Source: an uncultured Pseudomonadales bacterium
GTDB lineage: Bacteria; Patescibacteriota; Microgenomatia; UBA1400; PJMF01
Direction: 5' to 3'
Assembly: GCA_964574595.1 (NCBI GenBank)
Contig: CAZNOF010000009.1
Span: forward strand, 2,996 to 66,995
Length of the DNA stretch: 64,000 nt
This document shows, piece by piece, positions 1 to 64,000 of the stretch; position 1 is the first letter of the stretch; each line of letters starts with the position of its first letter. Position numbers and translations under genes: made by a program. The notes beneath the pieces are model-generated. The model ran no database searches and was not told the origin of the DNA. It was given only the letters and a program-made list of their open reading frames with translations.

Positions 1-186
1 TCGTTATAAATGGTCTGACAAAAGCTTCCTCACCCTGAAATGGTTTTTCTGAGATAAGAGACATCTTTTGTTCCATTCTAAAGATGTTCAAAGCTTTATC
101 AACCAGGCGTGAGTATGGTGTAGACATAAGGCTAATACTAAGCCTTTCGCCCCTGAAAAGTCCAGATGTGATCAATATGTAAGAAA

Positions 187-195
187 TGGTATAAT
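187..195 (+). promoter_or_regulatory. extended -10 element TGGTATAAT upstream of tRNA-Arg
   Basis: TGGTATAAT lies ~29 nt upstream of the tRNA 5' end. The same nonamer precedes tRNA-Lys on the other strand. Confidence 0.35.
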
Positions 196-223
196 TTTGA
201 CTCTCTTTGATTAGAAGAGTCGG

Positions 224-300
224 GCGTCCATAGCTCAGCTGGATAGAGCGATTGTCTTCGGAACAATAGGTCGGGGGTTCGAGTCCCTCTGGACGCACCA
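224..300 (+). tRNA. tRNA-Arg (anticodon UCG), 3' CCA encoded
   Basis: Manual cloverleaf. Acceptor GCGTCCA/TGGACGC. D-arm GCTC-AGCTGGATA-GAGC. Anticodon stem ATTGT/ACAAT with loop CTTCGGA. T-arm GGGGG-TTCGAGT-CCCTC. Discriminator A followed by CCA. Confidence 0.9.
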
Positions 301-303
301 GAA

Positions 304-1416
304 TTATAGCTCATCAGAATTCTGTAAAATTGCCCTCATATCAGGTTCTTGCAATCGTCTTCTGACAATTGTTAATATCTGTCTAACTAACTTATCTGAA
401 ATTTTTTCTAACTCGCCCACTTCAACCGAAGTATGAGGAACTTCTCCATCTAATCCATAATACAATCGAGTAATTCTGGCATACCTGGGGTTGATTGATT
501 TCAGTGCCATCGACAATTTCTGCTTCACAATAATATCTCTGACTTGCTCATCAGGTGGCAAAACGCTTTCATCAGCAATGAAATCCAACAGGGTTCGATC
601 ATCTTCCTCTGATCGACTTTTAAACTCTTCATCCAAACTAAAAACATACTCACTGGCTTGTAACGCTTCCACAACATTTTTATGAGTCAGCTCAAGCACC
701 TCGGCCACTAACTCCAGGTTTGGTCTTCTTTTATATTTTTGATGATAGGTGCGAAAATACTTAAAAATTCGAGATAATCTTTCTTGAACATGAACGGGCA
801 ATCGAATAACACGTGACTTATCTTTCACTGCCCGAGAAATATACTTTCTAATCCACCAAACCGCATAAGTCGAAAAACGATACCCTTTCCGATAATCGTA
901 TCTGTCCACTGCCTCCATCAGTCCCACATTTCCTTCTTGAATCAGGTCCATAAATTCTAAACCATGGTATTTATATGTCTTCGCCACACTGACAACTAGG
1001 CGAGTGTTGGCTTGGGCTAACTGGGTAACGTAAGGATCGTTGGCTGGATTGTAGTTCTTCTTTTTCTTACTCTCGCTGATTTTTTTACCTAAAGCTAACT
1101 CTTCTTCCGCTGTTAAGAGAGGAATCTTCATTATTTCCAAAAGATACATTTTTAAGAGATTATCATTGAGAATGATGCTCGTCAGGGCATCCAGCTCATC
1201 ATCTGTAATCAGATCGTCCATCAGCTCTAAGTCAAAATCCTCTGGTTCTTCTTTTAAATCTTCAGGTTCAGGATCAGTAACTTCAAATAATTCTCGATCA
1301 TTCTTGGACGCAATCACAACTTTAAAAATTTTGTTATAAAGCACATCAATTCGACCTTCAATGGGAGGCAGCGAGGACATCTCAATGATCGGCTCTTGAA
1401 GATGTTCTTTAATCAT
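304..1416 (-). CDS. rpoD: RNA polymerase sigma-70 family factor, primary-like (regions 1.2, 2, 3, 4)
   Basis: Region 2 motifs YKYHGLEFMDLIQEGNVGLMEAVDRYD and ...FSTYAVWWIRKYI. Region 4 HTH LTRLYYGLDGEVPHTSVEVGE. ATG start at 1414-1416. Confidence 0.85.
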   Translation of the reverse strand: MIKEHLQEPIIEMSSLPPIEGRIDVLYNKIFKVVIASKNDRELFEVTDPEPEDLKEEPEDFDLELMDDLITDDELDALTSIILNDNLLKMYLLEIMKIPLLTAEEELALGKKISESKKKKNYNPANDPYVTQLAQANTRLVVSVAKTYKYHGLEFMDLIQEGNVGLMEAVDRYDYRKGYRFSTYAVWWIRKYISRAVKDKSRVIRLPVHVQERLSRIFKYFRTYHQKYKRRPNLELVAEVLELTHKNVVEALQASEYVFSLDEEFKSRSEEDDRTLLDFIADESVLPPDEQVRDIIVKQKLSMALKSINPRYARITRLYYGLDGEVPHTSVEVGELEKISDKLVRQILTIVRRRLQEPDMRAILQNSDEL

Positions 1417-1424
1417 GGCCTGGA

Positions 1425-1433
1425 ATTATAACA
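1425..1433 (-). promoter_or_regulatory. extended -10 element (TGtTATAAT on the minus strand) ending 7 nt before the rpoD ATG, giving a leaderless transcript
   Basis: Reverse complement of 1425-1433 is TGTTATAAT. The rpoD start codon is at 1414-1416. No SD is possible. Confidence 0.4.
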
Positions 1434-1473
1434 GACAGCAAAAGAAAGGGGTGCCACGCAAGCGCGGCACCCC
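1431..1473 (-). terminator. intrinsic terminator for the upstream minus-strand small ORF
   Basis: GC hairpin GGGGTGCC-N10-GGCACCCC (1448-1473), followed on the minus strand by TTTCTTTTGCTG. Confidence 0.5.
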
Positions 1474-1491
1474 AAACACTAGGGAGTCAAT

Positions 1492-1704
1492 CTAACGAAC
1501 GGTGGCGAGAATTCCGAATGCTACGGAAAATCCTCCAACGGACAGAAAGACTGCTAATAAGTAAGCCCAATTGGGTCGTTTGTTGGTCAGCTGCTTACTG
1601 AACTGACCCATACCCCAACCAATTGCTAACCCGACGAAGACAGCAAGAATCGTTTGCAGCGGCGGGTTCCGAGTTAAAGCGGTAAACACGGTATGTGAGT
1701 CCAC
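1492..1704 (-). CDS. small two-TM membrane protein (hypothetical)
   Basis: 70-aa ORF with two hydrophobic helices and a GTG start. The terminator hairpin lies immediately downstream. Confidence 0.3.
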   Translation of the reverse strand: MDSHTVFTALTRNPPLQTILAVFVGLAIGWGMGQFSKQLTNKRPNWAYLLAVFLSVGGFSVAFGILATVR

Positions 1705-1806
1705 TTGAATTCCTCCTCAAAATCTAAGCAATTTCCTTAAGTATTATATCGCACTGGTACATGTGGGTAGTGATCGAACCATAATGCCAGTATACTTACC
1801 CACAAC

Positions 1807-2322
1807 ATGCTCCTCCAAATCTGGAAAAAACTCAATTTACCTCAGCCACTTCAAGTTTTTTTGATGCGCTTTGCCAACGATCAATTTCTGATTGGCGTCA
1901 CCGGCGTCATTTTTAATGAAAATAATCACATTTTACTTCTGAAGCATACTTATCGCCGAGTGGAGTGGAGCCTGCCAGGCGGCTACTTAAAGGCCAATGA
2001 ACATCCTAAAGTTGGTTTAGCTCGCGAGATTATGGAAGAAACCGGTTTTACCGTACACGTCATTCAAATCATTCGAACCCAAACAGATCACAAGGGCAGA
2101 CTGGATATGAGCTATTACGGCATCTATGAATCTGGCGATTTTAAACCAAGTGATGAAGTTTCTGCCTACAAATTCGTTGATCCAAACAAATTGCCAAAAC
2201 TGCTCAATGATCAATACAAGCAAATTGACGAGGCAATCAAAAGAAAAAAAAGATACGACGCGGAGCATCGTTGGACGAGAGTGAAAAAGAAAGTATTTTC
2301 CCTTTTTCAATCGAACCATTAG
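1807..2322 (+). CDS. NUDIX hydrolase
   Basis: Nudix box GGYLKANEHPKVGLAREIMEETGF (GX5EX7REUXEEXGU). Confidence 0.75.
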   Translation: MLLQIWKKLNLPQPLQVFLMRFANDQFLIGVTGVIFNENNHILLLKHTYRRVEWSLPGGYLKANEHPKVGLAREIMEETGFTVHVIQIIRTQTDHKGRLDMSYYGIYESGDFKPSDEVSAYKFVDPNKLPKLLNDQYKQIDEAIKRKKRYDAEHRWTRVKKKVFSLFQSNH

Positions 2323-2340
2323 CAGTCTATACTGAAGTTC

Positions 2341-3588
2341 ATGAAGCAAACCGCCAAACTCCCAAAACTCTCAATGAAGCTTCCTCCCGCAGGTTCACTA
2401 ATCCTTCCGTTGATTATTTTATGTTTTGTTTTTGTGGCATTATCTGGCTATGTTTTCTATAGTGGTCAACAGCAACAACGGTTACTTACTAGCCGGAATA
2501 CAACATTAAACTCGGAAAAAACTGCTCTCCAAACACAGTTGACTGAGATTTCTGAGCAATTACAGTCAGCTCAGCAACAAGTTCAGCAATTGGAAGCCGT
2601 AGATGAACATAAGAAAAATCAGGAATTAGCAACTGAAATTAAAAATATTCAAACAACTTACCAGTCGGCAGCGAGCAGCTATGAAAAATTAACAGACCTG
2701 CATGTCAGCGGTGGAAAGACTGCTCCATTAGATACCCAATTTGCTCTTGTCTTGACTCAGCTCAGCAAGCAAAACTATGCCAGCGCGAGCGCGACCCTGG
2801 CGTCACTCAATCAAAAAATTGATGCCATGACGGTACAGCTCGCTGTGCCAGCAGCGCTATCTACTGCGAATGTGCCGGCCTCCAACACCCCACCAGCATC
2901 TGGCTACTCCAGACAAACTGTTAATTCTGATGCCGGAGCTTTTGTAGTGGATGTATTGACCGCAGATCTGAACTCCACACGAGTACAAGTTGAGACGGCT
3001 TCTAGTGGCGATTGTAGGGATAACTGTCCAGTTGATTCATTAGCCAGTTATATTGGCAAAAGCGGCGGTTACGCGGGCATCAATGGTCCATACTTCTGTC
3101 CAGCTGAGTATCCAAGCTGTGCAGGAAAAACCGGATCTTTCGATACCTTATTAATGAATAAAAACAAAGTCTACTTTAACTCAGATAATAATGTGTACAG
3201 TACTGTGCCAGCCATGATTTTCAGTGGTTCGAGCGTCCGCTTAGTCGGACAAAGTTTAGAGTGGGGCAGAGATACTGGCGTGGATGCGGTCATTGCCGCA
3301 CAACCCCTGCTAGTATCTGGGGGAAATGTGGCATTTGGCGGCAATGGTGATCCCAAGTTAGGCAGCCGAGGCAACCGGAGTTTTATTGCCAGTAAAGACA
3401 ATCAGGTCTACATCGGAGTGGTTCACGGAGCGACGGTAGCTGAAGTCGCCCGAGTACTCAAAGCCATGGGCGTTCAGTCGGCTTTAAATCTGGATAGTGG
3501 TGGTTCAGTCGCCTTCTCTGTAAATGGCAAATACGTCGATGGACCAGGTAGAAATACCCCATTTGGTATCGTGCTTGTCAGAAAATAA
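2341..3588 (+). CDS. membrane-anchored coiled-coil protein with a C-terminal phosphodiester glycosidase (NAGPA-like) domain
   Basis: N-terminal TM, a Q-rich coiled coil, then AGINGPYF...LLVSGG...SRGNRSFIASKDNQVYIGVVHGATVAEVARVLKAMGVQSALNLDSGGS, typical of PF09992. Confidence 0.55.
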   Translation: MKQTAKLPKLSMKLPPAGSLILPLIILCFVFVALSGYVFYSGQQQQRLLTSRNTTLNSEKTALQTQLTEISEQLQSAQQQVQQLEAVDEHKKNQELATEIKNIQTTYQSAASSYEKLTDLHVSGGKTAPLDTQFALVLTQLSKQNYASASATLASLNQKIDAMTVQLAVPAALSTANVPASNTPPASGYSRQTVNSDAGAFVVDVLTADLNSTRVQVETASSGDCRDNCPVDSLASYIGKSGGYAGINGPYFCPAEYPSCAGKTGSFDTLLMNKNKVYFNSDNNVYSTVPAMIFSGSSVRLVGQSLEWGRDTGVDAVIAAQPLLVSGGNVAFGGNGDPKLGSRGNRSFIASKDNQVYIGVVHGATVAEVARVLKAMGVQSALNLDSGGSVAFSVNGKYVDGPGRNTPFGIVLVRK

Positions 3589-3716
3589 CCAGTAACTTCT
3601 CTCAATTTTAAGCTCATTTTCAGTTCTGTGATTTAGACTATTTCTCAGTTTGAACTTCCGAAAATATTGAAGATGGCTAAGGCTCTGTCAGCTTCAATAG
3701 ATTGGAAAAAAATCAA

Positions 3717-3750
3717 CAGCTCTTGAGTCGAGTCAGGAGCTGTTTTTTTG
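3717..3750. terminator. bidirectional intrinsic terminator between convergent genes
   Basis: Hairpin CAGCTC-N14-GAGCTG followed by TTTTTTT on the + strand. An A-run precedes it, giving a T-run on the minus strand. Confidence 0.5.
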
Positions 3751-3756
3751 TATCGA

Positions 3757-4872
3757 TTAAGCAAGTAGATACGATAAGAGGAGCATAAGCAAGGTGATAC
3801 CACTCGCCATCAGCCATTCACTCGTCGGAACTGGGTGAAGGTACTGAGATGGACCTAATCGAATAATTGTCGTGTGGGCAAGAAAGACAAAAAACGAATA
3901 GAGTCCAATTTGGCTCAGTAGATTTTTTCTCTCATTTCCCCAATGCCCAACAGTACTCACAATCAATAAAATCGCACTCGTGGCAAAAACAAGAACTGGC
4001 CAGCGTGTAAATTGCATTGCTAAGAGCACCGGCACAAAAGTTGAACCGTGAATCGTGGAATAGGCATTTGACAACAACCAGACGGCAGCCAAAAGAGTCG
4101 TGCTCACCAGCGCTCGTTTGACTAGTGGTTTAGCTAATTTTGCAGACAAGTTGAAATCCGCCGCCACCCCCCCTAACCAGGCATACCAAAACCAAGTCAG
4201 TGGAATTAAATACTGAATTTGATCTGGCTGAATCCAAGTAAACCCAGCTCTAAAGGTGGGCAAGTAGCTGTACCACCACAGGGTAAGTACCGCTACGACA
4301 CCAGTTCCAATGAGTCGAGCTGCTTTGGGTAAGTACGAGTACAAACTAAAAAGAAAGTACAACATTATAATTAAAGGAATAAAGTAGAGGTGATAATCAG
4401 CCTGACCGAGAATAATCTTAAGATAGAGTGGAATATCCATATTGAATCCCCAATTGGGAACCACATGCATCAAAATCCAAATGCCAATCGCCCATACCAG
4501 ATAAAGAGGGAGTAACTTCAAAATTCGGTTTTTCCAAAATTGGAGCAGAGGAACCGCTTTCCCTTGATACTTTTTACTTAATCCATACCAGGAGAGAAAA
4601 ATAAATAACGGAATACTAATTCTGCAAAATTGGTCAATAATAACCATCACTACTGACCTGGCATCACTGCGCAGCCACCAAATTTCCGGGAAAATTGCAA
4701 GCAAATGAATGACCACCACTTGAAGAATGGCAACCCCTTTTAAGGTATCTACTTGCTGCTTGGTCATTCCGTAATGATATCTGTCAGATATAAAGTCAGC
4801 AAGTGAAGAAGTAAAAAGGCACTGTATAATTGCTGAAATGCCAAACTCCATCTCTGAAAAAGATTTCCACAT
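3757..4872 (-). CDS. acyltransferase family 3 (OatA-like) integral membrane protein
   Basis: Ten or more TM helices. The N-terminal LKGVAILQVVVIHL matches the acyltransferase_3 start motif. The true start may be the internal ATG at 4767. Confidence 0.5.
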   Translation of the reverse strand: MWKSFSEMEFGISAIIQCLFTSSLADFISDRYHYGMTKQQVDTLKGVAILQVVVIHLLAIFPEIWWLRSDARSVVMVIIDQFCRISIPLFIFLSWYGLSKKYQGKAVPLLQFWKNRILKLLPLYLVWAIGIWILMHVVPNWGFNMDIPLYLKIILGQADYHLYFIPLIIMLYFLFSLYSYLPKAARLIGTGVVAVLTLWWYSYLPTFRAGFTWIQPDQIQYLIPLTWFWYAWLGGVAADFNLSAKLAKPLVKRALVSTTLLAAVWLLSNAYSTIHGSTFVPVLLAMQFTRWPVLVFATSAILLIVSTVGHWGNERKNLLSQIGLYSFFVFLAHTTIIRLGPSQYLHPVPTSEWLMASGITLLMLLLSYLLA

Positions 4873-6796
4873 GCTGGCAGAAGCAATTCCTCAGTTGGTC
4901 TGGATTATTACTCCCGATGGCAAATTCTTATACTGCAATCATAAGCTGACTGATTATCTCAATCTTCCAACCAATGAGAAGGATATTTTTCGGATTTGGC
5001 TAGAAGCGCTTCATCCCGATGATCGAGAAAGCACTATCGACGTTTGGTCACATTCAGTACTAACCGGTGAACCATATGAAACAGAATACCGGATGAGGAA
5101 TGGAAAGACTGGTGAGTACCGCTGGTTTTTAGCCCGGGCATCAGTATTAAATAATTCCAGTCCGGAAGTGAAATGGTTTGGTACGTGTACCGACATTCAT
5201 GAACAACGGGTTATCCGCGACGGCCAGGAATTCCTAGCCGCCTGTAGTAAGGTTTTGGCTTCTTCAATTAACTACTTAGAAACTGTACAAAAGGTGGCTG
5301 AACTAGCAGTTCCTGAGATTGCCGATTGGTGCTCAATAGAATTAATAGAAAACAATGAGTTAAAGCAGGTCGCGGTTGCTCATAAGAATCCTGAGGAACT
5401 GAAAAATGCCAAACAGTTGGCAAAACATCGAAAGCAAGACATCTCATCGAAGCGGGTCATTCCAGAAATTCTGCGCACCGGTAAGTCAGCGTATTACCCA
5501 GTTATCACTGATGAAATGTTAAGAAGGTACGCAAGAAATGAGACCGAGTTCAAACTGTTTAAAAAACTTAATTTTGAATCTTCAATGATCGTCCCAATCT
5601 CCGTGGATAATAAAAACATCGGTGTCATTCAATTTGTCTCGACTGAATCAAAAAAGCGATTCAGCACGTTTGATTTGTATGTTGCAGAAGAGGTGGGCAG
5701 ACGAGTAGCTCTCACAATTCAAAATGATCAACTCATTGAAGAATCTCAAAGAAAAGAGAAGCAGTTTCGTGCCCTCTACAATTCAAACATTATCGGTGTG
5801 ACTTACTCAACTTCGTGTGGAGAAATTACAGACGCAAATGATGCGTTCCTGGATATGATTGGATTTACAAAAAAGGATCTTCACGCCGGAAATGTGCGCT
5901 GGGATCAGCTCACACCTCCTAAATACAAAGAAAGAATGCATGAGGCGTATGAAGAGATTGCGAAAAATGGCTTTATGAATCCATGGGAAAAAGAATACTA
6001 TAAAAAAGATGGTGGGACAGTACCAGCCATTATTTGTGGAGTAATGTTGAATAAAAAAACCACAGAAACTTTAATGTTAGTACTGGATATATCTGAACGG
6101 AAAAGACTCGAGGAACGCAAGGATGAATTCATCGGCATCACTTCACACGAACTGAAAACTCCACTGACAAGTATCAAGGGTTATGTCCAGATTTTGGAAA
6201 GAATTATTAATGAAATGGGCAACGAGCAGATGAGTTTGTATATTAAAAAAACAAACACGTATATTAATCGGCTGAATAGTTTAATTGTAGACTTGTTGGA
6301 TGTTTCAAAAGTACAAGCCGGCAAGTTAATGCTCAACTTCTCAACCTTTGATTTTCCCGAATTAGTCAGACAAAGTATCGATGCGGTTCAAGGAACAAGT
6401 AACTCTCACAAAATAACATTCTTTTATGACAATCAATTTAGCTGGGACGGTGATGAACATCGACTCGAACAGGTTTTTATCAACCTGCTTACAAATGCAA
6501 TTAAATACTCCCCAAATGCAAAGAAAGTAGTGGTCCACTTAGAGAAAAATGAGAAAGAAGTTATCGTGGGTGTTCAGGATTTTGGGATTGGCATTTCCAA
6601 AAAAGAAATTTCCAAAATATTTGAAAGATTTTATCGTGTAGAATCAATTTCTAAACGTTTTTCTGGACTAGGGATTGGTCTGTACATCTCTTATGAGATC
6701 ATAAAAAGACATGGTGGGAAAATGTGGGTGGAAAGTGAGTTGGGCAAAGGCTCAACCTTTTATTTTAGCTTACCGGTAGATACAAGCAATCTATGA
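4838..6796 (+). CDS. sensor histidine kinase with PAS and GAF-like sensor domains
   Basis: H-box ITSHELKTPLTSIKGY. HATPase motifs NLLTNAIKYS, GVQDFGIGIS and GLGIGLYISYEIIKRHGG. Alternative start at ATG 4871. Confidence 0.85.
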   Translation: MPNSISEKDFHMLAEAIPQLVWIITPDGKFLYCNHKLTDYLNLPTNEKDIFRIWLEALHPDDRESTIDVWSHSVLTGEPYETEYRMRNGKTGEYRWFLARASVLNNSSPEVKWFGTCTDIHEQRVIRDGQEFLAACSKVLASSINYLETVQKVAELAVPEIADWCSIELIENNELKQVAVAHKNPEELKNAKQLAKHRKQDISSKRVIPEILRTGKSAYYPVITDEMLRRYARNETEFKLFKKLNFESSMIVPISVDNKNIGVIQFVSTESKKRFSTFDLYVAEEVGRRVALTIQNDQLIEESQRKEKQFRALYNSNIIGVTYSTSCGEITDANDAFLDMIGFTKKDLHAGNVRWDQLTPPKYKERMHEAYEEIAKNGFMNPWEKEYYKKDGGTVPAIICGVMLNKKTTETLMLVLDISERKRLEERKDEFIGITSHELKTPLTSIKGYVQILERIINEMGNEQMSLYIKKTNTYINRLNSLIVDLLDVSKVQAGKLMLNFSTFDFPELVRQSIDAVQGTSNSHKITFFYDNQFSWDGDEHRLEQVFINLLTNAIKYSPNAKKVVVHLEKNEKEVIVGVQDFGIGISKKEISKIFERFYRVESISKRFSGLGIGLYISYEIIKRHGGKMWVESELGKGSTFYFSLPVDTSNL

Positions 6797-7164
6797 GTAA
6801 AAAAAACATTCTGATCTGCGACGACGATGAGGGTATCATTGACGTGATTAGAATCGTACTTGAAGAAAAAGGCTATAAAACAAGGTCAGTTAGCCATGGT
6901 CGTGGCATTTTCAAAATCATCGAAAAGTGGAAACCAGATCTTGTACTGGTCGATTTTTGGATGCCAGAAATTGGTGGTGACGAAATCATTAAAGCATTAA
7001 AGAAGGATTCCCAAACGAAAGGAATTCCAATTATTTTAATAGCAGCGCATAGAAGAACTCGCGAGTTGGCCACTGAATCAGGTGCTGATGGGTTTCTCAC
7101 AAAACCATTTGATATTCGAGATTTAGAAAATATCGTACAAAAACATATTGGAGGTGCCACATGA
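6793..7164 (+). CDS. single-domain response regulator (CheY-like receiver)
   Basis: DDD...DLVLVDFWMP...K receiver signature. ATGA overlap with the kinase stop. Confidence 0.8.
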   Translation: MSKKNILICDDDEGIIDVIRIVLEEKGYKTRSVSHGRGIFKIIEKWKPDLVLVDFWMPEIGGDEIIKALKKDSQTKGIPIILIAAHRRTRELATESGADGFLTKPFDIRDLENIVQKHIGGAT

Positions 7165-9038
7165 TTGAATCAAACAAGCAGCTGCTGGGAATCCTTGATG
7201 CTGGGGCTCAATATGGCAAACTGATTGACCGCAGTGTCCGGGAAAACGGGGTTGAGTCAGACCTCTTACCAATGAACACACCTGCTGAAGAGTTAGCCAA
7301 AAAATACCGCGCCATAATTATTTCCGGTGGTCCAGAAAGTGTGTACGGTGAAAATGCTCCTAAATATGATCCTAAAATTTTCGAGTTAGGAATTCCAATT
7401 CTTGGCATCTGCTACGGCATGCAGTTGCTTGCCCATGCATCAGGCGGGAAAGTAGAAAAGTTGGCAAAACGTGAGGACGGTCCCGGTACCATCAAAATTC
7501 AAACAGACTCGTTGCTCTTTGCTGGCTTAGAACCAGAGCAATCTGTCCTACTTACACACGGTGATTCTGTCTCAGCCGTACCAGCAGGATTTAGAGTCAT
7601 TGCCATGTCAGAAGAGTTGATATCAGGCATCGAAAATGCCAGCAAAAAATTCTATGGGGTTCAGTTTCATCCAGAGGTTGACCTAACGATTAACGGTCAA
7701 AAAATCTTATCCAACTTCCTTTATAAAATTGCCGAATTTGATGGTTCTTATACGGTGGAGGACAGAGAGCAAAAAGCGATTTCATATATCAAACAAAAAG
7801 TTGGCCAAAGTCACGCATTAGTATTGGTAAGCGGTGGAGTGGACTCAACAGTCTCGGCCGCACTGGTAACTAAAGCTTTAGGCAAAGATAAAGTATTCGC
7901 ACTGCATATCGATACTGGATTCATGAGAGAAAATGAGAGTCAAACCGTCAAAGTAGCACTGGAAAAATTTGGATTAAACTTACGAGTGATCAATGCCACA
8001 GAGCAATTTTTACATGCTACAACAATCATCGATGGGAAAGAGACACCACCACTTAATGAGTGCTTAGAGCCTGAACAAAAAAGAAAAATTATTGGAGACA
8101 CATTCATGAGAGTTGCAGAAGCAGCCTTGAAAGAAATGCACGTTCCTAAGGATGATGTCTATTTAGTACAGGGTTCACTGAGACCAGACCTCATCGAAAG
8201 TGCTTCTACTGCACTCAAGTCTAGTCATAAAGCCGATACAATTAAAACCCACCACAACGACACAGCTCTTGTCAGGCAGTTACGTGACAGTGGCCGAGTG
8301 ATTGAGCCCTTGGGTGAATACCATAAGTATGAAGTGAGAGAGCTTGGTGAAAAACTAGGTTTACCACCAGAACTGGTATGGAGACAACCATTTCCAGGTC
8401 CTGGGTTAGCAATTCGACTTCTCTGTGCCAACAAGCCATACATGACGACTCAATTTGATGAAATAAACCAGCAACTCAAACAATTTGAAAAGGGCACGTA
8501 CGGCGCGACACTGATGCCAGTTCGAACTGTCGGTGTCCAAGGTGATGGAAGAACGTACAGCTATCTAGCTGGGATTAGTGGTCCTATGAACTGGCCAGAA
8601 CTCCTTTCAATCGCACAAGCCATACCCAAAACAATTCATTCCGTAAATCGCATCGCCTATTTCTTTGGTGAGAAAATTGAAGGTCCAGTTAAAGAGATCA
8701 CTCCAACCACTTTGAATGAAGAAAGTGTTGGCCAGCTGAGAAAAGCCGACGCTATCGTTAACCAAGTTCTCCTTAAATATGACCTGAGCAGAGCCATAAG
8801 TCAGGTCCCAGTTGTATTGTTTCCTGTTCCATTTGGTACCTCAGGGAATCGATCCATTGGCATTCGTACCATTATTACAAGAGATTTCATGACTGGTATT
8901 CCGGCACTCCCTGGTAAACATATTCCAGTGGAAGCAGTGCAAGAAATGGTAGACAGAATTCTCAGCGAAGTGCCGGGAATTTCTCGAGTAGCATACGACT
9001 TAACTTCAAAACCCCCGGGCACAACAGAGTGGGAGTGA
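7161..9038 (+). CDS. guaA: GMP synthase (glutamine-hydrolysing), long form with tandem dimerisation subdomains
   Basis: GATase-1 segment GICYGMQLL plus HPE. PP-loop SGGVDSTV. C-terminal GISRVAYDLTSKPPGTTEWE. ATGA overlap with the response regulator stop. Confidence 0.85.
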   Translation: MIESNKQLLGILDAGAQYGKLIDRSVRENGVESDLLPMNTPAEELAKKYRAIIISGGPESVYGENAPKYDPKIFELGIPILGICYGMQLLAHASGGKVEKLAKREDGPGTIKIQTDSLLFAGLEPEQSVLLTHGDSVSAVPAGFRVIAMSEELISGIENASKKFYGVQFHPEVDLTINGQKILSNFLYKIAEFDGSYTVEDREQKAISYIKQKVGQSHALVLVSGGVDSTVSAALVTKALGKDKVFALHIDTGFMRENESQTVKVALEKFGLNLRVINATEQFLHATTIIDGKETPPLNECLEPEQKRKIIGDTFMRVAEAALKEMHVPKDDVYLVQGSLRPDLIESASTALKSSHKADTIKTHHNDTALVRQLRDSGRVIEPLGEYHKYEVRELGEKLGLPPELVWRQPFPGPGLAIRLLCANKPYMTTQFDEINQQLKQFEKGTYGATLMPVRTVGVQGDGRTYSYLAGISGPMNWPELLSIAQAIPKTIHSVNRIAYFFGEKIEGPVKEITPTTLNEESVGQLRKADAIVNQVLLKYDLSRAISQVPVVLFPVPFGTSGNRSIGIRTIITRDFMTGIPALPGKHIPVEAVQEMVDRILSEVPGISRVAYDLTSKPPGTTEWE

Positions 9039-9060
9039 GCCTTTGAGGTATAATTGGCGA

Positions 9061-9420
9061 ATGAGAAGTAATTTACTATCCGATTCAATCCAAGATTTGC
9101 TCAAAAAAAAGCACTTGCTTTCTGCTAATGAAATTCAGGAGTATTTTGAGAAAAACGGCCGTTCATACAATAAAACAAGTGTTTACCGAGCTTTAGATCA
9201 ACTTTCTGCTGATAACACAATTTGTCGGTATGATTTCAATGATCACGAAGCCCAGTATGAGCTGAGGACAGATCATCATGACCACGTGGTGTGCGAAAAA
9301 TGTGGCAAAATTGAAGTTGCAGACTGTCAGTTTGTTCAACCCTCCATGGTGAAAAACTTCACTCTTACCCATCACCATTTGACCTTATTTGGCATCTGCG
9401 ATGAATGTCGTACTAAATAG
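9061..9420 (+). CDS. Fur-family metalloregulator
   Basis: HHDH...CEKCG...C...HH...CDEC metal-site pattern with an N-terminal winged helix. The tracked start at 9043 is TTG; the first ATG is at 9061. Confidence 0.7.
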   Translation: MRSNLLSDSIQDLLKKKHLLSANEIQEYFEKNGRSYNKTSVYRALDQLSADNTICRYDFNDHEAQYELRTDHHDHVVCEKCGKIEVADCQFVQPSMVKNFTLTHHHLTLFGICDECRTK

Positions 9421-9428
9421 GCCACAAT

Positions 9429-10091
9429 TTACGGGAACGTACTTGATAAACGAGTCAGCGATTTTCGAGAAGTTTCAAACCAGAAGGAAGCTCCCACGCT
9501 GACCTCTGACGTTTTGTCGTCAACACTTTTGGTATTCACAATTAGAAGAGTTGGGGCGGCCCAACCAGTCACTTCACCAAACACAAAGCCACTTTTTTTA
9601 TTCTCAAACTCAGCATTTACATCTAAGAAAGGGGCATCACTTGCAAATGGTTGTCCACTCGCTTTAAAAACGAGATTTCTGACTAGATCTGGGTGATGTT
9701 CTTGGATAAAAAAGAGTTTATTGTCAGGCGACCAGGTATTGAAAGGAATGCTGAAAAAGGTATTTGTTGGATTTGTTTGCTCAAACACAAGCTGACCACT
9801 TTCAGTCGCCGTCTTACTGACAAAGAATGAATACCTAATTTCCGAACTAGTCTCAGGTTTTGTGGTCATTTTTAAGAAGACTTTCCCATCTGGTGAGGGC
9901 CAACTTGTTTCAGTTGCTTGAGTCAGCTGAGTAATCACTGGCAAGGGTGATACAGTCGGCTGTTGTGACGTGGCTTCAGTCACATATTCAGTGCGCTGAG
10001 TTGATGAGCGGAAGTAAAAGAACACAATACCTAAACCCAAGCCAACTCCAAATAGTAAACAACCCAGAATAATGTATTTTGACGTTTTCAT
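9429..10091 (-). CDS. signal-anchored hypothetical protein
   Basis: N-terminal MKTSKYIILGCLLFGVGLGLGIVFFYF anchor. ATG at 10089-10091; the tracked start at 10106 is GTG. No recognisable domain. Confidence 0.4.
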   Translation of the reverse strand: MKTSKYIILGCLLFGVGLGLGIVFFYFRSSTQRTEYVTEATSQQPTVSPLPVITQLTQATETSWPSPDGKVFLKMTTKPETSSEIRYSFFVSKTATESGQLVFEQTNPTNTFFSIPFNTWSPDNKLFFIQEHHPDLVRNLVFKASGQPFASDAPFLDVNAEFENKKSGFVFGEVTGWAAPTLLIVNTKSVDDKTSEVSVGASFWFETSRKSLTRLSSTFP

Positions 10092-10095
10092 ATGT

Positions 10096-10884
10096 TTACT
10101 CGACACAAGAAGGAGCTGCTCCTGGTTGGCTCTTCAAAGAGGTACAAATGGAAACAATGGTTCCGGGATTTTGAGCGTCTGCATAGGTCGTCGGTTTAAC
10201 TGTAGGAGGATCAGCCCAGTTATAAATTGCTTCTGCATCTATGGCTCGCATGTTCACACAACCATGACTCATCATGTGCCCAAAGTTATTATGCCAGTAG
10301 GCACCATGTAAACTGTAGCCTTGAGCTTTAGAAACTTTGTCGTTGTAAAAAAACATAACAAAGGGCACGTTCGGCAGATCATATGCATCTGCACCTTCGC
10401 CACCACTCATTCGGGTAGAACGGAGTTTAACCCAAATTTTGTAATCACCGGTAGGTGTTGGGTTCCATTTGCCTGTCGAAACTAGCGTACTCATGATGAG
10501 GGTATTACCTTGATAAGCAAAAAGGGTCTGGGTACTCAAATCAACATAGATATGCTTTTCTCCTGCTGAAGTTTCTGCACCTAGCACTTTTGATGGATTC
10601 GGTTTTTCAGCAAGGTCAATGACGGGAGGAGTAACCTCTTGGCCTTCAAAATAGCCTGGAACATTGTTCTCAACCGTGGCGGTTAAATTTTTGACACAAC
10701 TAATCGAGTTGGCACACATCGCAGTTTTCTTTTGAACTACATGAAGAACACCACCTGTTATGGCAATGCCAGCGACAATGGCAATCAAACATTCCAAGAA
10801 AGATATAGTGGGAATTGAAAACCGAGTAGGTTTTTTCTTTTTGAAAGTTAAACGTTTTTTCACTCTTTTAAGAGTAGTATGCAC
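10096..10884 (-). CDS. L,D-transpeptidase (YkuD fold)
   Basis: Catalytic motif HGAYWHNNFGHMMSHGCVNM with an N-terminal membrane anchor. Confidence 0.75.
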   Translation of the reverse strand: MHTTLKRVKKRLTFKKKKPTRFSIPTISFLECLIAIVAGIAITGGVLHVVQKKTAMCANSISCVKNLTATVENNVPGYFEGQEVTPPVIDLAEKPNPSKVLGAETSAGEKHIYVDLSTQTLFAYQGNTLIMSTLVSTGKWNPTPTGDYKIWVKLRSTRMSGGEGADAYDLPNVPFVMFFYNDKVSKAQGYSLHGAYWHNNFGHMMSHGCVNMRAIDAEAIYNWADPPTVKPTTYADAQNPGTIVSICTSLKSQPGAAPSCVE

Positions 10885-10923
10885 AAGAGGAGAAGTAAAG
10901 ATTGCAATCTTACGACATCTTTG

Positions 10924-11580
10924 CTAATTCAGTTCTTCAACCGCAACTTTTAACTGGTTTTCTGCATGAACAAAGACAAATGCAATTGGTCTATCTAAGG
11001 TGTTTTTAACATACAGATTTTGTTTACTACTTACATTTTTATCGCCAGGCACGTAATAAATGGCCGTCCCAAATTCTTTTGATACTTCTGGAATAGCTGC
11101 GAAGTCGTGCCTCGTTGGCGCTTCAACTTCCAATCCTGCTTGCCTAGCAACCACATTCATAAAGGAGGCTAAATGGCAAACCCCATCACCAACTAACCAT
11201 CCATCTGACTTAAAACCTTCAGTAGATGAAAAATGTGCGTTCGTTGTCTTGACGACTGATGGGGTGTATTCATCGACTGTTAAATCGTGGAAAGCAAAAG
11301 ACTTGCCTGGCAGCAAAACAAAGGAAAAGCTAGGTTGATTGCGAACTTTCTCCCAGTCCACTTTCTCTCCAACTTTTGTTTGACCTTCCATGTAAGAGAG
11401 AGTGAGCAGAATATTATCAACAAACACATCGTTCACAAAAGAATTCTTATACCGATCTGTCAAAGAGTATGCTTGAACTGACAGCACTTGAGGAGATGGT
11501 GCAGAAATAGGCTTTTGAGGAACAGGAGCAGCAGTCACAAAAAGCGTTATAACTGCCGAAATTAAAGCGGATGTATTCAT
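10924..11580 (-). CDS. VanW-like secreted protein
   Basis: LPGKSFAF...GDGVCHLASFMNVVARQAGL...TRHDF...KNTLDRPIAFVF matches the VanW consensus (PGexFSF, GGGVCQVSTTLYNA). Signal peptide present. Confidence 0.55.
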   Translation of the reverse strand: MNTSALISAVITLFVTAAPVPQKPISAPSPQVLSVQAYSLTDRYKNSFVNDVFVDNILLTLSYMEGQTKVGEKVDWEKVRNQPSFSFVLLPGKSFAFHDLTVDEYTPSVVKTTNAHFSSTEGFKSDGWLVGDGVCHLASFMNVVARQAGLEVEAPTRHDFAAIPEVSKEFGTAIYYVPGDKNVSSKQNLYVKNTLDRPIAFVFVHAENQLKVAVEELN

Positions 11581-11639
11581 AGAAAAGAGTGGTTATCTTC
11601 GCACAATATTTGGTAAATATCAAGCAACCTAGCTAAGGT

Positions 11640-11668
11640 TTGATGGAGTTGGTGGGCTAGGTTATAAT
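11640..11668 (+). promoter_or_regulatory. sigma-70-like promoter TTGATG-N17-TATAAT ending 7 nt before the ATG, giving a leaderless transcript
   Basis: -35 at 11640-11645 and -10 at 11663-11668. ATG at 11676. Confidence 0.4.
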
Positions 11669-11675
11669 TTGAGAT

Positions 11676-12017
11676 ATGATTGGAAATAAAGAACGAAAAG
11701 ACTCTCAGTTACCACTTCAGTTTCCTGGGGAAGGAGTCTTCGGGCAAGCACTTGCTGCAAGTGAAGCAGATGAAGATAAGCTAGACTTCCTGTTTAGACT
11801 TCACTTATCAGTTGATGATCGAAAATTCCTCATTCGTCATCAGCTTTTTACACTAGAAGACATCCAAGAGACTATCATTGGCGCCGAAACTGGTATATAT
11901 AAAACACCAGGACTCACAGAAGAAAGATTACTGCGACTAAGAGCCTGTTTGGCAGAGTTTCAAACGAGAGATCCAGATGCAGAACTGAAGTGGGCACTGT
12001 CACAAAGAACCTACTAA
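11676..12017 (+). CDS. hypothetical protein (113 aa)
   Basis: ORF with the leaderless-type promoter above. No confident domain assignment. Confidence 0.4.
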   Translation: MIGNKERKDSQLPLQFPGEGVFGQALAASEADEDKLDFLFRLHLSVDDRKFLIRHQLFTLEDIQETIIGAETGIYKTPGLTEERLLRLRACLAEFQTRDPDAELKWALSQRTY

Positions 12018-12022
12018 TCTTT

Positions 12023-12772
12023 ATGACTTCTCTCCATTCGTTGCACTACAAAGATCTTTTTCAAAAAAACTTTCAACTTTCTCCACTTAAATTAACAGTT
12101 TCGTCAGAAACCAAAGTCTCGATTCTTTCTGACTGTCACCTGGGAAAAATGTTCGACAAAAACCAGTTTCTTCAATTAAAGTCTATAATTTTAAGTGCTG
12201 ACCAAATCGTCATTAATGGAGATTTTTGGTTTAATGAGAAAACAAGTTTTAATGAGTTCATGGACTCTCCCTGGGCGGCACTGTTTCCACTTTTAAAGAG
12301 AAAAAATGCTATTTACTTGTTTGGAAACCATGACATGCCGGCTTTCTCTGATGAGCGAATTCTCTTGTTTTGCAACCAAGCAGGATTTCAACTCAAGCTG
12401 ACTGCTGGCACGGTTAAACTGCACGTAGAGCATGGGCACTTGCTCGTTTCCAATGCGGTCAAGAAAATCTTAAGAATGTTTGAAAATAAACCAAAACTTT
12501 TTGGCAAAATCACCTCTCCTTTTGAAATTGTAAATGAGATCGGGCTAAAGCACTTCAATCGGAAGCGCGGACGATTGACGAGAGTCATGAATCTCGGCTA
12601 CAAGAAAAAAAGACTTACAGTCAGCTCAGAGGATGAATACTTTGTAATGGGTCACACGCATGTACTAGAATTAGATGAGAAGAGAAAATATATTAATTTG
12701 GGACGAACTCACAATGGAGATTTCTCGTACTTAACAATTTATCAAAACAACGCCGAGCTAATTGTTCTGTAA
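12023..12772 (+). CDS. calcineurin-like metallophosphoesterase
   Basis: Motifs DCHLG, GDFW, GNHD and GHTH. The tracked start at 11990 is GTG; the first ATG at 12023 abuts the upstream stop. Confidence 0.6.
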   Translation: MTSLHSLHYKDLFQKNFQLSPLKLTVSSETKVSILSDCHLGKMFDKNQFLQLKSIILSADQIVINGDFWFNEKTSFNEFMDSPWAALFPLLKRKNAIYLFGNHDMPAFSDERILLFCNQAGFQLKLTAGTVKLHVEHGHLLVSNAVKKILRMFENKPKLFGKITSPFEIVNEIGLKHFNRKRGRLTRVMNLGYKKKRLTVSSEDEYFVMGHTHVLELDEKRKYINLGRTHNGDFSYLTIYQNNAELIVL

Positions 12773-12797
12773 ATTGGCAATTTTTAAGAAAGCACTC

Positions 12798-13754
12798 ATG
12801 GATAAAAAAAGCGTAAATCTTGGATCAGGAACTGATTATATTAAAGGTTGGATTAATGTTGATATTGAGCCTTTTTATCACCCTGATGTAATTGCCGATC
12901 TACAGAAACCATTCCCTTTTAAAAGTAATTCAATTGATGAAATTAAAGCTTCAGATATTATCGAACACTTTACCAAAGAAGACGGTGAGATCTTCATTCG
13001 TGAATGTCACAGAATTCTCAAAGTTGGTGGAATAGTTACTTTTCGATCACATGATGTCTATGAAATTTTTAAAAAGTTTGCAAATGATCCTGATGTACTA
13101 ATCCATTTTTTGTACGGAAATACTGAAGTCACGGGAGTTTTTGGAGCTCACAAATTCGCATATACAAAAGAATTTGCCGAGTTTATTCTCACAAAGATTG
13201 GTTTTTCAATAGTTTCATATACCACCGAAGACACGAACTTTGTGTTGGTAGGGAAGAAGGAAAAAACGAAACCTCCATTACCTTTAAAAATTGGTATTCT
13301 GCTTCAACCTTCAAGAGCCTCGCTTGTGGAAGAAATCAAAAAACAACCCGACATTTCCGTCGTTGATGTCAAAGAAAAAAACCAAAGCTACGATGTTGTT
13401 CTTGCTTCAGGCGGATTACAAAAAATACTTGCTTCGATAATGTGTTGGATCTCAGACACACCAGTTGTTTGGTTGGAAGATCAAGAGGAGGTGGAGGTGA
13501 TAGGAAATACATTCATCTCAAAATTGCTCTATCGGCTAGTCCGACACATTCCTCAACGAGTGATTGTTCAGGACAAAAATTCTTCAATCTCATTCATGAT
13601 GCACACCCGCGTTTCACTCTCAAAAATAGTTTTCTTAACTCCCGGTGAAAATATAAATACAGCAAAAGAGACTGCTCAACAAAAAGTGGCTCATGAAGTT
13701 TCAAAAGTAGTTGACAGCTTAAAAGATGCTGTTATTTTGAGCTCAATAACGTAG
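12798..13754 (+). CDS. class I SAM-dependent methyltransferase-like N-terminal domain with an uncharacterised C-terminal half
   Basis: VNLGSGTDYIKGWINVDI...LKVGGIVTF resembles Rossmann MTase motifs I and post-II. The tracked start at 12762 is TTG; ATG at 12798. Confidence 0.4.
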   Translation: MDKKSVNLGSGTDYIKGWINVDIEPFYHPDVIADLQKPFPFKSNSIDEIKASDIIEHFTKEDGEIFIRECHRILKVGGIVTFRSHDVYEIFKKFANDPDVLIHFLYGNTEVTGVFGAHKFAYTKEFAEFILTKIGFSIVSYTTEDTNFVLVGKKEKTKPPLPLKIGILLQPSRASLVEEIKKQPDISVVDVKEKNQSYDVVLASGGLQKILASIMCWISDTPVVWLEDQEEVEVIGNTFISKLLYRLVRHIPQRVIVQDKNSSISFMMHTRVSLSKIVFLTPGENINTAKETAQQKVAHEVSKVVDSLKDAVILSSIT

Positions 13755-13764
13755 TAAAACTTAA

Positions 13765-13805
13765 AGAGGCACACCCAGTGGGAAGTGCCTCTCGATTTCT
13801 TTTTC
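13765..13805. terminator. intrinsic terminator between convergent genes
   Basis: Hairpin AGAGGCAC-N12-GTGCCTCT followed by CGATTTCTTTTTC. Confidence 0.45.
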
Positions 13806-13851
13806 AACAGGTTGTACTGCCTATTCAAGAAACTTTTTTTCATTTGGATGA

Positions 13852-14424
13852 TTACTTTTGCTTGCTAAGACAGGTCAGCGGATAGGTATCTGTTTTCGTG
13901 TTTCCGTACTTATCAGCCGTATCATGATTCAGCTGATAATTCCCTGCATCATCCAGCTTCCAGACCGTGAAACCATTTTTAGTCTTGGAATGGTATTTCC
14001 CGACGGATTTATCGAGGATGAAGCTCGTGAGCTTCTGGTTGATGTACTCGACACCTTTCGGACCAAGTACGATTACATATTGACTGTCGCAATAGGGGGC
14101 AAACGCAGCACCACAGACTTGACGTCCGTCATCGCAACTGTCGTTTGCGTCTCCGATGTCAGGTGCTTGAGCGTAGTCATTATGACTACCCGGCTCACCA
14201 GAACCACCGGATCCGTTATTAGAACAGTAGGGGGGCGGGTCGTTTCTGCCGTCAGGGTTGTTGCAACCAAAGATTGGGGTGACTGTGACTGGCTGCGCCA
14301 AGCTTCCAAACTTCGCATCCTTCGCAGAAACTGGCGTAAGCTCTCCCCAAACGAACGCTACTGATGTGAGCAAGAGGCCAGCAATAATCGATAATACCAC
14401 TGCGAGCAAACGTTTTTTGACCAT
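13852..14424 (-). CDS. secreted Gly/Cys-rich hypothetical protein
   Basis: Signal peptide MVKKRLLAVVLSIIAGLLLTSVAFVWG. AGGAG lies 9 nt upstream of the ATG at 14422-14424. The opposite-strand ORF 13858-14364 has no such features. Confidence 0.45.
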   Translation of the reverse strand: MVKKRLLAVVLSIIAGLLLTSVAFVWGELTPVSAKDAKFGSLAQPVTVTPIFGCNNPDGRNDPPPYCSNNGSGGSGEPGSHNDYAQAPDIGDANDSCDDGRQVCGAAFAPYCDSQYVIVLGPKGVEYINQKLTSFILDKSVGKYHSKTKNGFTVWKLDDAGNYQLNHDTADKYGNTKTDTYPLTCLSKQK

Positions 14425-14604
14425 CGAACAATACTCCTGATTTCTAAGCAATCCAAATGTTAATGTGCGGCAACCGAACCAATTCTCGCCAAACGAGACA
14501 GTCCAGTTACTTTACAGTGGTCGAAATGACCTCACTGTATTATAAATGAGAAAAGTGAAAAAAGACAGATAATTGGGACAAATTAGGATTTCAAAATACT
14601 TTAT

Positions 14605-14681
14605 TGGTGAGTCAGGTGGGAATCGAACCCACGACATCCTCCTTAAGAGGGAGGCGCTCTAACCAGCTGAGCTACTGACCC
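14605..14681 (-). tRNA. tRNA-Lys (anticodon CUU), CCA encoded
   Basis: Reverse complement is GGGTCAG-TA-GCTC-AGCTGGTTA-GAGC-G-CCTCC-CTCTTAA-GGAGG-ATGTC-GTGGG-TTCGATT-CCCAC-CTGACTC-ACCA. Confidence 0.9.
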
Positions 14682-14703
14682 AAAGTTATCTCTTCGGCTT
14701 CCG

Positions 14704-14712
14704 ATTATACCA
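14704..14712 (-). promoter_or_regulatory. extended -10 element TGGTATAAT for tRNA-Lys
   Basis: Reverse complement of 14704-14712 is TGGTATAAT, ~22 nt upstream of the tRNA 5' end. Confidence 0.35.
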
Positions 14713-14773
14713 AGCTCGCCCCCAGAGTGAAATGGCTGTTCACGATTTCCAGAAAACTGTAGAATAGCAGCTA

Positions 14774-15922
14774 ATGACTAGAATCATCACATTTTTCCTC
14801 GCGCTCTTCAGCTTTCTGGGATTAGCAGCCATTCCTGTGAATGCACAATCAACTCCCGCAGCAGCTCCACAACAAGAGTATATAAATGGGAAAATTCATC
14901 GAATTACAGACGAAATTCGGATTCCTGGTGACTCTCCTGATCAATTTTTTTACATCCAAAAAATAGAAGTTGAACGATCTGATAACCACCAAACGATACA
15001 GCTTCAAGCTGGGACGGAAATGCAGCCACTGAGTGCAAGTCAAAAATATAGTCCTGGAACCAGCGTCATTCTCGTCAAGCAGTCCGATGCGAATGGCCAA
15101 ACCCAATACGCTATTGCTGATATTTACAGAATCCCAGCCATGTTTTGGCTGTTGGCCGGATTTTTACTATTAGTTCTTTTGACTGCTCGCAAGAAAGGCA
15201 TCTCAGCAATTCTCGGCATGTTTATGAGTCTAGGTGTCCTGATGTACTTTATTGTGCCTCATATCATCCAAGGGGAAAACCCAATTATCATTGCTCTGAT
15301 TGGCTCTGTTGCCGTGTCAATTATCACGGTTTATATGTGTCACGGATGGAGTCTGGAATCTCATCTGGCCATTTTTTCAATGATGCTTAGCTTAGTTGCA
15401 GTAGGACTGCTTTCCTATGCTTCTGTCCAAGCGGCACACTTGGCTGGTTTGGGTAGTGAAGACGCAATGTACCTTCAATTTGGATCAACAGCAAAAATTA
15501 ATCTTCAAGGTCTTCTGTTAGGTGGCATGATGATTGGCGCCTTGGGTGTTCTTGACGATATTACCTTGGCTCAAATTTCCGTCATTCATCAACTGCACGA
15601 TGCCAAACCAGAAATTGATTTTACTGAACTGTATAACAGGGGACTAGAGGTCGGAAAAGATCATGTCGCATCACTCGTAAACACCTTGATTTTGGCATAT
15701 GCTGCTGGCAGCTTGCCACTCTTCTTATTATTTACCATAAACACGAGTCAACCGGCTTGGGTCACTTTAAACAGTGAAGTAATTGCTGAGGAAGTTGTCA
15801 GAACTTTAACTGGCTCCATTGGTCTGGTCTTAGCAGTTCCAATTGCCACATTTATTGCCAGCTATTTTATGATTTGGAGAAAACCAGCACCATCAACTCA
15901 TAAACACTTACATCAGCATTGA
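14774..15922 (+). CDS. YibE/F-like polytopic membrane protein
   Basis: Signal peptide, a periplasmic domain, then about 6 TM helices including LGGMMIGALGVLDDITLAQISVIH, a YibE/F-like motif. TGtAGAAT lies 8 nt upstream of the ATG. Confidence 0.45.
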   Translation: MTRIITFFLALFSFLGLAAIPVNAQSTPAAAPQQEYINGKIHRITDEIRIPGDSPDQFFYIQKIEVERSDNHQTIQLQAGTEMQPLSASQKYSPGTSVILVKQSDANGQTQYAIADIYRIPAMFWLLAGFLLLVLLTARKKGISAILGMFMSLGVLMYFIVPHIIQGENPIIIALIGSVAVSIITVYMCHGWSLESHLAIFSMMLSLVAVGLLSYASVQAAHLAGLGSEDAMYLQFGSTAKINLQGLLLGGMMIGALGVLDDITLAQISVIHQLHDAKPEIDFTELYNRGLEVGKDHVASLVNTLILAYAAGSLPLFLLFTINTSQPAWVTLNSEVIAEEVVRTLTGSIGLVLAVPIATFIASYFMIWRKPAPSTHKHLHQH

Positions 15923-15924
15923 AA

Positions 15925-16914
15925 TTATTTATTCACTGCAACACTCTTCATAGCCTCTTGGTAGGCGCGATACTGTTGAGTTGGGTTTCCGCGAGCATCT
16001 AAGAATGTGAACTGAGCGAATGGTCCAGGAGCACCTTGCAGCACAAATGGGGTAACGCCCACGATTCGATCATCATTCCAAATATTTTGCGTAGCGTACA
16101 GATAATAATTTGATAACCAGCGATGGTTGGCAGTAGTATCAACCCAGCCAGTTTCGGTAATAAACGTTTTTAACTCTAAACCAGACTTTTCTTTGAGATA
16201 ACTTAGCTCCGTTTGGTAACCACGTAAAGATTCTTTTCCTGTTTGTTTTGGTGAGGAACTAAATCCAGGATTTGGGTAGGAGTGGGAGTTCCAGTAATCG
16301 ACATATTGGAAGACAGCGTCATTTTCATTTCGCATCTCATTCAAATAGGCAAAGGCTTCTTTGGTTTCTGATGAGTTAGGTGCCGCCAAATCCATCGCCG
16401 CCGGCAAAATTTGGTAATTCATATCTTCCGATTTTGCCCAGTTGCTGGTGAAAATCAGTGTGTCAGCATATCCTCGTGGATCAAGCGTATTGCCCCATTC
16501 TTTAGCATGATTTACCTCATTAAAAGCAATGATGTACTTTTCTTTTGTTGGCCAGTTTAGCGCACTTAAAAACGAAATGAGATCGACAATATCTTTGTGA
16601 GTAGGAATGGCCCAAGCGCCATTTTCAGCCTTCGTGCTCAAGCGAACGATGGGAATCATCTTTTGTTCGCGAGCATAGTCAAAGAAGGTTTGCCAATCCT
16701 TTTGTTTACTAAGATCATTTAAGGTCAAAGGAATTGTTACATAATGCCATTGGTCAGGTAAGCCGTTCCCCCTCAAGAGCTCTCGAGCCATTGGAGCTTC
16801 ACTAGGACTGAGGATGTGGATACCCAAAACAGACCCATCTTGGGCATAGGCAGGTTTAGCCATAAAAAGACTAAAAATGAGTGGTAAGAGGGCTAAAAGC
16901 ACCTTCTTTTTCAT
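15925..16914 (-). CDS. secreted putative glycoside hydrolase (clan GH-A TIM barrel, GH5-like)
   Basis: Signal peptide. IAFNEVNH (NE acid/base) and FITETGW (nucleophile Glu) are spaced as in GH-A enzymes. Confidence 0.4.
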   Translation of the reverse strand: MKKKVLLALLPLIFSLFMAKPAYAQDGSVLGIHILSPSEAPMARELLRGNGLPDQWHYVTIPLTLNDLSKQKDWQTFFDYAREQKMIPIVRLSTKAENGAWAIPTHKDIVDLISFLSALNWPTKEKYIIAFNEVNHAKEWGNTLDPRGYADTLIFTSNWAKSEDMNYQILPAAMDLAAPNSSETKEAFAYLNEMRNENDAVFQYVDYWNSHSYPNPGFSSSPKQTGKESLRGYQTELSYLKEKSGLELKTFITETGWVDTTANHRWLSNYYLYATQNIWNDDRIVGVTPFVLQGAPGPFAQFTFLDARGNPTQQYRAYQEAMKSVAVNK

Positions 16915-17000
16915 ATATTATAGGATATCATTTTTTCGTCTTCTCGGCAAGGTTAAAAAGATGCATCCAGCTTAAATCTATGTTATAGTGCTTTACACGA

Positions 17001-17687
17001 ATGAAAAAAGCTGCCATTATTTTTGCCTGGTTTCTCTCGAGTACAGGCGCAATTTTGTGTTTAGTAATTTTGCTAAATACACTCAATTCCTCGGCTAACA
17101 CTCGGGTAGCTCTAGGCCAACCAGATCTGGCTAACAGTATGGTGGCATCTGCAGCTCAAGGATACGGTCAAAACCTTGGTGAAGTGAAGGGAATTACCAC
17201 GACTGTCCAGGCAGGAGATGCCCGGGAAGTACTTCTCGCAAACTTTTTAGCCAGGTATGACTCTCCACTTAAACCATATGATGAATATGCACACAAAATT
17301 GTGGTTATCTCTGATAAGTATAATATTGATTTCCGTCTCTTGCCAGCTATAGCTATGCAGGAGAGCAACTTGTGTAAAGTCATTCCACCAGGCACATATA
17401 ACTGTCTAGGTTTTGGTATTCACAAACGGGGAACACTCGGCTTTGATAATTATGAAGACGCATTTGATCGAGCTGGAAGAGAACTCAAAGCCAATTATAT
17501 TGACCGAGGACTCGTTACTCCTAAACAAATTATGTCGAAATATACCCCGAGCAGTAACGGAAGTTGGGCAGAATCTGTAAATCAGTGGATGTCTGAAATT
17601 CGCTATGACGATCACGATAAGGGCCTGGAACTCAAAACAAATACAGACTTAAACGAATTCATTGCTAGTCCTTCAGCTAAACCATAA
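17001..17687 (+). CDS. membrane-anchored hypothetical protein, possibly a lysozyme-like or SLT-like muramidase
   Basis: N-terminal TM. LPAIAMQESNLCK...CLGFGI resembles the SLT/GEWL catalytic Glu region. Weak. Confidence 0.3.
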   Translation: MKKAAIIFAWFLSSTGAILCLVILLNTLNSSANTRVALGQPDLANSMVASAAQGYGQNLGEVKGITTTVQAGDAREVLLANFLARYDSPLKPYDEYAHKIVVISDKYNIDFRLLPAIAMQESNLCKVIPPGTYNCLGFGIHKRGTLGFDNYEDAFDRAGRELKANYIDRGLVTPKQIMSKYTPSSNGSWAESVNQWMSEIRYDDHDKGLELKTNTDLNEFIASPSAKP

Positions 17688-17780
17688 TCCTCTCACACTT
17701 TTCTCCAGATCTACTTTCCTCAAATGAAGTAATCACTTTTATGATTTGAAGTGTCTTTATTCGATTTAGACTGATGTATA

Positions 17781-17809
17781 TTGACATATTTATACATATT
17801 TGATATACT
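17781..17809 (+). promoter_or_regulatory. near-consensus sigma-70 promoter TTGACA-N17-TATACT in a convergent intergenic region
   Basis: -35 at 17781-17786, a 17-nt spacer, -10 at 17804-17809. No CDS follows on the + strand. Confidence 0.5.
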
Positions 17810-17815
17810 TCGATA

Positions 17816-17886
17816 TAGATCAGTAGGTTCCTCACTGGGGTACGTACTGATACCAAAGACACCGAGCAAACAGCTCGGTTTTTTTG
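17816..17886 (+). ncRNA. candidate small RNA (~70 nt) bracketed by the promoter above and an intrinsic terminator
   Basis: Stem ATCAGTA/TACTGAT (17819-17825 with 17845-17851), then the terminator CCGAGC-AAACA-GCTCGG plus T7 (17862-17886). Confidence 0.4.
17862..17886 (+). terminator. intrinsic terminator
   Basis: CCGAGCaaacaGCTCGG followed by TTTTTTT. Confidence 0.6.
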
Positions 17887-17917
17887 TACTATTTTCCCCT
17901 TGTTGTCGTGTGAAGAG

Positions 17918-20035
17918 TTAGTTATGAGATAAAAAGATTGCTGGTTTAGCAATCGGGAAGAGAGCTCTCACAATCCAATTAAAATCGGGTTCAGATATGA
18001 ACTGGAGCAAGTCTGCTTCACGACTCCAATCAGCTCCCAAATGACTCATTAAGGGAACTAGATAGTTGCTGGCAGTTGTATGGTCTTCCAAAGCCAGTTG
18101 CCGAATCGATTCTGTCAGTAAGATTGTTTTCACCTTTTTTAGCACTTCCGGTTCTTGGTCGGATTTCAGGAGCGCTTTGCCAAGTTCAAGGAGCTGGCCA
18201 CTCATTTCCCCATCTTCACTTTCCGACTCTAGTAGCTCCCGCTTAGAAATCCAATCAAGGAAATGAACGACTTGAGTTGAAATATCCCTCTGGAATAGTG
18301 CTATCGGCAAGGTTTGATTATCAATTTCAATCATCATTGATGGAAAGGTTAAACTGACTTGTCTCAGGACCTCTTGCATGATTGGAAGCGAGTCAATGAG
18401 ATACGATAAATTATCTGGGGTATTGATCAGCTCACTTGTAGCTGAGATTTCTTTTACACTACGAAAAATATCTGTGCTCATTTTAATGAGATTATTCACA
18501 ATGAAGGAATTTCCACTATTTATTAAAGTCGGAACAGATTTTTGGATAACCTCAGATGCCACACTGTTTCCAAGAGGCTCGTCACCAATCTCTCGGAAAG
18601 CTAACTCAGAAACATTTTCCACAATTCTAATCTGGTTCAGATACATACCAATTTCTGCTGCCATTGACAGTGCGGAACCTGACAAATTCTGTCTCTTTTT
18701 CTCTGATGACTCTTTCTCATTCTCTTCTCTTTCGTCGGCCGCTTCTAAGAAAGAGACTTGTTTTGAAATAAAAGCATCAAGTCGACTAACGAGCTGTTTT
18801 TTTCGTAGAGGACTGGCATTTTCTATAACAAACTTCAAGATAGTTCTGTAACTCTGCTCATTAAAATAACCACCTTGGAGGACGAACAACAGAACATCAA
18901 TACAGTCACTTACTAATTCAGGATGTTGAAAAGAAGCCAATATTTCAAATTTCTCTTTTTCTGACAACTGCTTAATGCAGTAAACGAGATGAGATTCTAA
19001 TTTTTTTCTCGCGTCAGGAGGAATCTCTTGATTTTCTTCAAGGAATCTCGCCAATAACTCCAACTGAAACAACTCATACATGCCGGCTACGGTGCCCTCT
19101 GCCACAACATCATAAAATAATTGCCAATCATGGAGTGAATAGGCAGCAAGTAATACCAGATGACTATGCCTACTTTCATAGTCAGCATACGACTCTGGAA
19201 ATTGTCGTTTTGTGTTTTCAGAGTGCATGACTTTTTTTAAATTGTTCGGTTGAGATTTGAAGTATCCATCAATAAGTGTCTGAATATTTTTACGAAAGGT
19301 CTGATCCGTTTCGAATTTAGAATGGACGAAAGAGTCGTCGTAGTGAAGATCAATGATTTGCTGAATTTTCTGCTCATCACCCAAGCGAGCTGCTAACTTT
19401 GAAATTGTTTGAAGTTGGTATGAAAATAAGCGAAGCCGTTTCGAGCGCTTCTCGTCACTGTTATTCTCGGCGGCATCATCCTCGTACTCATAACTCATTG
19501 AGTTTTTTTCCTGATCATGCTTTGACAGTCGTTTAAACTCCATCTGATACATTTTTTCAAGCTGTGAAGGTCTTTTAAGCTCTTCAGTTGTTTGATATTG
19601 CCAAAATGCCTGAGCTACATGAAGATCTTCTGTAAGCTCACAGGTATCTAGGTAGCGTAACCATGATGAAGAATCAAATACCTGACTCAAGAACGCATCA
19701 ATATCCATTCTTTCTGTGAACCATTCAGCCTGTTTTTCTGGTTTCACTTCCAGACGATCCATCGCATAAATGATTCTGATCAGCTCGCTGCAAAAGACTG
19801 GGTTATCACTTTTCAAGCCTGTAGCAAAAATTTCTAGATCTCTGAGAGGAGAAAAGAAACTTGAACCTGTGAGCTGGTTTTCCTCACCAGTTTCACTCAC
19901 ACCATATAGCGTTTTAAATTTGGCAATCAAAACGTCGGCTGCGTGATGAATCGTGAGCGTATCTAGAATTACATCTAGTTTCTTATTTTGTTCAGGAAAT
20001 CGTGGTGCTTCAGGAAATTCAATTGAATGGGGCAT
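17918..20035 (-). CDS. large acidic hypothetical protein (705 aa)
   Basis: Long intact ORF with an ATG start and no recognisable motif. Glu/Asp-rich, alpha-helical character. Confidence 0.5.
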   Translation of the reverse strand: MPHSIEFPEAPRFPEQNKKLDVILDTLTIHHAADVLIAKFKTLYGVSETGEENQLTGSSFFSPLRDLEIFATGLKSDNPVFCSELIRIIYAMDRLEVKPEKQAEWFTERMDIDAFLSQVFDSSSWLRYLDTCELTEDLHVAQAFWQYQTTEELKRPSQLEKMYQMEFKRLSKHDQEKNSMSYEYEDDAAENNSDEKRSKRLRLFSYQLQTISKLAARLGDEQKIQQIIDLHYDDSFVHSKFETDQTFRKNIQTLIDGYFKSQPNNLKKVMHSENTKRQFPESYADYESRHSHLVLLAAYSLHDWQLFYDVVAEGTVAGMYELFQLELLARFLEENQEIPPDARKKLESHLVYCIKQLSEKEKFEILASFQHPELVSDCIDVLLFVLQGGYFNEQSYRTILKFVIENASPLRKKQLVSRLDAFISKQVSFLEAADEREENEKESSEKKRQNLSGSALSMAAEIGMYLNQIRIVENVSELAFREIGDEPLGNSVASEVIQKSVPTLINSGNSFIVNNLIKMSTDIFRSVKEISATSELINTPDNLSYLIDSLPIMQEVLRQVSLTFPSMMIEIDNQTLPIALFQRDISTQVVHFLDWISKRELLESESEDGEMSGQLLELGKALLKSDQEPEVLKKVKTILLTESIRQLALEDHTTASNYLVPLMSHLGADWSREADLLQFISEPDFNWIVRALFPIAKPAIFLSHN

Positions 20036-20062
20036 TTAGGTGCCGAATTATAGCATGCGCTG

Positions 20063-20148
20063 TGCCGAGAACAGGAATCGAACCTGCACGCCTTTTAAGG
20101 GGCACTGGATTCTAAGTCCAGCCTGTCTACCAATTTCAGCATCTCGGC
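20063..20148 (-). tRNA. tRNA-Leu (anticodon UAG), CCA not encoded
   Basis: Reverse complement is GCCGAGA-TG-CTG-AAATTGGTAGA-CAG-G-CTGGA-CTTAGAA-TCCAG, a long variable arm TGCCCCTTAAAAGGCGTG, CAGG-TTCGATT-CCTG, then TTCTCGGC-A. Confidence 0.85.
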
Positions 20149-20229
20149 TTGGATGTAATTTTACTACATCAAGCTCTAATTTGATCCATTGACTTTGGAC
20201 ACCGTCATTGTCCATAATAAACCCGAAAT

Positions 20230-21507
20230 ATGAACACCATCACATGCCCTCATTGCCACCAACAAATTGATATCGACGAAGCAGTCAGCCATCAAGCAGA
20301 AGCAAAAGTCACCGCTCAGTTTCAAAAAGAGAAAGCTGCTTTAGAAAAGACTCAGCAAGAACTCCAAAAGAAGCTTGATGAGCAGGCTCAAAAGCAAAAA
20401 GCAGAATTAGAAAGCACCCTCGCTCAACAAGAATTAAAAATAAAGAAAGAGTTATGGGAGAAGGCTCAGTTCGAAGCACAAAAAAAGATTCAAGAGTCGA
20501 GTGGGAAAATTCAAAAAGATCTGGAAGAACGATTAAAAGAGCAAGAAAATCGAGCCAAGCAAGCGGAGGCAGCTGAGTTAGAGATGCGGAAAAAGCAACG
20601 GGAGTTAGAGCAAGAAAAGGTTCAGTTCCAGTTAAAACTAGAACGGGCCCTAGACGAAAGAATGAAAGAAGAAGTTGAAAAACTCAGTAAACAAAAAGAT
20701 GATCAAGCCTCACTCAAAGAAAAAGAGATGCAAAAGCAAATTGACGACATGAAAAAACTAGTTGAGGAAGCCACACGAAAAGCGTCTACTGTTTCTCAAC
20801 AACTTCAGGGAGAAGTCATGGAACTGCAAATTGAAGATCTGTTGAGGGAAGCCTTTCCCGGAGATCTCATAGAAGAAGTGAAAAAGGGTCAACTTGGTGC
20901 CGATATTTTACAAACTGTAAAGAATAACTTTGGTAAAACTGTTGGGATTATTGTCTGGGAATCCAAGCAGACGTTAGTATTCCAAGATAAATGGTTGTCA
21001 AAACTGCGTGAAGATGCCAGAGCCAGTGGAGGTTCGATTGCGGTACTCGTCACACGAAAACTCCCAGATGGAATTACGACCTGTGCCGAACGAGAGCGCG
21101 TTTGGATCACCGGTATCGACTTCGTCTTACCACTAGCCCAGTTACTACGCCAAACTTTACTCAAAGTTGACCAAGAGAAGACCAGTCAGAACGGAAAAGA
21201 CGTCAAAGCAGAAATGCTGTACCAATATATAAACAGTCAAGAGTTTATTGGCACCATTGAGGGCGTCGTTGAAAGCTTTAGAGAGCTCCGAGATGACTTG
21301 GACCGTGAACGTACAGCGATGCAAAATTTATGGAAGAAAAGAGAAAAACAGATTTTGCGTTTAGCAACTCATGCAGCGCATATGTATGGCGGAGTACAAG
21401 GTATTGTGGGAAATTCTCTTCCCGGAATTAATGGTTTAGAGTTAGATGGTGGCAGCGACACCATTCAAATTGAAGAAAGTTCGAAGACACAAAATGGACT
21501 TTTTTAA
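20230..21507 (+). CDS. DUF2130-like protein with an N-terminal zinc ribbon, a long coiled coil and a conserved C-terminal domain
   Basis: CPHCHQ...(ribbon), a K/E/Q-rich heptad region from residues 30-190, and a C-terminal globular domain. Possible promoter TTGACT (20188-20193)...CATAAT. Confidence 0.4.
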   Translation: MNTITCPHCHQQIDIDEAVSHQAEAKVTAQFQKEKAALEKTQQELQKKLDEQAQKQKAELESTLAQQELKIKKELWEKAQFEAQKKIQESSGKIQKDLEERLKEQENRAKQAEAAELEMRKKQRELEQEKVQFQLKLERALDERMKEEVEKLSKQKDDQASLKEKEMQKQIDDMKKLVEEATRKASTVSQQLQGEVMELQIEDLLREAFPGDLIEEVKKGQLGADILQTVKNNFGKTVGIIVWESKQTLVFQDKWLSKLREDARASGGSIAVLVTRKLPDGITTCAERERVWITGIDFVLPLAQLLRQTLLKVDQEKTSQNGKDVKAEMLYQYINSQEFIGTIEGVVESFRELRDDLDRERTAMQNLWKKREKQILRLATHAAHMYGGVQGIVGNSLPGINGLELDGGSDTIQIEESSKTQNGLF

Positions 21508-21523
21508 AAATCGCACCACTAAA

Positions 21524-22186
21524 ATGAACTATCAAATTCAGCACCATCCAAGGGCACAACACATTAAAATCAAAGTGACCGCACAGGCAGAAGTAATTGT
21601 GGTAGCACCTCGAGATTGCCCAACTTTTTTCATTGATCGCTTCGTCAATCAGCATCAAGAATGGATAGAGAAAACAGTGGCCCAAGTAAAAGCCAATAGG
21701 CCACTCAAAAAAGATGCTGACGAAGTTTTACTATTTGGCAAAACGTATCGCAAAATCATTGGCAACCGGTTGGAATTTCCATTAGGAGTGCGGGCAACTG
21801 AGGACAGACTGATTATCACACCCGTTACAGAAACAGCCACTTCAATTGATAAAAGTCTAAATCAATTCTTAAAGAGCACCGCAGAAAAATACATTACTCC
21901 TCGTACTCAGCAATTGGCAAAAAAAATGAAGATTACCTACAAAAGCATTTCGTACAAAAATCAAAAAACTCGATGGGGAAGCTGTAGTTCTGAAGGTAAC
22001 CTTAATTTTAATTGGAAGCTCGTCCACTCACCACCAGCCGTCATCGACTATGTCATTATCCATGAACTCGCACACCGCACCGAAATGAATCACTCAGCAG
22101 ATTTTTGGGAGATCGTTCGAACCTTCGACCCAGAGTACTTAAAGCACAAGGGTTGGCTAAAAAGACAGGGTATGGATCTAGGCTAA
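21524..22186 (+). CDS. YgjP/DUF45-family metal-dependent hydrolase (SprT-like zincin)
   Basis: WGSCSSEGNLNFNW...IIHELAHRTEMNHS. Start chosen at MNYQIQ (21524) so the gene does not overlap the upstream CDS. The tracked ATG at 21446 lies inside that upstream gene. Confidence 0.7.
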   Translation: MNYQIQHHPRAQHIKIKVTAQAEVIVVAPRDCPTFFIDRFVNQHQEWIEKTVAQVKANRPLKKDADEVLLFGKTYRKIIGNRLEFPLGVRATEDRLIITPVTETATSIDKSLNQFLKSTAEKYITPRTQQLAKKMKITYKSISYKNQKTRWGSCSSEGNLNFNWKLVHSPPAVIDYVIIHELAHRTEMNHSADFWEIVRTFDPEYLKHKGWLKRQGMDLG

Positions 22187-23674
22187 GTACTTTTTCTCAA
22201 GATATTCTACTAGAAACGTAGGATTGGTATTTTGACCAGTCGCTTTTTGCATTAATTCTGCAGGTTCAAACATTGACCCATGTTGCCAAATATTTTCCTT
22301 AAACCAATTGAAGTAGGAACTGAAGTTTCCGTCAGAAATTTCTGCTTCCCATGTTGGATGAGCTTTTTGAAATGAATTCAGTAGCTGGGCAGCATTCAAA
22401 TTACCCAAAGTATAGGTAGGAAAGTATCCCAAGTTACCCCAAGCCCAATGAATGTCTTGTAGCACACCTTCTTTGTCGGTTGGTGGTTCAATCCCCAATA
22501 AATCTTTCATCTTTGCTCGCCATGCCTCAGGCAAATCATTCACACCTAATTTCCCAGTCATCAGCTCAACTTCTAGTTCATATCTCAGAATGATATGCAG
22601 ATTATAGGTAATTTCGTCCGCCTCGGTTCTAATCAAAGAAGGTTGAACGGTGTTTAATGCCTGAACTAACTGACCTACTTCAATTGACTGAAGTTCCGGG
22701 AAATGGCCAACTAAAATTGGGAAAAAGTGCTGCCAGAAAGAATTTGATCGACCAATTACATTTTCTAAAAATCTCGACTGTGACTCATGAATTCCTAGTG
22801 AGACTCCACCATCCAGACCTAGAGCTAGATATTTTGGATCACTATTTTGCTCGTATAGACCATGTCCTAACTCGTGAATCATACCCATGACAGTGAAAGA
22901 ATTATCATGCTCATCGAAATGTGTATTGATGCGAGTATCGTTGGCTGAAATAGAGATTTCAAAAGGGTGCTCGACATCCCCGAACCGACCGCGACTCATA
23001 TCAAAGCCGATTTTTGTGACCATCTCTTTTAAAAACTGCTCTAATTTTTGATGGTCTAATCTCACTGAGTTCAGTGGGTTTGTGACTATTGTCTGTTTTT
23101 TCAAGACTTTCGGAAGCAAGGTTTGTAGCCCTTTCTTCAGATTCAGAAACATTGGCTGTAACATCTCAATCGTCAAATTTTCTTCGTAGTCATCTAACAG
23201 GACGTTGTAGGGATGTGCATTAGAATCAAGGAAGTGAGCGTACTTCTTGCGGTTTTCAATCACTCTTTCTAAATGTGGTGCAAAAATTTGATAGTTGTTT
23301 GTTTGTTTCGCTTCAATCCAGGCATTGTATGAGGCATCAACCACTTGGTCAGTTTCTTCCACAAATTCTTTTGTCAGCAGGACGGACTTTTTGAGGCTTC
23401 TCTGCGTATGCAACACAGAACGAGATTCTATTTCTGATAACGAATCTTTTTGCGCTGCTAGCTCATCAACTAACTTTACAAAGGCTGGATCGGTGGTCAG
23501 TTCGTGTGCAAAACCTGACAAGATTGAAATCGTTTCACCTCTGTCTGCCGCCGCTCCTTTTGGCAACCCGGTCTCTCTGTCCCAACTAAGCACTGCCTGC
23601 GCAGAATTAAATGCTCGAAGCACGCGTAATTTTTCGATATATTGGGCGAGCCCATCTTGGACTTTTTTGGACAT
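22178..23674 (-). CDS. M32 carboxypeptidase (Taq-like)
   Basis: HELGHGLYE zinc motif, DIHWA and GYFPTYTLG signatures. Confidence 0.8.
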   Translation of the reverse strand: MSKKVQDGLAQYIEKLRVLRAFNSAQAVLSWDRETGLPKGAAADRGETISILSGFAHELTTDPAFVKLVDELAAQKDSLSEIESRSVLHTQRSLKKSVLLTKEFVEETDQVVDASYNAWIEAKQTNNYQIFAPHLERVIENRKKYAHFLDSNAHPYNVLLDDYEENLTIEMLQPMFLNLKKGLQTLLPKVLKKQTIVTNPLNSVRLDHQKLEQFLKEMVTKIGFDMSRGRFGDVEHPFEISISANDTRINTHFDEHDNSFTVMGMIHELGHGLYEQNSDPKYLALGLDGGVSLGIHESQSRFLENVIGRSNSFWQHFFPILVGHFPELQSIEVGQLVQALNTVQPSLIRTEADEITYNLHIILRYELEVELMTGKLGVNDLPEAWRAKMKDLLGIEPPTDKEGVLQDIHWAWGNLGYFPTYTLGNLNAAQLLNSFQKAHPTWEAEISDGNFSSYFNWFKENIWQHGSMFEPAELMQKATGQNTNPTFLVEYLEKKYLA

Positions 23675-23725
23675 ATTTTCCTCTGATACCTGACAAATGG
23701 GGTGGTGACTAATATACTACCGAAT

Positions 23726-24403
23726 ATGTTCATTCTCCACGGCGAAAATATGGTCCAATCGCGCAATCTGCTGAGTACCTTGATTGATCAAGCTCGATTA
23801 CAAGGAAAACAACTTCTCCGCTTGGAGGCAAAAAGACTTGAACCAAAAGAGTTAAGCGAGCAGCTCGGCGCAGAAAACTTGTTTGGTGAATCTAGATTTG
23901 TCGTCATTGAAGAACTTCATTCTTTACCCACATCGCAACGAAAAAATCAGCTAATAAAAATTTTAAGCAGCTATTCTGAAGATGCTGATTTTGTGTTGTG
24001 GGAAAAAAGGCAATTAACACCAACCATGTTGAAGCAGTTTCCCCAGGCAAGAAATCAAGAATTCAAACTTACGAAATCTCTTTTCCAGTGGCTTGATGGT
24101 GTGAATGGACAGTCAAAATTGAATCAACGACTGTTTGAGTCAGCAATTGATGAAGATGGGGAGATGATGTGCTTTACAATGCTGATCCGTCAAATCCGAC
24201 TTCTAATACAGGTCAAAGAAGGTCAGACACAAACCCTAGCACCATTTATGTTGACGAAACTGAAAAGACAAGCTGAAACATTTACCCTTGCACAATTACT
24301 CCAATTTCATCGTCGTTTACTCGAGCTCGATTTAGCACAGAAAACATCTGCCAATAAGTTAAGCCTTACCCAAGAACTTGAACTTTTATTGATTGGGATG
24401 TAG
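23726..24403 (+). CDS. holA: DNA polymerase III delta-subunit-like protein (short)
   Basis: N-terminal FILHGEN...LFGESRFVVIEE pattern of HolA. Only 225 aa; low-similarity call. Confidence 0.35.
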   Translation: MFILHGENMVQSRNLLSTLIDQARLQGKQLLRLEAKRLEPKELSEQLGAENLFGESRFVVIEELHSLPTSQRKNQLIKILSSYSEDADFVLWEKRQLTPTMLKQFPQARNQEFKLTKSLFQWLDGVNGQSKLNQRLFESAIDEDGEMMCFTMLIRQIRLLIQVKEGQTQTLAPFMLTKLKRQAETFTLAQLLQFHRRLLELDLAQKTSANKLSLTQELELLLIGM

Positions 24404-24430
24404 GCTACTCACGTAGCGAAAGGAAACAGT

Positions 24431-25786
24431 ATGCAAGTTGATGCTTCAATTTTTAAGGCTTATGACATCCGTGGTATTTATGGTCAAAACCTGAATGAGG
24501 AATTAGGTGAGGCTGTGGGAAAAGCGTTTGTTAAAGTGTTGGGAGCTCAAACAGTCGTAGTGGGAAGAGACGCTCGTGTTTCAAGTCCATCACTTCATGA
24601 TGCCGTAATTAAAGGGTTAACGAGTGTGGGAGCGAACGTCATCGACGTTGGCATGGTTTCCACAGACATGTATTACTACGCATGCGCCACCAAAGGCTTT
24701 GCAGGCATCATGGTTACTGCCAGTCATAATCCAAAAGAATATAACGGCTTTAAAATGGTCAAAAAAATTCCTTACTTGCTTTCGGGAGATGAAGGCATTC
24801 AAGATATTCGAAAAGTCATTGAAGCTGATGAATTTCCAGCTCCTGCTGCCACACCAGGTACAGTAGAAAAATGGGAGATCATGGACGGCTTTATTGAAAA
24901 GATTCTTTCACTTGTCGACGTGACTCAGCTGAAACCAATGAGCATCATTTGTGACACAGCAAATGGAATGGTTGGTCCATCAATTACAGAACTGTTTAAG
25001 AAAATCCCTCAAGTTAAAGTCACACCAATGTACTTTGATCCAGATGGTACTTTCCCAAATCATGGTGGTGATCCATTACAAGAAGAAAATCGAAAAGAAC
25101 TTCAACAACGAGTCCCAGCAGAAGGCGCTGACTTGGGATTTGCCTTTGACCCAGACGGAGATCGTTTCTTTTGTATCGATAAAAAAGGTCGATTTGTTTC
25201 TGGCGACTTCATGACAGCAATTTTGTCACGCTACTTCTTACAGAAGAATCCTGGGGCAACTATTGTTTATGACATTCGCGCTTCTCACGCAGTTCCAGAT
25301 ACGATCAACTCATTAGGTGGTAGACCTCTCTACAACCGAGTTGGTCATGCATACATTAAGAAGAGAATGATGGATGAGAGTGCGGTTTTTGGTGGAGAAG
25401 TCACTGGCCATTATTATTTCAAGGACTTTTTCTTGTGTGACTCAGGTGTAGCTCCAATGTTGTATGTCATGGATCTACTCTCACATTCAGATAAAACCCT
25501 CGACCAGATCATCGATGAGTTGTCATCTGTTTACTACATCTCAGGCGAGATCAACACCAAAGGTGTCGATGGCAAAGCAGTGCTGGCAAAAATCGAAGCG
25601 CAATATGGCCCATCTGCTCAAGAAGTTTTGAAAGTTGATGGAATCTCACTGGTTTATCCAGATTGGACATTCAACGTCAGAACCTCAAATACAGAACCAT
25701 TGGTTCGTTTGAATCTTGAAGCCAAAACAAAAGAAATGATGGAAGCTAAAAGAGATGAAGTCTTAGCCGTCATTCGCGGAAACTAA
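24431..25786 (+). CDS. phosphomannomutase/phosphoglucomutase (alpha-D-phosphohexomutase)
   Basis: Active-site loop TASHNPKEYNGFK, metal loop DPDGDR and sugar loop GGEVTGHYYF. Confidence 0.85.
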   Translation: MQVDASIFKAYDIRGIYGQNLNEELGEAVGKAFVKVLGAQTVVVGRDARVSSPSLHDAVIKGLTSVGANVIDVGMVSTDMYYYACATKGFAGIMVTASHNPKEYNGFKMVKKIPYLLSGDEGIQDIRKVIEADEFPAPAATPGTVEKWEIMDGFIEKILSLVDVTQLKPMSIICDTANGMVGPSITELFKKIPQVKVTPMYFDPDGTFPNHGGDPLQEENRKELQQRVPAEGADLGFAFDPDGDRFFCIDKKGRFVSGDFMTAILSRYFLQKNPGATIVYDIRASHAVPDTINSLGGRPLYNRVGHAYIKKRMMDESAVFGGEVTGHYYFKDFFLCDSGVAPMLYVMDLLSHSDKTLDQIIDELSSVYYISGEINTKGVDGKAVLAKIEAQYGPSAQEVLKVDGISLVYPDWTFNVRTSNTEPLVRLNLEAKTKEMMEAKRDEVLAVIRGN

Positions 25787-25803
25787 TTTTGAACTAAATG
25801 AAG

Positions 25804-25848
25804 CTTGAAGAGTGAGGTCTCAGGAGACAGCTCTTCAAGTTTTTTTAT
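25804..25848. terminator. bidirectional intrinsic terminator
   Basis: CTTGAAGAG-N18-CTCTTCAAG followed by TTTTTTTATTT. Confidence 0.5.
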
Positions 25849-26372
25849 TTCTTTCGGTTCATGTTCCAGTTCACCACACACAGCACGGTGATGAGAGTGA
25901 ATCCCAAGAATGCCAGCAGAGGAATTGTCACGAAACCAAAGTACTGAACTTGCAATGCACTGCATGGTACAGACAAGGTACATTTAAATGGATTTGGGAA
26001 GTTAAACTTCTGAAGACCATAATGAAAAATCTCTAAGAAAATCCCAATTGTAGAAAGAGGCATGACGTAATCGGTAAATTTGCGATCCTCTTTAATCAGA
26101 CCAACCAAACTGATAAAGACAATCGGATACATTAAAATTCGAGCAAACCAGCATAGCTCACAAGGTGGAAAACCGCTGTCGATTGGAAAGATTTGCCCAG
26201 TCATGATGTTTTTCACCGGATCACCATAAGTACTGAAGTACAAAGACCCCAACATAGAGATAAAGCTAAATAGGAAGATAAAATACAAAATGTAATCTTG
26301 TAAGGGCTGTGAATCAGTTACGACCGCTTCATTTTCTAACGGAAGGATTCCTTCTGAAACAGTGGTCTCCAT
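25845..26372 (-). CDS. DsbB/BdbC-like thiol-disulfide oxidoreductase membrane protein
   Basis: First TM ILYFIFLFSFISMLGSLYF followed by PPCELCW (CxxC) and a second Cys pair near the C-terminus. The tracked ORF extends to 26495 with a non-conserved N-terminal extension. Start at ATG 26370-26372 chosen. Confidence 0.4.
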   Translation of the reverse strand: METTVSEGILPLENEAVVTDSQPLQDYILYFIFLFSFISMLGSLYFSTYGDPVKNIMTGQIFPIDSGFPPCELCWFARILMYPIVFISLVGLIKEDRKFTDYVMPLSTIGIFLEIFHYGLQKFNFPNPFKCTLSVPCSALQVQYFGFVTIPLLAFLGFTLITVLCVVNWNMNRKK

Positions 26373-26489
26373 CTGGAATTTAGGGTTTGCCGGGTATGAT
26401 ATCGGCTTTCTTTTCTTCAAAGTTTTCTTTGGCATAAGACGAACATTATAGCGCCTGAGATCTGCGTTGACATCTGCTACAATTGGCAT

Positions 26490-27773
26490 ATGCAAACACT
26501 CCCAGTACTTATTCTCGCTGGTGGCATAAACAGCCGCTTTTTCCCCTTAAATAACTCAACTCACAAAGGCGGTGTGACACTCCATGGTGAAACACTTTTA
26601 GCTCGCGAGTTAAGAAACTTGAAGAAAAATGGTTTTGAACAAGTTGTCATTACCATATCTAGTCGCGATGAAGAAAATGCTTCTATCAAAAGTGTTGTCG
26701 AGAGTGTCAATAAAGAACTTGGTCTAGCTGTTCAGTTTGCGGTTCAACCGGAAGCAAAAGGCATGGGTGATGCAGTACTTGTTGCCTTAAAAACACTCAA
26801 TCAGCCAGATATCCAAAGTGTTGCGATCTTATCACCCTACCATATCACCGGGGGAGATTTACTTAGCCGGATGAAAGAACTTGGAGATTTAGTACTCTGT
26901 ACCAGTCCAACCTCCACTCCTGAAAGATACGGAATTGCTTCTTTCTCCACCGATGGCAAAATGACCGGTATCGTAGAAAAACCAGCTACTGGAACCGAAC
27001 CCTCAAAAGAAAAAGTTTTGAGCCTTTATGTGTTATCAAACCACTTTATTAAAACGCTGAACCAAACAGCAGCTGAAGAGTATGCATTTGAAAAAGCGCT
27101 TGATACCTGTTTGAAAGAAACACCAGCCCCAGTCTTACATCTCCAAGAGGAGATCGTTACATTGAAGTACGCCTGGAATTTATTTGATTTTCAAAAAAAG
27201 TTTTTTGCTGACATGCCAAGTTACCGCGATTCAAGTGCCTCTGTGGCAGATACCGCCGTTATTGATGAGAGTGCCGGGCCAGTCTATATCGAGGCTCACG
27301 CAAAAATCGGTCATGCAGTCAGAATTGTTGGACCAGCATATATTGGTAAAGGCGTCCGAGTAGGCGACTTCTGTTTAGTCAGAGAGTCAAGTCTAGAAGA
27401 GAACGTGCTGATTGGGGCACATTCAGAAATTACTCGATCTATTTTCCTATCAGGCAGTAATATTCATCGTGGTTATGTAGGCGACTCAATCATTGGAGCA
27501 GAAACAAGTTTAGCTGCTGGCTTTATTACTGCAAATAAACGTTTTGATCGCAAATCTGTCCCAGTTCAAATAAAAGAGAAGACCGTTGATTCTGGGCGCA
27601 GAGGCTTTGGCACCATCATTGGCGAGAACACCAAAATTGGTACCAATGTCAGTACTATGCCTGGGAAATTAATCGGCAGCCACTGTACTATTTTTCCAAG
27701 TCAAACGATTTATCACAATGTACTGGATCGCACGATCTACCCTGCAGTTGAAAAAGAATCAGAAAGGACATAA
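26490..27773 (+). CDS. sugar-1-phosphate nucleotidyltransferase with a C-terminal left-handed beta-helix (GlmU / mannose-1-P guanylyltransferase-like)
   Basis: N-terminal VLILAGGINSRFFPL nucleotidyltransferase motif. C-terminal hexapeptide repeats IGxxVxIG. Confidence 0.65.
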   Translation: MQTLPVLILAGGINSRFFPLNNSTHKGGVTLHGETLLARELRNLKKNGFEQVVITISSRDEENASIKSVVESVNKELGLAVQFAVQPEAKGMGDAVLVALKTLNQPDIQSVAILSPYHITGGDLLSRMKELGDLVLCTSPTSTPERYGIASFSTDGKMTGIVEKPATGTEPSKEKVLSLYVLSNHFIKTLNQTAAEEYAFEKALDTCLKETPAPVLHLQEEIVTLKYAWNLFDFQKKFFADMPSYRDSSASVADTAVIDESAGPVYIEAHAKIGHAVRIVGPAYIGKGVRVGDFCLVRESSLEENVLIGAHSEITRSIFLSGSNIHRGYVGDSIIGAETSLAAGFITANKRFDRKSVPVQIKEKTVDSGRRGFGTIIGENTKIGTNVSTMPGKLIGSHCTIFPSQTIYHNVLDRTIYPAVEKESERT

Positions 27774-27775
27774 CA

Positions 27776-28576
27776 ATGTCCAAATTAGCCGACTTCACTT
27801 CCTTATTATTTGACGTAGACAATACCTTGAATAATTCACAAAAAGTGATTAGCCCTGCAACCATTCAGGCACTCTCTGACCTCCAGCCTAAGTACTACAC
27901 CGCCATCTGCACCGGCAGAATTTATGCTGCCTTGGAAAAGTACGTGTTCCCATACTTTCCAGCTAACTCAGTTCATATCATCTGTGGGGGAGCCCAATTG
28001 GTCAGAACAACCGGTGAAGTCCTCTGGGAAAAGACAATTCCTGAGAAAACCAGTGCCGCACTGTGTAAAATTTTATCAAAAGCTCATATCGATTTTCTGT
28101 TAAGCCAAGAAGAGAAAATGTATGCCACATCGGCTTTTAAAGCTCGTTTAACAAATGGTTCAGTCCCTATTTCTTTCGGCGAAATGGATGACTTGAGACA
28201 CTGGGAAACACCTTTAATTAGTATTCCGCAATTTACCGACCAAGCCAAAGACATCCTGAATGACTTTCCAGAACTGTCAATTAAAGAAATGGCCCGAACA
28301 TCTGGTGGATCGTATGCAGATATCACAGCTGAAGGGGTGAACAAAGCTAGTGCCCTTGAGAAATGGTCAGAAATCACCGGCATGAGTTTGGATAAGGCAA
28401 TTGGGTTTGGCGACAGTTCCAATGATATTGAGTTTTTACAAAAAGTTGGGTTTTCTGTGGCAATGGGTAATTCCATTCCAGTCATTAAGGCACTATCAAA
28501 GCGTGTTATTGGTCATACCGATCAAGACGGCTTAGCAGTATACTTGCAGAAAATACTCCAAGGAGACGAATTATGA
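27776..28576 (+). CDS. HAD-IIB (Cof-type) sugar phosphatase
   Basis: Motif I FDVDNTL. Motif IV GDSSNDIEFL. Confidence 0.75.
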   Translation: MSKLADFTSLLFDVDNTLNNSQKVISPATIQALSDLQPKYYTAICTGRIYAALEKYVFPYFPANSVHIICGGAQLVRTTGEVLWEKTIPEKTSAALCKILSKAHIDFLLSQEEKMYATSAFKARLTNGSVPISFGEMDDLRHWETPLISIPQFTDQAKDILNDFPELSIKEMARTSGGSYADITAEGVNKASALEKWSEITGMSLDKAIGFGDSSNDIEFLQKVGFSVAMGNSIPVIKALSKRVIGHTDQDGLAVYLQKILQGDEL

Positions 28577-29655
28577 CCCGCACAATCCCTTTACTCGATT
28601 CCCGTGATGAAATGGCAGCCATTGATAAGAGCAATGTTTTAGGTTCAATTGAAATGCAAGCTAGTCAAATTCAACAAATCTGGGAAGAAGTTCAGAAAAT
28701 TGATGTTGGTCCTCATTTTAGTGAAATTCAAAATGTAGTAGTCGCAGGTATGGGTGGTTCTATCTTAGGCACTCACGTTATCCAATCCATTTTTAAAGAC
28801 GAACTCAAGATTCCCGTCATCATCGCTCCAGATTATACGGTACCTCATTTCGTAAATGAAAACACCTTAGTCATTGCTTCAAGTTACTCTGGCGGTACAG
28901 AAGAAACCTTGGCCGCTGTTCTGGACGCTCAAAAGAAAGGCGCCAAAATCGCTGGAATCACATCTGGCGGCAAACTCGCTGAGTTTTTACACGAAAATAA
29001 CTATCCAGCCCTAGTCTTCGATCCAATCTACAACCCTTCTAAACAACCTCGTATGGCTTTAGGTTACTCAATTTTCGGTCAAATGGCTCTGTTTGCTAGA
29101 GCAGGCGTGATCAACATGACTGAGAAAGAATATAACGATGCATTGAACATCATTGCCCAAGTCCACTTGGAATGCGGCGCAAATGTTCCTCAAGATAAAA
29201 ATCCTGCAAAACTATTAGCTTTTGAAATGAAAGAGTTAATTCCGGTGATCGTGGCCGCTGAGCACCTGGAAGGGAATGCTCACGTTTTTGCCAACCAATT
29301 AAACGAAAACTCCAAGACGTATTCTGAATACAGAATTATTCCAGAAATGAACCATCATTTGATGGAAGGCCTTAAGTTTCCAACTTCCAACGAGCACAAT
29401 TTGTTCTTCTTCATGGTCGAGTCAGATCTATACAACAAAAGTGTTGAACGACGATTTGAGTTAACTCAAGAAGTGCTAGAAAAACACAACATTCGTGTTC
29501 GCACTCATAAACTTGTTGGGAAGACCCGCTTTGAGCAATCATTTGAGATGATGATGCAAGGCGCTTACACCAACTTTTACTTGGCAATGTTAAACAACGT
29601 TGACCCAGCTCCGATTGAAACAGTTGACTGGTTTAAAAGTCAGTTGAAGAAATAG
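28573..29655 (+). CDS. bifunctional phosphoglucose/phosphomannose isomerase (SIS-domain, archaeal type)
   Basis: SIS motif VVAGMGGSILG, two SIS lobes, ~360 aa. ATGA overlap with the HAD stop. Confidence 0.65.
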   Translation: MTRTIPLLDSRDEMAAIDKSNVLGSIEMQASQIQQIWEEVQKIDVGPHFSEIQNVVVAGMGGSILGTHVIQSIFKDELKIPVIIAPDYTVPHFVNENTLVIASSYSGGTEETLAAVLDAQKKGAKIAGITSGGKLAEFLHENNYPALVFDPIYNPSKQPRMALGYSIFGQMALFARAGVINMTEKEYNDALNIIAQVHLECGANVPQDKNPAKLLAFEMKELIPVIVAAEHLEGNAHVFANQLNENSKTYSEYRIIPEMNHHLMEGLKFPTSNEHNLFFFMVESDLYNKSVERRFELTQEVLEKHNIRVRTHKLVGKTRFEQSFEMMMQGAYTNFYLAMLNNVDPAPIETVDWFKSQLKK

Positions 29656-29663
29656 CCAATCAC

Positions 29664-29692
29664 TTGACCTCCTCATATTATAGGTCTATACT
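29664..29692 (+). promoter_or_regulatory. sigma-70-like promoter TTGACC-N17-TATACT
   Basis: -35 at 29664-29669 and -10 at 29687-29692. Same architecture as the 17781 promoter. Confidence 0.45.
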
Positions 29693-29725
29693 TACGGCTT
29701 CGTCCAGTTGTCACAGGTGATTAAC

Positions 29726-29830
29726 ATGTCAATTTTTGACACAATTATCGTAATGGCTGCACAAGCATGGTTCTTTTTGACTCACGGGAATGTGCACAGC
29801 GCACGCAAGCCCGAGAAGAAGAAGAAATAA
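29726..29830 (+). CDS. 34-aa small membrane peptide (hypothetical)
   Basis: SD AGGTGA 5 nt upstream of the ATG. One hydrophobic helix IIVMAAQAWFFL plus a KKKK tail. Own promoter and a downstream hairpin ACCCACC-cttgc-GGTGGGT. Confidence 0.35.
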   Translation: MSIFDTIIVMAAQAWFFLTHGNVHSARKPEKKKK

Positions 29831-29943
29831 AAAAGTGCTTGGAAAACGAATAAAGTAGACCCACCCTTGCGGTGGGTTCTTCATATCAGAATCAATCATC
29901 AATCGCCCTTGCCCTCACTCCTCAAGTAAGCTACTATAAATGA

Positions 29944-31827
29944 GTGCCTGCAAACACCGCTGTTTTTTCTATACTTTCTTTGACCGATGCTCGATCTTTA
30001 CCTAAAGATGAAGTAGGGAGAAGAGTCAGTAAATTACTTGAGTTAGATGCACATTATTTACCACTCCCACAGTGTAGTATCTTTTCCATCCCTTTTCTTA
30101 AAGAGTTGTTTATCCAGAACAAACTAGAAGTTCGAGTTCGATGGCTGCTTGAACACCTCAATTGGCAAGATGAACAGAATCTCAATACCACCAGCTTAGA
30201 GTTACAAACCTTGATCAAGCAAATTCATTGGCCGGTAGAAGCGCAAACTGCTTTCTTTAAAGCGCATCAACAATGGATGTCAAAGGAGTATTTAGCTATC
30301 AGACCTAGTTTTATTAGTGATCAAAGCCATGGGCACTTTAGTTTGCTCCATATCAAAGGTGAAGCCAATATTACAGAATCAATTTTAGAGTTGTGGGCAA
30401 ATATGTATCAGCCACAACATTTAAGCCAGCGCTGGAGAGAGTGGCAAAGTGGAATTCATATTCCAGCTGCTATCCTGGTACAAAAGATGATTCCATCTAA
30501 GAGTTCGGGATTTGCTCACATTTATTTTTCGCCACAAATTCAACAACCAGTTACGTCCATTTACGCTGTCTGGGGTATTACCACCCAACAACAAAGACAT
30601 AAAAGCATGATGGATGAGTTTGTCGTAAATCTGAAAACAAACCAAAGCATTAGACAACATATTAATCTGAAAAAACACGAGTATGTGCTGCAGCTTGACC
30701 AGCTAGACAAGAAGATTGTGCCCTATGAACTTCAAGCACAAGCTTCCTTGAATGATGATGAACTCAAAAAGTTGCTAGAAATCTTGAAAAAAGTCTATAT
30801 CACCATCGGGAAATCGATCACTGAAGCGTTGGAGGTAGAGTGGGCATATGATGGGAAATCATTTTTCTTGCTTCATATTCAGTCCAAGGCAGTTGAGCAG
30901 ATTTTGCCAAATCAAAAATCCATCAGCTCATCTCAGATTCCAAAGTACACCAGCTCAACGACGACAGTGGCAGTCTCTCGACCCAAAACCAAAATCTATT
31001 TAACTACTAACTCAGTAGCCCCAACAGCTCCTCATGACACTAGCCAACTCGCCGGCCTCTGCTTCCAAAGTGATGCTTGGTGGCTTGATCAAAAAGTCCA
31101 TCCCACTGCCTTAATTGAACATGGCCATGCTGACTACGTAAAACATCGCTTAGTCCAAACATTGAAAACATTCTTCAGTCACCAAACTGGCAAAGAAATC
31201 TGGTATCAACCACACGCTCTGACTTCGCAGCAACTGAGTACCCTTGAAGGTAACCGAAGCAGTGATGAAAAGGAAAATAATCCATGGATGGGATACCGAG
31301 GTGCCTTGCGAAACATTCACCAATTTGAAGTCTTTGACTTTGAGCTTGACGTGCTTAGCGATCTGAATAAAGAACTTGATCAGCCGATCCAGCTCCTTTT
31401 ACCCTGGGTGAGATCGAGTACTGAACTCCATTTGATTTACAAACACATTACTCATGCTCCAGTACAGCAATATCACCACTTAAATGTCTGGCTGGAATGT
31501 TCCACGCCAGAAAACCTGTTAAATATTCATCAATATGTAGCCACTCCAATTGCAGGAATCGTGGTCAATCTGGACTCTCTGCACAGTTTGCTCTTTGGAC
31601 TGGATCCGGACAATGAAAATGTGCTTAAATACTATACGGCAGATATTCTTTTACTCAGGTCACTCTTGAAAGCGGTTGCCAAAAGAATTGCTCTCTTTCA
31701 TAAACCGATGATTATTAAGACGCAGCAATCAAGTCACCAGCTGATGTCTTTATTAGAAGAACTAGGGGAAGCAGGAGTCATGGTTCCAAAATCAGAGCTC
31801 CCAAATACCCTTCAGTACTTTAAGTAG
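29944..31827 (+). CDS. PEP-synthase/PPDK N-terminal (ATP-grasp, PPDK_N-like) domain protein lacking a recognisable phospho-His domain
   Basis: LAIRPSFISDQ...ILELWANMY...IPAAILVQKMIPSKSSGFAHIYFSP...EVEWAYDGKSFFLLHIQ parallels the PEPS motifs VAVRSSATAED...VFASLFN...VAVQRMV...SGVMFT...DIEWAKDG. GTG start. Confidence 0.45.
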   Translation: MPANTAVFSILSLTDARSLPKDEVGRRVSKLLELDAHYLPLPQCSIFSIPFLKELFIQNKLEVRVRWLLEHLNWQDEQNLNTTSLELQTLIKQIHWPVEAQTAFFKAHQQWMSKEYLAIRPSFISDQSHGHFSLLHIKGEANITESILELWANMYQPQHLSQRWREWQSGIHIPAAILVQKMIPSKSSGFAHIYFSPQIQQPVTSIYAVWGITTQQQRHKSMMDEFVVNLKTNQSIRQHINLKKHEYVLQLDQLDKKIVPYELQAQASLNDDELKKLLEILKKVYITIGKSITEALEVEWAYDGKSFFLLHIQSKAVEQILPNQKSISSSQIPKYTSSTTTVAVSRPKTKIYLTTNSVAPTAPHDTSQLAGLCFQSDAWWLDQKVHPTALIEHGHADYVKHRLVQTLKTFFSHQTGKEIWYQPHALTSQQLSTLEGNRSSDEKENNPWMGYRGALRNIHQFEVFDFELDVLSDLNKELDQPIQLLLPWVRSSTELHLIYKHITHAPVQQYHHLNVWLECSTPENLLNIHQYVATPIAGIVVNLDSLHSLLFGLDPDNENVLKYYTADILLLRSLLKAVAKRIALFHKPMIIKTQQSSHQLMSLLEELGEAGVMVPKSELPNTLQYFK

Positions 31828-31836
31828 GTAACAACT

Positions 31837-33099
31837 ATGGCCAGTATTCAGTCAATTTTTGCTCGAGAAATTCTTGACTCACGCGGTTTACCCACGATTG
31901 AGTGTTCAGTCTGGTTAGATAATGGTGTCTATGCCGTTTCAAGTGCACCTTCTGGGACTTCAAAAGGCAAATATGAGGCATTAGAACTTCGTGATACCCA
32001 ATCATCTCGAATGGGTGGCTATGGAGTCTTACAAGCTATAAAAAATGTCAACGAACTCATCGCCCCACAACTGATTGGTAAAGATCCAACGAAACAAACA
32101 GATATCGATCAAATCTTAGTACAGCTTGATGGCACACCAAATAAAACAAAACTTGGTGGCAATGCCTTAATTGCTGTTTCGCAAGCCGTACTGAAAGCTG
32201 GCGCCTACAGCGTCAACATGCCTGTTTACTACTATCTACAACAGAAGTATCAGTTGACTGAATCATTAGCCATTCCCACCTGTGTTTATAACTTAATTGA
32301 TGGTGGATCTCATGGAGCGACTAACTTGGACTTCCAGGAATTTCACATTGTTCCTGTAAGTCACATGGATTATTTATCTTCGTTGGAAATGGCTGTTGTC
32401 ATCCGTCAAAAACTTGAGGAAACCTTAATTGCCAAAGGAGCTATTCATTCCGTAGGACTTGATGGCGGGTTTGCGCCTAACTTGTATAACAACACCGATG
32501 CCTTTGAAATTATGATTGAAGCGATCAAAAACTCTCCATATACCTTCATACAAGATTTATTTTTTGGAGTTGATATTTCAGCCTCAGACTTTTATCAAGC
32601 TGGGAAGTACAGCTTGAAAGATAAGTCTCAACCATACACACCCAAAGAACTGTTTGAGTACTACAAAAACATGCGAAAACTCTATCACGTTTTTTCAATT
32701 GAAGATCCGTTCCAAGAAGATGACTGGGATAGCTGGAAATCTATCACCGCAGAACTGGGCGAGACGAGCACCATTGTCGGTGACAATCTATTAGCCGGAA
32801 ATAAAGATCGATTGGAAAAAGCTGTTTCCATGAAAGCCTGTAACTCCATCCTCGTTAAACCAAACCAATTAGGAACCATTACGGAAACAATCGAAGTCAT
32901 TAAGATTGCTAAGGAAGCCGGTTGGCAAATTAGTGTGTCTCATCGAAGTGGTGAGACAAATGACGATTTCATCGCTGATTTTGCCGTTGGCGTTGGCGCG
33001 AATTACGCGAAATTTGGACCACCAAATCGGGGAGAACGCATTGCAAAGTTCAACCGGTTAGCACAAATTTATCAAGACATTAAACAAATGGGCAGCTAG
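31837..33099 (+). CDS. eno: enolase
   Basis: SHRSGETNDDFIADFAVG signature. N-terminal SRGLPTIE. Confidence 0.9.
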   Translation: MASIQSIFAREILDSRGLPTIECSVWLDNGVYAVSSAPSGTSKGKYEALELRDTQSSRMGGYGVLQAIKNVNELIAPQLIGKDPTKQTDIDQILVQLDGTPNKTKLGGNALIAVSQAVLKAGAYSVNMPVYYYLQQKYQLTESLAIPTCVYNLIDGGSHGATNLDFQEFHIVPVSHMDYLSSLEMAVVIRQKLEETLIAKGAIHSVGLDGGFAPNLYNNTDAFEIMIEAIKNSPYTFIQDLFFGVDISASDFYQAGKYSLKDKSQPYTPKELFEYYKNMRKLYHVFSIEDPFQEDDWDSWKSITAELGETSTIVGDNLLAGNKDRLEKAVSMKACNSILVKPNQLGTITETIEVIKIAKEAGWQISVSHRSGETNDDFIADFAVGVGANYAKFGPPNRGERIAKFNRLAQIYQDIKQMGS

Positions 33100-33111
33100 A
33101 AGTGGTAGGCT

Positions 33112-34818
33112 ATGCCTATGGAATTTTCGCAATTGAATTTAACACCTAAAGTTACGAGTGCGCCGTTTGATACAACTCATTTTAAAGAACCATATAAAGG
33201 TCCTAAACCAGTTGTATTATTAATTTTGGACGGATGGGGAATTGGACCGAACAATGCGGGAAATGCGATTGCCCGAGCCAATACTCCTAACATGAAGAAG
33301 TACTGGATTTCTTTTCCTCACACCCAACTTTCAGCGAGTGGACAAGCTGTGGGCTTGCCAGTAGGCGAAGATGGAAATACCGAGACAGGTCACTTAAATA
33401 TTGGTGCTGGAAGTATCGTCTACCAAGATTTGCCTCGTATTAACATGGCTATCTCTGATGGTTCGTTTAACAAAAATGAAGCTTTCCAAAAGGCCTTTGA
33501 TCACGTTGCTAAAAATAATTCCTCACTACATCTGATGGGCTTAGTTGGGGCAGGTGGCGTTCACTCAAATATTGAACATCTTTTCTCACTGATTGAACTG
33601 TGTAGCAAGAAAAAAGTTGAACGAGTTTACATTCATGCTTTTACCGATGGACGTGACTCACCGCCAACTTCTGGAACAAAATACTTAGCAGAAGTTGAGA
33701 AGGTTTGTAAAAAGTTTGGTGTAGGAAAAATTGTGAGCGTGATGGGCAGATACTTTGCCATGGATCGCGATAAGCGCTGGGAAAGAATTGAAAAGGCGTA
33801 CGACTGTTTGACAATCGGTTCTGAAAATACTGCTACATCTGTCATTCAAGCTGTAGAAGAACAGTACAAAAAAGGTGTGACTGATGAATTTATCGAACCC
33901 ACCAACATCTGCGATATTCCTGATCAAAAAACACTCATTCAAGACAATGACGCTGTCATCTTTTTTAACTATCGTATCGATAGACCGCGTGAGTTAACAA
34001 ATGCCTTTGTGACGCCGGACTTTGAAAAAGGTATTAAGGAAGAGAGTTTTGACCCTTATGCGATTAAGTATGAAAAGTCGCATCTCAAGAAAGTGACCGG
34101 TACACCAGTCTTTAAACGAAAGAAGATTGTAGCTGGCCTCAACTTTATTACCATGACAATGTATGACGAAAAATTACCGGTTGATGTAGCATTTCCTCCG
34201 CAATATATTGCCAATCCACTAGGAAAAGTTTTAGCCGATCACGGTGTCAGGCAACTAAGAATGGCTGAAACCGAAAAAGAAAAGTTTGTTACGTACTATA
34301 TGAATGGACAAGAAGAGACAATCTTTCCTGGAGAGAGCAGAATTATCATCCCATCAAAGGGAGCAAAATCGTATGACCAAGTTCCTGAGATGAGTGCTCG
34401 TGAGATCACCGAGCACATGTTGCAGCAAATTAAAAAAAGCATTTTTGATGTGGTGATTTGCAACTTTGCAAATGCTGACATGGTAGCTCACACTGGAAAC
34501 CTGGAAGCATCAATTAAAGCTTGTGAAGTGATTGATGAATGTATCGGAAAAATTGTAGCCGAAGTGACTCTTCGTGGTGGGATCGTCATGATCACCGCTG
34601 ACCATGGTAACTGTGAGGAACTCATTAACGAGAAAACTGGCGAAGTTGACACAGAACATTCCATTTATCCTGTACCATTTATTATTATTGGAAAGCAATA
34701 TTTAGGTAGAACCACCATGTTGCCATCCGGAATTTTGGCAGATGTCGCGCCAACATTACTTTCCATTATGGGAATTGCAAAACCTGAGAATATGCATGGT
34801 CGAGCATTAATAGAGTAG
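33112..34818 (+). CDS. gpmI: 2,3-bisphosphoglycerate-independent phosphoglycerate mutase
   Basis: LILDGWGIG N-terminal metal-site motif, ADHGN, 568 aa. Confidence 0.9.
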   Translation: MPMEFSQLNLTPKVTSAPFDTTHFKEPYKGPKPVVLLILDGWGIGPNNAGNAIARANTPNMKKYWISFPHTQLSASGQAVGLPVGEDGNTETGHLNIGAGSIVYQDLPRINMAISDGSFNKNEAFQKAFDHVAKNNSSLHLMGLVGAGGVHSNIEHLFSLIELCSKKKVERVYIHAFTDGRDSPPTSGTKYLAEVEKVCKKFGVGKIVSVMGRYFAMDRDKRWERIEKAYDCLTIGSENTATSVIQAVEEQYKKGVTDEFIEPTNICDIPDQKTLIQDNDAVIFFNYRIDRPRELTNAFVTPDFEKGIKEESFDPYAIKYEKSHLKKVTGTPVFKRKKIVAGLNFITMTMYDEKLPVDVAFPPQYIANPLGKVLADHGVRQLRMAETEKEKFVTYYMNGQEETIFPGESRIIIPSKGAKSYDQVPEMSAREITEHMLQQIKKSIFDVVICNFANADMVAHTGNLEASIKACEVIDECIGKIVAEVTLRGGIVMITADHGNCEELINEKTGEVDTEHSIYPVPFIIIGKQYLGRTTMLPSGILADVAPTLLSIMGIAKPENMHGRALIE

Positions 34819-34821
34819 TGT

Positions 34822-36882
34822 ATGCACGCATTAAATCTTTTCTTTCAAGCTAAATCGATTGCCGTGATTGGCGCTTCTACAAATCCGCTCAAAGTCGGAA
34901 ATCAAATTTTTCGCAACCTTGATAAAAACAATGCACCTCATCCGTTTGCCAAGAAGCTTTATCCAATCAATCCTCACATGACTTCGTTGCTCGGACATCA
35001 GGCATACCCCAGCATTCTGGATGTTCCTGCCCCTGTAGAAGTCGTGATTATCGTGACACCAGCTGTTACGGTACAGGAAATCACTGATCAAATTTTACAA
35101 CGAAATAAAAAGCTGCCAGCCTCTGAACAAGTCAAAGGCGTGTTGATCATCTCGGCAGGTTTTGCTGAAACAAGCAAAGAGGGAAAAGCACTTCAGGAAG
35201 CGGTAACCGCCAAACTAGCGAGTGCCAACATTCGAGTTCTAGGACCAAACAGTTTGGGAATTAGCAGCTCAGTAAATCACGTCAACGCCTCATTTGCACA
35301 AAAACTCATTCCAGAGGGAAACATCGCACTGATCTCTCAATCAGGCGCCATGCTGACGGCGCTCTTTGACGTCATCTCAAGCAGCCAGCTAGGAATTTCC
35401 TTCTCTGTTTCCTTAGGCAATAAAGCAGATATAAACGAAAATGATTGTTTAGAATATGCCGCAAATGATCCTCAAACCAGAGTCATCGCTTTGTATCTAG
35501 AATCGTTTTCTGACTTGCCAGGTTTTTTTGAACTGGTGAGTAGCATCTCCAAAAAGAAACCAGTCATTGTCCTAAAGGGTGGTACTTCACAGCGGGGACA
35601 AGCGGCGTCAGCCTCACATACCGCAGCATTGGCAACAAATCAGGTGCTTCTGGCAGCTGCGGCCAAGCAAATGGGTTTTGTGTTAGTGAACACTATTGAA
35701 GAATTAATTAATACAGTCTTCTTCTTGTCGAGCCATCATTACCTTATTCAAAATGCCATGATTGTGACTAATGCTGGCGGACCTGCCGTTAACACCATTG
35801 ACCGATTGGCCGAAGAAAAAGTCGAACTGGCTCAATGGTCAAATTTGAGCAAAAGTGAACTTGATCGCTTAATTCCCGGTCTGCCAGTTCACAACCCTCT
35901 CGATTTATTAGGCGATGCTTCACCAGATCGTTACAAATTTGCCATTCAAATCGCTCAACGTGATCAAAATATCGATAGTATCCTGGTAATTATTACCCCT
36001 CAAGCCGTAACGGATATCCCTGCAATTGTGAATCAATTAATTGCGTTACGTGGCAAAAAACCAGTTTTGGTGGCACTCATGGGTGGAGATCATTTAGACA
36101 AGTTCAGAGTTCAACTCAGAGAAGCAGGCTTCACATGCACCAACTTTCCAAATGATTTAGTGAATATTTTGCAATACACTCGAAAAGTCACCGACTTTCA
36201 TTTCTCTAAAAAACGCTTTGTGACTAGCACAATTCACCGAGCACAAACCCCTGCTAAACCAGCTCTGACTTCTTTAAAAAAGCTATTTGGACTTTTGAAA
36301 GAGTATAAATTGCAGATTCCCGAATATAAGATCATTACAAAAGAGACCTTCCCGGAACTTAGAAAACTGAAATACCCACTTTTTGCCAAAACTGCCAACT
36401 TGTCGATTCAGCATAAAAAAGAAGTTGGTGCCTTAGTTGGCAAAGTAGATTCCTTCAGTAAAGCGGCCAAAGCGTTTCACCAGCTGAAGAAATTTGGCGA
36501 CGAAGTTCTGTTTCAGGAGATCATCCCGATTGATACTGAGATCTTATTAGGAATTGAAAATGACCCTCAATTTGGTCTCTACTTGAGTATTGGCTTAGGT
36601 GGCAGCCATTCAAATATCCTGGCAGATAGAGCATATGTTTTCTTGCCGGCAGTTAAAGAGGAGCTCCGATCCGCCTGGCAACAGACAAAGGCACACCAGA
36701 TCTTAAAAAAAGACGATCTCTCTGAGAACATTTTAGAAGTAATGGTTATCTTGCAAAAAATAGTCATGAAAAACAGCTGGATTAAGTCAATTGAAGTCAA
36801 TCCGCTAGCCATAAACTCAGAAGGAGCTTGGGTAGTAGATATTAAGGTAACTGGCTTTGACACACTTCCAAGTGGCGAGTAA
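34822..36882 (+). CDS. acetate--CoA ligase (ADP-forming), fused alpha-beta (NDP-forming acyl-CoA synthetase)
   Basis: N-terminal CoA-binding IAVIGAS...VGN. The phospho-His region and a C-terminal ATP-grasp segment (EYKLQIPEYK...) fit the ~690-aa ACD architecture. Confidence 0.75.
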   Translation: MHALNLFFQAKSIAVIGASTNPLKVGNQIFRNLDKNNAPHPFAKKLYPINPHMTSLLGHQAYPSILDVPAPVEVVIIVTPAVTVQEITDQILQRNKKLPASEQVKGVLIISAGFAETSKEGKALQEAVTAKLASANIRVLGPNSLGISSSVNHVNASFAQKLIPEGNIALISQSGAMLTALFDVISSSQLGISFSVSLGNKADINENDCLEYAANDPQTRVIALYLESFSDLPGFFELVSSISKKKPVIVLKGGTSQRGQAASASHTAALATNQVLLAAAAKQMGFVLVNTIEELINTVFFLSSHHYLIQNAMIVTNAGGPAVNTIDRLAEEKVELAQWSNLSKSELDRLIPGLPVHNPLDLLGDASPDRYKFAIQIAQRDQNIDSILVIITPQAVTDIPAIVNQLIALRGKKPVLVALMGGDHLDKFRVQLREAGFTCTNFPNDLVNILQYTRKVTDFHFSKKRFVTSTIHRAQTPAKPALTSLKKLFGLLKEYKLQIPEYKIITKETFPELRKLKYPLFAKTANLSIQHKKEVGALVGKVDSFSKAAKAFHQLKKFGDEVLFQEIIPIDTEILLGIENDPQFGLYLSIGLGGSHSNILADRAYVFLPAVKEELRSAWQQTKAHQILKKDDLSENILEVMVILQKIVMKNSWIKSIEVNPLAINSEGAWVVDIKVTGFDTLPSGE

Positions 36883-36905
36883 ACAGAAATCGAGTATAAT
36901 TTCAT

Positions 36906-38666
36906 ATGATGTCTCAACAAACAGAAAGTCTTCATTGGAAAGTTGCTGGTCGCGCTGGCGAGGGAATTGACGTGACCGGTACCATTTTTGGGAAGCTTTG
37001 TCTGAGACACGGCATGAATGTCTTCTCATATCGGGAGTATCCTTCTTTAATTCGTGGCGGTCACAATACCCACCAGGTTCATGCCAGTTTTGATCCGCTC
37101 ACTTGCCAACAAGAACATATTGACCTTCTCATTGCTCTAAATGAAGAAAGTATTGCGCTTCACCTAAAAGAGTTGAACGAACACTCAGTTGTTTTTTGTG
37201 AAGCAATCGTTGATGGCTATGATTACAAGAAATATGAGTCGTGTGGAGCCACTTTTTACGACTTTCCAATGGCGAATTTATCTCGAGAAGAGACCGGTCA
37301 CTTCATGGCAGAAAACATGGTTTCTTTAGGAGCGACCGCTTTTGTGCTAGGCCTGGACGTTGAAATTCTGAAGCAGGTGATTGCTGACCAATTTGGCGAT
37401 AAAGGACCGCACGTAGTAGAAAATAACCATAAAGCCATGAACCGTGGCTACGAGTATGCGAAAGAACACTTTACTCCCATTCGCACTGCCTATCCCAAAA
37501 AAGAAAATAAACAAATTTTAATTACCGGTAACCAAGCCGTAGCATTAGGGGCAATTGCAGGTGGTGTTCAGTTCTTCAGCGGCTATCCAATGACCCCCAC
37601 ATCAGACGTGATGCACTTCTTAGCCGCACAACAAAAAAACTTTCCGATCGTCGTCAAGCACGTGGAAGATGAAGTTGCTGCGATTAATGAAGCCATTGGT
37701 GCTTCTTATACTGGCGTCAGAGCTATGACGGCTTCTGCGACTGGCGGATATGCTTTGATGGTAGAAGGAACCTCTCTGGCAGGCGTTATGGAAACTCCTC
37801 TGGTAATTTGTGTGGGTCAACGACCTGGTCCTGCTACTGGTTTACCAACTTGGACATGTCAATCAGATTTGCAATTTATCATTCGAGCTGGACATGGCGA
37901 AATTCCTCGAGTTGTTTTAACACCATCAAATACGCATGAACATTTTGAATTAACTCGTTTTGCCTTTCAATTAGCCGAAAAATATCAAATAGTCGTCTTT
38001 GTGCTATCAGATAAGTTCGCGTTGGAATCACTCATGTCGATGCCACGACCAGATGACATCTATCAAAATGAGCGCCTGAGTTTTGCACCAGAAGTACTGC
38101 CCGAAGATAATTCCTATCGCCGATTTGAAGTGACTGAAGAAGGCTATTCTCCTCGTTCAGTTCCTGGCCAACCCCATGGATTAAGCATTACCAATAGTTA
38201 TGAACATGACGAGTTTGGCTATGCAACCGAATCTGGCGAAATGACCAAGATCATGAACGAAAAACGAGAACGTAAAATGAAGGGAATCGCACGAGAAATT
38301 CCACAGCCAGAGTTAATTGGACCGGCTAAGGCCGATATTACGTATGTCAGTTGGGGCTCTACACGAGTCGTTCTGGAGGACGTGGTCAAGCGACTTAGTA
38401 CTGGCAAGGAAAAGTTTACCGCCAACTTGATCCATATTCCTTGTGCGTGGCCATTTCCAAAAGACACTTTTTTCCACTTAGCCGCAAGTTCAGAAAACTT
38501 AGTCATGGTCGAGGCGAACATTACTGGTCAAATGGAAGACTTAATCAAACAAGAAACCGGACTCAACTTCCATCATCATATTCGCCGCTATGATGGCAGA
38601 CCGTTCTATGCGTCTGATATTATTGAACAAACAAGAACATTTTTAGAAGAAGGAACAAACCATTGA
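36906..38666 (+). CDS. 2-oxoacid:ferredoxin oxidoreductase, alpha subunit (fused gamma/alpha type)
   Basis: 586-aa KorA-type architecture with the transketolase-like Pyr domain GYPMTPTSD. Translationally coupled to the beta subunit. Confidence 0.75.
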   Translation: MMSQQTESLHWKVAGRAGEGIDVTGTIFGKLCLRHGMNVFSYREYPSLIRGGHNTHQVHASFDPLTCQQEHIDLLIALNEESIALHLKELNEHSVVFCEAIVDGYDYKKYESCGATFYDFPMANLSREETGHFMAENMVSLGATAFVLGLDVEILKQVIADQFGDKGPHVVENNHKAMNRGYEYAKEHFTPIRTAYPKKENKQILITGNQAVALGAIAGGVQFFSGYPMTPTSDVMHFLAAQQKNFPIVVKHVEDEVAAINEAIGASYTGVRAMTASATGGYALMVEGTSLAGVMETPLVICVGQRPGPATGLPTWTCQSDLQFIIRAGHGEIPRVVLTPSNTHEHFELTRFAFQLAEKYQIVVFVLSDKFALESLMSMPRPDDIYQNERLSFAPEVLPEDNSYRRFEVTEEGYSPRSVPGQPHGLSITNSYEHDEFGYATESGEMTKIMNEKRERKMKGIAREIPQPELIGPAKADITYVSWGSTRVVLEDVVKRLSTGKEKFTANLIHIPCAWPFPKDTFFHLAASSENLVMVEANITGQMEDLIKQETGLNFHHHIRRYDGRPFYASDIIEQTRTFLEEGTNH

Positions 38667-38668
38667 GT

Positions 38669-39646
38669 ATGTTGACTGCCCAACTAAAAGCTGCACTACT
38701 CGGCAGCGATCAACAACCTTTATCTACTCAACCTGACGCAGCGTCGGTTGAAGAACCTGTGCATATGGACGAAAAACAACATAACTACATCAGCAAAGCC
38801 TCATTGGCCTCACCATACTTTCCAACTTGGTGTCCAGGTTGTGGCAACTTTGGTGTTTGGACGGCCTTCAAGAACGCCTTAGCAGAACTGCAACTTCCAG
38901 AAGAAGATGTAGTGGTGGTTTATGGCGTAGGCTGCAGCGGAAATATGGCTGATTTTAATCGAGTTTATGGTTTTCACTCCCTGCATGGTAGAGCTATTCC
39001 AAGTGCAGTTGCCATTAAAATGGCAAATCACCGACTGAAAGTAATTGTGGTTGCTGGGGATGGTGACACATACGGAGAAGGGCTCAACCATTTCTTATCT
39101 GCTTGCCGAGGAAATCACGATATTACCATCTTGGTGCATGATAACGCTGTCTATGGCTTAACTACTGGCCAAGCTGCTCCAACCACAGCTCGGGGTGAAA
39201 AGACCAAATCCACACCAACTGGCGCACCCGAACAGGCTATTAATCCGTTAGGCCTAGCTCTCACCGCCGATGCGACCTTTTTAGCTCGTGGCTTCTCAGG
39301 TGAGATCGGTCACTTAACAACCTTAATTAAAGCAGCAATTCAACACGAGGGTATTTCACTCGTTGATATGTTCCAGCCATGCTTTACTTTCAATCATCAC
39401 AATACCTACGCGTACTTTAAAGAACGAGTCTACCATTTAGAAAAAGAAGGCCACAACTCTTCAGACAAGTTTGCAGCCTGGCAAAAGACCTATGAAATGG
39501 ATCGTCTGCCAATCGGAATCTTCTACGAAGAAAAAGAGAGTAGACCACCCATGCACAAAAACTTTCCACAGCTAGATAAAGGCCCATTGGTCAAACAATC
39601 TATTGCTGAAATCAATCTAACTCCTGTCCTCGGCAAACTCGCTTGA
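38669..39646 (+). CDS. 2-oxoacid:ferredoxin oxidoreductase, beta subunit (TPP-binding)
   Basis: CPGCGNFG and the TPP motif GDGDTYGEGLNH. The tracked start at 38663 is TTG; ATG at 38669. Confidence 0.8.
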   Translation: MLTAQLKAALLGSDQQPLSTQPDAASVEEPVHMDEKQHNYISKASLASPYFPTWCPGCGNFGVWTAFKNALAELQLPEEDVVVVYGVGCSGNMADFNRVYGFHSLHGRAIPSAVAIKMANHRLKVIVVAGDGDTYGEGLNHFLSACRGNHDITILVHDNAVYGLTTGQAAPTTARGEKTKSTPTGAPEQAINPLGLALTADATFLARGFSGEIGHLTTLIKAAIQHEGISLVDMFQPCFTFNHHNTYAYFKERVYHLEKEGHNSSDKFAAWQKTYEMDRLPIGIFYEEKESRPPMHKNFPQLDKGPLVKQSIAEINLTPVLGKLA

Positions 39647-39743
39647 TATATTTTGATTCTCTAAGATGTAATTGTCAGTTCGGTTAACATTCGGTACTGT
39701 AAAGAGGTTCGGAAAATATTCGCCCGAAACTGTTAGGAGCCGC

Positions 39744-40364
39744 ATGCCAATCACACTGTACAAACGCCAACGCCAAATTGTGGACTTCATTGCCCAATAT
39801 ATTCAAAAAAATGGCTACTCACCAACACTTCAGGAGATCGCCAACTCAATTGGCGTTTCGTCCTTGGCAACTGTACATGAACATCTTCAAGCCTTACAAC
39901 GCAAACGCGTTATTAAGAAATTTGAAGGTGCAGTTAGAGGCATTGAATTGATTGATCGAACCTATTTACGAATGGCAGACAGTGTCGATTTACCATTCAT
40001 GGGTTTCATTGCCGCCGGATCCCCAATCCAGCCACACATTGACCCAAGCGCCACCTTTAAAGTTTCTCCAGAAATGATCAGTGGCAAAAAGAGATCCTAC
40101 GTCCTTCAAGTTAAAGGCAAATCGATGATTGAAGATCATATTGATGATGGTGACTTTGTGGTAATTGAAGAGCGAAGTGATGTCAACGACGGTGATATTG
40201 TTGTGGCACTGCTAGACAATGGTTTGGCCACATTAAAACGCTTTTATAAAGAGGCGACACGTGTCAGGTTGGAGCCAGCTAACTCAACCATGAGTCCTAT
40301 TTACGCCACTAACGTTCAAGTGCAAGGCAGAGTTGTTGGCCTCATTCGTAAGTTTTCTTATTGA
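39744..40364 (+). CDS. lexA: LexA repressor (SOS regulator, S24 peptidase)
   Basis: N-terminal wHTH SPTLQEIANSIGVSSLATVHEHL. AAG cleavage site IAAGSP. Catalytic VKGKSM...GD. The tracked start at 39672 is TTG; ATG at 39744. Confidence 0.8.
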   Translation: MPITLYKRQRQIVDFIAQYIQKNGYSPTLQEIANSIGVSSLATVHEHLQALQRKRVIKKFEGAVRGIELIDRTYLRMADSVDLPFMGFIAAGSPIQPHIDPSATFKVSPEMISGKKRSYVLQVKGKSMIEDHIDDGDFVVIEERSDVNDGDIVVALLDNGLATLKRFYKEATRVRLEPANSTMSPIYATNVQVQGRVVGLIRKFSY

Positions 40365-40366
40365 AC

Positions 40367-41884
40367 TTATAACTCAGCGCAGCTTTTGAATTGATAGACA
40401 CCCACAAACTTGTCTCCAACAGGTTTCATGAATTTCTTTTTCTCTGTTAGAAGAGATTCCATACCAAGCATTTGTAGGTCTCTGCTCACAAAATATGGAT
40501 GAATATTTGGACTTTGGCATAAAGCTTGTTTCAGATCTGTGAGACTTATTTGTTGCGGCAGATACTGGACTTTCACTAAGTCAGATTTTTGAAAGCAACT
40601 CATAATACTGTTCTCTGGATTACCAGAATCAAGTCGTATGAAGATGAATGTTCGCTTGTTACCGCTAGCTTCTGTCAGATAATCACATGCTTCCTGAACT
40701 CCATATCCAGATGTCCACTCACTGACATATTCTGTTTGCTGTGAGAAGCGAGTAACACTGGATAAAAGCCGAAAGTAATTGAGGGGAGTGAAAATCAGAA
40801 GTCCCGAAATAACCACTGGAATGCTCACCAACAGTCCAAAGCCAGCTCGCCTGAATTGTGGCAACTTAGTCATGAGCGATTGAAACCCATCAACTGCAAA
40901 AATAGAAATAAGTGGCAAGAACGCCACAATGTATCTGGGAGAAGGGTTTTTTACTGTCAGAATAAAGATCGATAATCCGGCTAGAAGCCAGATTAAAATT
41001 CTTTTTTGATGTACATCTTTTCTCAGCGAGAACAATTTGAATGAGTACAAAGTGCAAATCAAAACAAGTGGCGTTATATAGACTACTGATAATTCAACGA
41101 CAGTGATCAAATTATGAAGCCAAAGTGACATTGGAAATGAAACAAGCTCGCCTAATCCTAAACTAAAGCGACTGTTCATCGAAATGATATTGCTAAAAAG
41201 CGGTTGAACCAATAAAGGAAAGAGCACGAGTAAAGTTGTCGAAAGAGCAATCAAAAAATAAATGCTCTTTTTTTGAATGACTTCCCAGGATGCATTTTTA
41301 AAAGACAGAACCAATAAAAGACCAGCTTCAAAACAAAAAATGACTGGAGTGGATTTAATAAAAATACCGATCCCCAACAAGCTACCCAGCAGAGTCGCAG
41401 TTTTTAGTGATGACTTTTCTAAAAATCCTAAGGTCAAATAACAGGACCAAACACCTACCGCTGCAACTGCACTCTCCATTAATGCTTGCCGATCGAAAAA
41501 AACAAAAATGGGTAGGAGTGAATAGACCAAGATGACTTGCCAAGACTTCAATTGAGGAAAGTAGCGATTGGTCAAAGCTCGCAAGCCCAATATCGTACAG
41601 AAGCCAGTCGAAACAGCGATGAGCCTTGCGGCAATGAGTGGAGAAGGCACTATTATTTGCATGAAGCCAAATAGCCACATCAGTAGTGGCTGCTTGCCAT
41701 CAAAAAGAGAAAAGAAAAGCAGGTTAGAGCTGTGAATTTCTCTCCAGCCCCAATCTATATAAATAGCTTCGTCGTTAAATACTGGCAGCAAAGTCAAGCA
41801 AAGCAGGTGGGAGAGCCAGTAAAACAGACTCGCTAATACATCGGGTTTTTGAATGAACTGTAAAAAGGCACGCTTTGTACTCAT
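40367..41884 (-). CDS. GT-C fold glycosyltransferase (ArnT/PMT-like, GT39/83 family) membrane protein
   Basis: About 12 TM helices with a first-loop DE motif (FNDEAIYIDWGW). Confidence 0.45.
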   Translation of the reverse strand: MSTKRAFLQFIQKPDVLASLFYWLSHLLCLTLLPVFNDEAIYIDWGWREIHSSNLLFFSLFDGKQPLLMWLFGFMQIIVPSPLIAARLIAVSTGFCTILGLRALTNRYFPQLKSWQVILVYSLLPIFVFFDRQALMESAVAAVGVWSCYLTLGFLEKSSLKTATLLGSLLGIGIFIKSTPVIFCFEAGLLLVLSFKNASWEVIQKKSIYFLIALSTTLLVLFPLLVQPLFSNIISMNSRFSLGLGELVSFPMSLWLHNLITVVELSVVYITPLVLICTLYSFKLFSLRKDVHQKRILIWLLAGLSIFILTVKNPSPRYIVAFLPLISIFAVDGFQSLMTKLPQFRRAGFGLLVSIPVVISGLLIFTPLNYFRLLSSVTRFSQQTEYVSEWTSGYGVQEACDYLTEASGNKRTFIFIRLDSGNPENSIMSCFQKSDLVKVQYLPQQISLTDLKQALCQSPNIHPYFVSRDLQMLGMESLLTEKKKFMKPVGDKFVGVYQFKSCAEL

Positions 41885-42429
41885 TTGCTTTCTGCTAAAA
41901 ATGGTCGCTCAACAAATCCTTCTTCATGATTCACGAAGCAACGCAAAACATACAAATAATCTGACAAGCGGTTCACATACTTTAAAATAATTGGTGAGAC
42001 TTCAGTTTCCTGTGAGTAGCGAACGACCAGTCGTTCCAATCTTCTGCAGACGGTTCTGGTCACATCTAATCGAGCTGCTCCTTCGTGGCCACCTGGAAAA
42101 AGAAACTTAGACATCCAATTTTTTTCCATCTGATTTTGCAAACTTTCAGAAATTTTTTCTAATTTGTCCAGCTTAGCTTGAGTAAGTTTGGCTTTGGGAG
42201 ACTGGGCTAATTCAGCTCCTATATAAAACAAGGTATCTTGAACTTCCTTCAGAAACTTCTTTTGATCTGTAAATTGATCGGATAAACGAACCAGGGAAAG
42301 TCCTATCCAAGAGTTGAGCTCATCTTGGGTTCCCAGAACTTCAAAAATCAGCGCATCTTTGCTAATTCGTTGGCCATTTGCCAATCCTGATTGGCCTTTG
42401 TCTCCGGTTTTGGTGGTAACGGAATTCAT
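41881..42429 (-). CDS. PduO-type ATP:cob(I)alamin adenosyltransferase (MMAB family)
   Basis: N-terminal TKTGDKGQSGL motif, 182 aa. Start overlaps the downstream minus-strand gene by 4 nt. Confidence 0.75.
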   Translation of the reverse strand: MNSVTTKTGDKGQSGLANGQRISKDALIFEVLGTQDELNSWIGLSLVRLSDQFTDQKKFLKEVQDTLFYIGAELAQSPKAKLTQAKLDKLEKISESLQNQMEKNWMSKFLFPGGHEGAARLDVTRTVCRRLERLVVRYSQETEVSPIILKYVNRLSDYLYVLRCFVNHEEGFVERPFLAESK

Positions 42430-42472
42430 ACGCTAGCCTTTCTTTTTGTGGAGCATAATAGTATCTTACCAA

Positions 42473-43480
42473 ATGATGTATATAGAAACCTTCACAGATC
42501 CTAGTTGTTTCGACTCTTTAGCAAATGAATGGCACGAGTTACTCACCCGAGCAATCACTAACCAAGTCTTTATCACTCCCGAGTTCCAAAAAGCCTGGTG
42601 GACTACCTTAGGCAACGGCGAGCTGCACGTGGTGACTTTTCGTGATGAGAACAAAAAATTAGTTGGCCTTGCTCCAATGTACACATTTGAAAACGATCAG
42701 AAAGTTCTACAACTGAGTTTCATTGGCTGTACAGATGTCTCAGACTATCTTGATTTTGTGGTTGATAAAAACGCCGCAGGTCAGATTCTTCCAGAGATAG
42801 CAAAATATTTGACAGAGCAAGCAAAATTCAGTTACGCTTTTTTCTGTAGTATTCCCCAAGTCTCATCAACAGTAACTACCTTGAAAGAATCTGTCATGCA
42901 ACTTGGTTGGAAAACAGAACAAAAGCAGCAGGATGTTTGTCCGGTAATTACCTTACCAGCCTCTTGGGAGGAGTACTTAGCCATGATTGGCAAAAAACAA
43001 CGTCATGAAATCAAGCGCAAGTGGAAAAAACTCTTTGAAGAACAGGAAGCAGCGTTTGAGCTGATAGAGTTACCAACTGAGACAGATTCCGCAATTCAAG
43101 ATTTCATCTGGTTGCACCAAGCATCAAGCAAGGATAAAAGCAATTTTTGGAACGATAGGCATGTGGAATTTTTCAAATATTTCGCTCAAAAGACTGCCGA
43201 ACGAAATTGGCTGAAGCTGTACTTCTTAAAAATAGGCACAGTGCGAGTAGCTGCCATGCTTGGCTTCGAATATAACAATCAGTTCTTCCTCTATAACTCT
43301 GGATTTGTTTCCGATTCCTTCAGAGAATACGGGATTGGCTCGGTGCTGACCGCGTACACTATTCAGCAGGCCATTGCTGGGGGCAACTCTCGTTATGATT
43401 TTTTGCGGGGAGATGAAGAGTATAAATTCAGATTTAGAGCAGTTTCAGAACCGGTTTTTGATCTAACTTTCTCACGCTGA
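42473..43480 (+). CDS. GNAT-fold protein of the FemAB/CelD/BioF2-like (Acetyltransf_6) type
   Basis: ~335 aa, with the conserved core ...WLKLYFLKIGTVRVAAMLGFEYNNQFFLYNSGF... The tracked start at 42446 is TTG; ATG at 42473. Confidence 0.45.
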   Translation: MMYIETFTDPSCFDSLANEWHELLTRAITNQVFITPEFQKAWWTTLGNGELHVVTFRDENKKLVGLAPMYTFENDQKVLQLSFIGCTDVSDYLDFVVDKNAAGQILPEIAKYLTEQAKFSYAFFCSIPQVSSTVTTLKESVMQLGWKTEQKQQDVCPVITLPASWEEYLAMIGKKQRHEIKRKWKKLFEEQEAAFELIELPTETDSAIQDFIWLHQASSKDKSNFWNDRHVEFFKYFAQKTAERNWLKLYFLKIGTVRVAAMLGFEYNNQFFLYNSGFVSDSFREYGIGSVLTAYTIQQAIAGGNSRYDFLRGDEEYKFRFRAVSEPVFDLTFSR

Positions 43481-44227
43481 GTTAGTACCTTTTTTCCAAT
43501 CTGCTTTCTCAAGAATTGGGGCATACGCGTCATCAGCCATCTCAATTCGTAATGCTGCAAGTTCTGCATCTGTTGGAACATGATTCGAGAACTCCACGTC
43601 TTGAACCTCCGTTACCAAACCAAGAGGAGTTTGCTCATTTCCTTCACCCATCTCCATCACCGCAGCAATAGTGACACTTTGCATAATGTTTAACTGCTCC
43701 ATCTTGAGTTCTCTACCAAAAAGGTCATGTTTCCCGATGTAATTTCTGAGGGGATTAAAGCCACAGTGGGCAATTGCGTGTCCAATCACACCCCAGTTCA
43801 GAGGAATGCTGGTACTATCTGACATAGTCACACCGACCTCCTTCACTCCATAGTGTTCTCGAAGGAAATGCCAAATTTGATTGACTGCTTTTTGCGGATC
43901 TTCTGGCCAGAGGATGTACTGATTATCTGCATTCGATTCGTCTATGCCAGCATTCACAAACATCCAGTTTCGCTTCACGGTCAGCATCAAGTTATATTTA
44001 GAGGAGTGAGGTTCAAGGTAGAGGTCAGCTTCTTTTCTGACTAAAGCGTGTTTTTCACTTTTATCCTCGGTGGTCTTTGGCACAAATCGATCTTCAGAAG
44101 TACTTACCACTTTTGAAGCTATGACCAGGATAGAGCGTTCAGGCAACTCAGAAATTGATTCAGCAATCACCTGGTTTATATTATCCCTAGCTCTGACTAA
44201 ACGTGTTTTATACGCCGTAATTTTCAT
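43472..44227 (-). CDS. CofE-like (F420-0:gamma-glutamyl ligase family) protein
   Basis: Motif MFVNAGIDESNA, matching NAGIDxSN of PF01996. 251 aa. Confidence 0.5.
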   Translation of the reverse strand: MKITAYKTRLVRARDNINQVIAESISELPERSILVIASKVVSTSEDRFVPKTTEDKSEKHALVRKEADLYLEPHSSKYNLMLTVKRNWMFVNAGIDESNADNQYILWPEDPQKAVNQIWHFLREHYGVKEVGVTMSDSTSIPLNWGVIGHAIAHCGFNPLRNYIGKHDLFGRELKMEQLNIMQSVTIAAVMEMGEGNEQTPLGLVTEVQDVEFSNHVPTDAELAALRIEMADDAYAPILEKADWKKGTNSA

Positions 44228-44281
44228 TCCGTTATTCTACCACCTTAAATCTCAGCCGATTTAATAATATACTGTATAAAT

Positions 44282-44914
44282 ATGAAAAAGATTTTAGGCC
44301 TGTTTCTGTTTGTTTTTGCCACTTGGACAGTAATTAGAGTTTTTACTCAGTTAAGTGATGGGTTAGAAGAGATATTCTTTAAACCGGTACTGTTTATTAT
44401 TTCCGCGTACAGTATTTCAAACAGTAAAAAGATTGGTGATTTTTTAACCGAGGTTGGTTTTAGTAAAGAAAAGTTATTGAACAGTATTCTGTGGGGACTT
44501 GGTGCTGTCATCATTTTGATTATCTATGAAGAATTTATTAGCCACTTCTTAGCTGGGCATGATTTAAGACTGAGCAGACTGAATTTGCAATCATCTGCTT
44601 TTTATTACAGTATTCTTGTTTCTTTTTTCACTGCTGTATCAGAGGAAATCGTCTTCAGAGGTTTTATCTTTAAAAAGCTGCTTGAGCTGAAGAAAGGGTT
44701 TGTGTTTTCAGCCGTTCTCAGCATTGTTGCATTCGTGCTACTGCACATTCCGCGAACAATCTTCATCCTTCACTACTCACCTGCGGATCTGTTTAACTAC
44801 ATCCTGATTTTGATCTTCCTTGGTACAATTAATACACTGCTTTTTTGGAAAACGAGAAATTTGGCTTCCAGTATTACGGCACATACCATCTGGAACATTT
44901 TTACCAGTCTTTAG
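44282..44914 (+). CDS. CPBP (CAAX protease/Abi) family intramembrane metalloprotease
   Basis: Motif 1 EEIVFRG, motif 2 FxxxH (VLLHIP), motif 3 HxxxN (HTIWN). Confidence 0.7.
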   Translation: MKKILGLFLFVFATWTVIRVFTQLSDGLEEIFFKPVLFIISAYSISNSKKIGDFLTEVGFSKEKLLNSILWGLGAVIILIIYEEFISHFLAGHDLRLSRLNLQSSAFYYSILVSFFTAVSEEIVFRGFIFKKLLELKKGFVFSAVLSIVAFVLLHIPRTIFILHYSPADLFNYILILIFLGTINTLLFWKTRNLASSITAHTIWNIFTSL

Positions 44915-44986
44915 CGTCAGATATTCGGATTGTATTTGGGTAAGTTTTTCGCTATAGTAGAGACTTATTTTATTTTAATCTGCTCT

Positions 44987-47302
44987 ATGATATTTGACCT
45001 ACAATCAAGCTATAAGCCCACAGGTGATCAGCCAAAAGCTATTGAAAAAATCGTCAATGGTATTAAAGACCAACAACAGTTTCAAACACTGTTGGGGGTA
45101 ACTGGTTCTGGTAAAACGTTTACCATGGCGAACGTCATCCAGCAAACCGGATTACCTACACTGGTTATGGCACATAACAAAACACTTGCTGGCCAACTTT
45201 ATCAAGAATTTAGAGACTTTTTCCCAAATAACGCGGTTAGTTACTTTGTTTCTTACTACGACTACTACCAACCAGAAGCTTACATTCCTTCGAGTGACAC
45301 CTACATTGAGAAGGAAGCTACCATCAATGACGAAATCGATAAACTTCGTTTGGCCACCACTACCAACTTGTTAACTCGCCCAGACTGTATTGTGATTGCT
45401 TCTGTGTCTTGTATTTACAACTTAGGGTCACCAGTTGAGTACGGGAAGTATGTTCTAGAAATTATGGAAGGCGAAATTATTCCCCGTGAGAGCATCTTGC
45501 TTCAATTAGCTAACCTCCAATACCAAAGATCTGATAGTGATTTAGTTCGTGGAAGTTATCGTATGAGAGGCGACGTCATCCAGCTTTGGCCAGCATATGA
45601 GGACACCGCATTGAGAATTGAAACGCTAGAAAACAGAATCACTTCAATTGATCGAATCGATCCAATCACTGGATCACCAACTGTTGATAACAAAAAAATT
45701 GAACACTGGGAACCACGTCAGGGTCAACAAGGTTTATCAGCAAAACGATTCATTATCTATCCTGCGAAACATTACATGACAAATCCGATGACTCAAGCAG
45801 ATTCAATAGCCATGATTCAAAAGGACTTGCAAATCCGCTTAGCAGAGCTTCGAGCGGCCGGAAAAATCGTAGAAGCGTACCGACTCGAACAAAAAGTAAA
45901 TTACGATATTGATATGGTGCGCGAATTGGGATTCGTGAACGGAATTGAGAACTACTCTAGATATTTTGACGGGCGGAAACCAGGGGAGCCACCATTCTCA
46001 CTCATTGAGTTTTTCCATGAGAACGCTAAGTTGTTTGGCAAGAATGACTTTTTAACGATTGTCGATGAAAGCCACATTAGTATCCCCCAAGTCAGAGCAA
46101 TGTATAACGGCGACCAAGCTAGAAAAAGTACTTTAATTGATTATGGATTTAGATTGCCATCCGCCTTAGATAACCGTCCACTCAAGTTTATTGAGTTCAT
46201 GTCTAAAATGAAAAAGATGGTATTTGTGTCTGCCACACCAAACGATTGGGAAGTGTCCATGTCAAACAATGAAGTGGTGGAACAGCTGATCCGACCAACT
46301 GGATTGCTTGATCCAAAAATTGAGCTCAGGCCTACCAAAGGACAAATTGAAGATTTAATTGTGGAGATCATTGACCGAAAAAGACTCGGCCAAAGAACCA
46401 TCGTTACCACACTCACCAAAAAAATGGCTGAAAAATTGACAGAGTATTTAAATGATCCGGTCAAAGTTGCTAAGTTGATTGCTTCGAAACGAGAAAAAAT
46501 TGAAGAGGATAAGAATAGTGAAAATCCGGACAAGGTGATCTATCAGGGTGATGAACTACCAATTGATGAGATGGAAATTGACAGAATTGATCCCAAATTT
46601 TTCACCGAAGCAGTTGCTCCAAATCTCAATATCACTGAACTCGACTTTCCCAAAGTTGCCTATTTGCACTCAGACATTGTTACTTTGGAACGATCAGACA
46701 TCCTCGATGATTTGAGAAGAGGCGAGTACGATGTGGTCGTGGGAATTAACTTGTTACGAGAAGGACTAGATTTACCAGAAGTTACACTCGTCGCCATTTT
46801 AGATGCAGATAAAGAAGGTTTCTTGCGATCAAGAACCAGCTTGGTTCAAACCATTGGCCGCGCTGCCCGACATGAATCAGGCCAAGTCATTATGTATGCC
46901 GACCGAATGACGCAATCAATGAAATACGCCATCGAGGAAACGCAGCGAAGAAGACGCATCCAGTGGGAGTACAACAAAGAGCATGGCATCACGGCCACCA
47001 CAATTTATAAACCAATTCGTGAACGCATGATCGCTAAGACTGAAGACAGTGAGAATAAAGACACTTCAAATAATCGAGGTGGCTGGGGAGAACAAAAAAC
47101 CAGTCGAAATATGGTCACTTTAAGTAAACATGAGCAAATTGATTTAACCACAATAGATCCAGAAGCATATACACCTGACGATAAGAAGAAATTGGCCGCT
47201 AAATTGCGACGTCGCATGAAACAAGCTGCCAATGAAATGGATTACGAGTTAGCCGCAGAGATTAGAAACATCGTCACCCGATTGGAAACTGAAGAAGCAT
47301 AA
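44987..47302 (+). CDS. uvrB: excinuclease ABC subunit B with a ~60-aa insertion in helicase domain 2
   Basis: PTGDQPKAI, Walker A GVTGSGKT, C-terminal UVR domain ELAAEIRNIV. The tracked TTG at 44930 precedes the conserved N-terminus; ATG at 44987. Confidence 0.9.
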   Translation: MIFDLQSSYKPTGDQPKAIEKIVNGIKDQQQFQTLLGVTGSGKTFTMANVIQQTGLPTLVMAHNKTLAGQLYQEFRDFFPNNAVSYFVSYYDYYQPEAYIPSSDTYIEKEATINDEIDKLRLATTTNLLTRPDCIVIASVSCIYNLGSPVEYGKYVLEIMEGEIIPRESILLQLANLQYQRSDSDLVRGSYRMRGDVIQLWPAYEDTALRIETLENRITSIDRIDPITGSPTVDNKKIEHWEPRQGQQGLSAKRFIIYPAKHYMTNPMTQADSIAMIQKDLQIRLAELRAAGKIVEAYRLEQKVNYDIDMVRELGFVNGIENYSRYFDGRKPGEPPFSLIEFFHENAKLFGKNDFLTIVDESHISIPQVRAMYNGDQARKSTLIDYGFRLPSALDNRPLKFIEFMSKMKKMVFVSATPNDWEVSMSNNEVVEQLIRPTGLLDPKIELRPTKGQIEDLIVEIIDRKRLGQRTIVTTLTKKMAEKLTEYLNDPVKVAKLIASKREKIEEDKNSENPDKVIYQGDELPIDEMEIDRIDPKFFTEAVAPNLNITELDFPKVAYLHSDIVTLERSDILDDLRRGEYDVVVGINLLREGLDLPEVTLVAILDADKEGFLRSRTSLVQTIGRAARHESGQVIMYADRMTQSMKYAIEETQRRRRIQWEYNKEHGITATTIYKPIRERMIAKTEDSENKDTSNNRGGWGEQKTSRNMVTLSKHEQIDLTTIDPEAYTPDDKKKLAAKLRRRMKQAANEMDYELAAEIRNIVTRLETEEA

Positions 47303-47348
47303 CTCTTCTCTTACGGATTTTTTACACGTTGCCTGCTACAGTATCAAT

Positions 47349-48569
47349 ATGCGCAACGCCTTTCTCCTCATTTTCTTTGTATTATTTGTTGGTATCGTAG
47401 GTTCAGCCGTTCTGCCAGTTGTCAGCGATTTTGTTCACAAGCAAGTGATACAACTCTCCACAGCCGTTCCTGTTCCTTCACCAACTCCTGCTAACACATA
47501 CAACATCACAGCAGAAATAGATCCTAAATTGAAAAGCACGAATGGTCTGAATGTCTATGACTTTGCCGACAAAGTCACCAATGCGCGTGACCTCCAATTC
47601 ACTCCTGGCGGAGTACTGCTTGTTTCCGAAACTTCTGAAGGTAGAGTAGTGGCGTTGCCAGATCGTGATAAAAACGGCAAAGCTGATGAAGTCAAAACAG
47701 TCTTGAAAGGCTTAAAAAAACCTCATGGCTTAGCTTTTTATCAAGGAAAACTCTTTGTGGCTGAAGAAAATAAAGTTGTTCGTTACATCTGGAATGAGGC
47801 AGATCTTACAGCTCAAAAAGAGAAAGATTTATTCTCACTACCAAGTCAATTTGTCAGTCGTCACTTTACGAGAGGTCTTGAATTCGACAAAGCCGGTAAC
47901 TTATATGTCTCAGTTGGCTCAACTTGCGACACTTGCTTAGAATCGAATGATCAACTGGCTAGTGTTCTCATTACAAATGCTGACGGCTCCTCACCACAGG
48001 TATATGCCAAGGGTCTTAGAAATGCCGTTTTCTTAAAGTTAAATCAAAAAACTGACCAGATTTGGACAACTGAAATGGGTAGAGATATGCTGGGTGATAA
48101 CATCCCACCAGATGAAATCAACATCTTACAAAAGGAGGGAAACTACGGTTGGCCGTACTGTTATGGAAACCAAGTCAAAGATAATACGTTCAAAGAGGGA
48201 AATCCAATAGATTGTCTGAACACAGTTTCTCCAATCTACCAAATTCCCGCCCACTCAGCACCACTTGGTTTGACATTCATTCAGTCAGCTATGTTTCCAG
48301 ATGACTGGCAAGGTGACCTGCTTGTTGCATATCATGGCTCATGGAACAGAACGACTCCAACCGGTTTTAAAGTAGTCCATCAGAAAGTATCGGGGAATAC
48401 CGTCATAAGTGAAGAAGATTTTTTAACAGGGTTCTTAAATAGTCCAAAACCAAGCGATGCAGTTGGCAGACCAGTTGATCTCGAATTTGACCAAAATGGC
48501 CATCTATTTGTCTCTGACGATAAGGCCGGCAAAATCTACATGATTTCTGCAGGAAATCGAGCACAATAG
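47349..48569 (+). CDS. PQQ-dependent soluble sugar (glucose/sorbosone) dehydrogenase-like beta-propeller
   Basis: PHGLAF, GNYGWPYCYG and HSAPLGLTF motifs, with an N-terminal anchor. Confidence 0.55.
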   Translation: MRNAFLLIFFVLFVGIVGSAVLPVVSDFVHKQVIQLSTAVPVPSPTPANTYNITAEIDPKLKSTNGLNVYDFADKVTNARDLQFTPGGVLLVSETSEGRVVALPDRDKNGKADEVKTVLKGLKKPHGLAFYQGKLFVAEENKVVRYIWNEADLTAQKEKDLFSLPSQFVSRHFTRGLEFDKAGNLYVSVGSTCDTCLESNDQLASVLITNADGSSPQVYAKGLRNAVFLKLNQKTDQIWTTEMGRDMLGDNIPPDEINILQKEGNYGWPYCYGNQVKDNTFKEGNPIDCLNTVSPIYQIPAHSAPLGLTFIQSAMFPDDWQGDLLVAYHGSWNRTTPTGFKVVHQKVSGNTVISEEDFLTGFLNSPKPSDAVGRPVDLEFDQNGHLFVSDDKAGKIYMISAGNRAQ

Positions 48570-48647
48570 ATCTAGTTTGTCACTGATTGTTTTATATATC
48601 CCACTCTAGACCTTTCGCCATATCTTCGCTATACTGATACACTATTT

Positions 48648-51647
48648 ATGGCAAAAGAAGTAATCAAAATTACTGGCGCTCGCCAGCATAATTTAAAGAA
48701 CATTTCAATGGAAATTCCTAAGAACCAGTTAGTGGTTTTAACAGGAATGTCCGGCAGTGGAAAAAGTTCATTGGCTTTTGATACCTTATACGCGGAAGGT
48801 CAACGCAGGTATGTAGAAAGTCTGAGTTCTTACGCCCGTCAGTTCTTGGGAGTCATGTCAAAGCCCGAGGTAGACCAAATTGAAGGGTTATCGCCTGCCA
48901 TTTCTATTGACCAAAAAACCACCTCACACAACCCACGTTCCACGGTTGGAACAATTACTGAAATTTACGACTACATGCGTTTACTTTTTGCCAGAGTTGG
49001 TCACCCTCACTGCCCAAATTGTGGCAGAGAGATTTCTACCCAAACGGTCGATCAAATTGTGAATCACATCATGGATGAACTTGATTTGCGTGCGGCTTCT
49101 GGCTTAGCACGCATGTACCTTCTGGCCCCCGTCGTTAGAGAACGAAAAGGGGAGTTCTCTGCACTTTTCGAATCGCTTCAGAAAAAAGGCTACCAACGTG
49201 TCCGTATAGATGGAGTTGTCTACGAGATGAGCCAAGATTTCTCGCTCATCAAAACCAATAAACATACCATTGAAGTAGTGGTTGATCGGTTATCCATCAT
49301 TAAGAAAGAGCTAGGCGATGAAGTCACCAGAAAAAACTTTAGAAGTAGATTATCCCAATCAACAGAAGAAGCCCTAAAGCTGGCTGATGGCATGGTCACA
49401 GCAGCATTTATTGATGATGCCTCACTCGAATTTCCAACCAGTCCTAAATCATTTACTAATAAATTATTTAGTGAAAAGTTCGCCTGTAGTTTCTGTGGCA
49501 TTTCACTTCCTGAAATTGAACCAAGATTATTTTCTTTCAACTCTCCAGAAGGTGCTTGTGAAACATGTAGTGGACTAGGGTCTCTTCTCAAAATTGATCA
49601 GCCTAAAATTCTGGCTCCTTCGTTAACTTTAAGTGAAGGCGCCGTCATTCCTTTTTCTCGAATGTTAAGCAATGACACATGGTGGTCTAGACTTGTCAAA
49701 ACAGTCGTTGAAGAGGCAGGCTATGATTTCCGAAAAACCGCATTTCAAGACATGAAGCCAGAGGTTCAACAGATGTTGCTCTTTGGTTCTGAAAAAGTCT
49801 ATCAGGTTGAGGGTGAAAATCGATTTGGCCGCCAAACCATGATTGAAGAAAAGTTCGAAGGGTTCATCAATAATCTTGAGCGCCGTTATCATGAAACCGA
49901 TTCTGAATTTATTCGCAAAGAAATTGAAGAGTTTATGGAGCGAACTATCTGTCCAAAATGTCATGGCACACGCTTAAAACCAGAACCACTTTCTATCACT
50001 ATTGACGAAAGAAACATTGCCGAAATCACAGGCATGCCGATTGATAAAGCAGTTTCCTGGATCAAAAAAATCAATGAGAAACCCACTTCAGAAGATGAAA
50101 GTATCAACAAAACTGTTTTGTCAGTTAAGGAATTTACTATTGGCGAATCGATTCTCAAAGAAATTTCCGTTCGCTTAAAATTCTTGTCCGCAGTAGGTTT
50201 GGATTACCTGACTTTACATCGTGAAGCTGCTACTTTAGCCGGTGGTGAAGCTCAGCGAATTCGGTTGGCATCACAAATTGGTACGGGTCTGACTGGCGTG
50301 CTTTATGTCTTAGACGAGCCTACCATCGGATTACACCAACGAGATAATTTACAACTCATTGACACGCTAAAAAATCTGCGTGACAAAGGTAACTCAGTCG
50401 TGGTGGTCGAACACGATCGAGATTTAATGCTGGCTGCTGATTACATTTTTGACTTTGGACCGAAAGCTGGTAAACACGGCGGTCAAATTGTGGCTGAAGG
50501 AACTCCTGCCCAAATTATGAAGGATCCTCACTCAGTTACTGGCAAGTATTTAAGCAGACAAAAACAAGTGACTCGCTATGGAAAAAAGGCAGCTACAGAA
50601 GCCCAGCTACTTGACCCAGAAGCTGGTCCAAGTGCCATCTCATCTCAACCTGCAATTAGAATTACTGGCGCCTCTCACCATAATCTAAAAGATGTGGATG
50701 TCTCATTCCCATTAAATACTTTGACGACAATTACAGGGATTTCTGGTTCAGGTAAATCCACACTTCTTCACGATACTCTTTACTACAACTTAGCCAAACA
50801 ACTTGAAAAATCAATTGATCAACGACCAGGAGAAATTACCAGCATTAGTGTGCCTGAAGAAGTCAAAAGAATCAGTTTAATTGATCAAAGTCCAATTGGG
50901 AAAACACCTCGCTCGAATCCGGGTACCTACACTAAAATTTTTGACTATGTTAGAACGGTTTTCGCCAACACCAAAGAAGCCCGTGTTCGCGGATATACTT
51001 CAGGCAGATTCAGTTTCAATGTGAAGGGTGGTCGCTGTGAAGCCTGTCAGGGTGATGGTCAATTAAAAATTGAAATGCAGTTCTTGCCGGATATTTATGT
51101 AGAATGTGACGTTTGCCACGGAGCAAGATATAACGAAGAAACATTAGCCGTGAAGTACAAAGAGAAAAGTATTGCCGACGTTCTGGCCATGACAGTTGAT
51201 GATGCCGCAGAGTTCTTTTCGGGACACAGCACTTTACGCAACAAACTCAAAACATTACAAGAAGTAGGACTTGGATATATTGAGATCGGTCAACCCGCGC
51301 CAACATTAAGTGGAGGAGAGGCGCAGCGCGTCAAACTCGCGAGAGAGCTGTCTATTCGAACCACCGACCACTGCATCTATTTGCTCGATGAACCAACAAC
51401 CGGTTTACACTTTGAGGACATTCAAAAATTACTCCAAGTCTTAGAGCAACTGGTATCTCAAAATAATACTGTTATTCTTATTGAGCATAACTTAGACGTG
51501 ATTAAGAACGCTGACTGGGTGATTGATCTGGGTCCTGAAGGTGGTGAAAAAGGTGGACAAATCATTGCCACTGGCACCCCATATCAGGTTGCTCATAATC
51601 CTGCTTCTTTTACCGGTCGATTTTTAAAAGAAGAAATGGGTCTGTGA
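48648..51647 (+). CDS. uvrA: excinuclease ABC subunit A
   Basis: Two ABC ATPase modules (GMSGSGKSSL, GISGSGKSTL), Zn-finger Cys clusters, 999 aa. Confidence 0.9.
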   Translation: MAKEVIKITGARQHNLKNISMEIPKNQLVVLTGMSGSGKSSLAFDTLYAEGQRRYVESLSSYARQFLGVMSKPEVDQIEGLSPAISIDQKTTSHNPRSTVGTITEIYDYMRLLFARVGHPHCPNCGREISTQTVDQIVNHIMDELDLRAASGLARMYLLAPVVRERKGEFSALFESLQKKGYQRVRIDGVVYEMSQDFSLIKTNKHTIEVVVDRLSIIKKELGDEVTRKNFRSRLSQSTEEALKLADGMVTAAFIDDASLEFPTSPKSFTNKLFSEKFACSFCGISLPEIEPRLFSFNSPEGACETCSGLGSLLKIDQPKILAPSLTLSEGAVIPFSRMLSNDTWWSRLVKTVVEEAGYDFRKTAFQDMKPEVQQMLLFGSEKVYQVEGENRFGRQTMIEEKFEGFINNLERRYHETDSEFIRKEIEEFMERTICPKCHGTRLKPEPLSITIDERNIAEITGMPIDKAVSWIKKINEKPTSEDESINKTVLSVKEFTIGESILKEISVRLKFLSAVGLDYLTLHREAATLAGGEAQRIRLASQIGTGLTGVLYVLDEPTIGLHQRDNLQLIDTLKNLRDKGNSVVVVEHDRDLMLAADYIFDFGPKAGKHGGQIVAEGTPAQIMKDPHSVTGKYLSRQKQVTRYGKKAATEAQLLDPEAGPSAISSQPAIRITGASHHNLKDVDVSFPLNTLTTITGISGSGKSTLLHDTLYYNLAKQLEKSIDQRPGEITSISVPEEVKRISLIDQSPIGKTPRSNPGTYTKIFDYVRTVFANTKEARVRGYTSGRFSFNVKGGRCEACQGDGQLKIEMQFLPDIYVECDVCHGARYNEETLAVKYKEKSIADVLAMTVDDAAEFFSGHSTLRNKLKTLQEVGLGYIEIGQPAPTLSGGEAQRVKLARELSIRTTDHCIYLLDEPTTGLHFEDIQKLLQVLEQLVSQNNTVILIEHNLDVIKNADWVIDLGPEGGEKGGQIIATGTPYQVAHNPASFTGRFLKEEMGL

Positions 51648-51667
51648 ACTTCTTAAAGAAATAGTAA

Positions 51668-53533
51668 ATGAAAAAAATAGCCTACTTTTGTCTAGTATTT
51701 TTTCTTGCATTAGGAGCCTTTTTCACTCTTTCTTCCGTTGCCTTTGCAGACAGTGATTTTTCAGTTTCCCTTCAATCAACCTACACCGTTGTAACAAACG
51801 GAAATACATTTGTTGAGCAGAAATTTGAACTCACTAACAACACTCCTACTTATTATGCCAAAGACTATGCTGTAGAAATTGGCTCGAGTAAACTCAATAA
51901 TGTCCGAGTTTCCGATAGCCAAGGAGAAATTCCCGCGAACATTGTGACTGGCGAGAACAAGACTTCTGTAGGGATCAGTTTTCGTGATCAATTAGTAGGA
52001 GAGGGGAAAAGTCGAACTTTTGTGATTACCTTTGAGAATCCAGACTCCTCACAAATTAGCGGTAACGTTTTGGAAGTGGACATTCCGAAATTACTGAAGG
52101 CGAAAGAGTACAGCAAATATAAAGTCATCGTCAAAACACCAACTCAATTTGGCAAACCTGTTCGAGTAACTCCCGGGAACTATATTTTGTCAGAAGACTC
52201 TAAAAACATTACCTTAGAGTTCAATGATTTAGGCGAACAAAGTGTGTCGGCACTTTTTGGAAACAAGCAGGTCTTTGATTTTACCGTCATCAATAATGTA
52301 GAAAACCCAACCAGCAATTTAGGGGTAGTTCAACTCGCTCTGCCACCAGATACAGCGAGACAAAAAGTCAACTACATTTCACTAGATCCGCCACCAAAAG
52401 AAATGGCCAGAGATCTAGATGGAAACTGGATAGCTACATATGAAGTTGCCGCGCAAAAGAATCTGAACGTAGCTTTGACTGGTAAAGTAATGATTACGCT
52501 AGATGGAAACCAAGAACTTTACTTAGCACCACCAAGTAACCATTTAACTCAATCGCAGCAGTATTGGGAAAGTACAAATTCGCAAATTACTCAGCTTGCC
52601 AAACAATATCCAAATCCGAAAAGTATTTATGACTATGTGGTAAACCATTTGACATATAACTATCAAAGGGGAGAAAACACAACAAATGAGCGGTTGGGCG
52701 CAGTACGTGCCCTAACAACCCCGTTGAATGCCGTCTGCCAAGAGTTTACCGATCTATTTATTGCCTTAGCCCGTGCGAATCATATTCCGGCACGTAGAGC
52801 GGTAGGGTATGCCTACACTGCCAACAGCCGATTGAGACCTCTCGGATTTGTGCAGGACACCTTACACACTTGGCCAGAGTACTATGATAAATCAAAAAAC
52901 GAATGGATTCCTATTGACCCCACTTGGGGCAATACGACTGGTGGAATAAATTACTTTGATCAATTTGACTTTAATCATGTGGTTTTCTCAATCAATGGAG
53001 AGTCGAGCACGCTACCTTACGCCGCGGGGTCGTACCGAAAGGAAAGACAGATCACAAATAATATTGAGGTGAAGTTTGGCAACGAAATGCCTTTACCAAC
53101 TCCCAGCTACCACTTAGAGCTCATTCGAAAACCGATATGGAAATCTTTCTTAAACTCACAGTACACCCTGCAAATTACCAATCAGACAGGAGTCGCTTGG
53201 TATAATATCCCCATCCAAGTCATTTCGGACAATCCGCAAGTTCAACTCGATAGTTCAGAAGCACATTTAGATTATTTATTACCATATCAAACAAGAGAAA
53301 TTTCAATCACGGCTGTGACAGCACAAAAATGGAAGTCTTATCCATTTCGCTTGACAGTCTTAGTTGATAGCCTATCATCAACCTATGATCTCAACACCAG
53401 CCTCAGCCTCCAAGGCGCGCTCGCTCCAAACGTCATTGCAATTGGCGTGGTCGGGGGTGTGGTCATCGTTGCCGCACTCACCTGGAGTGTACTGGTTTCT
53501 AGACGATCACGACACCGTTCTGTACGTCGGTAA
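51668..53533 (+). CDS. secreted transglutaminase-like protein with an intact Cys-His-Asp triad and a C-terminal TM anchor
   Basis: Signal peptide. AVCQEFTDLFIALARANHIPAR (Cys), HTWPEYY (His), IPIDPTWG (Asp). C-terminal IAIGVVGGVVIVAALTWSVLV followed by RRSRHRSVRR. Confidence 0.55.
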   Translation: MKKIAYFCLVFFLALGAFFTLSSVAFADSDFSVSLQSTYTVVTNGNTFVEQKFELTNNTPTYYAKDYAVEIGSSKLNNVRVSDSQGEIPANIVTGENKTSVGISFRDQLVGEGKSRTFVITFENPDSSQISGNVLEVDIPKLLKAKEYSKYKVIVKTPTQFGKPVRVTPGNYILSEDSKNITLEFNDLGEQSVSALFGNKQVFDFTVINNVENPTSNLGVVQLALPPDTARQKVNYISLDPPPKEMARDLDGNWIATYEVAAQKNLNVALTGKVMITLDGNQELYLAPPSNHLTQSQQYWESTNSQITQLAKQYPNPKSIYDYVVNHLTYNYQRGENTTNERLGAVRALTTPLNAVCQEFTDLFIALARANHIPARRAVGYAYTANSRLRPLGFVQDTLHTWPEYYDKSKNEWIPIDPTWGNTTGGINYFDQFDFNHVVFSINGESSTLPYAAGSYRKERQITNNIEVKFGNEMPLPTPSYHLELIRKPIWKSFLNSQYTLQITNQTGVAWYNIPIQVISDNPQVQLDSSEAHLDYLLPYQTREISITAVTAQKWKSYPFRLTVLVDSLSSTYDLNTSLSLQGALAPNVIAIGVVGGVVIVAALTWSVLVSRRSRHRSVRR

Positions 53534-54845
53534 AGCCAAGGATTTAAAAAATAGAATTCAATCGTATAAACTCTGGCAAGGAACTACCGGCAAAACTCGT
53601 CGTTTGGTTTTTCATGCTAAATTCTTGAAGCATCAGGTGTTGGATAGTGAGCTAGAAGCTCTGCTTGTAGAAGCTGAACTTATTCGCACGCATCAGCCAC
53701 AGTACAACATTTTATTAAAAGACGATAAAACACCACTTTATGTCCAAATCACAGACGATTTGTATCCAAGGGTCATCACAATTCGTAAAAAAGAAGTGGA
53801 AAAGTTTAAAATTCATGGTAAAGTCTTCGGCCCTTTTCCAAGTGGCTTTAAAGTAAAGGAAGTACTTCACATTGCTCGAAGAATTTTCCCATACTGTAAT
53901 GCACCTAGAAATGCGCTGTATGGAAAACCAGAAAATAAACCGTGTTTTGATTATCATTTAGATCTATGTAATGGAGCCTGCATTGGTGAAGTCACACCCG
54001 AAGAATATGCCGCTACGATTGATCAGCTGAAACTTTTCTTGCGAGGAAAGAAAAAAGAAGTGATTAGGACAATTGAGGCTGAAATGAAAGAAGCCTCAGA
54101 CAATGAAAAATATGAGTATGCGGCAGATTTACGAGACAGAATTTCGTTAATTAAAGAAGTGACTGAAAAACGATATCAGCTTCGCCCTGAACTCACTTTA
54201 CCCAACTTAAAGGAATCTTTACGCGCTGAAGGCCTAATTTATTTACGACGACTACTTTCAACTCACTTCAATTTACCAAAGACGTATCCACTTACTAGAA
54301 TTGAAGGTTATGACGTGAGTAACATTCAAGGCACAAATGCCACTGTTGCCATGCCGGTTTTTATTAATGGCCAAGCCGCCAAAGATCAATATCGATTGTT
54401 TAATATTAAAACATTAGACACACCAAATGACTTTGCCATGATGCAAGAAGCACTGACTCGTCGTCAGAACCATTTAGAATGGGGAGCCCCAAATTTAATT
54501 TTAATTGACGGTGGTAAAGGGCAACTCAGAGCTGCCTTAAAAGTTTGGCAATGGCACTGTCCGGTGATTTCTATTGCGAAAAAACCAGATCGAATTATTA
54601 TTCCCTACTATGACGATACGAAACAAGAATCTGCCAGCAGAAAAAAATCAGAAAAAAAGAAGTCAGAACCAACTGTTGTCCCATTAGAAGAACCAAACAA
54701 AAACCTGAGATTCCTGAAATATCACGAACTCAGACTTCCGGAGCAACATCCTGCCTTGGTTTTACTTCAACAAGTCAGAGATGAATCTCATCGATTCTCC
54801 AAGTTTCAACATACTCGAATGCGCGACCGAAGTATGTTAGAGTAA
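53385..54845 (+). CDS. uvrC: excinuclease ABC subunit C, short form without an obvious C-terminal (HhH)2
   Basis: GIY-YIG PGVYWFLDDHDTVLYVGKAKDLKNRIQSY, UVR-like and UvrC-homology regions. 5' boundary uncertain: TTG at 53364, ATG at 53385, or GTG/TTG at 53436-53469. Overlaps the preceding CDS by at least 65 nt. Confidence 0.75.
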   Translation: MISTPASASKARSLQTSLQLAWSGVWSSLPHSPGVYWFLDDHDTVLYVGKAKDLKNRIQSYKLWQGTTGKTRRLVFHAKFLKHQVLDSELEALLVEAELIRTHQPQYNILLKDDKTPLYVQITDDLYPRVITIRKKEVEKFKIHGKVFGPFPSGFKVKEVLHIARRIFPYCNAPRNALYGKPENKPCFDYHLDLCNGACIGEVTPEEYAATIDQLKLFLRGKKKEVIRTIEAEMKEASDNEKYEYAADLRDRISLIKEVTEKRYQLRPELTLPNLKESLRAEGLIYLRRLLSTHFNLPKTYPLTRIEGYDVSNIQGTNATVAMPVFINGQAAKDQYRLFNIKTLDTPNDFAMMQEALTRRQNHLEWGAPNLILIDGGKGQLRAALKVWQWHCPVISIAKKPDRIIIPYYDDTKQESASRKKSEKKKSEPTVVPLEEPNKNLRFLKYHELRLPEQHPALVLLQQVRDESHRFSKFQHTRMRDRSMLE

Positions 54846-54849
54846 TCGC

Positions 54850-55212
54850 ATGGGATTTATTAAATCAATTATCATTACCCTGATTTCAATTTTTCTGTTG
54901 GCGACTATCGTACCGTCAATCACTTACACCAGCTGGGCAACTCTCTTGATTGCCAGTATTGTGCTGACATTCCTTCAGAAAATCGTTCGTCCAATTCTGA
55001 AGATTCTCTTCTTACCAATTAATATTATTACGTTGGGTCTCTTTTCTTGGATCATCAATGTGCTCATCCTGTGGATGGCCATGTTTATCGTGCCTGGCTT
55101 TCACATTAGCAACTTAATTATTGGCAGTTATCATCTAGGAAGTATTTTTAGTCTCTTGCTGGTATCTTTTGCATTGAGCCTATTTGAATCCTTAATTGAT
55201 CTGGTTATCTAG
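54850..55212 (+). CDS. four-TM membrane protein of the phage-holin-4_2 (YvlD-like) type
   Basis: 120 aa, four hydrophobic helices, MGF start typical of PF04020. Confidence 0.35.
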   Translation: MGFIKSIIITLISIFLLATIVPSITYTSWATLLIASIVLTFLQKIVRPILKILFLPINIITLGLFSWIINVLILWMAMFIVPGFHISNLIIGSYHLGSIFSLLLVSFALSLFESLIDLVI

Positions 55213-55250
55213 TTGATAGCATAGAAGGGCAAAAGAGGTATAATACGCTC

Positions 55251-56213
55251 ATGTCTAAAAAACTCAGTGCTATCCTTTTCTTGTTGGGCATTTTTTGTGC
55301 CTTGACCAGCTTCTCCAGTCCAGCCTTTGCGGCCTCACCGGTCCCAGCTGTAAAGAAGGTGAGTCCAACTCCCAGCCCTTCAGACATCCCGGTTGTTGCC
55401 ACCACTTCGGCAATCGCCACGGAGAGTGCAGTTGCTACTCCAGCAGCTCAAGTTGAACAAGTCATACAACAGAAAAATGACAAAGACATTACGGAAACCA
55501 CGAGTAAGCAGAAAGATAAGCTAGTTGAAATTTTGGATCAGAATCCGATCCAACCTGCTTCCTGGTACAACTTCTTACAACATGGCGTCCGCCGAGCAAT
55601 TTCCAATGGGGTACCAGCAAACATTATTGTCTTAATTCTGTTGTTTCCAGTGATCACATCCGTCATTTCATTCTCACGCCACGTAGTCGGGTTGAAAGGC
55701 TTTGGTGTTTACACTCCAGCAGTTTTAGCTGTGGCTTTTGTATCTACCGGAATTGTGAATGGAATCCTGTTGTTTGTAATCGTACTACTTGCCGCTATGT
55801 TCATGAGAAAGCTACTCAGCAGATTAAACTTACAGTATTTGCCCAGAACGGCCATGTTACTCTGGGGCGTTTCCATCGTCACACTGGTTGTTTTAATGGC
55901 TGCTTCCTTCTCACAATTTAGCAACTTATTTATTATTAATATTTTCCCATTATTAATCATCATGTTGTTAACTGAGAACTTTATGGAATCACAACTGGCG
56001 AGTAGTCAGTCAGAAGCTCTTCAGTTAACGCTAGAGACGTTGCTGACAGCAGTTGTTTGTTCTCTCATTATTAGTTCTGATCTCGTCCAAAAATACGTCA
56101 TTCTTCAACCAGAACTGACATTACTTATCGTGGCAGTGGTGAACATCATCGTTGGCCGATACTCTGGATTGAGACTCTTGGAATGGATCAGATTTCGCTC
56201 AGTAATTGAATAA
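55251..56213 (+). CDS. signal peptide + Ala/Ser/Thr/Pro-rich linker + 6-7 TM domain protein (7TM_transglut-like)
   Basis: SP MSKKLSAILFLLGIFCALTSFSSPAFA, a low-complexity linker, then about 7 TM helices. TATAAT ends 7 nt before the ATG. Confidence 0.4.
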   Translation: MSKKLSAILFLLGIFCALTSFSSPAFAASPVPAVKKVSPTPSPSDIPVVATTSAIATESAVATPAAQVEQVIQQKNDKDITETTSKQKDKLVEILDQNPIQPASWYNFLQHGVRRAISNGVPANIIVLILLFPVITSVISFSRHVVGLKGFGVYTPAVLAVAFVSTGIVNGILLFVIVLLAAMFMRKLLSRLNLQYLPRTAMLLWGVSIVTLVVLMAASFSQFSNLFIINIFPLLIIMLLTENFMESQLASSQSEALQLTLETLLTAVVCSLIISSDLVQKYVILQPELTLLIVAVVNIIVGRYSGLRLLEWIRFRSVIE

Positions 56214-56220
56214 TCATTCT

Positions 56221-57504
56221 ATGCCAAAAGCACGCGATTTATTGGGCATGAACGCCCGCAACCAGCTTTATACTTCACTCAATTCCAGTAATGCAAAGCG
56301 TTTTGGAACCTCAAAGTACGCTACGAAAATTTTGCTAGAAGGCAAGAATATTCCTACTGCCAAAGTCTTTGGGATTTTGGGAACGAATGAAGACGTCAAA
56401 GACTTTCCGTGGGAAACCATGGAGAAAAATTTTGTGGTGAAACCCTCAAATGGAAACGGTGGAAAAGGAATTGCCATTTTTAGAACCCAACAACCTGACA
56501 AGCAGCATTGGCTAGATGCCATTGGCCAATCCTGGAGTCTTGATGACATTAAACTGCACTGTGCAGACATTTTGGAGGGTGAGTACAGTACCTATGGTGC
56601 TAACCCAACCATCATTGTGGAAGAGCGCGTTCCTATTCATTCGAAATTTTTAAAGTATGTTTATAAAGGTACTCCAGATATCCGAGTGATTGTTTTTAAT
56701 CACGTCCCAGTCATGTCCATGCTGCGCTTACCTACCAAAGAATCAGAAGGTAAAGCCAACTTACACCAGGGAGCAATTGCTGTTGGAATTGATATGTTTT
56801 CAGGTGTCACAACCTTTGCCATTACGGGTGACGGCACACCCATTTCAGTATTGCCCGATTCAAAGAGAAAATTAAATGGCATCAAAATTCCATCTTGGAA
56901 ACAGGCATTAGAAATCGCTGTTCAAGCTGCTGATGCCGCCGGCTTAGTTTTCTGTGGTGTCGACCTGTTTATTCATGAAGAAAAAGGTCCCATGGTGGTG
57001 GAACTCAATGCTAATCCGGGACTTTCTATTCAACTGGCAAATCACGCCGGGCTGAGAAGACGACTTGAAAGAGTAGCTGACATTACGGTGTTGAATCCAG
57101 AGCACGGTGTGCGTATTGGGCAAGCACTTTTTGCAGAAAACTATTCCGATAAAATTAAAGCTGAAGAAGGCTTAGTAATTATCTCTCCTTTTGAAACAGT
57201 GACATTAACGGGAGACAACAAAGTAAAAGAAGAAGTTCCCGCACTGATTAATACTGGTCGATTTAGAAGTGCCATTTCCAGTGATTTAGCAAAGAAATTA
57301 GGCCTAATCGATCTCGATGATTTACTCTGGTACCAACAAGAAAAAGAAGAAGGGAAAGTACCCGTTATTGAAGTGAATTTCAAACTCAAAGATAGAAGAT
57401 CAACCGGCGCGATGGTAGTTTCTAAATCACTTAACAAGTCAAAATACCAATTAGAAATTGGACGCAATGATCTCAAAGGATTCTTAGTAGGAGAAGGAGA
57501 ATGA
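56221..57504 (+). CDS. RimK-like (alpha-L-glutamate-ligase-related) ATP-grasp ligase fused to a C-terminal retropepsin-like (Zn_protease, PF05618-like) domain
   Basis: N-terminal LLGMNARNQLY. ATP-grasp motifs VVKPSNGNGGKGI, DIRVIVF, ANLHQGAIAV, GVDLFIHEEKGPMVVELNANPGLS. C-terminal VPVIEVNFKLKDRRSTGAMVVSK...YQLEIGRNDLKGFLV. The tracked TTG at 56206 is replaced by the ATG at 56221. Confidence 0.55.
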   Translation: MPKARDLLGMNARNQLYTSLNSSNAKRFGTSKYATKILLEGKNIPTAKVFGILGTNEDVKDFPWETMEKNFVVKPSNGNGGKGIAIFRTQQPDKQHWLDAIGQSWSLDDIKLHCADILEGEYSTYGANPTIIVEERVPIHSKFLKYVYKGTPDIRVIVFNHVPVMSMLRLPTKESEGKANLHQGAIAVGIDMFSGVTTFAITGDGTPISVLPDSKRKLNGIKIPSWKQALEIAVQAADAAGLVFCGVDLFIHEEKGPMVVELNANPGLSIQLANHAGLRRRLERVADITVLNPEHGVRIGQALFAENYSDKIKAEEGLVIISPFETVTLTGDNKVKEEVPALINTGRFRSAISSDLAKKLGLIDLDDLLWYQQEKEEGKVPVIEVNFKLKDRRSTGAMVVSKSLNKSKYQLEIGRNDLKGFLVGEGE

Positions 57505-58469
57505 GCGATCTACTCACAGATTTGATCCCAACCAACTTTCAAACTGAAAAAGTGAAATTTTTTCAAGATTTTTCGTACAATCCACAACTCACTTACGTTC
57601 GCACATTTACCAAAGCAGAGCTTACTCGTTGGGGAAAACCAAACGCAGAGCTAACTAAACATGCCGAGAAAATGCTCAAGGCATACGTGCCAATCACCGA
57701 ACAAGAAACGTATGTTGATGAAGAATACATTTTACAAAAGATTGAATTATTTAACCAAATGTACCATGTCAAAGAACCAATCATTGCCAGTTTTTCCAAA
57801 CAACAGGTAACCAAATGCAGGGTTAATGGTAACCATATTTACTTTCAGCTACCAATTCGTTACACGGCCAGTAAACTAGCCGACTTACTTCGTCACGAAC
57901 TTGAAACGCACGTGTTACGTTTTCTCAACAATCAACAACAAGATTGGGGAGCCAAGAAAATTGATGGAATTAGCTTTAGAAAAACAGAAGAAGGACTAGC
58001 TGGATTACACACCCACTTATTAAGAAAAGATAAAGTCATTCGCAAAAGTTACTTAACTTACTTGGCTGTTTCTACCGCGCAAAAAGCTTCATTCTCAGAA
58101 GTATTTCGTGTGATGCGAGAACAAAAAGTTTCACCGGAAACATCCTGGAATATTGCTTTGCGAACAAAACGTGGAGTTGAGGATACATCACAACCAGGTG
58201 GACTGACCAAAGATATTAGTTATCTTGAAGGTAGTGTGCTCGTTTGGCAGTGGCTTATGAAATCAGGCAATCACGCTAAAGATTTATATATCGGCAGAAT
58301 TGGACTGGCTGACCTTCCAGATTTCCTTCCCATGGCAAAAAAAGAGAATCTCGTTTATCCTCACTTCTTAGATGACTATGAGCAGTATATTTCACACATG
58401 GATGAGATTGGAAAAGTAAATCACTTTGACCAACTCACATTTACATATGACGGAACAAACACACCTTAA
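57501..58469 (+). CDS. QEGLA-motif (DUF1704-like) protein
   Basis: KTEEGLAGLHTHLL (a QEGLA-like motif) and HELETH. ATGA overlap with the upstream gene; SD GGAGAAGGAGA. Confidence 0.45.
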   Translation: MSDLLTDLIPTNFQTEKVKFFQDFSYNPQLTYVRTFTKAELTRWGKPNAELTKHAEKMLKAYVPITEQETYVDEEYILQKIELFNQMYHVKEPIIASFSKQQVTKCRVNGNHIYFQLPIRYTASKLADLLRHELETHVLRFLNNQQQDWGAKKIDGISFRKTEEGLAGLHTHLLRKDKVIRKSYLTYLAVSTAQKASFSEVFRVMREQKVSPETSWNIALRTKRGVEDTSQPGGLTKDISYLEGSVLVWQWLMKSGNHAKDLYIGRIGLADLPDFLPMAKKENLVYPHFLDDYEQYISHMDEIGKVNHFDQLTFTYDGTNTP

Positions 58470-59427
58470 CGCCAGCTCTCGAATCATGTTTGAAGAAGCT
58501 CAAAAAATGGGTATCTCTTGTCAGACATTTGGCGATCACGAAACAGTTTTAATGAAATTGGACAACCTACAATGGTTCGTGCGTGGTTCAAGAACGTCAG
58601 CTCAATCTTCCGTTGGAAAAACCATCGCTGATTACAAGCCGCTTACTAAAAAAATCCTGACCGCCTCAAACCTTCCAACTGCAAAAGGGATAGTTGTTCG
58701 TTCGGTTGACGATCTTGATCAACTAAAAGACTTTCACTTTCCCGTCGTGATGAAGCCGCTAGCAGAGAGACATGGCAAAGGTGTTGTGGTCGGTGTAAAA
58801 GACATTCCGGCCGTGGAAGAAGAGCTTAAAAAAAGTGATCAAGCAATGTTGATAGAAGAGTCACTCAAAGGAACTGAATACCGCATCATCTGTGTAAACT
58901 ACAAATTTGTGGCAGCGGCATTTAGAAAACCTGCACACGTAGTTGGAGATGGCAAAAGGACCATTCAAGAACTCGTGACAGAAAAGAATAAACATCCATG
59001 GAGAGGTGAGGGTCATAGTAACAACCTCAGTCTGATTCAAATTGACGAGATCGTGATGGCAAATTTAGCAGAACAAAGCATGACATTGGACAGCGTTCCA
59101 TCTGCAAAACAAGAAGTGTTACTTCGAAAAACGGCTAATCTTTCTACTGGAGGAGAAGCATGGGATGTTTCAGCTGATGTATCTGACGAAAATAAAAAAC
59201 TATTTGAGGACATCGCCAAAGCATGCGATTTGAATGTGGCTGGAATCGATATGATGTGTCAAAACCTGACAGATCCAATCACTAAACAGTCACAAGCTGG
59301 AGTGATTGAAGTCAATGCGTCTCCAGGCTTAAGGATGCATCATTATCCAATGCAGGGTCAACCTATCAATGTAGCGAAAATCATTTTAGAGTTTGTTATT
59401 TCAAAGGAAAAAGTATGCCAAAGTTAG
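58426..59427 (+). CDS. stand-alone cyanophycin-synthetase-like ATP-grasp ligase (paralog 1)
   Basis: LRKTANLSTGGEAWDVSADVSDEN...NVAGIDMMC...GVIEVNASPGLRMHHYPMQGQPINVAKIILEFV closely mirrors the CphA ATP-grasp core. 5' end ambiguous (TTG 58426, ATG 58447 or 58486). Confidence 0.55.
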   Translation: MTNSHLHMTEQTHLNASSRIMFEEAQKMGISCQTFGDHETVLMKLDNLQWFVRGSRTSAQSSVGKTIADYKPLTKKILTASNLPTAKGIVVRSVDDLDQLKDFHFPVVMKPLAERHGKGVVVGVKDIPAVEEELKKSDQAMLIEESLKGTEYRIICVNYKFVAAAFRKPAHVVGDGKRTIQELVTEKNKHPWRGEGHSNNLSLIQIDEIVMANLAEQSMTLDSVPSAKQEVLLRKTANLSTGGEAWDVSADVSDENKKLFEDIAKACDLNVAGIDMMCQNLTDPITKQSQAGVIEVNASPGLRMHHYPMQGQPINVAKIILEFVISKEKVCQS

Positions 59428-60491
59428 ACGCAAATTATTTTTATGTGAATACAAAGCTAGGTGGAAGTAAGAAACGTGACGAAGTGGTCTCCTTTAGTGT
59501 GCAACTGGTTTTAGCTGAAGCAGAAAAGTTGGGCATGAAGGTGGAACACATTACCGGAACAGAAATGTTTCAGCTTGAGTGGAATGGGAAAACGACCTAT
59601 TTTCACGACAGAATTCCACTCAAAACAAGTGAGTTTGCAGTCACCACATGTATGGATAAACACTTAACAAAAATCTTCTTAGACCGTGCCGGAATTCAGT
59701 CACCAAAAGGATATTTAATTGAACAGTCGGATGATGAAGCGTATCAAAAACAAGTTTTTGATGCCTTGCAAAAACCATTAGTTGTGAAGCCCACTCGTGC
59801 CAGTCACGGAGATGGAATTACTCTAGGTGTTACTGATTTTGAAACCTATAAAATGGCTATTCAAAAGGCAATGACCGCTCGAGATTATGCAGATAGTGCT
59901 GTCGAAATTGAAGAAGAATTTACCGGAAAAGAGTACCGTATCACGGTCTCACAAGAAAAAATCATTGGCGTGATGCATCGTATTCCAGCAAACATTGTTG
60001 GCAATGGTGTTTCCACCATTACCGAACTAGTCAAAGAAAAGAATCAACATCCCTTCAGAAATTTATTTGGCGATAACGTGTACCAAGTCTATGGCAAATT
60101 GATTCTAGATGACGATGCCATCACCATCTTAAAGGAACAAGGCTTCACGCCAGATACAGTACTTCCAAAAGATCAAAAAGCCAACATTAAAAAAGTCTCA
60201 AATATGATGGCTGGTGGCGATGCCATCGATTTAACACCTGATATTCATCCATCAGTGCGAGAAATTTGTTTGAAAACCATTCAGGCTATTCCTGGATTGA
60301 GTATTGCCGGTATCGACTTTATGACCAAGGATTTGTTTGCTGAACAAACACCAGACACCTACCGAATTGTAGAAGTAAATCATAATGCTGAATTTGGCAT
60401 TCATCACTTTCCAATGATTGGTGAGCCACAAAATGCGGCTCGTGAATTTTTAACGATTTTGTTTCCTGAATTAAAAGATCGGAAAGAATAA
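59415..60491 (+). CDS. stand-alone cyanophycin-synthetase-like ATP-grasp ligase (paralog 2)
   Basis: KKVSNMMAGGDAIDLTPDIHP...SIAGIDFMTKDL...YRIVEVNHNAEFGIHHFPMIGEPQNAAREFLTILFPE. Collinear with paralog 1. Confidence 0.55.
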   Translation: MPKLDANYFYVNTKLGGSKKRDEVVSFSVQLVLAEAEKLGMKVEHITGTEMFQLEWNGKTTYFHDRIPLKTSEFAVTTCMDKHLTKIFLDRAGIQSPKGYLIEQSDDEAYQKQVFDALQKPLVVKPTRASHGDGITLGVTDFETYKMAIQKAMTARDYADSAVEIEEEFTGKEYRITVSQEKIIGVMHRIPANIVGNGVSTITELVKEKNQHPFRNLFGDNVYQVYGKLILDDDAITILKEQGFTPDTVLPKDQKANIKKVSNMMAGGDAIDLTPDIHPSVREICLKTIQAIPGLSIAGIDFMTKDLFAEQTPDTYRIVEVNHNAEFGIHHFPMIGEPQNAAREFLTILFPELKDRKE

Positions 60492-60492
60492 T

Positions 60493-61257
60493 ATGACAGA
60501 ACTGAACCTTGCACCATTTGGCATCACCCGGTCTGAAAAAGTGGTCTGGCGCTTTCCTGAACAAGCTAAAGATGTTCTAGAAAACATTAAGAGTAAATCA
60601 CTTAGAAAGTTCTTACGAAACGCAAAGGAAGCACTTGCCACTAAGTCTATACGATATGAATATAAGGTATTAAGTGATCAGGATTTTATTGATTGGTTGC
60701 CATATTACACTGAAAAGATGACAGAGAACGGATATCAAATTATTGCATCTACAGAGTGGTTACAAAAAAAACGTGACGCCGGGTTAACCGTGGAAGGCAT
60801 GTTTTTTTATAAAGATGACAAACTCGTGGGAACCGGTATTTTCACCAAGGATCAATCAGAAAAAGCCACATTTGCGTTTAAAGCGAGTGATCGAATTGAT
60901 TTAAGTAATGAAGCAAATTCATCATTAGGAGCAGTCATTGATTACCTCTTTCTAGATGAAATGGTGCAAAAACAAGTCAAAATTATTTCAGCTGGCAGAT
61001 CAAAAAATGCTTTTGGCGTATTAAACAGTTTTGGTTATTTAGACTATAAACTGCGTTTTGGCTATCAGCCATCTGTTGATCCACTGTCACCATTACTAGA
61101 AACGGTGCCTGTCAATGAACAAGGCGTGATTCTTTTTTATGGACTAAAAGATAATAAGTTAGCACTCTACGAATTCAAGCCCAAAGGTTTTGAAATTCAG
61201 TTTGAACAAGCTCGCTTTGCCACACCAGAGTTGCCATTCGTGGTGATTGAGTATTAA
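60493..61257 (+). CDS. hypothetical protein (254 aa), last gene of the ligase cluster
   Basis: ORF tightly packed 2 nt after the ligase stop. No confident motif; possibly a GNAT-like fold. Confidence 0.35.
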   Translation: MTELNLAPFGITRSEKVVWRFPEQAKDVLENIKSKSLRKFLRNAKEALATKSIRYEYKVLSDQDFIDWLPYYTEKMTENGYQIIASTEWLQKKRDAGLTVEGMFFYKDDKLVGTGIFTKDQSEKATFAFKASDRIDLSNEANSSLGAVIDYLFLDEMVQKQVKIISAGRSKNAFGVLNSFGYLDYKLRFGYQPSVDPLSPLLETVPVNEQGVILFYGLKDNKLALYEFKPKGFEIQFEQARFATPELPFVVIEY

Positions 61258-61294
61258 ATTTCTCAAGTAATTTGCTTCCATCTGTTAAAATAGC

Positions 61295-62392
61295 ATGATG
61301 TCTAAAAAAGTTGCCCTAGGGATGTCCGGAGGAGTCGATTCCTCACTGTCTGCTCATTTTTTAAAAGAGCAAGGTTTTGACGTAACTGGTGTCTACTTAG
61401 AATGCTGGCGCGCTCCTGGCTGCCGAACAGAAGAAGATCGAAAAGATGCACTGGCTGTGGCCCTACAATTAGACATTCCTTTCCAGGTTTTAGACTTCAA
61501 GCAAGCTTACAAAGACAAAGTAGTTGAGTATTTTTTTGACGAGTATCAAAAAGGCAGAACTCCAAATCCAGATGTAATGTGCAACAAAGAAATTAAATTT
61601 GGCCTCTTTTATGATTGGGCGATGGCAAATGGATTTGATTACATTGCGACTGGCCACTATGCCCAAGTTAGTCCCACATTTCAATTAATGACTTCTAAAG
61701 ATCAACATAAAGATCAGACGTATTTTCTATATCGAATGAAGAAAGAGCAGTTGAAGCATGTCTTGTTTCCAGTTGGCCATTTAACCAAGCCAGAGGTAAG
61801 AAAAGAAGCTGAAGCCCGCAAACTGGCAGTGGCGAGCAAGAAAGATTCTGTTGGAATTTGTTTTATTGGAGATATCAATGTCCACGAGTTCTTGAAAGAA
61901 CGTCTAGGCGAAAATCCTGGGAAAGTCGTAGATACGGCTGGAAATGTGATTGGTGAACATCAAGGATTGTGGTTTTACACAGTAGGACAGCGCCACGGCT
62001 TTACGATATTTCCGAAAACAATGATTGAGCAAAGTGACGGCACCAAAATAGATAAACACAATATTCCACCTTTTTATGTGATTCGCAAAAATCCAAAACA
62101 GAATGAGCTGGTAGTTGGTTTTGGAGCGGAAACCTATCAAGCAGATTTCACTGTCAAAGATATTCATTGGATTATTACCGAACCTGTAACCACATCACTA
62201 CTCGTCAGAATTCGTCACACTGGTCAGCTCTTTCCTTGCCAAGTAGAGAAGAGCGAAAATGAATTGAAAGTTACTTTAGATGAATCAGTTCAAGGTATTG
62301 CGGAAGGTCAATCAGCCGTTTTTTACACCCCGACTCCTGATTCCAAAGACGAAACCTACATTTGTTTAGGTGGCGGTGTGATCACGCTTTAG
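61295..62392 (+). CDS. mnmA: tRNA-specific 2-thiouridylase
   Basis: PP-loop ALGMSGGVDSS, catalytic Cys region CNKEIKFG, 365 aa. Confidence 0.85.
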   Translation: MMSKKVALGMSGGVDSSLSAHFLKEQGFDVTGVYLECWRAPGCRTEEDRKDALAVALQLDIPFQVLDFKQAYKDKVVEYFFDEYQKGRTPNPDVMCNKEIKFGLFYDWAMANGFDYIATGHYAQVSPTFQLMTSKDQHKDQTYFLYRMKKEQLKHVLFPVGHLTKPEVRKEAEARKLAVASKKDSVGICFIGDINVHEFLKERLGENPGKVVDTAGNVIGEHQGLWFYTVGQRHGFTIFPKTMIEQSDGTKIDKHNIPPFYVIRKNPKQNELVVGFGAETYQADFTVKDIHWIITEPVTTSLLVRIRHTGQLFPCQVEKSENELKVTLDESVQGIAEGQSAVFYTPTPDSKDETYICLGGGVITL

Positions 62393-62483
62393 TGACACTA
62401 TCGAACAATTCTTCAGGCTTGTTTTTTTTGTACTAATTATTATGATACTGATATCATTTGATTTATTAAAGTTCGACACACTT

Positions 62484-64000
62484 ATGAAATACCTTCTCTT
62501 CATTTTTTTCTTCATCAGCGGCTTTTTTCTTTTCTCATCACCAGCATCCGCAACCCTATCATTTAATGGCGGCGACTATACCAACATGTGTGGCAGCGGC
62601 TTAGCAGCCACAAATCACGCTTGCAGTGGCAGTTGTAATCCCACCACCGGCGTCTGTTCAAATTCTGGCAATACTGTGGTCAAATTTATCTGTGATGGCA
62701 GAGTAAATCAATGTAACCAAAATGAGTCAGCCTTTGCTTCTTCTCAATCCTTAGATTATCCAGGAACCAATAAATCAGTCGCAATTGTCGTTTTCAACAA
62801 GACTTGCCGACAAAATGGTGCCTGGATTTGTACAGATAATGACATGAAAGATTATATGGTTTGGTACTCTGGATCTACTCAGGGATCAGCTACAACTCAA
62901 ACAACCTCCACAACTACCAACACTTGCAGTGACCAACAGCTTGTCCTCATCCAGTTCCAAAGACCTGGAGCAAATAGTTGGATGGGTGGAAGTAGTTTCA
63001 CCAATCAAAACATTCAAAGAAATGAACAGATCAACGTCAACTGTTTCGCCAAGAATGGCACCGCGCTATTGAGCGGTGGCTATATCGATATGACTGATCC
63101 ATATGGCAGAAGTAGAAGAGTTTCAGATACTTCCGAGCTTAGAAACTTTACAGTTGATACGAGTGGCACGTACTCATTTACTTGTCGATCAGCTACGATC
63201 AACCAGTGTACCAGTGGCGACTCATTCCAAGTCCAAGGCACGAATCCACCAACTCCAACACCCATTCAAAGTCAGCCACCCCAATATATTCCGTCACCCA
63301 CTCCTCAACAAAGTTCCTGTGATAATCTGGAAATTGTGAGTGGCAACAACAGTCTCGTTCCCGCCACTGTTGTCTTGAGAGCTCGCGGAAGTGACAACAA
63401 GGGAAGTATCCAGCGCTATCGATATTACTTTGGAGACGGCCAACAAGCTGAAACAGATAAAGCAGAAATTACTCATCAATACAACGTTTCCGGCAGTCTC
63501 GTGGCTCGAGTAGATGTCAAGGATAGTAAAGGAAATTGGAAAACAAGTTCTAACTGTGAAACAACTGTCACCGTTCAATCCGCTCCTGTTGAGTCATTTA
63601 AATCCGATTGTTCAAACATTTACATTACGGCAGATAACAGTAGTCGAGCACCAAGTACTGTCAAATACGAAGTCAGTGGATACGATAACAAAGGCAGTAT
63701 TCAGGCCTATCGCTTGGATTTCGGAAACGGCATCGTTAAAGAGGGAAATGGTCGTACATTTGAACAAAAATACATGCAAGCCGGAACCTATGAAGTTCGC
63801 GGGTATGTTAAAAATAGCCAAGGAAACTGGGTCGGCGGAGATGATAGCTGTCACAAGACAGTCACTATTGGCTCCTCAACTCCGTTAACCTCCCAACCTT
63901 CAACTGGCACTCCAACCATGTTGCCAATTGCCGGTGCGGTGAGTGGTGTGATTGGACTTTCCGTTCAGGCACTGAAGAAGCGGTTTGCTACTACATTGTG
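62484..64000 (+). CDS. secreted Cys-rich protein with two PKD-like repeats (3' partial, runs off the window)
   Basis: Signal peptide MKYLLFIFFFISGFFLFSSPASA. Repeats ...GSDNKGSIQRYRYYFGDGQQAE...HQYNVSGSLVARVDVKDSKGNW and ...GYDNKGSIQAYRLDFGNGIVKE...QKYMQAGTYEVRGYVKNSQGNW. LPIAG plus a hydrophobic stretch plus KKRF near the window end. Confidence 0.55.
   Translation, partial: MKYLLFIFFFISGFFLFSSPASATLSFNGGDYTNMCGSGLAATNHACSGSCNPTTGVCSNSGNTVVKFICDGRVNQCNQNESAFASSQSLDYPGTNKSVAIVVFNKTCRQNGAWICTDNDMKDYMVWYSGSTQGSATTQTTSTTTNTCSDQQLVLIQFQRPGANSWMGGSSFTNQNIQRNEQINVNCFAKNGTALLSGGYIDMTDPYGRSRRVSDTSELRNFTVDTSGTYSFTCRSATINQCTSGDSFQVQGTNPPTPTPIQSQPPQYIPSPTPQQSSCDNLEIVSGNNSLVPATVVLRARGSDNKGSIQRYRYYFGDGQQAETDKAEITHQYNVSGSLVARVDVKDSKGNWKTSSNCETTVTVQSAPVESFKSDCSNIYITADNSSRAPSTVKYEVSGYDNKGSIQAYRLDFGNGIVKEGNGRTFEQKYMQAGTYEVRGYVKNSQGNWVGGDDSCHKTVTIGSSTPLTSQPSTGTPTMLPIAGAVSGVIGLSVQALKKRFATTL

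Follow-up and report, generated by a model that had tools for sequence, protein, structure and literature searches.

What could two adjacent genes contribute to a bacterial operon if each encodes a protein that resembles the grasp domain of cyanophycin synthetase (CphA) alone? The enzyme is known as a rare example of a template-free polymerase of amino acids and, to our knowledge, its G domain has been characterised so far solely within the multidomain proteins CphA1 and CphA2. The question is raised by a DNA stretch of 64,000 nucleotides (hereafter the window), in which a sequence-only reading had described two adjacent proteins of 333 and 358 aa resembling the CphA grasp domain; both ORFs and all of the quoted motifs were found in our study. 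Grasp A is an intact ORF on the forward (+) strand (58426..59427), with 333 aa when read from TTG, although an ATG at 58447 (326 aa) is favoured by the database copy P0001 and by the family alignment and is probably the true start. Grasp B (59415..60491, +) is an intact ORF of 358 aa that starts with ATG, is preceded by AAAGGA, and overlaps the end of grasp A by 13 nt. On the same strand, the elements of A are the K71 motif (58630-58650), the P-loop KPLAERHGKG, which includes H116 (58744-58782), R153 (58873-58890), R167 (58915-58938), the large loop LRKTANLSTGG (59122-59154), D275 (59239-59256), and EVNASPGLRMHH (59305-59343). Their counterparts in B are the P-loop KPTRASHGDG (59778-59816), R175 (59928-59945), R189 (59970-59993), the loop KKVSNMMAGG (60186-60218), D301 (60306-60323), and EVNHNAEFGIHH (60369-60407).

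The likeness of both proteins to the CphA G domain is far beyond chance. The CphA profile TIGR02068 matches A with E 2e-95 (321 bits, cutoff 850; model positions 150-474 of 862) and B with E 9e-67 (226 bits, same cutoff; positions ~150-475 of 862), and the closest solved structures are those of CphA1 (7wac and 7lg5, E 3e-54 and 3e-45; 7wac for A). CphA2 structures match A with E 4e-39 to 2e-42, with the grasp region alone aligned. The AF2 model of B (pLDDT 92) has TeCphA1 and GshF as its top structural matches, superposing on substrate-bound TeCphA1 with TM 0.77 (E 5e-29) and on GshF with TM 0.79, while D-Ala-D-Ala ligase (Ddl) and RimK trail ~18 orders of magnitude behind. Profiles of GshAB (NF002688, TIGR01435) match A and B with E 3e-64 and 3e-61 (218 and 208 bits, cutoff 425), covering the C-terminal module only; that of Ngg (TIGR03103) gives E 2e-47 and 2e-44 (162 and 152 bits, cutoff 569), and that of RimK (TIGR00768) 51 and 54 bits (cutoff 143). 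Full-length best matches to Ddl or to carbamoyl-phosphate synthase were the outcome named beforehand as contrary; such matches are weak and partial (Ddl profiles: E 1e-6 to 1e-13, ~100 residues aligned, far under cutoffs) and the structural fit is poor (Ddl structures against the B model: TM 0.41-0.47, E ~1e-10), so that both identities were rejected. Profile searches found neither the C-terminal Mur-ligase-like domain, as had been stated, nor the CphA N domain in either protein. Judged by their sequences, A and B are stand-alone ATP-grasp proteins of the CphA-G / GshF clade that consist of the grasp domain only, in line with the CphA-like stand-alone ligases of the earlier reading.

The two proteins are mutually similar (BLASTP: 29% identity over 331 columns, E 4e-43), but their description as a tandem duplication does not hold if a recent event is meant. 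Identities are 60% within the A family, 44% within the B family, 29% between A and B, and 35% between A and CphA, and in a neighbour-joining tree (distance-based, unrooted apart from the midpoint) A and B form separate clades. A recent duplication was consequently rejected: at 29% identity, A and B belong to two old, long-separated families.

The genes that surround the pair are all read in the same direction and either overlap or are separated by gaps of 2-39 nt. The first is an RloB-like 7TM_transglut membrane protein (55251..56213, +; PF14402 E 4e-31) with a signal peptide and a low-complexity linker; its match to the RloB model NF052267 is confined to model positions 315-506, and profile searches found no inactive-transglutaminase domain. 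In related loci this gene is conserved directly upstream of an RloC-like gene, which in the window (56206..57504, +) encodes an ATP-grasp domain (ATPgrasp_ST / TIGR02291) followed by a C-terminal retropepsin-like domain of the RloA/RimB type (about nt 57088-57504, +). The NCBIfam scores of these two genes are under cutoff (236 versus 314 bits and 68 versus 900 bits). The retropepsin-like domain carries NTG in place of the catalytic DTG (57241-57270); the orthologous fusion of one related locus (L071) matches PF05618 and keeps DTGA, and the D48N mutation makes RloA inactive (PMC11957051). The domain in the window is thus predicted to be catalytically dead. We also observed that RloC-like C-termini often read ...GENE or ...GEGE, with 15 of 23 full-length proteins (window excluded) ending in E; this acidic C-terminus, which is not universal, is no more than suggestive of a possible ligase target.

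Next comes a metallocarboxypeptidase of the MATCAP/QEGLA family (DUF1704; 57501..58469, +; PF08014 E 1e-24, TIGR02421 E 1e-29), with the motifs HELETH (57894-57911, +) and EEGLAG (57987-58004, +); in 18 related loci it is the neighbour of A. Enzymes of the MATCAP/TMCP type take off a Tyr or Glu at the C-terminus and also trim polyGlu chains (PMC10499314). Downstream, a 254-aa ORF that we call C254 (60493..61257, +) begins 2 nt past the stop codon of B. Searches of Pfam and NCBIfam profiles gave no match for it, and its AF2 model (pLDDT 96) shows a GNAT-derived, Fem-like fold. The top Foldseek matches in the PDB are the aminoacyl-tRNA-dependent peptide synthases Sbb17/Sba18, FemX, the aaPGS domain of MprF, L/F-transferase, and ATE1, a resemblance that is significant but moderate (E 2e-8, TM ~0.5). 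Its remote relatives have weak FemAB_like and Acetyltransf_6 matches, and three of them are fused to ATP-grasp domains and also adjoin 7TM-RloC genes. According to the model, C254 is most similar to aminoacyl-tRNA-dependent transferases rather than to acetyl-CoA GNATs. As for other elements, a promoter and terminator scan of 51-63 kb was uninformative, since its counts were not above those of shuffled sequence, and Rfam and tRNA scans found nothing but three distant tRNAs.

Our study identified ~20 loci in Patescibacteria that share the order 7TM(RloB-like) - RloC-like grasp/retropepsin - MATCAP-like - A - variable slot - MnmA. The first four genes are adjacent in 18 related loci as well as in the window, three loci (L003, L004, and L018) have the order A-MATCAP, and MnmA follows the slot wherever downstream sequence is visible, except in L014. 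Between A and MnmA, the slot is filled variously by B and C254 (each in 0-2 copies), RimK, an additional MATCAP, an aminopeptidase of the M29 family, or more A-like paralogs. B occurs in 12 of ~21 related loci (window counted) and is thus optional, which makes an obligate A/B heterodimeric polymerase, as had been suggested earlier, unlikely. In L025 an active stand-alone retropepsin takes the place of MATCAP, which suggests that the two kinds of peptidase can substitute for each other. In L024 the position of A, after 7TM-RloC-MATCAP, is occupied by an 843-aa full-length CphA-like protein with N, G, and M domains (grasp + Mur_ligase_M + Mur_ligase_C), whose G domain forms the sister branch of the A clade. 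It is important to consider that the module is flanked by UvrA-TG-UvrC and by MnmA, and that gene order is generally conserved in small Patescibacteria genomes, so that adjacency is weaker evidence here than usual. The variability of the slot, together with A-like genes that are paired with RimK or MATCAP outside CPR, argues for a real linkage. Within this arrangement, A is the conserved core of the pair.

Which residues the two ligases could join was addressed by a residue audit of 30 A, 34 B, and 11 CphA sequences in TeCphA1 numbering, with the roles in ATP, Mg, and Asp binding and in primer reading taken from PMC9427784. K220, K261, R309, R323, N394, G398, G399, D431, E450, and N452 are invariant in all of them. 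All 30 A sequences keep S396, G456, and R458, and most, including that of the window, keep H267; the A of the window conserves every ATP-, Mg-, and Asp-binding residue of TeCphA1, and its set for the incoming aspartate (R323, N394, S396, G456, R458, and H267) is complete. These residues are compatible with the use of Asp but are not proof of Asp specificity. The B of the window conserves the catalytic K, K, R, R, N, D, E, and N and differs at three positions of the aspartate set (R458 to G, G456 to E, and S396 to M); other B subclades have D, C, A, F, N, S, or I at position 458. Co-resident paralogs also differ there, with D and S in L015 and R, E, and Q in L019. B is accordingly best described, from its residues and its distribution, as an optional accessory with an altered nucleophile pocket, and the previous suggestion of paralogs that add different residues fits this analysis.

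We give about even chances to the reading in which A and B are successive template-free ligases of an Rlo-type operon whose products build and shorten an acidic oligopeptide or a peptide tail at a C-terminus. Homology, domain content, conserved residues, and the conserved and variable parts of the gene order are observed; what the enzymes act on, in which sequence they work, and what serves as acceptor we infer as follows. A would use ATP to phosphorylate the C-terminal alpha-carboxylate of an acceptor, as CphA1 does, and add L-aspartate or a close analogue, the acceptor being other than the Arg-decorated end of cyanophycin. B would perform the same chemistry with a different nucleophile, because the Arg that binds the alpha-carboxylate is gone. 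The Fem-like C254 would add one more residue, probably from aminoacyl-tRNA, and the MATCAP-like enzyme would strip C-terminal residues. It has been reported that RloA cuts runs of at least 8 Glu and that the loss of RloA proteases is suppressed by deletion of rloB or rloC, and the authors of that work infer polyGlu peptides or polyglutamylated proteins as RloA substrates (PMC11957051).

The same ligases could instead form a split cyanophycin-like polymerase, in which A extends poly-Asp and B, the Fem-like protein, or both stand in for the M domain to make a reserve or envelope polymer. That A equals CphA1 at all Asp-recognition residues speaks for this possibility, and the full-length protein of L024 is no less compatible with a cyanophycin-type polymer than with a tail; in addition, the alpha-carboxylate Arg of B is replaced, often by Asp or by an adjacent Glu, a change that could accommodate a cationic substrate. 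We nevertheless consider it unlikely. E215, which TeCphA1 requires for recognising the Arg side chain of its primer (PMC9427784), is replaced by T66 in the A and by T in the B of the window, by T, S, or V across the A family, and by T or S in L024 itself, and there is no N domain to anchor the polymer. Moreover, B is missing from ~40% of the loci, five of which lack both B and C254; it keeps the acyl-phosphate geometry of the G type (R309, R323) with nothing M-like, and no cyanophycinase was seen among the genes of the operon.

A distinctly less probable reading is the synthesis of small molecules in the manner of GshF or Ngg, with A and B making free di- or tripeptides as dipeptides or osmolytes and C254 acting as an N-acylating partner. 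The strong matches of both proteins to the GshAB and Ngg grasp modules, the B model, which fits GshF as well as CphA1, the GNAT-fold gene next to B, and the osmotic phenotype of Rlo (PMC11957051) are all in line with it. These GshAB and Ngg scores are, however, far under the family cutoffs. H267 and R458 are the residues that separate CphA1 from GshF, which has Y/F at 267 and M/Y at 458: A and B of the window both have His at 267, and at 458 A has R and B has G, making A CphA-like rather than GshF-like. C254 resembles aminoacyl-tRNA transferases and not acetyl-CoA GNATs, neither a glutamate-cysteine ligase nor an AsnO-type amidotransferase lies nearby, and the carboxypeptidase, the retropepsin domain, and the 7TM protein that are linked to the pair suggest that peptides are involved.

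The tailoring of cell-wall precursors, in which the ligases and the Fem-like transferase would modify stem peptides or an envelope polymer that an upstream secreted TGase-core protein cross-links, is very improbable: it accommodates the FemX- or MprF-like fold of C254, the glycosyltransferase found inside the slot of L011, the conserved TGase-core protein with its intact Cys-His-Asp triad, and the altered cell shape and beta-lactam sensitivity of Rlo mutants (PMC11957051), but no gene belongs by sequence to the Mur, Ddl, or Fem families, UvrC separates the TGase gene from the module, so that their linkage may merely reflect conserved genome order, and the chemistry of A, by homology, extends a C-terminal carboxylate, unlike the formation of stem-peptide branches. 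Two further candidates were rejected: a RiPP or graspetide system, since gaps of 2-39 nt leave no space for a precursor-peptide ORF within the operon and the grasp family is not of the graspetide type, and an anti-phage defence system, with none of 6 proteins matched by PADLOC.

Returning to the successive ligases of an Rlo-type operon, a bolder version may be stated, which as a whole we hold to be unlikely. Patescibacteria might possess a bacterial tail code on acidic peptides or on the C-terminal tails of proteins, in which the RloC-type ligase writes, A, B, and the Fem-like enzymes, in a repertoire that varies from lineage to lineage, extend or cap, the dead retropepsin reads, and MATCAP erases. 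The system would then be a prokaryotic counterpart, possibly the source, of the eukaryotic TTL/TTLL-MATCAP tubulin cycle, and an exchange of the G domain with cyanophycin synthetase, in one direction or the other, would have involved this lineage.

Literature searches (cyanophycin synthetase-like ATP-grasp, DUF1704, and cyanophycin synthetase in Patescibacteria) found no description of these proteins. A represents a conserved family made of the G domain only, with the full aspartate-recognition set, and B a diversifying sister family with a rewired pocket. If the proposed mechanism is true, they would provide small, soluble, single-domain enzymes in which to study the selection of acceptor and incoming residue by G-type ligases, a handle on the product of the Rlo system, and a bacterial case of ATP-grasp tail ligases that operate together with MATCAP peptidases. 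This system occurs mostly in uncultured bacteria with small genomes, where an investment of seven genes implies an important envelope or regulatory role.

Among known systems, the G domain of CphA1 (7wac/7wae, 7lg5) shares with A and B the ATP-grasp subfamily, the three-lobed fold, and the residues for ATP, Mg, and the acyl-phosphate; CphA1, however, combines N, G, and Mur-ligase M domains in ~850-900 aa and its operon context is not Rlo-like with MATCAP, whereas A and B are grasp domains of ~330-360 aa in precisely such a context. CphA2 (7ta5, 8fxh) is homologous to A and uses only the active site of its G domain, but its ~630 aa also include an N domain and a truncated M domain, both absent from A and B, and it polymerises beta-Asp-Arg dipeptides. 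GshF/GshAB (3ln6, 3ln7) and Ngg (TIGR03103) contain sister grasp modules, which attach a single amino acid to the carboxylate at a C-terminus; they make small molecules, GshF (gamma-Glu-Cys + Gly) being fused to glutamate-cysteine ligase and Ngg (N-acetylglutaminylglutamine) to a GNAT, whereas A and B are unfused, and the discriminating residues of GshF are matched by neither protein of the window.

The RloABC system of Pseudomonas aeruginosa (PMC11957051) has the RloB-type 7TM protein, the RloC-type ATP-grasp, and the RloA/RimB-type retropepsin that are also present upstream of A, and the logic of RloABC and of RimK/RimB, a ligase paired with a peptidase on acidic tails, is common to the operon of the window. 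It differs in that the 7TM protein of the window lacks the inactive transglutaminase domain and the retropepsin is fused, with NTG and not DTG, and in that the MATCAP-type carboxypeptidase, the CphA-G-type ligases, and the Fem-like transferase are additions with respect to the described Rlo system. Finally, the cycle of tubulin tails sets TTL/TTLL ATP-grasp ligases against MATCAP/TMCP carboxypeptidases (HExxxH/EEG), and the window pairs similar types; TTL/TTLL belong to other ATP-grasp families than A and B, and the likeness to the tubulin cycle is an analogy based solely on gene content.

The two stand-alone, CphA-type ATP-grasp ligases, here called A and B, belong to a tightly packed run of seven genes on the + strand (55251-62392), where each gene either shares 4-23 nt with the next or is spaced from it by 2-38 nt: a 7TM protein (55251-56213), an RloC-like ATP-grasp protein (56206-57504), a MATCAP-like peptidase (57501-58469), A (58426/58447-59427; 333 aa from a TTG start, or 326 aa if read from the ATG chosen in its database copy, P0001), B (59415-60491; 358 aa), a 254-aa ORF that we call C254 (60493-61257), and MnmA (61295-62392). 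No further paralog of A or B was found elsewhere within the 64-kb window. Farther upstream, between UvrA and UvrC in an order conserved across related genomes, a 621-aa protein (51668-53533) combines a signal peptide and a C-terminal membrane anchor with a transglutaminase core whose Cys (VCQEF, 52733-52747), His (52862-52885), and Asp (52913-52927) are all intact. Mechanical calling starts the UvrC ORF at a TTG (53364) that puts its first 170 nt (53364-53533) inside the end of this gene, so the true UvrC start probably lies downstream. In addition, the Rfam/ARAGORN scan of the window matched solely three tRNA genes, Arg-TCG (224-300), Lys-CTT (14605-14681), and Leu-TAG (20062-20148), all unrelated to the operon.

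Every motif quoted in the sequence-only reading was found in A and B, and its statements that the two are homologous (29% identity, E 4e-43) and lack the Mur-ligase-like M domain were confirmed; the N domain of cyanophycin synthetase is missing too. Pfam returned generic ATP-grasp models only. In NCBIfam, the best model for both was TIGR02068, cyanophycin synthetase (E 2e-95 for A and 9e-67 for B), matched only over model positions ~150-475 of 862 and far under the cutoff score, followed by the grasp modules of GshAB (C-terminal) and then N-acetylglutaminylglutamine synthetase; matches to D-Ala-D-Ala ligase, RimK, and CPSase-like models were weak and partial. The closest solved structures were those of CphA1 (7wac, 7lg5; E 3e-54 and 3e-45), with CphA2 and GshF next. 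The AF2 model of B (pLDDT 92) superposed over ~326 columns on substrate-bound TeCphA1 with a TM of 0.77 and on GshF with a TM of 0.79, and gave E ~1e-10 and TM 0.4-0.5 against Ddl and RimK. The proposed CphA-grasp identity therefore stands over a Ddl or CPSase-type one, because CphA1 and GshF are best in both sequence and structure, Ddl is structurally distant, and the Ddl, RimK, and CPSase matches are weak. Membership tests placed A and B outside CphA1, CphA2, GshF, Ngg, RimK, and Ddl alike; even so, both would clearly act in the manner of the CphA/GshF grasp module.

At E<1e-10, A has 307 database relatives; the best 120 of these are 52-66% identical, all ~290-340 aa long, and labelled Woesebacteria or Patescibacteria wherever a credible name is given, with "cyanophycin synthetase" as their JGI automatic name. 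The 191 relatives of B span ~330-410 aa and 28-78% identity. Mean identity on G-domain columns is 60% for A-A, 44% for B-B, 29% for A-B, 35% for A-CphA, and 31% for B-CphA, and in a neighbour-joining tree A forms a tight clade beside canonical CphA G domains; B forms a clade of its own that branches deeper and shows more diversity. Because identities and tree both split the two families, the earlier description of A and B as tandem duplicated is misleading.

In TeCphA1, K220 and K261 bind ATP, H267 and R309 stabilise the acyl-phosphate, D431 and E450 bind Mg, and G456 forms the oxyanion site; R323 and N394 hold the beta-carboxylate of the incoming Asp in a pocket lined by S396, R458 holds its alpha-carboxylate, and E215 reads the primer Arg side chain, with H267, E215, and R458 telling CphA1 from GshF (PMC9427784). 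We aligned 30 A-family, 34 B-family, and 10 full-length CphA sequences with TeCphA1. K220, K261, R309, R323, N394, G398, G399, D431, E450, and N452 are invariant throughout, and since these ten positions are shared by A, B, and CphA, both ligases look catalytically competent. The A family agrees with CphA at S396, G456, and R458 (motif PGLRMH), mostly keeps H267, and has T, S, or V at position 215. In the B of the window, H267 is kept, and M stands in place of S396, E of G456, and G of R458. From one B subclade to another, the residue at 458 ranges over D, C, A, G, F, N, S, and I, and the two or three paralogs of a single locus differ there (L015 has D and S; L019 has R, E, and Q). From these residues we infer that the nucleophile of A would be Asp or a close analogue and its acceptor something other than a beta-Asp-Arg end, and that B would be a diversifying family using other nucleophiles.

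A scan with an A profile, one genome per species, yielded 69 loci (L handles), annotated by phmmer with the window proteins, to which further loci were added. The window and 18 Patescibacteria-type loci share the order transglutaminase-core protein, UvrC, holin-like protein, 7TM, RloC-like, MATCAP, A, swapped to A-MATCAP in L003, L004, and L018. Some of the MAG records that show this gene order carry the names "uncultured Pseudomonadales", "Vitreimonas", or "Limisphaerales", a taxonomy that seems to be mis-assigned. MnmA follows in every locus with visible downstream sequence except L014, where no copy turned up within 10 kb. Between A and MnmA, the slot is empty in L003/L004, L018, and L025, and elsewhere holds one RimK (L010); C254 (L012); C254 and a GT4 glycosyltransferase (L011); two C254 (L001); B (L007); B and C254 (the window, L023, L069); C254 and B (L009); a weak C254-like protein, C254, and B (L016); B and two C254 (L020); a DUF3541 protein, B, and two C254 (L013); B, a second MATCAP, and two C254 (L006); a Fem-like protein, C254, an M29 aminopeptidase, and two B (L015); or two further A-like paralogs, C254, and a Fem-like protein (L019).

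The A position itself varies: in one Patescibacteria genome (L024, 9644-12175), 7TM, RloC, and MATCAP are followed by an 843-aa protein with grasp, Mur_ligase_M, and Mur_ligase_C domains, that is, the full N-G-M cyanophycin-synthetase architecture, with T at the E215 position and a G domain branching beside the A clade. This protein and the Asp-recognition site of A favour a split cyanophycin-like polymerase, the main rival reading; we consider it unlikely, as B is optional (12 of the ~21 informative loci, window included, have it), E215 is lost, and the N domain is missing. In L025 (9545-9949), the place of MATCAP is taken by a free-standing retropepsin of 134 aa whose DTGA is intact, and either type of peptidase may serve in the module. 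A Paceibacterota variant (L053:4155-12017, L071:3024-9726) has 7TM, an RloC whose retropepsin is active, a MATCAP-like protein of 477 aa that carries HExxxH, a RimK/GSH-S-like grasp of 310 aa, and a tandem of two or three CphA-G-like ligases, giving four or five consecutive ATP-grasp genes. Outside the CPR, A-like genes adjoin RimK-type ligases (L021, L022) or lie near RimK and a 663-aa MATCAP protein (L002/L017).

C254 has no family match in Pfam or NCBIfam and belongs to a small family: a word search gave 38 relatives, and a search of 1.84 billion representatives gave 310 clusters at E<1e-3. Foldseek with its AF2 model (pLDDT 96) found best the aminoacyl-tRNA-dependent peptide synthases Sbb17 and Sba18 (E 2e-8), together with FemX, the MprF aminoacyl-phosphatidylglycerol synthase domain, L/F-transferase, and ATE1 (TM ~0.5); remote relatives match FemAB_like or Acetyltransf_6 weakly. 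On this modelled fold, we read C254 as a putative Fem-like amide-bond-forming enzyme. Three relatives (database proteins P0354, P0361, P0380; 554-795 aa) are fused behind an ATP-grasp domain, and at L074:2666-5053 such a fusion comes after a pair of genes for a 7TM_transglut protein and one of ATPgrasp_ST/RimB-like type. In P0410 (1707 aa), a C254-like domain occupies residues 157-365, with no Pfam match elsewhere in the protein.

The operon is real, conserved, and mechanistically suggestive; no description of it or of the stand-alone A and B families was found in the searchable literature, and a 2009 amidoligase survey may cover related neighbourhoods. On homology, residue conservation, and gene linkage, the most likely reading, with about an even chance, is a template-free multi-ligase module, whose substrates and order of steps we infer. 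The RloC-type ligase would make or lengthen an acidic (Glu-type) peptide or tail, A would join Asp to its C-terminal carboxylate via an acyl-phosphate, and B and the Fem-like protein would add lineage-specific residues; the MATCAP-like enzyme, or the retropepsin in L025, would trim the product, a dead retropepsin domain would bind the acidic chain, and the 7TM protein would export the product or couple it to the membrane. Synthesis of a small-molecule dipeptide or osmolyte fits the peptidases and the residue pattern less well and seems improbable. Cell-wall tailoring, with the same poor fit, is more improbable still.

The genes upstream of A recall known systems. The 7TM protein hits PF14402 and aligns with the RloB model over the C-terminal half of that model, with the usual inactive transglutaminase-like domain not found in Pfam or NCBIfam, and the protein after it matches ATPgrasp_ST and TIGR02291, the RloC type. 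Deletion of rloB or rloC suppresses the hypo-osmotic lethality of a triple protease mutant, and RloA cuts Glu runs of at least 8, with polyGlu peptides or polyglutamylated proteins inferred by those authors as substrates (PMC11957051). The C-terminal ~140 residues of the RloC-like protein (57088-57504) align with orthologue extensions matching PF05618 (RimB/RloA retropepsin); the motif is DTGA in the Paceibacterota orthologues of L053 and L071 and NTG in the window clade (57241-57270), a change identical to that of the engineered RloA D48N, used as an inactive control (PMC11957051). The HELETH and EEGLAG motifs of the MATCAP-like protein fit the HExxxH and EEG motifs of MATCAP/TMCP carboxypeptidases, which strip Tyr or Glu from C-termini and trim polyGlu chains (PMC10499314). 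Acidic C-termini (...GENE, ...GEGE, or ...SSGE) are frequent in RloC-like proteins (window 57454-57504; orthologues L001-L025), and 15 of the 23 full-length ones in the loci, plus that of the window (...GEGE), end in Glu, a pattern that is not universal. Such an end may be a self-modification site by analogy, as it resembles the Glu-Glu end that RimK extends on ribosomal protein S6.
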